Shown here piece after piece: positions 1 through 32,000 of a DNA stretch of 32,000 bases. The stretch is taken from positions 240,001 through 272,000 of the forward strand of contig NZ_JBHSTI010000002.1 in assembly GCF_042660085.1 (NCBI RefSeq). Direction: 5' to 3'. The stretch is from Longivirga aurantiaca (GTDB lineage: Bacteria; Actinomycetota; Actinomycetes; S36-B12; CAIYMF01). The translations under genes were made by a program, and so were the position numbers. Under the pieces are notes generated by a model. That model was not told the DNA's origin, made no database searches, and worked only from the letters and a program-made list of their open reading frames with translations. The first letter of the stretch is position 1. Each line of letters starts with the position of its first letter.

Positions 1-1
1 G

Positions 2-832
2 CTGCCGCCGCACCGACGTCCGGTGAACCTCATGTTCCAGTCGTACGCGTTGTTCCCCCACATGTCGGTGGAGAAGAACATCGCGTACGGCCTCGAGCGC
101 GAGGGTCTTCCGAAGGAAGAGATCCGCACGAGGGTCGCCGAGGTGCTCACCACGGTGGGGCTCTCCGACCTCGCGCGCCGGAGGCCGAACCAGCTCTCGG
201 GCGGCCAGCGCCAGCGCGTGGCGCTCGCCCGCGCGATCGTCAAGCGTCCGCGGCTGCTCCTGCTCGACGAGCCTCTCTCGGCCCTCGACCGCAAGGTGCG
301 CGCCGAGATGCAGCTCGAGCTCAAGCGTCTCCAGCACGAGGTCGGCATCACCTTCGTGGTCGTCACCCATGACCAGGAGGAGGCGATGTCGATGGCCGAC
401 CGCATCGCGGTGATGGGTTCCGGCCGCGTGCAGCAGGTCGACTCGCCCATCGACCTCTATCAGCGGCCCGCCACGCGCTTCGTCGCGGACTTCATCGGCA
501 CCAGCAACCAGTTCACCGGCACCGCCGCCGAAGGCGGCGTGCTCGTCAACGGCGTCGTGCTCCCGGGCCAGCCCACGGGAGGGGCGCCCACCGGTGCGGC
601 CGTGCTCGTGGTCCGCCCCGAGGACACGCGCCTGGTCGACGAGGCGTCGGCGTACGTCAGCGGCACGGTCGTCGACACGCAGTTCTACGGCGGCGTCTCG
701 ACCGTGGCCGTCGAGGTGCCCGGCCACGGTGCCCCCGTGCTGCACACTCGGCCGGGCGCACCCGAGGCTGATCGCGGTGCCGTGGTCCATATCTCCTGGG
801 ACGCGGCCAAGGCCGTCGTGCTCGCGGGCTGA
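2..832 (+). CDS. potA: ABC transporter ATP-binding subunit, PotA-like (polyamine-importer family); the 5' end lies outside the window
   Basis: The frame is open from the window edge ([21 protein letters not shown]). It has the Q-loop region, the ABC signature [14 protein letters not shown], Walker B LLLLDEP and H-loop VVTHDQ. A C-terminal regulatory domain follows RFVADFIG. No Walker A or start codon is present in the window, so the gene is truncated. Confidence 0.85.
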
Positions 833-844
833 GGGGCTGCGCCC

Positions 845-2257
845 GTGACCCTCGCCTCGTCGTCCGCGCTGGTGGACCCCGCACTCCGTGACGCGGAGCA
901 CCGGGTCTTCTGGACGGACCGCCCGGATGCGCCTCCGGCGGCGCCGCCGCTCGCCAGTCGGGTGCGCACCGACCTGCTCGTGATCGGCGGCGGTCTCACC
1001 GGGCTGTGGACCGCGATCGAGGCGCTGCGCCGCGACCCGTCGCGCGACGTGATGCTGCTCGAGGCCGACGTCGTCGGGTCCGGGGCTTCGGGCCGCAACG
1101 GCGGCTTCATCTCCGAGTCGCTGACGCACGGCATCGCGCACGGCAACGAGACCTGGCCGTCCGAGATGCCCGAGCTGCTGCGGCTCGGTCGCGAGAACCT
1201 CGCGGAGATCGCGGACTTCGTCGCTGCGGAGGGGATCGACGCGCAGCTGCGGCTCCGGGGCAAGTCGCTCATCGCAGTCACGCCCCACCAGCTGGCCGGC
1301 CTCGCCTCCGCCCACCGGCAGCACCAGGCGGCCGGTGAGGACTCCGAGCTCCTCGATGCCGAGGCTGCGCGTACCGACGTCGACTCGCCGACGTACCTCG
1401 GTGCGCTGCGGGTGCGGACCGGCGGCGGCACGCTCGACCCCGCGGCCCTGTGCTGGGGCTTGCGCTGCGCTGCCCTCGCACGCGGCGCACGTCTGCACGA
1501 GCACTCACCGGTGACCGGGATCGCGGCAACGGCAAGCGGTGTCGAGGTGACGACGGCGAGCGGCTCGGTGCAGGCCCAGCGGGTGGTGCTCGGCACCAAC
1601 GCCTTCCCGCCGCTGCTCCGCCGGCTGCGCAGCTGGATCCTGCCGGTGTACGACCACGTGCTCGTCACCGAGCCGCTCACGCCGTCGCAGCGCGCGTCGA
1701 TCGGATGGCGCGAGGAGCAGGGGCTCACCGACGCCGGCAACCAGTTCCACTACTACCGGATCACGCCCGACGGCCGGATCCTGTGGGGCGGATACGACGC
1801 GATCTACCACTTCGCCGGTCGTGGCCCGGCCTCGGTGGAGGCGCGCGAGCAGTCGTTCCGCACGCTCGCGACGCACTTCCTCGACACGTTTCCCCAGCTC
1901 GAAGGACTCCGTTTCACCCATCGGTGGTTCGGTGCGATCGACACGACGTCGCGCTTCACGCCGCTCTTCGGCACGGCGATGGGTGGGCACGTCGCGTACT
2001 CCGTCGGCTACACCGGCCTCGGCGTGGGTGCGTCGCGGTTCGGTGCGCGGACGGCGCTCGATCTTGTCGACGGCGTCGCCAGCGAGAGGACTGCCCTCGA
2101 GCTCGTACGCCGTCGGCCCGTCCCGTTCCCGCCCGAGCCGGTGCGCTACCCGCTCGTGCGGCTGACCCAGGCGGCGCTCGCCCGCGAGGACGTCAGCGGG
2201 CGCCGCGGCACCTACCTCCGACTGCTCGACCGGCTCGGCGTCGGCTTCAACAGCTGA
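845..2257 (+). CDS. FAD-dependent oxidoreductase (DAO family, gamma-glutamylputrescine/amine oxidase-like)
   Basis: A 470-aa ORF with a GTG start 12 nt after the potA stop. It has the N-terminal dinucleotide-binding motif DLLVIGGGLTGLWTA and a strong G/C third-position bias. It is flanked by a polyamine-type ABC ATPase and an aldehyde dehydrogenase. Confidence 0.85.
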   Translation: MTLASSSALVDPALRDAEHRVFWTDRPDAPPAAPPLASRVRTDLLVIGGGLTGLWTAIEALRRDPSRDVMLLEADVVGSGASGRNGGFISESLTHGIAHGNETWPSEMPELLRLGRENLAEIADFVAAEGIDAQLRLRGKSLIAVTPHQLAGLASAHRQHQAAGEDSELLDAEAARTDVDSPTYLGALRVRTGGGTLDPAALCWGLRCAALARGARLHEHSPVTGIAATASGVEVTTASGSVQAQRVVLGTNAFPPLLRRLRSWILPVYDHVLVTEPLTPSQRASIGWREEQGLTDAGNQFHYYRITPDGRILWGGYDAIYHFAGRGPASVEAREQSFRTLATHFLDTFPQLEGLRFTHRWFGAIDTTSRFTPLFGTAMGGHVAYSVGYTGLGVGASRFGARTALDLVDGVASERTALELVRRRPVPFPPEPVRYPLVRLTQAALAREDVSGRRGTYLRLLDRLGVGFNS

Positions 2258-2299
2258 CCGCCGGCCCGACCTCGCACCGCGAACGCACCAGGAGCTGCC

Positions 2300-3760
2300 A
2301 TGACCGCTGGCCTGCACATCGACGGCACCACCCGCCCCGGCACCGGTGGCGTCCGCGTGCTGCACGACCCGGCCGACGGATCCGTCACGGCCGAAGTGCA
2401 CGAGGCGTCGACGTCCGAGGTGGCCGAGGCGGTCTCCTCGGCGCGCTCCGCCCAGGAGGCGTGGGCCGGCCGCACGGCCGGCGAGCGAGCACGCGTCCTC
2501 CTGAAGCTGGCAGACCTCGTGGAGGATCGTGGGGAGGCGCTGACCGAGCTCGAGGTGCGCGAGTCGGGCAAGCCCTGGGCGACCTTCCTCGACGGCGAGC
2601 TGCCCTTCGCCGCCGACAACCTGCGCTTCTTCGCCGGATCGGCCCGATCGTTGGAGGGCACGGGCGCGGGGGTGCTGTCGTCGGGCTACACGTCGATGCT
2701 GCTGCGGCGCCCGGTCGGCGTCGTCGGCTCGATCGCGCCGTGGAACTTCCCGTTCATCATGGGGGTCTGGAAGATAGGCCCGGCGCTGGCCGCGGGCAAC
2801 GCCGTGGTGCTCAAGCCCGCACCGGCGACGCCGAGCTCGTCGATCCTGCTGGCCGAGCTGGCCGCCGAGGCGGGACTCCCGCCGGGCGTGCTCAACGTGG
2901 TGACGGGCGGTGCCGACGTCGGCACGGCGCTCGTCTCGGACCCGGGCACCGACATGGTGTCGGTCACAGGCTCGTCGGCCACGGGCCGTGCGGTGATGGC
3001 CGCGGCCGCTGAGACGGCCAAGCGCGTGCACCTCGAGCTGGGCGGCAAGGCCCCCGCGATCGTGTTCGCGGACGCCGACCTCGAGGCGATGGCGCGGGCT
3101 GTCGCCCTGGGGGCGACGTACAACTCGGGCCAGGACTGCACCGCGGCGACCCGCGTGTACGTCGATCGCTCCCGCTACGCCGACGCCGTCGACGCGATGG
3201 CCGCAGTCATCCGGGCGATCCGCGTGGGCGCGCCGCGCGAGGAGGGCACCGACATCGGTCCGCTCATCACGCGCGAGCACCGCGACCGCGTGCACGGTTT
3301 CGTCAGCCGGGCCGCCGAGGCGGGTGCGGAGATCGTCGTCGGAGGCGAGCTGCCGGACGGCGCGGGGGCGTACTACGCGCCGACTCTCGTAGCCGGACCC
3401 CGGCAGGACAGCGAGATCGTGCAGGGCGAGGTGTTCGGCCCCGTCCTCGTCGTGCTGCCGTTCGACTCCGAGGACGACGCCGTACGGCTCGCGAACGACT
3501 CGCGGTACGGCCTGGCGTCATCGGTGTGGACGCAAGATGTCGGGCGCGCGCTGCGGGTGAGCCACCGCCTCGACGTCGGCGTCACGTGGGTGAACGACCA
3601 CCTGCCGATCGCGTCCGAGGCGCCGCATGGCGGCGTGAAGGGCAGCGGCTTCGGCAAGGACATGAGCCACGAGGCGGTGCTGGAGTACACCGTGACGCGC
3701 CATCTGATGGTCAAGCACGCGGCGCCGGTCGTCGACCTCAGCAGCTTCCGCCCCGCCTGA
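2300..3760 (+). CDS. NAD(P)-dependent aldehyde dehydrogenase (aminobutyraldehyde dehydrogenase-like)
   Basis: ATG start with AGGAG 6 nt upstream. ALDH hallmarks are present: WNFPFIMGVWKIGPALAAGNAVVLKPA, ELGGKAP (catalytic Glu motif) and GQDCTAATR (catalytic Cys motif). Confidence 0.9.
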   Translation: MTAGLHIDGTTRPGTGGVRVLHDPADGSVTAEVHEASTSEVAEAVSSARSAQEAWAGRTAGERARVLLKLADLVEDRGEALTELEVRESGKPWATFLDGELPFAADNLRFFAGSARSLEGTGAGVLSSGYTSMLLRRPVGVVGSIAPWNFPFIMGVWKIGPALAAGNAVVLKPAPATPSSSILLAELAAEAGLPPGVLNVVTGGADVGTALVSDPGTDMVSVTGSSATGRAVMAAAAETAKRVHLELGGKAPAIVFADADLEAMARAVALGATYNSGQDCTAATRVYVDRSRYADAVDAMAAVIRAIRVGAPREEGTDIGPLITREHRDRVHGFVSRAAEAGAEIVVGGELPDGAGAYYAPTLVAGPRQDSEIVQGEVFGPVLVVLPFDSEDDAVRLANDSRYGLASSVWTQDVGRALRVSHRLDVGVTWVNDHLPIASEAPHGGVKGSGFGKDMSHEAVLEYTVTRHLMVKHAAPVVDLSSFRPA

Positions 3761-3785
3761 CCCCTCGCCCCCGGGGTGCGAGTGA

Positions 3786-3824
3786 TCAATCCGTCGCTTC
3801 CCGGCCCCGGAAGCAACGGATTGA
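3786..3824. terminator. Bidirectional stem-loop between the convergent aldehyde dehydrogenase and CPBP protease genes
   Basis: TCAATCCGTCGCTTCC / GGAAGCAACGGATTGA forms a 16-bp stem with one mismatch and a 7-nt C-rich loop. It lies 26 nt after the + strand stop and 22 nt after the - strand stop. There is no U-tract, which is common in GC-rich actinobacteria. Confidence 0.55.
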
Positions 3825-3845
3825 CCAGGGTGAGCGGGTGGGGGG

Positions 3846-4688
3846 TCAGGGGAGCCAGCTGACCTTGCCGCCGAGGAGGGCGTAGCCCACGAACGCGACG
3901 GCGTCGATGAGGAAGTGCGCGACGACGAAGGGCATCACGCGGCGCCAGCGGCGGTAGAGCACGCCGAACACCAGGCCCATCGCGATGTTGCCGACGAAGC
4001 CGCCGAAGCCCTGGTAGAGGTGGTACGCCCCCCGCAGGAATGCGCTGGTGCCCAACGCCTTCCACGGCTTCCAGCCGAGCTGGTCGGCGCGGTGCAGGAG
4101 GTAGGCGAGGACGATGACCTCTTCGACGATCGCGTTGTAGGCGGCGTACAGGATCGGGTATGCGGCGTTCCACCAGCCGCCCTCGAGCGTCACGGCGGCG
4201 ATCCGCACGCTGAAGCCCATGTTGTAGGCGATCAGGTAGAAGACGAGACCGACGCCCCCGATGCCGGCGGCGAGCGCGGCGCCGCGCAGCAGGTCGCGCT
4301 TCCAGTCGCGGAGGTCGAACCCGATCGTGCGCGCACCCTCGCCGCTGCGGCGCAGCAGGTGGATCACGAGCAGCACGGGGATGAGCGCGAGACCGATGCG
4401 GGTGGCCTGGTACATGAAGTCGAGCCACGGGCGGTCGATGACGTAGGTCGTGATCAGGGTGGTCGTCTGCTGGCGCAGCGGAGTGCCCTTGGTGAGGGAG
4501 TCGACCAACGAGACGAACGAGCGCAGCGCCGACGCCGCGATCGAGACCCAGAGGACCAGCCACACCTCGGCGAGGAGGGTGCGTCGGTCGGGGATAGTCC
4601 GCGGGGCGGTCTCCGGTGCCAGGGCGGGCGGGCCCGGGCGCTCAGCCGCCTCGGCGGGCTGGTCGGGCGTGCCGTCCGTGCTGCTCAT
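3846..4688 (-). CDS. CPBP-family intramembrane glutamic endopeptidase (CAAX protease-like)
   Basis: A multi-TM protein with CPBP motifs: VEEVIVLAYLLHR (EExxx motif), FLRGAYHLYQG (FxxxH) and VVAHFLIDAV (HxxxD). I trimmed the 396-aa track ORF to the internal ATG (MSSTDGTPDQ) because the upstream 116 aa are Arg/Pro/Ser-rich, look non-coding, and overlap the PAC2 gene region. Confidence 0.75.
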   Translation of the reverse strand: MSSTDGTPDQPAEAAERPGPPALAPETAPRTIPDRRTLLAEVWLVLWVSIAASALRSFVSLVDSLTKGTPLRQQTTTLITTYVIDRPWLDFMYQATRIGLALIPVLLVIHLLRRSGEGARTIGFDLRDWKRDLLRGAALAAGIGGVGLVFYLIAYNMGFSVRIAAVTLEGGWWNAAYPILYAAYNAIVEEVIVLAYLLHRADQLGWKPWKALGTSAFLRGAYHLYQGFGGFVGNIAMGLVFGVLYRRWRRVMPFVVAHFLIDAVAFVGYALLGGKVSWLP

Positions 4689-4869
4689 GCTCCCGACCGT
4701 ACGGCGTGCGGGCGTGCTCCCGGTCGCCGGGACACGGTGCGGTCTGCGGGCACGGCGTCGTACTCCTGCTCGGTGGGGCCCAGGCGGAATGGGGGCGGGT
4801 GCGGTGGCGTTGCCTTCAGGGATGACGTGCGCAGGAGCGCGCGGGTTCCGACTGTTGGAGAATGGGCGC

Positions 4870-5793
4870 ATGCGACCGGAGAACCTGTACGAGATCGTGA
4901 TCGACGACGTCGACGTCGAGTCGCCCGTCCTCGTGCACGCGCTCGGCGGCTTCCTCGACGCCGGGGCCGCCCGGCAGCTGGCCGTGGCGCACCTGCTCGC
5001 GACGTACGAGCACCGGACCGTGGCCGAGTTCGACATCGACGCGCTGTACGACTACCGCGCGCGCCGTCCGCGGATGATCTTCGACACCGACCACTACGAG
5101 TCGATCGACTACCCCGAGCTGCGGCTCTCGGAGCTCACCGATCAGAACGGCACCGGCTTCTTCCTGCTGCACGGCCCCGAGCCCGACTTCGGGTGGCGCT
5201 CGTTCAACGCCGCCGTGGTGCAGCTCGTCGAGAGGTACGGCGTACGCCGCTCCATCGGTCTCAACGCGATCCCCTGGGCGACTCCGCACACGCGCCCGAT
5301 CGGTGTGACCGCGCACGCGACCGATCCGTCGATCGTGATGGGACGCTCGACGTTCGTGGGTGCGATCCAGGTGCCCGGCCACCTGGCGGGTGCGCTCGAG
5401 CTCGCCATCGGCGACGCGGGGCACGAGGCCATGGGCTTCGCGGTCCACATCCCGCACTACCTCACCCAGGTCGAGTACCCGCGCGCTGCCGTGCAGCTGC
5501 TGCAGGAGGTCGCCGTAGCCGGCGATCTCGCGCTCGACTGGTCGGCGCTCGAGATCGCGGCCGACATCGCCGATCGCGAGATCAACGAGCAGGTGGCCGC
5601 GAACCCCGAGAACCTCGAGGCCGTGCACGCCCTCGAGGCGCAGTACGACGCCATGGCCCGCGGGGCGGCGACGGCGCTGCGGATGGCCGACCTCGTCGAC
5701 GACGAGGAGCTGCCGAGCGGCGACGAGATCGCCGCCCAGCTCGAGGACTTCCTCCGCGAGATGGACGAGGGCAAGCCCGAAGACCGCTCCTGA
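4870..5793 (+). CDS. PAC2-family (proteasome assembly chaperone-like) protein
   Basis: From MRPENLYEIVIDD onward the sequence is typical of actinobacterial PAC2 proteins (LVHALGGFLDAGAA, FFLLHGPEPDFGWRSF, HIPHYL). The upstream 140 aa of the track ORF are Arg-rich antisense sequence of the CPBP gene and were trimmed. Confidence 0.75.
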   Translation: MRPENLYEIVIDDVDVESPVLVHALGGFLDAGAARQLAVAHLLATYEHRTVAEFDIDALYDYRARRPRMIFDTDHYESIDYPELRLSELTDQNGTGFFLLHGPEPDFGWRSFNAAVVQLVERYGVRRSIGLNAIPWATPHTRPIGVTAHATDPSIVMGRSTFVGAIQVPGHLAGALELAIGDAGHEAMGFAVHIPHYLTQVEYPRAAVQLLQEVAVAGDLALDWSALEIAADIADREINEQVAANPENLEAVHALEAQYDAMARGAATALRMADLVDDEELPSGDEIAAQLEDFLREMDEGKPEDRS

Positions 5794-5799
5794 CCCTCG

Positions 5800-5915
5800 C
5801 TGGGGTTTGCGATGAAGGCGACCCTCATCCAATAGAGCCGAACAATCCTTCCCATCATCCGATTGCGATGACGGGGGCCTTCGTAGCTCAGAGCGCAACA
5901 AACTAGGCCTTCATC
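5800..5915 (+). repeat. Copy 1 of a ~115-bp structured repeat (inverted relative to copy 2)
   Basis: CTGGGGTTTGCGATGAAGGCGACCCTCATCCAATAGAGCCGAACAATCCTTCCCATCATCCGATTGCGATGACGGGGGCCTTCGTAGCTCAGAGCGCAACAAACTAGGCCTTCATC. It matches the reverse complement of 7261..7375 with 4 substitutions and 1 single-nt indel (hand alignment). It starts 6 nt after the PAC2 stop, and its far end encodes the last 4 codons and the stop of the MFS gene. Confidence 0.9.
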
Positions 5916-7102
5916 AGTCGACCGCGGGGGCGGGCGGCAGCGACGGCGACCGCGGTCAGCGCCACCGTCGTCACGGCCAGCGCCAGCATCGCCGCTCCCG
6001 GTCCCCCCGCGTCGACGAGCACACCGGCCAGCGCCGTGCCGAACGCCGTCCCCACGTTGAACGCCGAGTTCACCCACGACGTCGCCTCCGCGCTGGACCC
6101 TGTGACGGCATCGTCGGCGATCACGTACGACGCCACCACGGCCGGCGCGACGAACACGCCCGCCACGAGGAACGCCAGCAGCATCGGCACCAGCCAGCCC
6201 GAGACCGCCGCCGCGACCAGGACGGCCGAAGCGCTGCCGAGCACCAGCACGACCGCCTGACGCCGTACGCCGCCCGGCCACAGCCGGCGGCCGTAGAGCA
6301 GCCCGCCGCCGATGCTGCCGATCGCGATCAGCGCGGCCGGCACGCCGGCGAGCTCGGCACCGGCAAGGCGCAGCACGGCCGCCACCGCCGCGAGCTCGAG
6401 GCCACCGAGCAGCAGGCCGACCGCCGTCGCCGGCAGCAGCCCCAGCAGGAACCGCGCGCTGCGCCACGGCACGCGCGGCCGCACCGCGACGGCGTCGCCG
6501 ACGGCGTCGCGCAAGGTCCGCAGCACCACCGCCATTCCGAGGCACGCGAGGAGCAGGAGCAACGACGACGCGATCAGCACGGGCCCGGGCGCGAGGCGCG
6601 CGACGGCGACCGCCGCGATCAGCGGGCCGACGACGTACAGCACCTCCTCGGCCACGGAGTCGAGGGAGAACGCCGCCCGCAGCGACTCGGGCTCGTCGCG
6701 CGTGATGTCGCGCCAGGCCGCGCGCATCACAGGCCCGACCGGAGGCGGGAGACAGCCTGCGAGAAGTGCCGCGGCGACGAGCAGCGGCAGCGGCGCGGTC
6801 GCGAGCAGGAGCAGCAGCCCGATGCCGAGCGCGTATGCGACGGCGGCGACGACCAGCACTCGGCCATGGCCGAACCGGTCCGCGGCCCGCGCACGCAGCG
6901 GGCCGAGCAGTCCGGCGGTCAGCCCGACGGCGGCGGTGGCGGCACCGGCCTCGGCGTACGAGTCGCGGACGTCGGCGAGCAGGAGCAGCGTGACGAGCGG
7001 CAGCACGCCGTACTGCAGCCGGGCCAGCGCTGCCCACAGGGTGAGCGAAGCGGCGCTGGGCAGGCGCAGCAGGGCGAGATAGCCGCGAGGAGCGGCGGGC
7101 AT
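5903..7102 (-). CDS. MFS transporter
   Basis: About 12 hydrophobic segments and a typical MFS loop, GPLRARAADRFGHGR, between TM2 and TM3. The start is placed at the ATG of MPAAPRGYLALL; the track ORF starts 13 codons upstream. Confidence 0.8.
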   Translation of the reverse strand: MPAAPRGYLALLRLPSAASLTLWAALARLQYGVLPLVTLLLLADVRDSYAEAGAATAAVGLTAGLLGPLRARAADRFGHGRVLVVAAVAYALGIGLLLLLATAPLPLLVAAALLAGCLPPPVGPVMRAAWRDITRDEPESLRAAFSLDSVAEEVLYVVGPLIAAVAVARLAPGPVLIASSLLLLLACLGMAVVLRTLRDAVGDAVAVRPRVPWRSARFLLGLLPATAVGLLLGGLELAAVAAVLRLAGAELAGVPAALIAIGSIGGGLLYGRRLWPGGVRRQAVVLVLGSASAVLVAAAVSGWLVPMLLAFLVAGVFVAPAVVASYVIADDAVTGSSAEATSWVNSAFNVGTAFGTALAGVLVDAGGPGAAMLALAVTTVALTAVAVAAARPRGRLMKA

Positions 7103-7177
7103 GGGGACGACCTTCCGGCACGGGGCGCGACGGCACGACAACGGTGCGGACGACGAGGTCCGCGGGCTGCGTGGCGT

Positions 7178-7203
7178 CAGGTCACGGCGGGGTGCAGGTC
7201 ACG
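7178..7203. promoter_or_regulatory. Direct repeat CAGGTCACG x2 (17 nt start-to-start) in the MFS upstream region
   Basis: Identical 9-mers at 7178..7186 and 7195..7203, 76 to 101 nt upstream of the MFS start. This is a possible regulator-binding site, supported only by sequence pattern. Confidence 0.25.
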
Positions 7204-7260
7204 TCCCGACCGTAGCGCGAGATGACCGGGCACGGCAGGCGACGGCCGCGGGCCGCTGTC

Positions 7261-7375
7261 GGTGAAGGCCCAGTTTGTTGCGCTCTGAGCAACGAAGGCC
7301 CCCTTCATCGCAATCGGATGATGGGAAGGATTGTTCGGCTCTATTGGATGAGGGTCGCCTTCATCGCAAACCCAG
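7261..7375 (-). repeat. Copy 2 of the ~115-bp structured repeat
   Basis: The reverse complement aligns to 5800..5915 at roughly 96% identity by hand alignment. Read on the minus strand, it starts 5 nt after the stop (7381..7383) of the S51-like gene. This is the same orientation and position relative to an upstream stop codon as copy 1. Confidence 0.9.
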
Positions 7376-7380
7376 AGGCG

Positions 7381-8082
7381 CTAGGGGAGGGTGAGGGTGG
7401 AGCCGGCGGGGTGCTCGACGCGCTTGCCGTGGCCGAGGACCCAGACCGACTGCCGGCCCTGAACGGTCCACTCGTGCGGTCCGCCGACGAGCGCGGTGTC
7501 CTCGTCGATGCCGAGCAGTGTCACGCCGTCCGGCAGGCCGAGCAGCGCGTTGCGCAGCATGTCGGGCACCCAGGCAGCCATCTTGTCGAAGTGCGGGATC
7601 ACGCGGACGTGCGGCACGAGGCCGAGGCCCGTCGGCTGCTCGGCGCGCATCGAGCGCATCCGCGGAGCCCAGCCCGAGAGCGCCATCGCGCCGGCGCTGC
7701 ACCCAGCGATCGCCGCACCCGCCTCGTGGGCGCGCACGATCGCGTGCCACACAGCCGTCTGGCGCAGGGTCTCGGCAAGGTACGCCGGGTTGCCGCCCGA
7801 GAGGTAGATGAGGCCGGCGCCCTCGAGGAGCGCCGCCAGGGACGCGTCCTCGGCGTCCTCGCGGGTGCGGACGTCGACGACGACCTGCTCGACGCCGAGC
7901 CGCTCGGCCTGCGCCCGTCCGAGGCTGTGCCAGCGCGCGAGCGACGCGTCGCCCTCGGGCGCGGCCGCGGTGGCGAGCTGCACGTACTTCGGTGCGCGGC
8001 CCGCGATGAGCGCGCCCTCGATGTCGGTCATGACGGGCAGGTACTCGCCCGAACCGACCAGTGCGATCGGTGCCGTGCTCAT
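7381..8082 (-). CDS. Peptidase S51 / cyanophycinase-like (class I glutamine amidotransferase-like fold) protein
   Basis: A 233-aa product starting MSTAPIALVGSGEYLP. S51-type motifs are present: GSGE near the N-terminus, LIYLSGGNPAYL, the nucleophile-elbow-like IAGCSAGAMA and VIPHFD. Its ATG overlaps the upstream gene's stop (ATGA). The upstream 282 aa of the track ORF are Arg-rich shadow sequence. Confidence 0.75.
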   Translation of the reverse strand: MSTAPIALVGSGEYLPVMTDIEGALIAGRAPKYVQLATAAAPEGDASLARWHSLGRAQAERLGVEQVVVDVRTREDAEDASLAALLEGAGLIYLSGGNPAYLAETLRQTAVWHAIVRAHEAGAAIAGCSAGAMALSGWAPRMRSMRAEQPTGLGLVPHVRVIPHFDKMAAWVPDMLRNALLGLPDGVTLLGIDEDTALVGGPHEWTVQGRQSVWVLGHGKRVEHPAGSTLTLP

Positions 8083-9251
8083 CGGCGTACCTCCCACTCG
8101 ACGCCGTCGGCGGTGTCGCGCACCTCCACGCCCGCCCCGGCCAGACCGTCGCGGATCGCGTCGCTGTCGGCCCAGCGCTTCTCGGCCCGAGCCGACGTGC
8201 GGAGCGTCAGGAGCACCTCGACCAGGGGCCGCACGGTCTCCGTGACGTCGACGGGCTCGCCCACGGCAGCGGCGGTACGTGCCAGCAGCGACCGCACCAC
8301 GCTGCGCTCGTCGTCGCTCGTCGCCATCCGGTCGAGCTCGCCGACCAGGGCGATCGCGCGGGCCACGTCGCCGTCCGAGAGCGCCGCCTCGACCGTGGAC
8401 GCGTCGAGGGCGTCGGCAGCCGGAGCAGCCACGGCGACCGGTGACGGGGCGCCGGAACCTGCGCCGTGCGAGGCGATCTCGTCGATCGTCGTGGTGTCTC
8501 CGGCGTTGAGGACCCACTCGTCGCCGTGCACGCGCACGACCACCGTTCCCTTGCCCACGACCTCGCAGACCCGCGAGTCGAGGTCGATCACGAGGCCGGT
8601 GTGCTCGTCGACTCCGAGCACGAACGCATCGTCCGGCAGCTGCGCCTCGAGCGCGACGAGGCGACGCTCGCCGAGCCAGCAGAAGCGGGTGTCGTGCGTG
8701 CCGCCCTCCGCGTTGTTCCAGTGCGGTACGACGGCCGCGCGCAGACCGGTGGCACGGCCCACGACGTCGAGCCCGTCGAGCCAGCGCGGCGTCTCGCCGA
8801 CCTTGTAGATCTCGTAGACCGGGATCGTGAGCAGCCCGAGCGTGAGGGCCGCCGCGCTCGCGAACGTGACGGCGCCGCCCTCGGCGAGCCGTGCGTGCAA
8901 AGCATCCGGCACCGCGCTGCCCGCCCACGTGCGCAGCGCGTACGACGGCGAGCCCGGGCCGGCGAAGATCCAGTCGGCAGCGCGGAGCCTCGCCATCTCC
9001 TCGGCGTGCTGCACGGGGTCCGGAGCGGGTGCCGAGCGGAAGCTGACCGCCTCGACCGTGCGGCCGACGCTCTCGCGGAAGTACTGCTGGGCCTTCTCGG
9101 TGAGCTCGTCGGCGTTCTCCTGGAAGCCGTACGGCGAGTCGAGGAGGACGGCACGGACGTCGGTGCCGAGCCTGGCGAAGGTCTTCTGATGCGGGGTGAC
9201 CATCGTCGGGCTGGTCTCGCCCGAGCCGAGGATCGTCAGGACACGGGTCAC
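8079..9251 (-). CDS. S51/cyanophycinase-like paralogue fused to a C-terminal CysRS-like helical domain; function unknown
   Basis: GTG start ([16 protein letters not shown]). The N-terminal ~255 aa are paralogous to the downstream gene (GSGE, [28 protein letters not shown]). The C-terminal ~130 aa (aa 261-390) end in [36 protein letters not shown]. That closely mirrors the extreme C-terminus of class I cysteinyl-tRNA synthetases (recalled E. coli CysRS: [36 protein letters not shown]). An alternative in-frame GTG lies at 9269. Confidence 0.7.
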   Translation of the reverse strand: [390 protein letters not shown]

Positions 9252-9256
9252 CCCGC

Positions 9257-9280
9257 GATCATCGCCCACGGGCGACGATC
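9257..9280. promoter_or_regulatory. Imperfect inverted repeat immediately upstream of the S51 operon start
   Basis: GATCATCGCCC-AC-GGGCGACGATC has 11-bp arms with one mismatch and lies 6 to 29 nt upstream of the GTG at 9251. It could be an operator or a 5'-UTR hairpin. Confidence 0.25.
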
Positions 9281-9331
9281 GTGCGTGCGCGCGGGGGAAG
9301 TGTTCACCGAGGGCGCAGCCTCCTGCGGCGG

Positions 9332-10042
9332 TCAGGCAAGTGCGAGCGACGTGCCGGTGACGCGCATGACGTAGTCGAAGAAGGTGTCGAGGTCGTTGAT
9401 CGTGTTGGTGAACTGGCCGTCGAGCTCGAGGCTGATGTGGCCGAAGAGCTGCGTGCGGGCCATGACGCCGCCCACCAGCATGGAGTCGGGGATCTCGTAG
9501 GGCAGGAAGTCCTTGAGGCCCTGCATGGACGCGGACACGGCCTCGGGCACCTCGGTCTCCGCCGGCGCGCGGCCGGCCTGGAGGGCGTCGCCCAGCACCT
9601 GGGTCAGCGTGATCGATACCCGGGTGCCGGGGCCGATGGTGTCCTCGGGCGCCTTGTAGCCGGGCACGGGCGAGCCGTAGATGAGCGCCCATTCCTGCGG
9701 GTGGGCGAGGGCCCAGTCGCGGGTCGCATGGCAGACGGCCATCCAGCGGCCCAGGTAGTCGTCGCGCGCGAACGCCGCATCGGCCTGCTCGGCGACATCC
9801 CCGACGGCGTTGTAGGCGTCGATGATCAGCCGGGTCAGGAGGTCGTCGCGGCTGGGGAAGTAGCGGTAGATCGCGCTGCTGACCATGCCCAGCTCGCGCG
9901 CGACGGCGCGGAGGCTGAGGCCCGACGGCCCCTCGGAGACGAGCTGACGGCGCGCTGCCTCGACGATCTCGCGGGTGAGCTCGGCGCGGGCCCGGGCGCG
10001 CGCCGTACGCGGGGCTGCCTCAGGTGCTGCGGACTCGGTCAC
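9332..10042 (-). CDS. TetR/AcrR-family transcriptional regulator
   Basis: N-terminal HTH: LSLRAVARELGMVSSAIYRYFPSRDDLLTRLI. The size (236 aa) is typical, and the gene is divergent from an oxidoreductase/transporter pair. Confidence 0.9.
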   Translation of the reverse strand: MTESAAPEAAPRTARARARAELTREIVEAARRQLVSEGPSGLSLRAVARELGMVSSAIYRYFPSRDDLLTRLIIDAYNAVGDVAEQADAAFARDDYLGRWMAVCHATRDWALAHPQEWALIYGSPVPGYKAPEDTIGPGTRVSITLTQVLGDALQAGRAPAETEVPEAVSASMQGLKDFLPYEIPDSMLVGGVMARTQLFGHISLELDGQFTNTINDLDTFFDYVMRVTGTSLALA

Positions 10043-10072
10043 GACGCCGATGATGCCACAGGAAGGAGAGCG

Positions 10073-10140
10073 GTGAGCACTTCTGTGAGCACCGATCTTG
10101 ACACATGGCAGTGCACCGCTCCATAGTGTGAGCAGTGCTC
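10073..10140. promoter_or_regulatory. Divergent promoter/operator region with a repeated GTGAGCA motif and the palindrome GAGCAGTGCTC
   Basis: GTGAGCAC occurs at 10073 and 10085, and GTGAGCA at 10128 merges into the 11-bp palindrome GAGCAGTGCTC (10130..10140). TTGACA (10098..10103), an 18-nt spacer and CATAGT (10122..10127) form a sigma70-like promoter facing the + strand gene. The palindrome would overlap the predicted transcription start. Confidence 0.4.
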
Positions 10141-10176
10141 TCGGAACGCGAGGGCAACGAGAGCCAGGAGCACCTC

Positions 10177-11121
10177 ATGAGCCGCACCCACCTCGTCGTC
10201 GGCGCCGGACCCATCGGGTCCGCCGTCGCCCGCCGCCTGCTCGCCGCCGGCGACACCGTCCGCGTCGTGACCCGGTCCGGCAGCGGCCCCGAGGGCACCG
10301 AGCGCATCGCCGCCGATGCCGCCGACGCCGACCGGATGGCGCAGCTCGCCACCGGTGCCGACGTCGTCTACAACTGCGTGAACCCGCAGTACCACCGCTG
10401 GGTCACCGACTGGCCGCCGGTCGCCGCTGCGCTGCTCGGGGCCGCCGAGAAGTCCGGCGCGGTGCTCGTGACGACGGCGAACCTGTACGGCTACGGCCCG
10501 GTCGACCGGCCGATGACCGAGGACCTGCCGCTCGCCGGCACCTACTCCAAGGCCCAGGTGCGCAACCGGATGTGGCTCGACGCGCTCGCCGCCCACGAGG
10601 CCGGGCGCGTGCGCGTCACCGAGGCGCGCGGCGCCGACTACATCGGGCCGGGTGCGGAGAGCCACCTGGGCGACCGCGTCCTGCCGAAGCTGCTGGCAGG
10701 GAAGAAGGTCTCGGTGATGGCGAGCCTCGACTCGACACACACGTGGACCTACACCGAGGACATGGCCGCGACGCTCGTGGCCCTCGGCGCCGACGAGCGC
10801 GCCTGGGGCCGGCCGTGGCACGTGCCGAGCGCGCTCACGATGAGCCAGCGCGAGGCGATCACCGAGCTCGCGCGTCTCGCCGGCGTCGCGACGCCGAAGA
10901 TGGGGGAGTACCCCGCCTGGATGATCAGGGCCATGGGCGTCTTCAGCCCGCTGATGCGCGAGCTGCCCGACGTCGCGTACCAGATGACGGACGACTTCGT
11001 CCTCGACTCGAGCGCCGCCCAGCGCGAGCTCGGCCTGGTGCCGACGCCGGCCGCCGACGTGCTCGCTGCCCACCTCGCGCCGTACCTCGCGACGCCGAAC
11101 GCCGCCCAGCACGCCGCCTGA
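10177..11121 (+). CDS. NAD-dependent epimerase/dehydratase-family (extended SDR) protein
   Basis: ATG preceded by AGGAG 6 nt upstream. It has the Rossmann motif VVGAGPIGSAVARRLL and a length (314 aa) typical of the family. The track ORF start at 10135 lacks an SD sequence. Confidence 0.8.
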   Translation: MSRTHLVVGAGPIGSAVARRLLAAGDTVRVVTRSGSGPEGTERIAADAADADRMAQLATGADVVYNCVNPQYHRWVTDWPPVAAALLGAAEKSGAVLVTTANLYGYGPVDRPMTEDLPLAGTYSKAQVRNRMWLDALAAHEAGRVRVTEARGADYIGPGAESHLGDRVLPKLLAGKKVSVMASLDSTHTWTYTEDMAATLVALGADERAWGRPWHVPSALTMSQREAITELARLAGVATPKMGEYPAWMIRAMGVFSPLMRELPDVAYQMTDDFVLDSSAAQRELGLVPTPAADVLAAHLAPYLATPNAAQHAA

Positions 11122-11229
11122 CGGACGCGAGTTGCTGCCCGAATGCGCGTTGAAGGCTCGGCTTCAGCGACGATGTGGGCAGTAACTCGGAGGACCTGAG
11201 CGCGCGTCCGGGGGTCGTACGGCGATCGC

Positions 11230-12468
11230 GTGTGGGAGCGTGCGGCGGTGAGCACACCGACCTCGGGCACCGGAACGGCGACACATCCGCTCGACCTGAC
11301 GCGGGCTCGTCTCGCCGTCACGGTCGCGTTCGTCGTGCAGGGCGTGTGCTTCGCCGCGCTGGTCACGCGCATCCCCACGCTGCAGTCGCGCTTCGACCTC
11401 TCCGACGGCGAGCTCGGCCTCATGGTCGGGCTCGTGCCGATCGTGGCCGGGATCGGCAGCGTGGTCGCCGGTGCGCTGTCGCCGAGGCACGGCAGCCGGA
11501 TCGTGCTCCGCGTCATGGGCCCGGTGACGCCGCTCGGTCTCGTGGTCATCGGGTTCGCGCAGAGCATCCCGATGCTCATCCTCGGCATGGTGGTCGTCGG
11601 CATCGGGCTCGGCTCGGTCGACGCCTCGATGAACATCCAGGGCGTGCGCGTGCAGGACGACCTCGGGCACAGCGTCGTCGCGTCGTACTACGCCGCGTTC
11701 AGCCTCGCCGGGCTCGTGGGCGCGGTGCTCGCCTCCTTCGCCGCCGACTCCGCCCTCTCGCTCGGCGGCTTCTTCCTCGCCATCGCGGTCGTCGTGGTCC
11801 CGTTCCAGCTGCTCGTAGGGCGCCTGCTCCTGCCCGGCCACCCGACCCCCGACGTGGTGCAGTCGGAGAAGGGCCACATCAGCTGGCGTCCGGTGATCCT
11901 GGTCGGCATCGCGCTCATGTGCGTCTACATCGCCGACTCCGGCGCCTCCAACTGGAGCGCCGTCTACCTCAACGACGGCCTCGGCAGCAGCGAGAGCACC
12001 GCCGCCCTGGCCTACGGCGTGTACGCGTTCATGACCATGGTCGGCCGCATCGTCGTCGACCGGTACGTCGACCGCATCGGCCCGGTGCCGCTCGTGCGGA
12101 TCGGTGGGTTCATCGCGGTGGCCGCAGCCCTCGCCCTCGCCGTCGCGCCGTCACCGGCGCTCGCGCTCGTCGCGTTCGGCATCCTCGGCCTCGGCATCTG
12201 CCCCGCGATCCCGCTCGCCTTCTCCGCGGCCGCCTCGCACGACAAGGCCGCGAGCGGCGTGGCCGTCGCCCGCGTCAACGTCTTCAACTACGCGGGTTTC
12301 GTGGTCGGCGCGCCGCTCATCGGTGGGATCGCCGAGGGGGTGGGCCTGCGCTGGGCGTTCGCCGCCCTCGTGCCCGTGCTGCTCGTCGTCCCGCTGCTGG
12401 CGGGCTGGTTCCGGATCGCGCCGCACGAGGCGCCCGACACCGTCGTCGACGGCGCCGTCACCGCCTGA
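11230..12468 (+). CDS. MFS transporter
   Basis: About 12 predicted TM segments and good GC3 bias. It sits downstream of the TetR-controlled candidate promoter and the epimerase-like gene. The start is ambiguous: GTG at 11230, or GTG at 11248 with GGGAG about 10 nt upstream. Confidence 0.8.
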   Translation: MWERAAVSTPTSGTGTATHPLDLTRARLAVTVAFVVQGVCFAALVTRIPTLQSRFDLSDGELGLMVGLVPIVAGIGSVVAGALSPRHGSRIVLRVMGPVTPLGLVVIGFAQSIPMLILGMVVVGIGLGSVDASMNIQGVRVQDDLGHSVVASYYAAFSLAGLVGAVLASFAADSALSLGGFFLAIAVVVVPFQLLVGRLLLPGHPTPDVVQSEKGHISWRPVILVGIALMCVYIADSGASNWSAVYLNDGLGSSESTAALAYGVYAFMTMVGRIVVDRYVDRIGPVPLVRIGGFIAVAAALALAVAPSPALALVAFGILGLGICPAIPLAFSAAASHDKAASGVAVARVNVFNYAGFVVGAPLIGGIAEGVGLRWAFAALVPVLLVVPLLAGWFRIAPHEAPDTVVDGAVTA

Positions 12469-12526
12469 GCCGACACAGCCGCGAATCGGCTGCGAGCGTC
12501 GTCGCGCGGCTGCCACCATCACGCTC

Positions 12527-12892
12527 ATGGGGATGCAGACGCAGGTGACCGAGGCCCGGCTCGTCAACTCGAGGGCGGGCCTGACGCAGCGTCGGCTGCT
12601 CGTGGCCGCCTGGGTCATGGCCGCGCTGCTCGCCGCCCTCGTCGTTGCCCTGCTGGTGCAGGGAGCGCGCCTCGCCGAGCTGGAGAGGTCCGTGCAGCAG
12701 TCGACGCAGTCCGGCGGCTTCAGCGGCAGCGACGCCTCGACCTCGATGCAGCTCGACCAGGTCTGCCGCCTGCTCGGCGCGGTGGCGCAGAAGGACGGCG
12801 TCCCTCTCGCGGCCGTGTTCGACGGAGAGACGATGTCCACCTGCGAGGCGGCAGCCGGCAAGGGCGCCTCGGCAGTCCGCGCCGCCGGCTGA
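12527..12892 (+). CDS. Hypothetical membrane-anchored protein (121 aa)
   Basis: The ATG-started part of track ORF 12104..12892 that lies beyond the MFS stop. It has a single N-terminal TM segment (LLVAAWVMAALLAALVVALLV), then a soluble tail with 2 Cys. Codon bias is coding-like, and a strong terminator follows. I did not recognise any family. Confidence 0.5.
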   Translation: MGMQTQVTEARLVNSRAGLTQRRLLVAAWVMAALLAALVVALLVQGARLAELERSVQQSTQSGGFSGSDASTSMQLDQVCRLLGAVAQKDGVPLAAVFDGETMSTCEAAAGKGASAVRAAG

Positions 12893-12907
12893 TCAGAGCC
12901 TGAACGC

Positions 12908-12940
12908 GACAGCCCCCGCCTCGGTGAGGCGGGGGCTGTC
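12908..12940. terminator. Perfect 13-bp GC-rich stem-loop between convergent genes
   Basis: GACAGCCCCCGCC-tcggtga-GGCGGGGGCTGTC lies 15 nt after the + strand stop and 15 nt after the helicase stop on the - strand. Confidence 0.7.
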
Positions 12941-12955
12941 GGACGTTCGGGGCGG

Positions 12956-14227
12956 TCAGGCCTGACGGGACTCGCGCGCCGTGCGCGAGCCGGTGAGCTC
13001 GGCGAGCTTCACCGAGCCGGGCTCGACCTCGTGCTCCTCGGCGGAGACGCCGGCCTTCTCGTGCAGGCGCTGCATGCCCTTGCGCTGGTTGCGCAGCACG
13101 AGGGTGACGACGCGGCCCTCGGCACCGGCGCGCGCCGTACGGCCGGCACGGTGCAGGTAGGCCTTGGGGTCCTCCGGCGGGTCGACGTGGACGACCAGCG
13201 AGATGTCGTCGACGTGGATGCCGCGGGCGGCGACGTCGGTGGCGACGAGGACGTCGATGCGCCCCTCCTTGAACTCCGCCATCGTGCGCGTGCGCGCGTT
13301 CTGGCTCATGCCGCCGTGCAGGGCGCGGGCGTTCACGCCGCGGTCGGCGATGTTGCCGGCCACGCGCTCGGCGCCGAGCTGCGACCGGACGAACATGATC
13401 GTGCGGCCGTCGCGGCGCGCGATCTCGGTGGCGACGACTGCCTTGTCCTCGCGGTTCACGACGAGCACGTGGTGCTCCATCGTGTCGACCGGCGAGGTCT
13501 CGGCGTCGAGCTCGTGGCGCACCGGCTCGTGCATGTGCTCGCGGACGATGGTGTCGACGTCGCCGTCGAGGGTCGCGGAGAAGAGCAGCGTCTGCGCCGC
13601 GGGGGAGCAGAGCTCGAGCAGCGCGGTGACCTCGGGCAGGAAGCCCATGTCGCACATCTGGTCGGCCTCGTCGAGCACGACCATCTCGACGTCGTCGAGG
13701 AGGCACTCGCCCTGGCGGATCAGGTCGGCGATGCGGCCCGGGGTGGCGACGAGGACGTCGACGCCGCGGCGCAGCGCGTAGACCTGCTTCTCCATCGAGG
13801 TGCCGCCGACGACGGTCTTGAAGTGCAGGCCGAGCGAGCGGCCGAGGGGCTCGAGCGCGTCGTTGACCTGCATGGCGAGCTCGCGCGTCGGCACGAGGAT
13901 CACGGCGCGGGGGTGCTTCGGCTGCGCAGGCATGCCCGCGATGCGGGCGATGAGCGGGAGGCCGAAGGCGAGGGTCTTGCCCGAGCCCGTGCTGCCGCGG
14001 CCGAGCAGGTCGTTGCCGGCGAGGGCGTCCGGGATGGTCTCGGCCTGGATCGGGAACGGCGAGGCGATGCCGGCCTTGAGCAGCGCGGCGACGAGCGGCG
14101 CGGGCAGGCCCAGCGACGCGAACGTGGGGGCGCTGTCGACCTCGACGGCGGGGGCGGAGGGGTCGGAGACGACGGCATGCGTCGTACGGTCGAGCAGGGT
14201 GGTCACGGGGTATCCAGACGGGTTCAT
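12956..14227 (-). CDS. DEAD-box ATP-dependent RNA helicase
   Basis: Q-motif SPFPIQ, motif I GSTGSGKTLAF, Ia PTRELA, II VLDEADQM, III SAT and VI HRAGRTAR are all present. The start is placed at the ATG of MNPSGYPV; the track ORF extends 57 codons further. Confidence 0.9.
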   Translation of the reverse strand: MNPSGYPVTTLLDRTTHAVVSDPSAPAVEVDSAPTFASLGLPAPLVAALLKAGIASPFPIQAETIPDALAGNDLLGRGSTGSGKTLAFGLPLIARIAGMPAQPKHPRAVILVPTRELAMQVNDALEPLGRSLGLHFKTVVGGTSMEKQVYALRRGVDVLVATPGRIADLIRQGECLLDDVEMVVLDEADQMCDMGFLPEVTALLELCSPAAQTLLFSATLDGDVDTIVREHMHEPVRHELDAETSPVDTMEHHVLVVNREDKAVVATEIARRDGRTIMFVRSQLGAERVAGNIADRGVNARALHGGMSQNARTRTMAEFKEGRIDVLVATDVAARGIHVDDISLVVHVDPPEDPKAYLHRAGRTARAGAEGRVVTLVLRNQRKGMQRLHEKAGVSAEEHEVEPGSVKLAELTGSRTARESRQA

Positions 14228-14355
14228 CGAGCGCGGTCGCGTCAATGAAAGTCTTCCCAGGTGACGCGGAGTGATCACCACGGTAGCGGGTGACCCCCGG
14301 ATCGACCGAATCGTGCTCAGCCGCCGTACGCCGCCGAGCACCCGCCGTGAGCACG

Positions 14356-14369
14356 GTTCCCGCGGGAAC
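14356..14369. promoter_or_regulatory. Perfect 14-bp palindrome GTTCCCGCGGGAAC in a divergent intergenic region
   Basis: It lies 53 nt upstream of the small membrane protein ATG and 129 nt upstream of the helicase start. This is a candidate operator or hairpin. Confidence 0.3.
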
Positions 14370-14421
14370 GGGAGACGGAGGTCACCCGCGCGGAGCACGC
14401 CCGGAGGAGCAGAGTAGGGGC

Positions 14422-14607
14422 ATGGCGAAGAACAGCAGCACGGGTGCAGGCGCCGGCGGCGGCGCGGTCTACGGCCTCGGCCTCATCGGCGCGGCGGTCT
14501 GGTACTGGCAGCAGGCGGACGGCTTCGGCGGCCACATCGTGGGCCTGCTCAAGGCCCTGGTCTGGCCGGCGTTCGTGGTCTACGACCTCCTGGCCCACAT
14601 CTCCTAG
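14422..14607 (+). CDS. Small hydrophobic protein (61 aa, two predicted TM helices)
   Basis: MAKNSSTGAGAGGGAVYGLGLIGAAVWYWQQADGFGGHIVGLLKALVWPAFVVYDLLAHIS. It has an ATG start with GGAGGAG 12 nt upstream and coding-like GC3 bias. Confidence 0.55.
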   Translation: MAKNSSTGAGAGGGAVYGLGLIGAAVWYWQQADGFGGHIVGLLKALVWPAFVVYDLLAHIS

Positions 14608-14608
14608 G

Positions 14609-14660
14609 GCTACCCGGGTAAGCAGAGTGCGCTCTACCGCACGGTGGTTACCCGGGTAAC
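14609..14660. repeat. Two copies of the palindrome TACCCGGGTA (the second extended to the 14-bp GTTACCCGGGTAAC) between convergent genes; a possible bidirectional terminator
   Basis: TACCCGGGTA occurs at 14611..14620, and GTTACCCGGGTAAC at 14647..14660. The two copies can also pair with each other (11 bp) around a 26-nt loop that contains the mini-palindrome AGAGTGCGCTCT. Confidence 0.45.
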
Positions 14661-14666
14661 GCGGAG

Positions 14667-16160
14667 TCAGCTGCGGGACAGGACGCCGAGGGCGGCGGCG
14701 ATGCCGAGCACGCTGCGCGGCGCGTACGCCGAGCGCCACAGCCCGCCGTGCGCGGCCTGCCGCGCCCAGGCGTCGTCCGGGTGCGCGAGCACGGCGTCTG
14801 GACGGGCGAGCGACTCGGTCGAGCGCAGGTCGTGCACGAGCAGAGCGGCCATGAGCGTGTTCGACGTCGACGGCTCGAAGATCTCGACGCCGAAGCGGTG
14901 CGCACCGGCGTACGCCGCCGCGAGCGCGCGGTTCTTCACCACCGATCTGGTGCGGGTGGCAGGCGCGATGTTGAGCGAGGTCCAGACGCCATCTCGTCGG
15001 GACTGCGTCGCGCGCCAGCGCTGCAGCCGCTTGGCCAGCGCGTAGTTGGGGCCCTGCTGCGGCACGAGGCAGTCGGCGATGCCGATCTCGCCGCGCTCGG
15101 TCTGCACGGTGTCGGGGTAGTTCGGCGCGAACCGGCCGACCGCGCGCAGCGGCAGCTGGGCGATGCCGCTGAGACCGCGCCCCTCCCACCGGCGGCGCGA
15201 CTCCTCGACCGCGGTGAGCGGCACGGCGTACACGTCGGTCGGCGTGGCCAGGAACGCGAGACCGACGTCGGCGCGCGCCGCGGTCAGCGACGCCCCCAGC
15301 GCGTCCGCGGCGAGGGCGACGCGGACGTGCATCGCGCCGTCGGCGTACGTGTAGGTGCCCAGGGTGAACGGACCCTCGAGCGTGCTGAGCCAGGTGCGCG
15401 CCTCGGGGAGCCGCCGCACGAGGTCGATGCCGGCCACCGCCGCGAGCTCGTCGTCGTCGGAGGGTGTTGCACCGAGCGGCACCGGGATGGTGAGCGTTCC
15501 GGCCGACGAGCGCGCGGTCGCGATCACACGCGCCCAGACGTCGGGACGTGGGAGATCAACGGCGACGACGTGCGCCCCCCAGCGGAGCAGGGAGCGCAGC
15601 GGCCCCATCTCCGCGCCAGCACCCAGCACCACGACCGTGACGCCGCTGAGGTCGAGCCAGTCGGGGTGGTCGAGGACGGTGTGCACCGAGGTGGCGAGCC
15701 CGCGCTCGACGATGCCCTCGTGCACCCACGAGTCGAGCTGGCGCCGTACGTCGACCGCGAAGAGCCGCTTGCCGTGGAACGGCATCGTGAGCCCGGGATC
15801 GAGGCCGGCGTCGCCGGTGATCGTCACCGACGAGTACGCCGGCTCCGTCCAGCGGGCGCAGGCGTCCAGCAGAGGCACCTGCTCGCCGTCGCGCCGGAAC
15901 ACCGAGCGGGCATGCAGCGCGGCGAGGCCGGTGCGGGCCACGGCGTCGGCGGCGTCGGCCGTCCTCGTGCCGGCGACGACGAGGTCGCGGTACGGCGCGA
16001 GATAGCCCGAACGCCACTCGCGCACCGCCGCACTGCGCGCCGCGGCGTCGGGGTCGATCGCTCCGAGGGCCTCGCCGACCACGGCTTTGGCCACGGCGGA
16101 CGTGCTGACGCGCCCGTCCGGGCCTGCTGCGAGGTCGACGCCGTCGTCGTGGTCGGTCAC
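14667..16160 (-). CDS. Conserved-looking hypothetical protein with a central Rossmann-type motif (about 497 aa)
   Basis: A long ORF with strong GC3 bias and non-repetitive composition. It has a dinucleotide-binding-like motif, VTVVVLGAGAEMGPLRSLLRWGAHVVAVDL. I recognised no family beyond that. The start is placed at GTG 16160, 40 nt after the eamA stop; other in-frame starts are possible. Confidence 0.6.
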   Translation of the reverse strand: MTDHDDGVDLAAGPDGRVSTSAVAKAVVGEALGAIDPDAAARSAAVREWRSGYLAPYRDLVVAGTRTADAADAVARTGLAALHARSVFRRDGEQVPLLDACARWTEPAYSSVTITGDAGLDPGLTMPFHGKRLFAVDVRRQLDSWVHEGIVERGLATSVHTVLDHPDWLDLSGVTVVVLGAGAEMGPLRSLLRWGAHVVAVDLPRPDVWARVIATARSSAGTLTIPVPLGATPSDDDELAAVAGIDLVRRLPEARTWLSTLEGPFTLGTYTYADGAMHVRVALAADALGASLTAARADVGLAFLATPTDVYAVPLTAVEESRRRWEGRGLSGIAQLPLRAVGRFAPNYPDTVQTERGEIGIADCLVPQQGPNYALAKRLQRWRATQSRRDGVWTSLNIAPATRTRSVVKNRALAAAYAGAHRFGVEIFEPSTSNTLMAALLVHDLRSTESLARPDAVLAHPDDAWARQAAHGGLWRSAYAPRSVLGIAAALGVLSRS

Positions 16161-16200
16161 GGTCCGATCCAACCAGCCGCGCGGGTGCGATGCAGCGAGG

Positions 16201-17142
16201 TCAGCGGGACGTCTCGGCGAGCAGCACGCCGGCCAGCACCACGGCGCCACCCAGGATCTGCACCGGCGTCAGCACCTCGCCGAGCAGGACGAAGGCGATG
16301 ACCGAGGCGATGAGCGGCTCGGTCATGCCCACGACCGAGGCCTGGGTGGCGCGCAGGTGGCGCAGCGCCTGCAGCACGAGGGCGAAGGGCACCACGGTGC
16401 CGGGCACGACCATCCACGCGATCAGCGCCCAGCCGGGCACGGCAGGGCCGTCGGCGCCGAACGGCTCGGCGGTCAGCGCGAGCGTCTCCCAGGGGAACGA
16501 CCACCACGGCTGGACCACGGCCCAGAACGCCGTGGCGAAGAAGAAGCCCCACATCGTGAGCGAGACGGGGTCGCGGTCGACGACGAGCTTCTCGCCGAGG
16601 ACGTAGTACAGCGCCAGCGCGACGGCGGCGCCCAACGACGCCACCACACCGACCACGTCCAGCGAGAAGCCGGCCCAGACCTGCGCGACCATCGCGAGAC
16701 CGACGAGCGCGAGCAGCAGGGCGAGGAAGACGCGATCGCGCACAGGCTCGCGCATCACGAACCGGAACCAGAGCGCCACCATGATCGGCGCGGTGAACTC
16801 GATGAGCAGCGCGACGCCGACGGCGAGCTTCTGGATCCCGAGGAAGTACAGCGACTGCGTTGCGGCGATGCCGAGGATGCCGTAGACCGCGAGCCTGCCG
16901 ATCTCGGCCCGGCGCAGCCGCAGGCCGCTGCGCCGTACGAGCGCGACGACGAGCAGCAGGATCAGGAACGCCAGCGTGACGCGGAGCTGGGAGAGCCGCT
17001 GCCACGGCACTCCGCCGAGGAGCAGGAACTTGCTGACCGACCCGTTGAGCGCGAAGAGCGTCGCGGCGATGAGGTAGGTGCCGTAGCCGAGGGCCGGCCG
17101 GCGGTCGATCTGTGCGACCGGCGGAGTCTCGAACACGGTCAC
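16201..17142 (-). CDS. EamA/DMT-family transporter
   Basis: A 313-aa product with 10 hydrophobic segments in two EamA-like halves. Its GTG start overlaps the glgA stop (GTGA). The upstream part of the 694-aa track ORF is an out-of-frame shadow of glgA. Confidence 0.8.
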   Translation of the reverse strand: MTVFETPPVAQIDRRPALGYGTYLIAATLFALNGSVSKFLLLGGVPWQRLSQLRVTLAFLILLLVVALVRRSGLRLRRAEIGRLAVYGILGIAATQSLYFLGIQKLAVGVALLIEFTAPIMVALWFRFVMREPVRDRVFLALLLALVGLAMVAQVWAGFSLDVVGVVASLGAAVALALYYVLGEKLVVDRDPVSLTMWGFFFATAFWAVVQPWWSFPWETLALTAEPFGADGPAVPGWALIAWMVVPGTVVPFALVLQALRHLRATQASVVGMTEPLIASVIAFVLLGEVLTPVQILGGAVVLAGVLLAETSR

Positions 17143-18314
17143 GGCGTGGGGGCCCCCGGCACGGCCCCGGCCTGCAGGTAGACCTCGACGGTCTGCTGGG
17201 CGATCACGTGCCAGCCGAACTCGGCGATGACGCGGGCCCTGCCCTTCACGCCCATGACGCGGGCGCGCTCGCGGTCGGCGACGAGCGAGTTGACGGCCTC
17301 GGCGAACCGGAGGCGGAAGCCCTCCTCGTCGTCGGCGTCGTAGTGCACGAGGAGCCCGGTCTCGCCGTCGACGACGACCTCGGGGATGCCGCCGACGTCG
17401 GACGCGACCACGGCGGTCTCGCACGCCATGGCCTCGAGGTTGACGATGCCGAGCGGCTCGTAGACCGAGGGGCAGAGGAACGCGACCGCATGGGTGAGCA
17501 GCTGCTGCACGACCGGGCGGGCCGCGTGCTCCTGGATCCAGACGACGTCGCGCATCTCGCGCAGGGTCGCGATCGCCTCGGCTGTCTCGTGCCCGATCTC
17601 GGGGGTGTCCGGCGCGGAGGCGCAGAAGACGAGCTGCACCTCGGGGTCGAAGTGGGCCGCGGCGGCCAGCAGGTGCTTGATGCCCTTCTGCCGCGTGATC
17701 CGGCCGACGAACACGACGAACGGCCGGCTCATGTCGACGCCGAACGGCTCGATCAGGTCGCTCGTCTCCCGCGGCTGCCACGCGACGGTGTCGATGCCGT
17801 TGCGCACGACGTGCACGCGCTCGGGCTCGACGAAGGGGTACGCGTCGAGCACGTCGAGGCGCATCCCCTCGGACACCGCGATGATCGCGGCCGCCTCGCG
17901 GTACGACGACGCCTCGACCCAGGACGACATGCGGTAGCCGCCGCCGAGCTGCTCCTCCTTCCACGGCCTGCGGGGCTCGAGGGAGTGGGCGGTGACGACG
18001 TGCGGCACCTTCCACAGCTCGGCGGCGAGGTGGCCGGCGAAGTTGGTGTACCAGGTGTGCGAGTGGACGACGTCGACCTGGTCGAGCACCCGCACCATGT
18101 CGAGGTCGACGGCGAGGGTCTGCAGGGCCGGGTTGGCCTTCTCGAAGCCGGCCGGCACCTGGTGGCCGATGGCGCCGGTCCGCGAGTTCCCGAAGGCGTG
18201 CACCCGGACGTCGGCGAGGGGCCTGAGCTCGCGCACGAGCTCCTCGACGTGGACTCCGGCACCGCCGTAGACGTCCGGCGGCCATTCCCTGGTGAGGATC
18301 CCTACGCGCAGCAC
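17139..18314 (-). CDS. glgA: GT4 ADP-glucose-dependent glycosyltransferase, actinobacterial GlgA / GlgM (alpha-maltose-1-phosphate synthase) type
   Basis: The N-terminus (M)LRVGILTREWPPDVYGGAGVHVEEL and the C-terminal EPLGIVNLEAMACETAVVASDVGGIPEVV are typical of the Corynebacterium/Mycobacterium-type glycogen synthase. The gene is divergent from glgC, as in mycobacteria (Rv1212c/Rv1213). Confidence 0.88.
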   Translation of the reverse strand: MLRVGILTREWPPDVYGGAGVHVEELVRELRPLADVRVHAFGNSRTGAIGHQVPAGFEKANPALQTLAVDLDMVRVLDQVDVVHSHTWYTNFAGHLAAELWKVPHVVTAHSLEPRRPWKEEQLGGGYRMSSWVEASSYREAAAIIAVSEGMRLDVLDAYPFVEPERVHVVRNGIDTVAWQPRETSDLIEPFGVDMSRPFVVFVGRITRQKGIKHLLAAAAHFDPEVQLVFCASAPDTPEIGHETAEAIATLREMRDVVWIQEHAARPVVQQLLTHAVAFLCPSVYEPLGIVNLEAMACETAVVASDVGGIPEVVVDGETGLLVHYDADDEEGFRLRFAEAVNSLVADRERARVMGVKGRARVIAEFGWHVIAQQTVEVYLQAGAVPGAPTP

Positions 18315-18427
18315 GGGCGTCAGCCTAGGGGTCCGGCCTCGGGTGCGCGCCGAGAGCGCTCGGAGAGACCGCGAGCCACGGATCGCATCGCCTTACAGGC
18401 CACCGTCCACCGGTCTACTGTGAGCGC

Positions 18428-19651
18428 GTGGCCAACCGTGATGTCCTGGGAATCGTGCTCGCCGGCGGCGAGGGCAAGCGCCTCATGCCCCTCACGGCGG
18501 ACCGGGCCAAACCCGCGGTGCCCTTCGGCGGCGCCTACCGGCTCGTGGACTTCGTCCTGTCGAACCTCGTCAACGCCGGATACCTGCGCATCTGCGTGCT
18601 GACCCAGTACAAGAGCCACTCGCTCGACCGGCACATCACGACCACCTGGCGCATGTCGACGCTGCTCGGCAACTACATCACCCCGGTGCCGGCGCAGCAG
18701 CGCCTCGGCCCGCGCTGGTTCACCGGCTCGGCCGACGCGATCTTCCAGAGCCTCAACCTCGTCTACGACGAGAGCCCGAAGTACGTCGTCGTCTTCGGCG
18801 CCGACCACGTGTACCGCATGGATCCGCAGCAGATGCTCGACCAGCACATCGCCTCGGGTGCCGGCGTGACGGTCGCGGGCATCCGGGTGCCCAAGGAGCA
18901 GGCGTACCAGTTCGGCGTCATCGAGACCGCCGCCGACGGCCGCGGCATCAACCGCTTCGTCGAGAAGCCGCTCGACCCGATCACGATCCCCGGCGACCCC
19001 GACCACGTCTACGCGTCGATGGGCAACTACATCTTCACGACCGACGTCCTGGTCGAGGCCCTGCGCATCGATGCCGGCGACGAGGGCTCCGTGCACGACA
19101 TGGGCGGCAACATCATCCCGATGCTCGTGTCGCAGGGGATGGCCAACGTCTACGACTTCGACGAGAACGAGGTCCCTGGCTCGACCGACCGCGACCGCGG
19201 CTACTGGCGCGACGTCGGGACGCTCGACGCATACCACGACGCGCACATGGACCTCGTGTCCGTGCACCCGATCTTCAACCTCTACAACCGGCAGTGGCCG
19301 ATCCTGTCGCACCTCCCGCCGCTGCCCCCCGCCAAGTTCGTCGAGGGCGGCAACTCGCATGAGTCGATGGTCGGCGCAGGATCGATCGTCGCGGGCGCGC
19401 ACGTGCGCAACTCGGTGCTGTCGTACGACGTCAACATCCGTGAGGGTGCGTATGTCGAGGGCGCGGTCGTCATGAACGGCGTGAAGATCGGCCGCGGCGC
19501 CGTCATCCGTCGCGCCATCCTCGACAAGAACGTGATCGTGCCGGACGGCGCGCAGATCGGCGTCAACCTCGAGACCGACCGCGAGCGCTACACCGTGAGC
19601 GACAGCGGGATCGTGGTCGTGGGCAAGGGCCAGAAGGTCGAAGTCAGCTGA
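18428..19651 (+). CDS. glgC: Glucose-1-phosphate adenylyltransferase
   Basis: [28 protein letters not shown], then a C-terminal left-handed beta-helix region. GTG start. Confidence 0.93.
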
Positions 19652-20430
19652 TGCCGGGCGACGGTCGCACCGCGGTCGTCACCGGCGCGGCGGGGGGCCT
19701 CGGCCGGGTGCTCGTCGAGCGCCTCGCCCGCGAGGGCTACGACGTCGTCGGCGTCGACCTGCACGGCACCGACAGGCTCCTCGACGTCACCGACCCCGCG
19801 GCCTGCCGGGCCCTCGCGGACGAGCTCCGCCCCCGCGTGTGGGTCAACAACGCCGGCGTCCTCGGAGCCGGCGACGCGGCCACCCAGCCCGACGAGGTCG
19901 TCGACCGCGTCGTCCGCGTGAACCTTCTGGGCGTCGTGCACGGCACCCGCGCAGCCGTCGCCTCGATGCGCGCTGCCGGCGGCGGGCACGTCGTGCAGAT
20001 CGCGTCGCTCGCCTCCTGGGTGCCGGTGCCGGGGGAGGCGCTCTACGCCGCGACCAAGGCGGGGGTGCTGTCGTACACCCTCGGGCTCCAGGCCGAGCTC
20101 CGCGCCCAGGGGGTGAAGGACATCGACCTGACCGCCGTCTGCCCCGACGGGATGCTCACCCCGATGCTCATCGACGTGCTCGACGACGACTCGCTCGCGC
20201 TGTCGTTCTCCGCGCCGCGGCTGGTGACGCCTGCCCAGGTGGCCGAGCGGCTGGTCGATGTGCTCGAGCGGCCGAGGCTCGTCACGAGCGTGCCGCACTG
20301 GCGCGGTGCCCAGGTGCGCCTCATGGCGGGTATGCCCGACGTCGTGCTCAGGGCGGCACCGATCTTCTGGGAGCAGGGGCTGCGCAACCTCCGCAAGGCC
20401 CGAGCCCAGGCGGTGCTGACGCGTCGCTAG
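19651..20430 (+). CDS. Short-chain dehydrogenase/reductase (classical SDR)
   Basis: TGAAGGLG (TGxxxGxG), NNAGV and YAATKAG (YxxxK) are present. The ATG overlaps the glgC stop by 1 nt (TGATG). Confidence 0.88.
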   Translation: MPGDGRTAVVTGAAGGLGRVLVERLAREGYDVVGVDLHGTDRLLDVTDPAACRALADELRPRVWVNNAGVLGAGDAATQPDEVVDRVVRVNLLGVVHGTRAAVASMRAAGGGHVVQIASLASWVPVPGEALYAATKAGVLSYTLGLQAELRAQGVKDIDLTAVCPDGMLTPMLIDVLDDDSLALSFSAPRLVTPAQVAERLVDVLERPRLVTSVPHWRGAQVRLMAGMPDVVLRAAPIFWEQGLRNLRKARAQAVLTRR

Positions 20431-20648
20431 GAGCGGCTGTCGACGGCCGGCTCTGCGGCCGGCTCCACGACCGTGGCCCGACCGGCGTACAGAAGGGCGT
20501 GGTCGCGGGCCTCGCTACGCACGATGCGGCGGTCGCGGCGGGCAGCCGTCCGCCACCCGCACGTGCAGACCGCATGGGAGAACCGGCCGTCCTCGATGTG
20601 CACCTCGTGCTCGGGGAGGCGGCCGTCCTGGGGAAGCGGAGCGGTCAC
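20427..20648 (-). CDS. Small hypothetical protein (73 aa)
   Basis: GTG start. Third codon positions are mostly G/C when read by hand. It contains HAVCTCGW. Its 3' end overlaps the convergent SDR stop by 4 nt. I recognised no family. Confidence 0.4.
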   Translation of the reverse strand: MTAPLPQDGRLPEHEVHIEDGRFSHAVCTCGWRTAARRDRRIVRSEARDHALLYAGRATVVEPAAEPAVDSRS

Positions 20649-20843
20649 ATTCCGACGGTAGCCCAGGCACCCGGGCGGCGCGCAAGGAACCCCTCGAAAG
20701 GGTTGCCCGGGGGCCCACGACCCGCCGGGACCGAGCGCCCAGCGGCCGCCCTCAGGGTGCCTGGCCGTCCACGGCCCGTCCCATGACCGCCGTGGCGCGG
20801 TGGTCGTCCGGCACGGGCCGGTGTCTCTGACGGTCGGGCAGGC

Positions 20844-21125
20844 TCAGTCCTCGAAGTCGACGACGGTCTTTGCGCTCATCCGGTCCCTGATCCAGGCGCC
20901 GAACTCCTGGTGGACGGGGTGGTCCTGGTACGCGCGCAGGCCGTCGACGTCGTCGTGGGTGGAGATGAGCACGACATGCGCCGCGCCGGGATCGCCGAGC
21001 ATGTCGATCCCGGCGGCGATCGACCGGATGGCCCCGATCTGCGGGCCGAGCGCCTCGATGCGGCTCTTGGTCTCGGCGGCGTCGGCCGGATCGGTCAGCG
21101 TGAACGAGACGACATGGGTCAGCAC
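20844..21125 (-). CDS. Dabb-family stress-responsive A/B-barrel domain protein
   Basis: A 93-aa product with the (M)LTHVVSFTL N-terminus and a RAYQDHPVHQEF motif typical of Dabb domains. Confidence 0.8.
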   Translation of the reverse strand: MLTHVVSFTLTDPADAAETKSRIEALGPQIGAIRSIAAGIDMLGDPGAAHVVLISTHDDVDGLRAYQDHPVHQEFGAWIRDRMSAKTVVDFED

Positions 21126-21142
21126 CGGGGCTCCTGAAGGTC

Positions 21143-21176
21143 GAAGGGGCCCCGCCAGCGTAGGCGGAGCCCCTTC
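21143..21176 (-). terminator. Stem-loop terminator downstream of pstB
   Basis: GAAGGGGCCCCGCC-agcgta-GGCGGAGCCCCTTC forms a 14-bp stem with one mismatch, starting 17 nt after the pstB stop. Confidence 0.6.
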
Positions 21177-21192
21177 GGAGGTGCTGATCGGC

Positions 21193-21972
21193 TCAGCCGA
21201 AGCGGCCGGAGATGTAGTCCTCGGTGGCCTGCTGGGTCGGCGTCGAGAACATCGTCTCGGTGGGGGCCATCTCGACGAGGCGCCCGGGCTTGCCGACGGC
21301 GGACAGGTTGAAGAAGCCGGTCGTGTCCGAGACGCGGGCCGCCTGCTGCATGTTGTGCGTCACGATGACGATGGTGAAGCGCTCCTTGAGCTCCTCGATC
21401 AGGTCCTCGATCGCGAGCGTCGAGATGGGGTCGAGCGCGGAGCACGGCTCGTCCATCAGGAGCACCTGGGGCTCGACCGCGATCGCGCGAGCGATGCACA
21501 GGCGCTGCTGCTGGCCGCCCGACAGGCCCGAGCCCGGGCGGGAGAGGCGGTCCTTGACCTCCTCCCAGAGGTTCGCACCGCGCAGCGACTTCTCCACGAT
21601 GTCGTCCATCTCGCCCTTGCGGCGCTTCCCGCCCTCGAGGCGCAGACCCGCGATGACGTTCTCGTAGATCGACATCGTCGGGAACGGGTTCGGCCGCTGG
21701 AAGACCATGCCGATGGTGCGGCGCACGTTCACTGGGTCGACATCCGAGGCGTAGATGTCCTGGCCGTCGAGCAGCACCTTGCCCTCGACGTACGCACCGG
21801 GGATGACCTCGTGCATACGGTTGAGGGAGCGCAGCACGGTGGACTTGCCGCAGCCGGAGGGCCCGATGAAGGCCGTGACGGAGCGCGGCTCGACGGACAG
21901 GGAGACGTTCTCGACCGCCTTGAACGCGCCGTAGTAGATGTCGAGGTCGGCGACGTCGATCCGCTTGGCCAT
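21193..21972 (-). CDS. pstB: Phosphate ABC transporter ATP-binding protein
   Basis: Walker [10 protein letters not shown], signature [14 protein letters not shown] and Walker B LLMDEP are present, along with the PstB-typical C-terminus [10 protein letters not shown]. Confidence 0.95.
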
Positions 21973-22003
21973 GGTGGTGATGCTCTCTTCGTGGTGTCGG
22001 TGG

Positions 22004-23101
22004 TCAGCGCTTGACGCCGGTGAACCGGGCGATGATCTTGGCGGTCAGGTACAGCACCATCACGATCGTGATGAGGACGAGGGCCGCGGCCCAGGCGCGG
22101 TCCTGCGAGGCGTCCGTGCCGCTGTTGAACTGGTCCCAGATGAACGTCGGCAGGGCGGCCTGCGGGCCTGCGAACGGGTTCCAGTTGATCGACGTGGTCA
22201 TGAAGGTCGTCAGCAGCAGAGGAGCGGTCTCGCCCGCGATACGCGCCACCGCCAGCATGGCGCCGGTGACGATGCCGCTGAGCGCGGTCGGCAGCACGAT
22301 CTTGAGGATCGTGCGCCACTTGGGGATGCCGAGCGCGTACGACGCCTCGCGCAGGTCGCGCGGGACGATCCGCAGCATCTCCTCGGTCGATCGCACGACC
22401 ACCGGGATCATGAGGATCGTGAGGGCGAGCGACGCGGCGAAACCGGAGCGCTCCATGCCGAGGGTGAGCACGAACGCCGTGTAGATGAACAGGCCGACGA
22501 CGACCGACGGCACACCGGTCATGACGTCGACGAAGAAGCTGACGGCCCGGGCCAGCCTCCGCGAGCGGGCCTGTGCTGCGTACTCGACGAGGTAGATCGC
22601 GGTCATGATCCCCAGCGGGATACCGATCAGCGCGGCGATCCCCACCTGCTCCAGGGTGCCGATGATCGCGTGGTAGACGCCGCCGCCCTCCTCGCGCGGC
22701 GAGACCCCGCGCATGGAGGTCAGCAGGAAGTCCAGGTCGAGCGCCTTCAGGCCGCGCACGACCACGGTCACCAGGATGGCGACCAGGGGCGCGAGGGCGA
22801 CGAGGAAGGTCGTGTAGACCAGCGTGGTGGCCAGGCGGTCGACCGCGTGACGACGGCCCTCGACGGCGAAGCTCCAGCCCGTCTGGATGGCCGCGAACAG
22901 CAGCGCGGCCACGACGAGTGTGCCCGCGACACCGTCGACGGACGTGACGACGTTGAGCACGTAGGCGAGGGCCAGCGAGGCGACACCTGTGGCGGCCGCG
23001 GCCCAGCGGGGCAGCTTGCCGCCGGCCAGGGCGTCGTGGAGCAGGCGGTCGCTCTCGACGCGCTCGTCCTGCGCCGGGCTCACGGGGGGCTGGTTGCTCA
23101 T
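22004..23101 (-). CDS. pstA: Phosphate ABC transporter permease PstA
   Basis: The EAA-loop [20 protein letters not shown] is present, the protein is multi-TM, and the ATG (MSNQPPVS) overlaps the pstC stop (ATGA). Confidence 0.9.
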
Positions 23102-24084
23102 GAGTTGGCCCCCGAGAACTCGGACCGGCGGGCGATGACGATGCGGGCGATCATGTTCACCGCGAGCGTGATCACGAAGAGCACGAGCCCGCTCGCGATG
23201 AGCGCGGACAGGCCGGTGGGGCGGGCCTCGTTCCAGCGCAGCGCGATGTTGGCGGCGAAGGTGTTGCCGCCAGGCTCGGTGATCTGCCAGTTGATCGAGT
23301 ACGTGGCGGACAGCACGAGTGCCACCGCGATCGTCTCGCCCAGCGCCCGGCCCAGCCCCAGCATCGAGGCCGAGATCATGCCGGGGCGGGCGAACGGGAA
23401 GACGGCCATCCGCACCATCTCCCAGCGGGTCGCGCCGAGGGCGAGCGCTGCCTCGACGTGCTCGCGCGGCACCTGCAGGAACACCTCGCGGCTGATCGCA
23501 GAGACGGTCGGCAGCACCATGATGGCCAGCACCGTGCCCGCGATCATGATCGACCGGGTGTAGATGCCGAGGTCGTTCTGGAAGAGGGGGATCCACGCGA
23601 AGTAGGTGGTGAGCCACTGCAGGAAGCCCTGCATCTGCGGCATGAGGAAGCTGAGGCCCCACATGCCGAAGATGATGGATGGGACGGCCGCGAGCAGGTC
23701 GGTGACGAACCCCAGCGCCGAGCCGAGGCGCTTGTTGGCGTAGTAGGCGATGAAGAGCGCGATGCCGATGCCGACGGGGACCGCGAGGAGCATCGCGATG
23801 ATCGCGGTCATGACGGTGCCGAAGGCCAGCGCTGCGATGCCGAAGTAGGCCGGGTCGGAATCCGGCTTCCAGTCCTGCGTGGTGAAGAAGTTGGCCGTGT
23901 TGGCCTGGAGGCCGGGGATCGCCTTCCAGATCAGGAAGACGGCGATCGCCGCCATGATCACGAGGATCAGGACGCCGGCTCCCCGCGACAGGCCGAGGAA
24001 GACCTGGTCGCCGCGGCGGACCGCGGCGCCCTTGATCTCCGGCGCTGCCTCGGGGGCGCCCGGGGGCTTGACCGTGGTGCTCAT
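23098..24084 (-). CDS. pstC: Phosphate ABC transporter permease PstC
   Basis: The EAA-loop EAALALGATRWEMVRMAVFP is present and the protein is multi-TM. The start is placed at the ATG of MSTTVKPPG; the track start is a TTG 3 codons upstream. Confidence 0.9.
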   Translation of the reverse strand: MSTTVKPPGAPEAAPEIKGAAVRRGDQVFLGLSRGAGVLILVIMAAIAVFLIWKAIPGLQANTANFFTTQDWKPDSDPAYFGIAALAFGTVMTAIIAMLLAVPVGIGIALFIAYYANKRLGSALGFVTDLLAAVPSIIFGMWGLSFLMPQMQGFLQWLTTYFAWIPLFQNDLGIYTRSIMIAGTVLAIMVLPTVSAISREVFLQVPREHVEAALALGATRWEMVRMAVFPFARPGMISASMLGLGRALGETIAVALVLSATYSINWQITEPGGNTFAANIALRWNEARPTGLSALIASGLVLFVITLAVNMIARIVIARRSEFSGANS

Positions 24085-24124
24085 CGGTTGCAACCGCCGT
24101 GTGGTGATAGGTGGGTGGGACGGT

Positions 24125-24157
24125 CCTGGGGCGGCAGGTCAGACCTGCCGCCCCAGG
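24125..24157 (-). terminator. Perfect 15-bp intra-operon stem-loop between pstS and pstC (attenuator/mRNA-stabiliser type)
   Basis: CCTGGGGCGGCAGGT-cag-ACCTGCCGCCCCAGG lies 27 nt downstream of the pstS stop, inside the pstSCAB operon. Confidence 0.6.
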
Positions 24158-24183
24158 ATCCTCGCAGGATCAGCCGAGCGTCG

Positions 24184-25266
24184 TCACCCGATGGCGGCGA
24201 CTGCTGCCTGCACCTTGGTCAGGAGGTCGCCGCTGATCGGCACGTAGCCGATCTCCGTGAGCACGGCCTGGCCGTCGTTCGAGGCGGTGTAGGTCAGGAA
24301 CGACTTCGTCACCTCGAGGTCGGCGCCGGACAGGCCCTTCTCGCAGGTGATCTCGTAGGTCACGAGCACGATCGGGTAGCCCGTGGTGCCCTTGCGGTCG
24401 ATGTTGAGGGGCAGGTTGTTGCCGGTGCCCTCGATCGTGGCGGTGGCGATGGTGGTCGCCGCGTTGTCCGAGGTGGGCTCGATCGGGCCGTTGCCGTTGT
24501 CGATCCAGGCGGCCGACAGGCCGGCGTCCTGGGCGAACGAGAGCTCGACGTAGCCGATCGAGTTGGCGGTGCTCTTCACAGCGCTGGCGACGCCGTCAGA
24601 GCCCTTGGCGCCCTGGCCGCCGTCGGCCTCCCACGCCTTGCCGCCCTCGAAGTCCCAGGCGTCCTTGGCGATGAGGTACTTGATGAAGTTGTCGGTGGTG
24701 CCGGACTCGTCGCTGCGGTGGAACTGCGCGATGGTGGCGTCCGGAAGCGTCGCGCCCGAGTTGAGGGCGGCGATCTTCGGGTCGTTCCACTTGGTGATCG
24801 AGTTGTTGAAGATGCCGGCCAGCGTGGGCGCGTCGAGCACGAGCTTGTCGAGGCCCTCGACGTTGTAGACCACGGTGATGGCGCCGCCCACCATCGGGAT
24901 GTTCAGGGCGGGGCCGGTGGCGCAGCGGGCGTCAGCCTGGGGCTGCTCGTCCTCCTTGAGCGCCGAGTCGGAGCCGGCGAACGCGGTCTGCTTGTTCAGG
25001 AAGTCGGTGACGCCGGCGCCGGAGCCGGTCGCCTGGTAGTCGATGGTGGCGTCGGGGCACGCGGCGATGTAGGCGTTGACCCACTCGGCGATCGCGTTCT
25101 TCTGGGCGCTGGAGCCGGAGGCCTTGATCGAGCCGGTGGCGCACTCGATGCTGCCCGCGGGAGCGCTCGACGTCGTCGAACCGCCGCCGTCCGAACCGCA
25201 GGCGGTGAGCGCGAGGGCGCTGGTGAGGATGACGGCCGCAAGGCCGCTGGTGCGGGTGAGGGACAC
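24184..25266 (-). CDS. pstS: Phosphate-binding lipoprotein PstS
   Basis: Signal peptide with the lipobox LALTAC, a PBP-type sequence (ASGSSAQ, TGSGAG), and its position ahead of pstCAB. GGAGG lies 5 nt upstream of the GTG. Confidence 0.93.
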   Translation of the reverse strand: MSLTRTSGLAAVILTSALALTACGSDGGGSTTSSAPAGSIECATGSIKASGSSAQKNAIAEWVNAYIAACPDATIDYQATGSGAGVTDFLNKQTAFAGSDSALKEDEQPQADARCATGPALNIPMVGGAITVVYNVEGLDKLVLDAPTLAGIFNNSITKWNDPKIAALNSGATLPDATIAQFHRSDESGTTDNFIKYLIAKDAWDFEGGKAWEADGGQGAKGSDGVASAVKSTANSIGYVELSFAQDAGLSAAWIDNGNGPIEPTSDNAATTIATATIEGTGNNLPLNIDRKGTTGYPIVLVTYEITCEKGLSGADLEVTKSFLTYTASNDGQAVLTEIGYVPISGDLLTKVQAAVAAIG

Positions 25267-25337
25267 TCTGTCCTCCGTTTGTCCGGGACACTTCTGACAT
25301 CTCGACGCTAGGGAGGGCGGTTGACGGGCTCGGGGGT

Positions 25338-25359
25338 CGCAGGTGAACGGAAGGTGAAC
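25338..25359 (-). promoter_or_regulatory. PHO box: two tandem 11-nt direct repeat units (GTTCACCTTCC GTTCACCTGCG)
   Basis: On the minus strand GTTCACC recurs at exactly 11-nt periodicity, 72 to 93 nt upstream of the pstS start. This matches the actinomycete PhoP direct-repeat-unit core GTTCACC. A TAGCGT -10-like hexamer lies further downstream. Confidence 0.65.
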
Positions 25360-25399
25360 GCCCGTCGTACTCCCGGGGTCGGCGCGCCTATCGGCAGGG

Positions 25400-26332
25400 C
25401 TAGGTCTCGAAGCGGTCGATGGCCACGACCCGCCCGCCGGCGTCGCGGTGCACCACGATGCCGCTGCCGGGGGTCATGCGGGGGTTGAGCCTGCTCGGCA
25501 GCTTGCCGTTGTCGAGCCTCAGCCCGAGCGCGTCGGCGACCGCCCCCAGTACCACGCCCATGACGGGACGATGGGTGCACCAGACGGCGGGGACGTCGAG
25601 CGCCAGGAGGTCGGTGACCACGGACGCCGCCGCGGCCGGGTCCTCGCGGCAGCCCTCCTCGCTCAGCTCGGGCTGCAGCCGGACCTGGCCGCCGAGGTAC
25701 TCGGCGTACGGCGCCACGGTGTCGCGGCACCGGCGCGACGACGACGAGACGACCAGCACCGGCGCGTAGGCCGCCAGCACGGCCGCGAGGCGCACTGCCT
25801 GCTCCACGCCGTACGGGTTGAGCGTGCGTTCGCTGTCGACCGCGGCGAGGGGGTCTCCCGATGCCTTCCAGACCGCCCGCTTGGTGGCCCGCGCGTGCCG
25901 CAGGACGATCGTCGGGAACGAGTCGGGCAGGGCCAGGGCGACGTCGACGAGCTCGCGGTCGTCGCGGTAGGTGAGGAGGTCGTGCGCCGCGTCGCGCCCG
26001 AGCCAGCGCAGCTCGTCGATCTCGGACGCAGGGTTGAGCGGGAACTCCTGCAGGACCGTCGCCCGCCAGTAGCGCACGCGCTTGGGGACGCCGGCCACCT
26101 CGTACTTCCGGCTGCCGAGCGAAGGGCCGAGGGCGCACCGGACGCCGGTCTCCTCGAACGTCTCGCGCACCGCCGCGACGTCGTGCCGCTCGCCGTCGTC
26201 GAGCTTGCCCTTGGGCAGGGACCAGTCCGATCGGTGCGGCCGGTGCACGACGGCGACCTCGGGGGCGTCGCCGCCGTGCCGCACCAGCACGACGCCGGCT
26301 GCCTCGACGCGGTTGGGCTTCGCCTTCGCCAC
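25400..26332 (-). CDS. mutT1: Nudix hydrolase fused to a histidine-phosphatase domain (MutT1-type)
   Basis: A complete Nudix box, GKLDDGERHDVAAVRETFEETGV. The C-terminal half has an RHA/RHG-type motif (IVLRHARATKR) and CTHRPV. The two-domain architecture and the position next to ppk1 match M. tuberculosis Rv2985/Rv2984. Confidence 0.8.
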   Translation of the reverse strand: MAKAKPNRVEAAGVVLVRHGGDAPEVAVVHRPHRSDWSLPKGKLDDGERHDVAAVRETFEETGVRCALGPSLGSRKYEVAGVPKRVRYWRATVLQEFPLNPASEIDELRWLGRDAAHDLLTYRDDRELVDVALALPDSFPTIVLRHARATKRAVWKASGDPLAAVDSERTLNPYGVEQAVRLAAVLAAYAPVLVVSSSSRRCRDTVAPYAEYLGGQVRLQPELSEEGCREDPAAAASVVTDLLALDVPAVWCTHRPVMGVVLGAVADALGLRLDNGKLPSRLNPRMTPGSGIVVHRDAGGRVVAIDRFET

Positions 26333-26336
26333 GCGG

Positions 26337-27332
26337 TCAGCCCCCCAGCGACCGTCGGAGGTCGCGGTGGCGGCGCCGGCTCGCGGCCCAGCCGTCCCGT
26401 GCCTCGGTCTGCGCCACCAGCTCGCGGTCGTGCGTCGAGGCGACGAACATGCCGCAGGTGAAGGCCTCCCCGGCCGACAGCGGCGCCGCGGGGTCGGCGA
26501 TGCGCGCGAGGACCAGCTCGCGCTGGACCACGGCGTCCTGCGCGGCTCCGAGCGGCTCGGTCACGTCGATCCAGAGCCTCGCGAGCTCCTGGGCGGGACG
26601 TCCGAGGGGTCCGATGCCGACCTCGGCCGCGTAGCGCGCCCGCTTTGCGGCGATGCGGGCGAGGTGCCAGGAGTCGGCGGGAGTCCGCTCGTCGAGGCTC
26701 TCGAACCGCGCGGCCGCCCGACGGTCGGCCTCGAGCACCCGCGGTGCGAGGACCTTGTGCGCGGGCTTGCGCGCCTTCGCGGTGAACAGGGGCTCGCGGG
26801 CGGTGCGCACGAGGTCGCGCCGCAGGGCCGAGGCACGGGCGGAGCGGACGTCGACGAGCGCGGCCGCGTGGCTGCCGGCACGGCGGGCCTGCAGCCACGG
26901 GACCACGGCGCCGGCCAGGGCCTCGAAGTCGGTGGCGGCGTCGTACTCCACGGGCCGAGTGGTGCCGGAGTCCGCGGCCAGCGACGTGAGGAGGCCGCCG
27001 AACACCTCGAGGTCGCGGGACGGCGACAGCAGGCCGGCGTACCAGCCGAGCTCTGCGCGCAGGCGCGTGGACGTGCCGCCCTGGAGCAGGTCGCCGTACA
27101 CCTTGAGGCCGGAGCGCAGCCGACGGGCCGAGACCCGCGCCTGGTGCACGGCCTCCTCGAGGTCGTCGTCGAGGCCTGCATCGGCGCGCAGCAGCGCACC
27201 GACGTGCTGGCGCAGGTGCGCCAGAACCGCCACACCGGCCGTGGAATGCGGGCCGACGGGCACGGGCGGCGGCAGGACGAGATCAGGGTCCGGCCGCACC
27301 CCTGCCCCCTGCCCCGTCGCCTCGTCGGTCAC
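26337..27332 (-). CDS. CHAD domain-containing protein
   Basis: An all-helical 331-aa product with CHAD-like repeats ([35 protein letters not shown]). Its GTG start overlaps the ppk1 stop (GTGA). The upstream 155 aa of the track ORF are a shadow of ppk1. Confidence 0.75.
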
Positions 27333-29452
27333 GAGACGGCGCTCGACCGCCGGCTCTGGCGCGCGATCAGCGCGCTCTGGACGTCGACCAGCGGGGCGCC
27401 GTCGAGCCCGGTCGAGACCCTGGTCCACGTCCCGTCCGGGCCGAGGTGCCAGGTGCTCGTGCCCTCGTCGAACGCGAGGTCGAGCAGCGTCCCGAGGCCG
27501 GCCACGTGCTTCGGGCTGCCGAGGCGGACGAGCACCTCGATCCGGCGGTCGAGGTTGCGGTGCATGAGGTCGGCGGAGCCGATCCACACCTCCGGCTCGC
27601 CGCCGTTCTCGAAGCGGTAGATCCGCGAGTGCTCGAGGAACCGACCGAGGACGCTGCGGACGCGGATGTTGTCGGACATGCCGGGGACGCCCGGGCGCAG
27701 CGCGCAGATACCGCGCACCCACACGTCGACGGACACCCCGGCCTGGGACGCGCGGTAGAGCGCATCGATCGTGGCCTCGTCGACGATCGAGTTGCACTTG
27801 AACGTGATATGCGCCGGGCGCCCTTCGCGGTGGTGCTCGACCTCGCGCTCGATCCGCTCGACCAGGCCCGACCGCACCGAGTGCGGCGCTACGAGGAGCC
27901 GGCGGTACTCCGTCTCCATCGAGTAGCCCGAGAGCACGTTGAACAGGCGCGCGACGTCCTCGCCCACCTCGGGGTCGGTGGTGAGCAGACCGACGTCCTC
28001 GTAGAGCCGGGCCGTCTTCGGGTGGTAGTTGCCCGTGCCGATGTGGAGGTAGCGCCGGAGCTTGTCGCCGTCGTCGCGCACGACCATGGAGAGCTTGCAG
28101 TGCGTCTTGAGCCCGACCAGGCCGTAGACGACGTGGCAGCCCGCCTGCTCGAGCTTGCGGGCCCAGTCGATGTTGGCCTGCTCGTCGAAGCGCGCCTTGA
28201 TCTCGACGATCGCGAGGACCTGCTTGCCCTCCTCGGCCGCCGCCACCAGGGCGTCGACGATCGGCGAGTCGCCGCTCGTCCGGTAGAGCGTCTGCTTGAT
28301 CGCGAGGACCTTCGGGTCGGTCGCGGCCTGCTCGAGGAAGCGCTGCACGCTCGTCGAGAACGCGTCGTACGGGTGGTGCAGCAGGACGTCGTGGTCGCGC
28401 ATCGACTCGAGGACGTCGGGCGCCGACGCAGTGTCGACGTCGGTGAGCTCACGGCTCGTCCGCGGGAGGAACGCCGGCAGCTTGAGATCGTCGCGCGGCA
28501 GCCGGTCGACGGCCCAGAGTGCCGTGAGGTCGAGGAGCCCGGGGATCCGGACGACCTCCTCGCTGCCGATGCCGAGCTCGCGGATCAGGAGGTCGAGGAC
28601 GTGCGGATCGATCGACTGCGTGACCTCGAGCCGGACGGGCGGGCCGAAGCGGCGTCGCATGAGCTCGCGCTCGAGCGCCTGCAGGAGGTTCTCGGCGTCG
28701 TCCTCCTCGACCTCGAGGTCCTCGTTGCGGGTGACGCGGAACGTGTGGTGCTGCAGCACCTCCATGCCCGGGAACAGCTCGCCGAGGTGCGCGGCGATGA
28801 TGTCCTCGAGGGGGACGAAGCGCTGCGGCCCGACGACGACGAAGCGCTCGAGGATCGGCGGCACCTTCACGCGCGCGAACAGCTCGGTGCCGGTCGAGGG
28901 GTTGCGGACGACGACGGCGAGGTTGAGCGAGAGCCCGGAGATGTAGGGGAACGGGTGCGCCGGGTCGACCGCGAGCGGCGTGAGGACCGGGAACACCTTG
29001 TTCTTGAAGAACGACGTGAGCTGGTCGCGCTCGGCCTCGGAGGCCTCGTCCCACCGGAGCACCTCGATGCCCTCGGCCGCGAGCGCGGGCTCGATCTGTC
29101 CGTGGAAGAGCGCCGCCTGGCGCTGCATGAGGTCGGTGCTCTTGGCGTAGATGCCCTCGAGCACCTCGCGGGGCATCGAGCCGCTGGCCGCGCGGACGGC
29201 GATGCCGGTGGCGATGCGCCGCTTCAGACCGGCCACCCGGACCATGAAGAACTCGTCGAGGTTGCTCGCGAAGATGGCGAGGAACTTGGCGCGCTCGAGC
29301 AGCGGGAGCGTCGGGTCCTCGGCAAGCTCGAGCACGCGCTCGTTGAACGCCAGCCACGACAGCTCGCGGTCGAGGAAGCGGTCGTCGGGCAGCGGGGGCG
29401 CCGACGGCTCCTCAGGATGCGGGGACACCTCGGCGGTCAGGGGTGTCGTCAT
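27329..29452 (-). CDS. ppk: Polyphosphate kinase 1
   Basis: A 707-aa product with [19 protein letters not shown] at the N-terminus, the autophosphorylated-His region [12 protein letters not shown] and two PLD-like C-terminal domains. Confidence 0.95.
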
Positions 29453-29510
29453 GGGTCAACCTTGCCAGACCCGGGTCGACGAGATCCGCAGAGAGCCGGA
29501 TCGACCCAGG

Positions 29511-30518
29511 TCAGGCGGGCGACGGCCCGGTCGTGAACTCCACGTCGATGTCCCAGCGCGTGAAGCCGAGGCTCTCGTACAGCCGGATCGCGCCCGTGTT
29601 GCTGGCGTCGACGTAGAGCATCGCGTCGGGCAGGCCCTTGCTGCGCAGGTGGGCGAGCCCCGCGAGGGTGAGGGCCCGCCCGAGACCCCGCCCAGTCTGG
29701 TCGGGGGCGACCCCGACGACGTAGACCTCGCCCATCGGCTCGTGCCCGTGGCCGAGCGTGTGCTGGGGGTCGTCGCTGTGGCCGTGGCTGTGGCCGGGCT
29801 CGTGGTCGTGGCCGCCGCCGTGGTGGTGGTCGGCGCCGTGGATCTTCGTCCAGTGAAAGCCCACCATCCGCTCGCCCTGCGGCCCGTCCTCCACCGCGAC
29901 CAGGAAGCCTGCGGCGTCGAACCACGGCTCCCGCATCCGGACGTGCAGGTCCTCGAGCGTCCACCCGCCCTGGTCGGGCAGGTCGACGAACGCCGCGGCG
30001 TTGAGCGCCAGCCACTCGTCGTCGTCCAGGCCGGGGAGGAACGAGCGCAGCCGGACGCCGTCGGGGAGGCTCGCCGCGGGGAGCGCTGCGAACAAGGAGC
30101 GGCGCATCTGCCACAGGACGCGGCTGCGGACGAACCCGAGCGAGGCCGCCAGCGGCGCGGCGCCCCCCTGCTCGCCGTGCGACCAGAGGCGCAGGCGCCC
30201 GTCCGGGCTCTCGTCCAGGAGGTGCTGCACGATGCCGTGCCCGACTCCCTGGCGGCGCGCGTCGGGGGTGACGGCGAGCTCCGCGCTCGACCCCGCGACC
30301 TTGTCGGTGACATCGAGGTGCGCGTAGCCGACGAGGCGGCCCTCGGACCGTGCCAGCACATGCCGGACGTCGACGTCGCCGCCGTACCGGAGGTGCAGCA
30401 TCACGTGCTCGGACAGCGGACGCGTGCCGTCGGACTCGGTGACCTGCTCGACGAGCAAGCCGACCTCACGCACGTCGGTCTCGTCGAGATGCCGGAGCAC
30501 CTCCCACTGCACATCCAC
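29511..30518 (-). CDS. mshD: Mycothiol synthase (tandem-GNAT acetyltransferase) with a His-rich insertion
   Basis: Two GNAT halves (RRQGVGHGIV and TGRGLGRALT acetyl-CoA loops), FHWTKIH ... GEVYVVGV, and the C-terminal LYVDASNTGAIRLYESLGF. It is adjacent to glnR, as in M. tuberculosis (Rv0819/Rv0818). Confidence 0.88.
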   Translation of the reverse strand: MDVQWEVLRHLDETDVREVGLLVEQVTESDGTRPLSEHVMLHLRYGGDVDVRHVLARSEGRLVGYAHLDVTDKVAGSSAELAVTPDARRQGVGHGIVQHLLDESPDGRLRLWSHGEQGGAAPLAASLGFVRSRVLWQMRRSLFAALPAASLPDGVRLRSFLPGLDDDEWLALNAAAFVDLPDQGGWTLEDLHVRMREPWFDAAGFLVAVEDGPQGERMVGFHWTKIHGADHHHGGGHDHEPGHSHGHSDDPQHTLGHGHEPMGEVYVVGVAPDQTGRGLGRALTLAGLAHLRSKGLPDAMLYVDASNTGAIRLYESLGFTRWDIDVEFTTGPSPA

Positions 30519-30573
30519 GCGCCGACCCTACGGGTCGTCCTCGCCCACGGCCCCCGCAGCAGCCCCGGGCGGG

Positions 30574-31299
30574 TCAGCCGACGGGCGCGGGCGACGGCTC
30601 GGGGACGACGCTGACCTCGTCGCGCGGCGGCGCGATCACGAAGCGGTAGCCGACGTTGCGCACGGTGCCGATGACCGACTCGTGCTCCGGGCCGAGCTTG
30701 GCGCGCAGGCGGCGGACGTGGACGTCCACGGTCCGCGTGCCGCCGAAGTAGTCGTAGCCCCAGACCTCCTGCAGCAGCTGGGCGCGGGAGAACACGCGGC
30801 CCGGGTGCTGGGCGAGGAACTTGAGGAGCTCGAACTCCTTGTAGGTGAGGTCGAGGATCCGGCCGCGGACCCGTGCGGTGTACGTGGCCTCGTCGATGGC
30901 GACGTCGCCGCTGCGGATCTCGTCCGGCACGTCGTCGTCGACGGCGCGGGCCAGCCGTCCGATCGAGAGGCGCAGGCGGGCGTCCACCTCGGCGGGACCG
31001 GCGGTCTCGAGCACGACGTCGTCGACGCCCCACTCGGCAGTGACACCGACGAGGCCGCCCTCGGTCGTGATGAGCAGGACGGGCACGTCGACACCGGTCG
31101 TGCGCAGGAGGCGCGTGAAGCTGCGCACCTGGGGCAGGTCGCGGCGGCCGTCGACCAGGATCGCGTCGCACGCAGGAGCGTCGAGCAGGGCGGTCGCCTC
31201 GGCAGGCAGGACGCGCACATGGTGCGACAGGAGGCCGAGCGCGGGGAGCACCTCGGACGAGGGCAGCAGGGCGTTGGTCAGCAGCAGCAACGTGGGCAC
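30574..31299 (-). CDS. glnR: Orphan atypical OmpR-family response regulator GlnR (global nitrogen regulator)
   Basis: (V)[23 protein letters not shown] ... [19 protein letters not shown] ... [52 protein letters not shown] is near-colinear with my recollection of actinomycete GlnR. GTG start with GGGAGGAGG 4 nt upstream; an alternative ATG lies at 31314. The upstream 213 aa of the track ORF were discarded. Confidence 0.85.
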
Positions 31300-31404
31300 G
31301 CGGCCTCCTCCCATCGGCGCCGGGGTCCGGGTTCTCCGGTCCTCAAAGCGCGTGAGGACCCGTACGGCGTCGTCGCCGGGGTCCTCGTGGGAGAGACTAG
31401 CAAG

Positions 31405-32000
31405 GTGGATCTGCGTCCCTCGTCCCGGCACCCCGTGCACCCGCCCGAGCGGGTCGTCACCCTGCTGACGGCCGACGGCCAGCGCGTGTCCGCGGCGTAC
31501 GACGCGCCCCTGCCCGGAGCGGTGGACGGGCTGACGATCGTGGTGGCCCACGGGTTCACCGGGAGCTGGCGGCGTCCGGACAACCGCGCGATCGCGCAGG
31601 CGCTCTCTGCCCACGCCGCCGTCGTCTCGTACGACGCGCGCGGGCACGGCCGGTCGTCCGGGGCGACGACGCTCGGCGACGACGAGGTGCTCGACCTGGA
31701 CGCCGTGGCGGCGTGGGCGCGCTGGCTCGGCGCGACGTCGGTGGCGACGGTCGGCTTCTCGATGGGCGGCTCGGTGGTGCTCCGGCACGCGGCGCTCACG
31801 GGCCGCTCGACCCGCGAGGGCGCCGACGCCGTCGTGTCGGTGAGCGCTGCGGGCTTCTGGTTCTACAAGGGCACGGCTCCGATGCGGCTCCTGCACACGG
31901 CGGTGGCCTCGCCCGTCGGCCGCGGGATCCTGCGGCACGGGTTCGGCACCCGGGTGACCGCCACCGAGTGGCAGGAGCCGTACCCGCTGTCGCCGTCGGA
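31405..32000 (+). CDS. Alpha/beta-fold hydrolase; the 3' end lies outside the window
   Basis: This ORF is absent from the track because it has no stop in the window. My hand translation is [35 protein letters not shown]...[11 protein letters not shown]...[11 protein letters not shown]...[11 protein letters not shown], with the nucleophile elbow GFSMGG and an HG oxyanion motif. The start is uncertain (GTG at 31405 or 31387). Confidence 0.65.

Follow-up and report, generated by a model that had tools for sequence, protein, structure and literature searches.

The repeat pair and its flanking genes

The locus under study lies in a 32-kb stretch of DNA from Longivirga aurantiaca, a member of the Sporichthyaceae, and this whole stretch is called here the window. 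It contains a PAC2-family gene on the plus strand (4870..5793; Pfam PAC2, E=3e-54), followed by two minus-strand genes, one for an MFS transporter (5903..7102; Pfam MFS_1) and one for a peptidase S51-like protein (7381..8082; Pfam Peptidase_S51, E=7e-15), the latter also with a weak cyanophycinase-like match in NCBIfam. The MFS product matches a Longivirga aurantiaca protein (P0121) with 100% identity, and its gene is enclosed by a pair of inverted repeats. No transposase, recombinase or invertase was detected among the window genes scanned against Pfam. Exact-protein look-ups retrieved no record for PAC2 and for an aldehyde dehydrogenase, and for MFS and S51 only short Logan contigs, which end inside the repeats and are thus uninformative on copy number or inversion.

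A repeat search of the window placed the arms at 5803-5913 and 7263-7373, with a length of 111 nt and 97% complementarity, and blastn with one arm against the 32-kb window recovered only the other (E=2e-53, with 108/111 positions identical), so that a third copy is absent. Once a GGGG/GGG indel is allowed, the arms (111-115 nt) reach their full extent, 5800-5915 on the plus strand (copy 1) and 7261-7375 on the minus strand (copy 2), and copy 1 differs from the reverse complement of 7261-7375 by four substitutions (5872, 5885, 5905 and 5914) and one 1-nt indel, as counted in the original prediction. The positions it gave relative to the genes were also reproduced: copy 1 begins 6 nt past the PAC2 stop (TGA, 5791-5793), with its head toward that stop and its tail overlapping the MFS end, while copy 2, read on the minus strand, has its head 5 nt past the S51 stop (TAG, seen as cta at 7381-7383) and its tail 158 nt upstream of the MFS start. 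Likewise, copy 1 does provide the MFS gene with its last four codons (LMKA) and its stop (...GRLMKA*, stop at 5903-5905). The GC content of the element is 55%, compared with 72% for the window.

Each copy is a dimer of two tandem units of about 55 nt, A and B, which are spaced by 56 nt and share 72% identity over 39 nt. Unit A of copy 1 (5811..5859, plus strand) is the core of the family described below: a profile matches it at 5811-5858 (nhmmer, E=2e-16) as well as at about 30 other loci, and matches copy 2 at 7365-7318 of the minus strand (E=3e-16). It is composed of box1 GATGAAGG (5811-5818), a CGA loop (5819-5821), box2 CCCTCATC (5822-5829), CAATAGAGCCGAAC (5830-5843) and the tail box3 CCCATCATC (5851-5859). 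Unit B of copy 1 (5863..5915, plus strand) is a diverged second unit made up of TTGCGATGACGG, GGG, CCTTCGT, AGCTCAGAGCGCAAC and AAACTAGGCCTTCATC, and it is this unit that holds the MFS stop and the last four MFS codons. The motif CCTTCATCGCAA, said to occur twice per copy, was indeed found four times in the window, once with one mismatch, always within the two copies and against 0.05 occurrences expected by chance. The pair GATGAAGGC/GCCTTCATC closes the window element as a whole.

A dispersed family of related units

A scan of metagenomes with the core pattern gave 28 loci, and a profile search of these and of the relatives of the window gave around 37 matches, of which around 30 are distinct. 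The copies occupy unrelated chromosomal contexts. The family is found in Longivirga aurantiaca and in related, mostly uncultured Sporichthyales-like actinobacteria, with two copies in the 32-kb window and the rest in metagenomes.

Unit A follows the pattern GATGAAGG-NNN-CCYTCATC-CAATAGAGCCGWAC-N-CCYTCATC. In the family, the basic unit of about 49 nt opens with GATGAAGG-NNN-CCYTCATC, continues with CAATAGAGCCG(A/T)AC and a short stretch of variable sequence, and ends in CCYTCATC. The 5' box has two alternative partners, either the adjacent box, with which it forms an 8-bp hairpin, or the terminal box, with which it forms a terminal inverted repeat that closes the unit. As for the latter, also of 8 bp, 77% of the cells compared between box1 GATGAAGG and the tail box CCnTCATC were complementary, a value of 24-55% being obtained when slid. 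The tail box, which is conserved as well, lay outside the search pattern. For box1, box2 and CCAATAGA, the conservation among the metagenome copies reflects ascertainment in part, since these copies were retrieved with a fixed pattern. In an alignment of 22 copies, GATGAAGG is preceded by (C)G or TTTGCG, and the hairpin is followed by CAATAGAG. No consistent direct repeat that could represent a target-site duplication was detected at the junctions of these 22 copies, a 2-bp CG duplication being possible.

The units occur as monomers, as A+B dimers (the window), as head-to-head long palindromes, and as units whose hairpin loop harbours another small element, N. Most copies are singlets; doublets or long palindromes were found at loci L119, L115 and L136, and wider inverted pairs at L117, L124 and L127 in addition to the window, the genes enclosed elsewhere being a DLH gene, a PLDc_N gene and an uncharacterised one. 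Element N has the terminal inverted repeat TCCCCTACCGG, and its nested copies are 100% identical over 50-63 nt across three different metagenomes. Among the fetched loci, unit B was found only in L100, which is a Logan contig of the same organism, and a B-like unit with a nested insert in L147.

Neither a transposase or RAYT partner (Pfam-scanned window genes) nor an autonomous insertion sequence with matching ends (fetched loci) was seen; at L103 a C-terminal fragment adjoining copy 2, read as IS481-like, has unrelated ends. The plasmid collection gave no match by blastn and the viral-contig collection none by pattern scan. A scan of the genome collection with the pattern GCGATGANGG..GCGATGANGG..CCTTCA gave 99 loci, none of them element-like by blastn; they were discarded as chance matches or Bacillaceae tandem repeats, the match at L050 lying in coding DNA.

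Position relative to stop codons

The position of both window copies just after stop codons had been suspected to be meaningful, and the same bias recurs family-wide. Stop-to-hairpin distances span -33 to +85 nt and do not exceed 17 nt in most copies that have a clear upstream gene; the majority lie 0-17 nt past the stop of a co-oriented gene and in some cases provide it. All five single copies located between co-directional genes share the orientation of those genes, and in about a quarter of the copies the upstream gene is on the opposite strand. The frames of the flanking genes were assigned with a codon-model frame classifier and verified with Pfam. The genes preceding copies include hisA, hisE, rpmG, cinA and moeA, and the Pfam-verified upstream products are HisA, a GATase, HisE, AsnC, MoeA, a Fer4 protein, DUF6104, OsmC, L33, CinA, SHOCT, APH and NAT.

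A TGA of the element serves as the stop of CinA (L119), of the Fer4 protein (L133) and of an ORF in L134, and the C-terminus of the NAT gene in L127 (DEGDPHPIEP*) is read out of the element. Two of the three forward frames of the unit contain a stop (TGA and TAG), which would enable it to cap a gene that it clips.

The locus in related lineages

In the close relative L140 the order S51-MFS-PAC2 is kept (86%, 91.5% and 87% identity to the window for MFS, PAC2 and S51, respectively), and there is no element at either site, the MFS and PAC2 stops overlapping in CTAG. Because both sites are empty in this relative, the two window copies are insertions. Both sites are also empty in L142 and filled in the window, L103, L146 and L147, which constitutes a presence/absence polymorphism at orthologous sites. 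L106, with around 80% protein identity, has one diverged unit 1 nt past the S51 stop, and L109 has no element; in both of them PAC2 and S51 are directly convergent, without the MFS gene.

The inverted pair around the MFS gene is present in four lineages, with an architecture that is lineage-specific and with the two arms matching each other within each lineage. The arms are A+B in the window (111 nt, 97%), A only in L103 (47 nt, 100%), A with N nested in L146, and A'+B with N nested in L147 (141 nt, 98%). Different variants at the same two sites in four lineages would require either a putative concerted evolution or a putative strong target specificity.

Origin of the repeats

The repeats are probably copies of an undescribed dispersed family of small, non-coding, hairpin-forming elements of the REP/BIME or MITE type. 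A MITE/REP-like mobile element was one of the possibilities initially raised for the pair, and it is supported by the presence of multiple copies in unrelated loci, by the polymorphism at its own locus and by the 8-bp terminal inverted repeat. Points against it are that the 32-kb window holds no more than the two copies, that neither a transposase or RAYT partner nor an evident target-site duplication was seen, that unit B was found in this organism alone, and that different variants fill the same two sites in four lineages. The bracketing of the MFS gene is best read as a by-product of this family, concerted evolution having maintained the likeness of the arms.

Copies may have spread in trans through a transposase encoded elsewhere, for which the candidates would be a hairpin-recognising single-strand enzyme (RAYT/IS200-like) or one acting on terminal inverted repeats. 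Either only the insertions at gene ends would survive or such ends would be targeted, and PAC2 and S51 would each have gained a copy at their own stop codon, leaving the MFS gene bracketed. The arms would then have been homogenised in each lineage by gene conversion, mutual or with other copies in the genome. Gene-conversion homogenisation has been proposed for REPs (PMC3116915, PMC3733652, PMC2817692). Any putative effect on RNA, such as stabilisation by a 3'-end hairpin or interference with termination, would be secondary.

RNA structure and alternative explanations

The most serious alternative, compatible with a dispersed family although unlikely as the explanation, is that of a functional RNA module at 3' ends, in which the hairpin past the stop would act on the upstream mRNA as a terminator lacking a U tract, by keeping 3'-5' exonucleases out or by making ribosomes stall at termination, and in which the units would have spread secondarily or their copies would be exapted. 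REPs located within around 15 nt of a stop codon have reportedly been found by Liang and Deutscher to lower expression in E. coli. The strong bias of position and orientation described above argues for such a module, as does the retention of a diverged unit behind S51 in L106 at around 80% protein identity. It can also be counted in its favour that the termini of proteobacterial REPs are documented as suppliers of stop codons to flanking ORFs (PMC3733652).

The original prediction proposed, among other possibilities, a structured RNA derived from the 3'-UTR, and this proposal gained no support, though it keeps some probability: Rfam gave no match on the window at the gathering threshold and only chance-level ones at E up to 10, nothing overlapping the elements was found with Rfam at 12 other loci, and the fold of the whole element was no better than that of shuffles (z = -0.06 and -0.88, and -0.5 and -1.7 in a second run), fold energies being at most marginally better. 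No compensatory pairs were detected in the hairpin, whose arms are conserved in sequence, in a covariation test that is weak because box1 was fixed by the search pattern. No terminator-like sites were predicted in 5500-7700, the hairpin being followed by CAAUAGAG and not by a U tract. The asymmetry by which imperfect positions become G-U wobbles on one strand, taken originally as a weak sign of an RNA, does recur family-wide, with 7/22 copies having A.C on one strand where the other has G.U, but it could be neutral, and it favours the strand antisense to the upstream gene and not its mRNA. The copies with an opposite-strand gene upstream also speak against the module, and a dedicated structured RNA is unsupported.

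Several other candidates were tried and rejected. A match to the C/D-box RNA sR14 (11.7 bits vs a gathering score of 38) was attributed to chance; a small ORF (MKATFIQ*) as the purpose of the element has no ribosome-binding context and is absent from unit B; an attC/integron cassette has the wrong repeat orientation and no R'/R'' cores; and a tRNA-like remnant in GTAGCTCAGAGCGC is not conserved in copy 2.

A more elaborate proposal, which we regard as improbable, is that of a mobile module seeking gene ends, inserted in fixed orientation at stop codons or within a few nucleotides of them and bringing, besides a hairpin, a TGA and a TAG in two frames. Where inverted pairs surround single genes, they would be co-maintained because the arms pair into a long duplex in read-through transcripts, to be processed, for example, by RNase III, in such a way that the enclosed gene would be insulated from the operon.

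The elements could also be protein-binding DNA sites, with the 7-3-7 palindrome ATGAAGG-NNN-CCTTCAT and the invariant CAATAGAGCC serving as operators to which a dimeric regulator or a nucleoid-associated protein would bind. The conservation of the hairpin arms by sequence and not by covariation, the operator-typical geometry of the palindrome and the repetition of the motif two to three times per element would fit this, but the copies lie at the 3' ends of functionally unrelated genes and not at promoters, the search pattern itself imposed a large part of the invariance seen in the sequence, and mobile DNA accounts better for the insertion polymorphism, the nesting and the lineage-specific subfamilies. 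This explanation is very improbable.

It had also been suggested that the repeats are recombination arms, and near-identical inverted repeats that enclose a complete gene with its 158-bp upstream region could indeed invert, through their 111-nt arms, the 1.35-kb MFS segment as a switch. Recurrent arm exchange would leave the arms alike in four lineages despite the changes in architecture, and short-read assemblies break within the arms, although such breaks are expected at any inverted repeat longer than k. However, the MFS gene has the same orientation in 6/6 lineages, co-oriented with S51 and convergent with PAC2, and the Pfam-scanned window genes include no invertase or recombinase. Furthermore, the segment itself contains a conserved region that is promoter-like, for which reason expression would not be switched by an inversion, and the inverted pairs around unrelated genes (L117, L124, L127) suggest that pairing is a property of the repeat family and not of this locus. 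The switch is very unlikely.

Finally, a composite transposon-like cassette (IR-MFS-IR) inserted between PAC2 and S51 is scarcely credible: the more distant L106 and L109 lack the MFS gene, and some lineages have a mosaic MFS ORF or a replaced one (64% identity in L103, compared with 92.5% for PAC2, and less than 50% nucleotide identity at the gene centre in L147), but L140 and L142 carry the gene at the same place without flanking repeats, so it predates them, the point at which L103 begins to diverge is close to the start of MFS and not at copy 2, the region upstream being 92% identical, and every MFS homologue found sits at this S51-MFS-PAC2 locus.

Significance and comparison with known systems

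No new regulatory RNA or DNA switch is revealed by this analysis. What the preferred reading, a dispersed family of small hairpin-forming elements, would add is a new family of small palindromic mobile repeats in the poorly studied Sporichthyales and their uncultured relatives, none such having been found in Rfam or in the literature searched. Elements of this kind have been characterised mostly in Proteobacteria. The association with stops, the rewriting of C-termini and stop codons, the nested insertions and the breaks in short-read assemblies affect gene-end annotation, MAG assembly and strain typing, and the matching arm architecture in each of the four lineages would represent a clean natural case of concerted evolution of a dispersed repeat. 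If a cognate hairpin-binding transposase exists, the family might constitute a REPIN/RAYT-like system in Actinomycetota, of which no report was found in the literature checked.

The pair resembles fim, hin and the shufflons in having inverted repeats around a functional segment and differs from them in its single orientation, in the lack of a site-specific recombinase nearby (Pfam-scanned window genes) and in arms that belong to a dispersed family. Mycobacterial MIRUs are actinobacterial intergenic repeats of 40-100 bp located inside operons, whose ends overlap the flanking stop and start codons. The present units share with them the intergenic location in Actinomycetota and the contact with gene ends; MIRUs are direct tandem repeats with small ORFs and non-palindromic, whereas the units described here form hairpins and often inverted pairs, and by eye no similarity between the two was recognised.

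The REP/BIME/REPIN elements of Proteobacteria are mobilised by RAYT tyrosine transposases. As in those elements, the units are short imperfect extragenic palindromes, present at multiple loci with a genome- or lineage-specific sequence, arranged as singlets, inverted doublets and mosaic clusters, often behind or overlapping stops, and with no evident target-site duplication. Unlike them, they have no conserved GTAG or CGTC next to the palindrome (22 aligned copies), no RAYT was found (Pfam-scanned window genes), and the unit is longer, around 49 nt, with three boxes, the 5' one being able to pair with either of the two on the 3' side. The hosts also differ in phylum, being Actinomycetota, and the actinobacterial names searched for do not occur in one survey of REPs (PMC3733652).

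With bacterial MITEs (Correia/CREE of Neisseria, RUP, Nezha, ERIC) the family shares a size of 49-170 nt, the non-coding character, terminal inverted repeats of 8-10 bp, presence/absence polymorphism, nesting, a GC content below that of the host and the donation of stop codons or C-terminal residues. It departs from them in that no target-site duplication is visible and no parent insertion sequence with the same ends was found, and in a bias of position and orientation at stop codons that is much tighter than usual.

The Repeat Pair and Its Neighborhood

A repeat search of the window returned two arms at 5803-5913 and 7263-7373, 111 nt long, 97% complementary and 1349 nt apart, and in a blastn search of the window each arm recovered the other with 108/111 identities (E about 2e-53), the 32 kb holding no third copy. 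When one GGGG/GGG indel is allowed, the match grows to 5800-5915 (copy 1, plus strand) and 7261-7375 (copy 2, minus strand) with four substitutions, in agreement with the original prediction. As also predicted, copy 1 starts 6 nt past the TGA stop (5791-5793) of the PAC2 gene (4870-5793; Pfam PAC2), copy 2, read on the minus strand, starts 5 nt past the TAG stop (7381-7383) of the S51-like gene (7381-8082, minus strand), and the C-terminus ...LMKA* of the enclosed MFS transporter gene (5903-7102, minus strand) lies inside copy 1. The element has a GC content of 55% versus 72% for the window, and inside it a unit A and a unit B stand in tandem, with 72% identity over 39 nt.

An NCBI protein of Longivirga aurantiaca (Sporichthyaceae, Actinomycetes) matches the MFS protein at 100% identity, and the window is ordinary chromosome, with genes for an aldehyde dehydrogenase, a TetR regulator, a DEAD-box helicase, a glycosyltransferase, a nucleotidyltransferase, a phosphate ABC transporter, polyphosphate kinase and a GlnR-like regulator. 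A 396-aa gene (8079-9269, minus strand), which overlaps the S51 start by ATGA and is kept in all relatives, had a C-terminal CysS_C anticodon-binding-like domain as its sole Pfam match and a weak cyanophycinase-like stretch in NCBIfam, and was not recognisable as either MshC or CysS. Upstream of MFS, at 7175-7219 on the minus strand, a conserved block (GCGCTACGGTCGGGACGTGACCTGCACCCCGCCGTGACCTGACG) common to six of six lineages, repeat-free ones included, holds the direct repeat CGTGACCTG twice and a TANNNT-like TACGGT; this block, inside the bracketed segment, is probably the MFS promoter/operator.

A Dispersed Family of Palindromic Units

Among the related contigs, L103 (PAC2 92.5% identical) has an inverted pair of unit A only at both equivalent positions (47 nt, 100% identical), L106 (a relative at about 80%) lacks MFS and carries a single diverged unit 1 nt past the S51 stop, and in L109 (a relative at 75%) the unit was not found. 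A search pattern derived from the window, L103 and L106 copies, TGAAGG-N3-5-CCYTCANCCAATAGA, matched 28 metagenome contigs, with zero matches in viral contigs. The profile built from these matches gave about 37 matches, which reduce to about 30 distinct ones, with the consensus GATGAAGG-NNN-CCYTCATC-CAATAGAGCCG(A/T)AC-(4-9 nt)-CCYTCATC. The internal 8-bp hairpin, formed by box1 and box2, is 90% paired. The 3' tail box (CCYTCATC) lay outside the search pattern, which did not impose its conservation, and its complementarity to box1 holds in 77% of cells versus 24-55% in slid controls, so that the unit carries, besides the hairpin, a true terminal inverted repeat of 8 bp.

Subfamilies are sample-specific (CCTTCAT..CCCATCAT; CCCTCAT..CCCTCAT; GGGTCCCTTCAG..CCCTTCAT), and among the copies are long perfect palindromes (L115, L136) and adjacent inverted doublets (L119). 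A related but distinct variant, TATTGGCTGAAAGCGCCCTTCAGTCGG-CTAG-CCGACTGAAGGCGCCCTTCAGCCAATAGA, was seen in L114 (930-1000) and L120 (2230-2295 and 3340-3411); it is a compound palindrome with arms CTGAAGG/CCTTCAG, a both-sides change with respect to ATGAAGG/CCTTCAT. Logan short-read contigs of Longivirga and its relative (L100, L101, L102, L105) stop inside the repeat arms, showing that the element fragments assemblies.

Attachment to Stop Codons

The family is attached unusually tightly to stop codons. The upstream co-oriented ORFs, checked with a codon-model frame classifier and Pfam scans, are real and unrelated genes, their products being HisA, GATase, HisE, AsnC, MoeA, a 4Fe-4S protein, DUF6104, OsmC, ribosomal protein L33, CinA, SHOCT, APH and arylamine N-acetyltransferase. 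According to the classifier, the gene at the element head is co-oriented and ends there in ~17 copies and lies on the opposite strand in ~7, the rest not being assignable. Measured from the stop codon, the hairpin's first base lies at -33 to +85 nt, mostly at <=17 nt (17 and 15 nt in the window copies). The TGA within GA-TGA-AGG is the gene's own stop in L119 (CinA), L133 and L134, the element encodes the C-terminus DEGDPHPIEP* of the NAT gene in L127, and convergent genes running into the tail, such as the window MFS and a 333-aa ORF of L117, terminate in ...MK(G)A*. Singletons between co-directional genes were co-oriented with them in all cases (5/5).

Insertion and Probable Concerted Evolution at the MFS Locus

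The order S51-MFS-PAC2 is kept in L140 (MFS 86%, PAC2 91.5% and S51 87% identical to the window), where the stops of MFS and PAC2 overlap (CTAG), and in L142 (MFS 65%), and the element is absent from both MFS-flanking sites of both contigs. Comparison of these loci shows that both flanking copies are insertions. As MFS is in place there without repeats, the gene is older than they are, and a mobile IR-MFS-IR cassette is thereby ruled out. In the S51-MFS spacer of the more distant L142 (9790-9960), an unrelated long palindrome, GGGTTGGGGGTCCGATCGCGC...GCGATCCGACCCCCAAC, occurs twice in tandem, suggesting that REP-like families at this spot differ between lineages.

Inverted pairs surround MFS in four lineages, with a different architecture each time and both arms always matching: A+B in the window (111 nt, 97%), A only in L103 (47 nt, 100%), A with a second element, N, in its hairpin loop in L146 (47 nt visible, 89%, the contig end cutting the arm), and a truncated A plus B with N nested in L147 (141 nt, 98%). 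Genome-specific 5' extensions are also common to both arms (CTGGGGTTTGCG in the window, GTTC.GTTC in L103). This matching points to gene conversion, arm to arm or involving further genomic copies, or else to repeated hot-spot insertion, and the gene-flanking arms appear to evolve in concert. Copies of N from three different metagenomes, including one at an unrelated locus, L124, agree at 100% over 50-63 nt. N is itself small and palindromic, carries the terminal inverted repeat TCCCCTACCGG...CCGGTAGGGGA, and occupies the hairpin loop of either unit, A or B (L146 547-654; L147 45-107 and 1518-1580; L124 182-236).

The MFS ORF is a mosaic: the L103 protein is 64% identical versus 92.5% for PAC2 and 92% for the upstream region, and in L147 identity falls to <50% over the central ~450 nt versus ~93% in the flanks, suggesting allelic replacement or recombination within the gene. 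At L103 12446-12569, an ORF fragment ending ...HYNHRRRHTALGGKPPISRVTNVTAEYT* abuts TAG/CTAG at the position of the S51 end in the window. It was read as a putative IS481-like transposase C-terminus, and an IS insertion at CTAG would fit; Pfam gave zero matches for this 40-aa fragment.

RNA and Inversion Readings

Tails-inward inverted pairs also enclose a DLH gene (L124), a 77-aa PLDc_N gene (L127) and the unknown 333-aa gene (L117), and relative orientation is the same in 5/5 independent pairs. On this shared orientation rests a reading of low probability, in which an arm-arm duplex in read-through RNA would be functional. The structured RNA proposed in the original prediction was not supported, with zero Rfam matches for the element, no promoter or terminator consensus found at it, no compensatory changes in the hairpin among aligned copies (box1 being fixed by the search pattern) and whole-element fold z-scores of -0.06 to -1.7. 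The A.C/G.U strand asymmetry of the original prediction is real family-wide (7/22 copies). The strand favoured is the one antisense to the upstream gene, and this speaks against a simple 3'-UTR RNA. The Rfam matches elsewhere, to Ms_IGR-5 sRNA (76 and 74 bits) and a c-di-AMP riboswitch (54 bits), are unrelated (L103 6996-7195, L106 2091-2300, L113 1722-1895). An invertible cassette is unsupported: MFS orientation is identical in 6/6 lineages, and the window genes scanned against Pfam include no transposase or recombinase.

Comparison with Known Elements

The repeat pair of the original prediction holds up, and so does part of its interpretation: the element is a mobile palindromic repeat, an ordinary kind of object. 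In contrast to REP/RAYT elements, the family lacks the GTAG or CGTC tag, and membership is partly for this reason not established; as in classical MITEs a terminal inverted repeat is present, but target-site duplication and parent IS were not found, which leaves that membership incomplete. The family was not found described in Rfam or in the literature searched, and we file it as a new family within the already known class of small palindromic dispersed repeats. It resembles REP/BIME/REPIN elements and bacterial MITEs in being a small palindrome of extragenic DNA that is specific to its lineage, insertion-polymorphic, nesting and able to donate stop codons; REP termini supplying stop codons (PMC3733652) and REPIN doublets (PMC3116915) are both documented.
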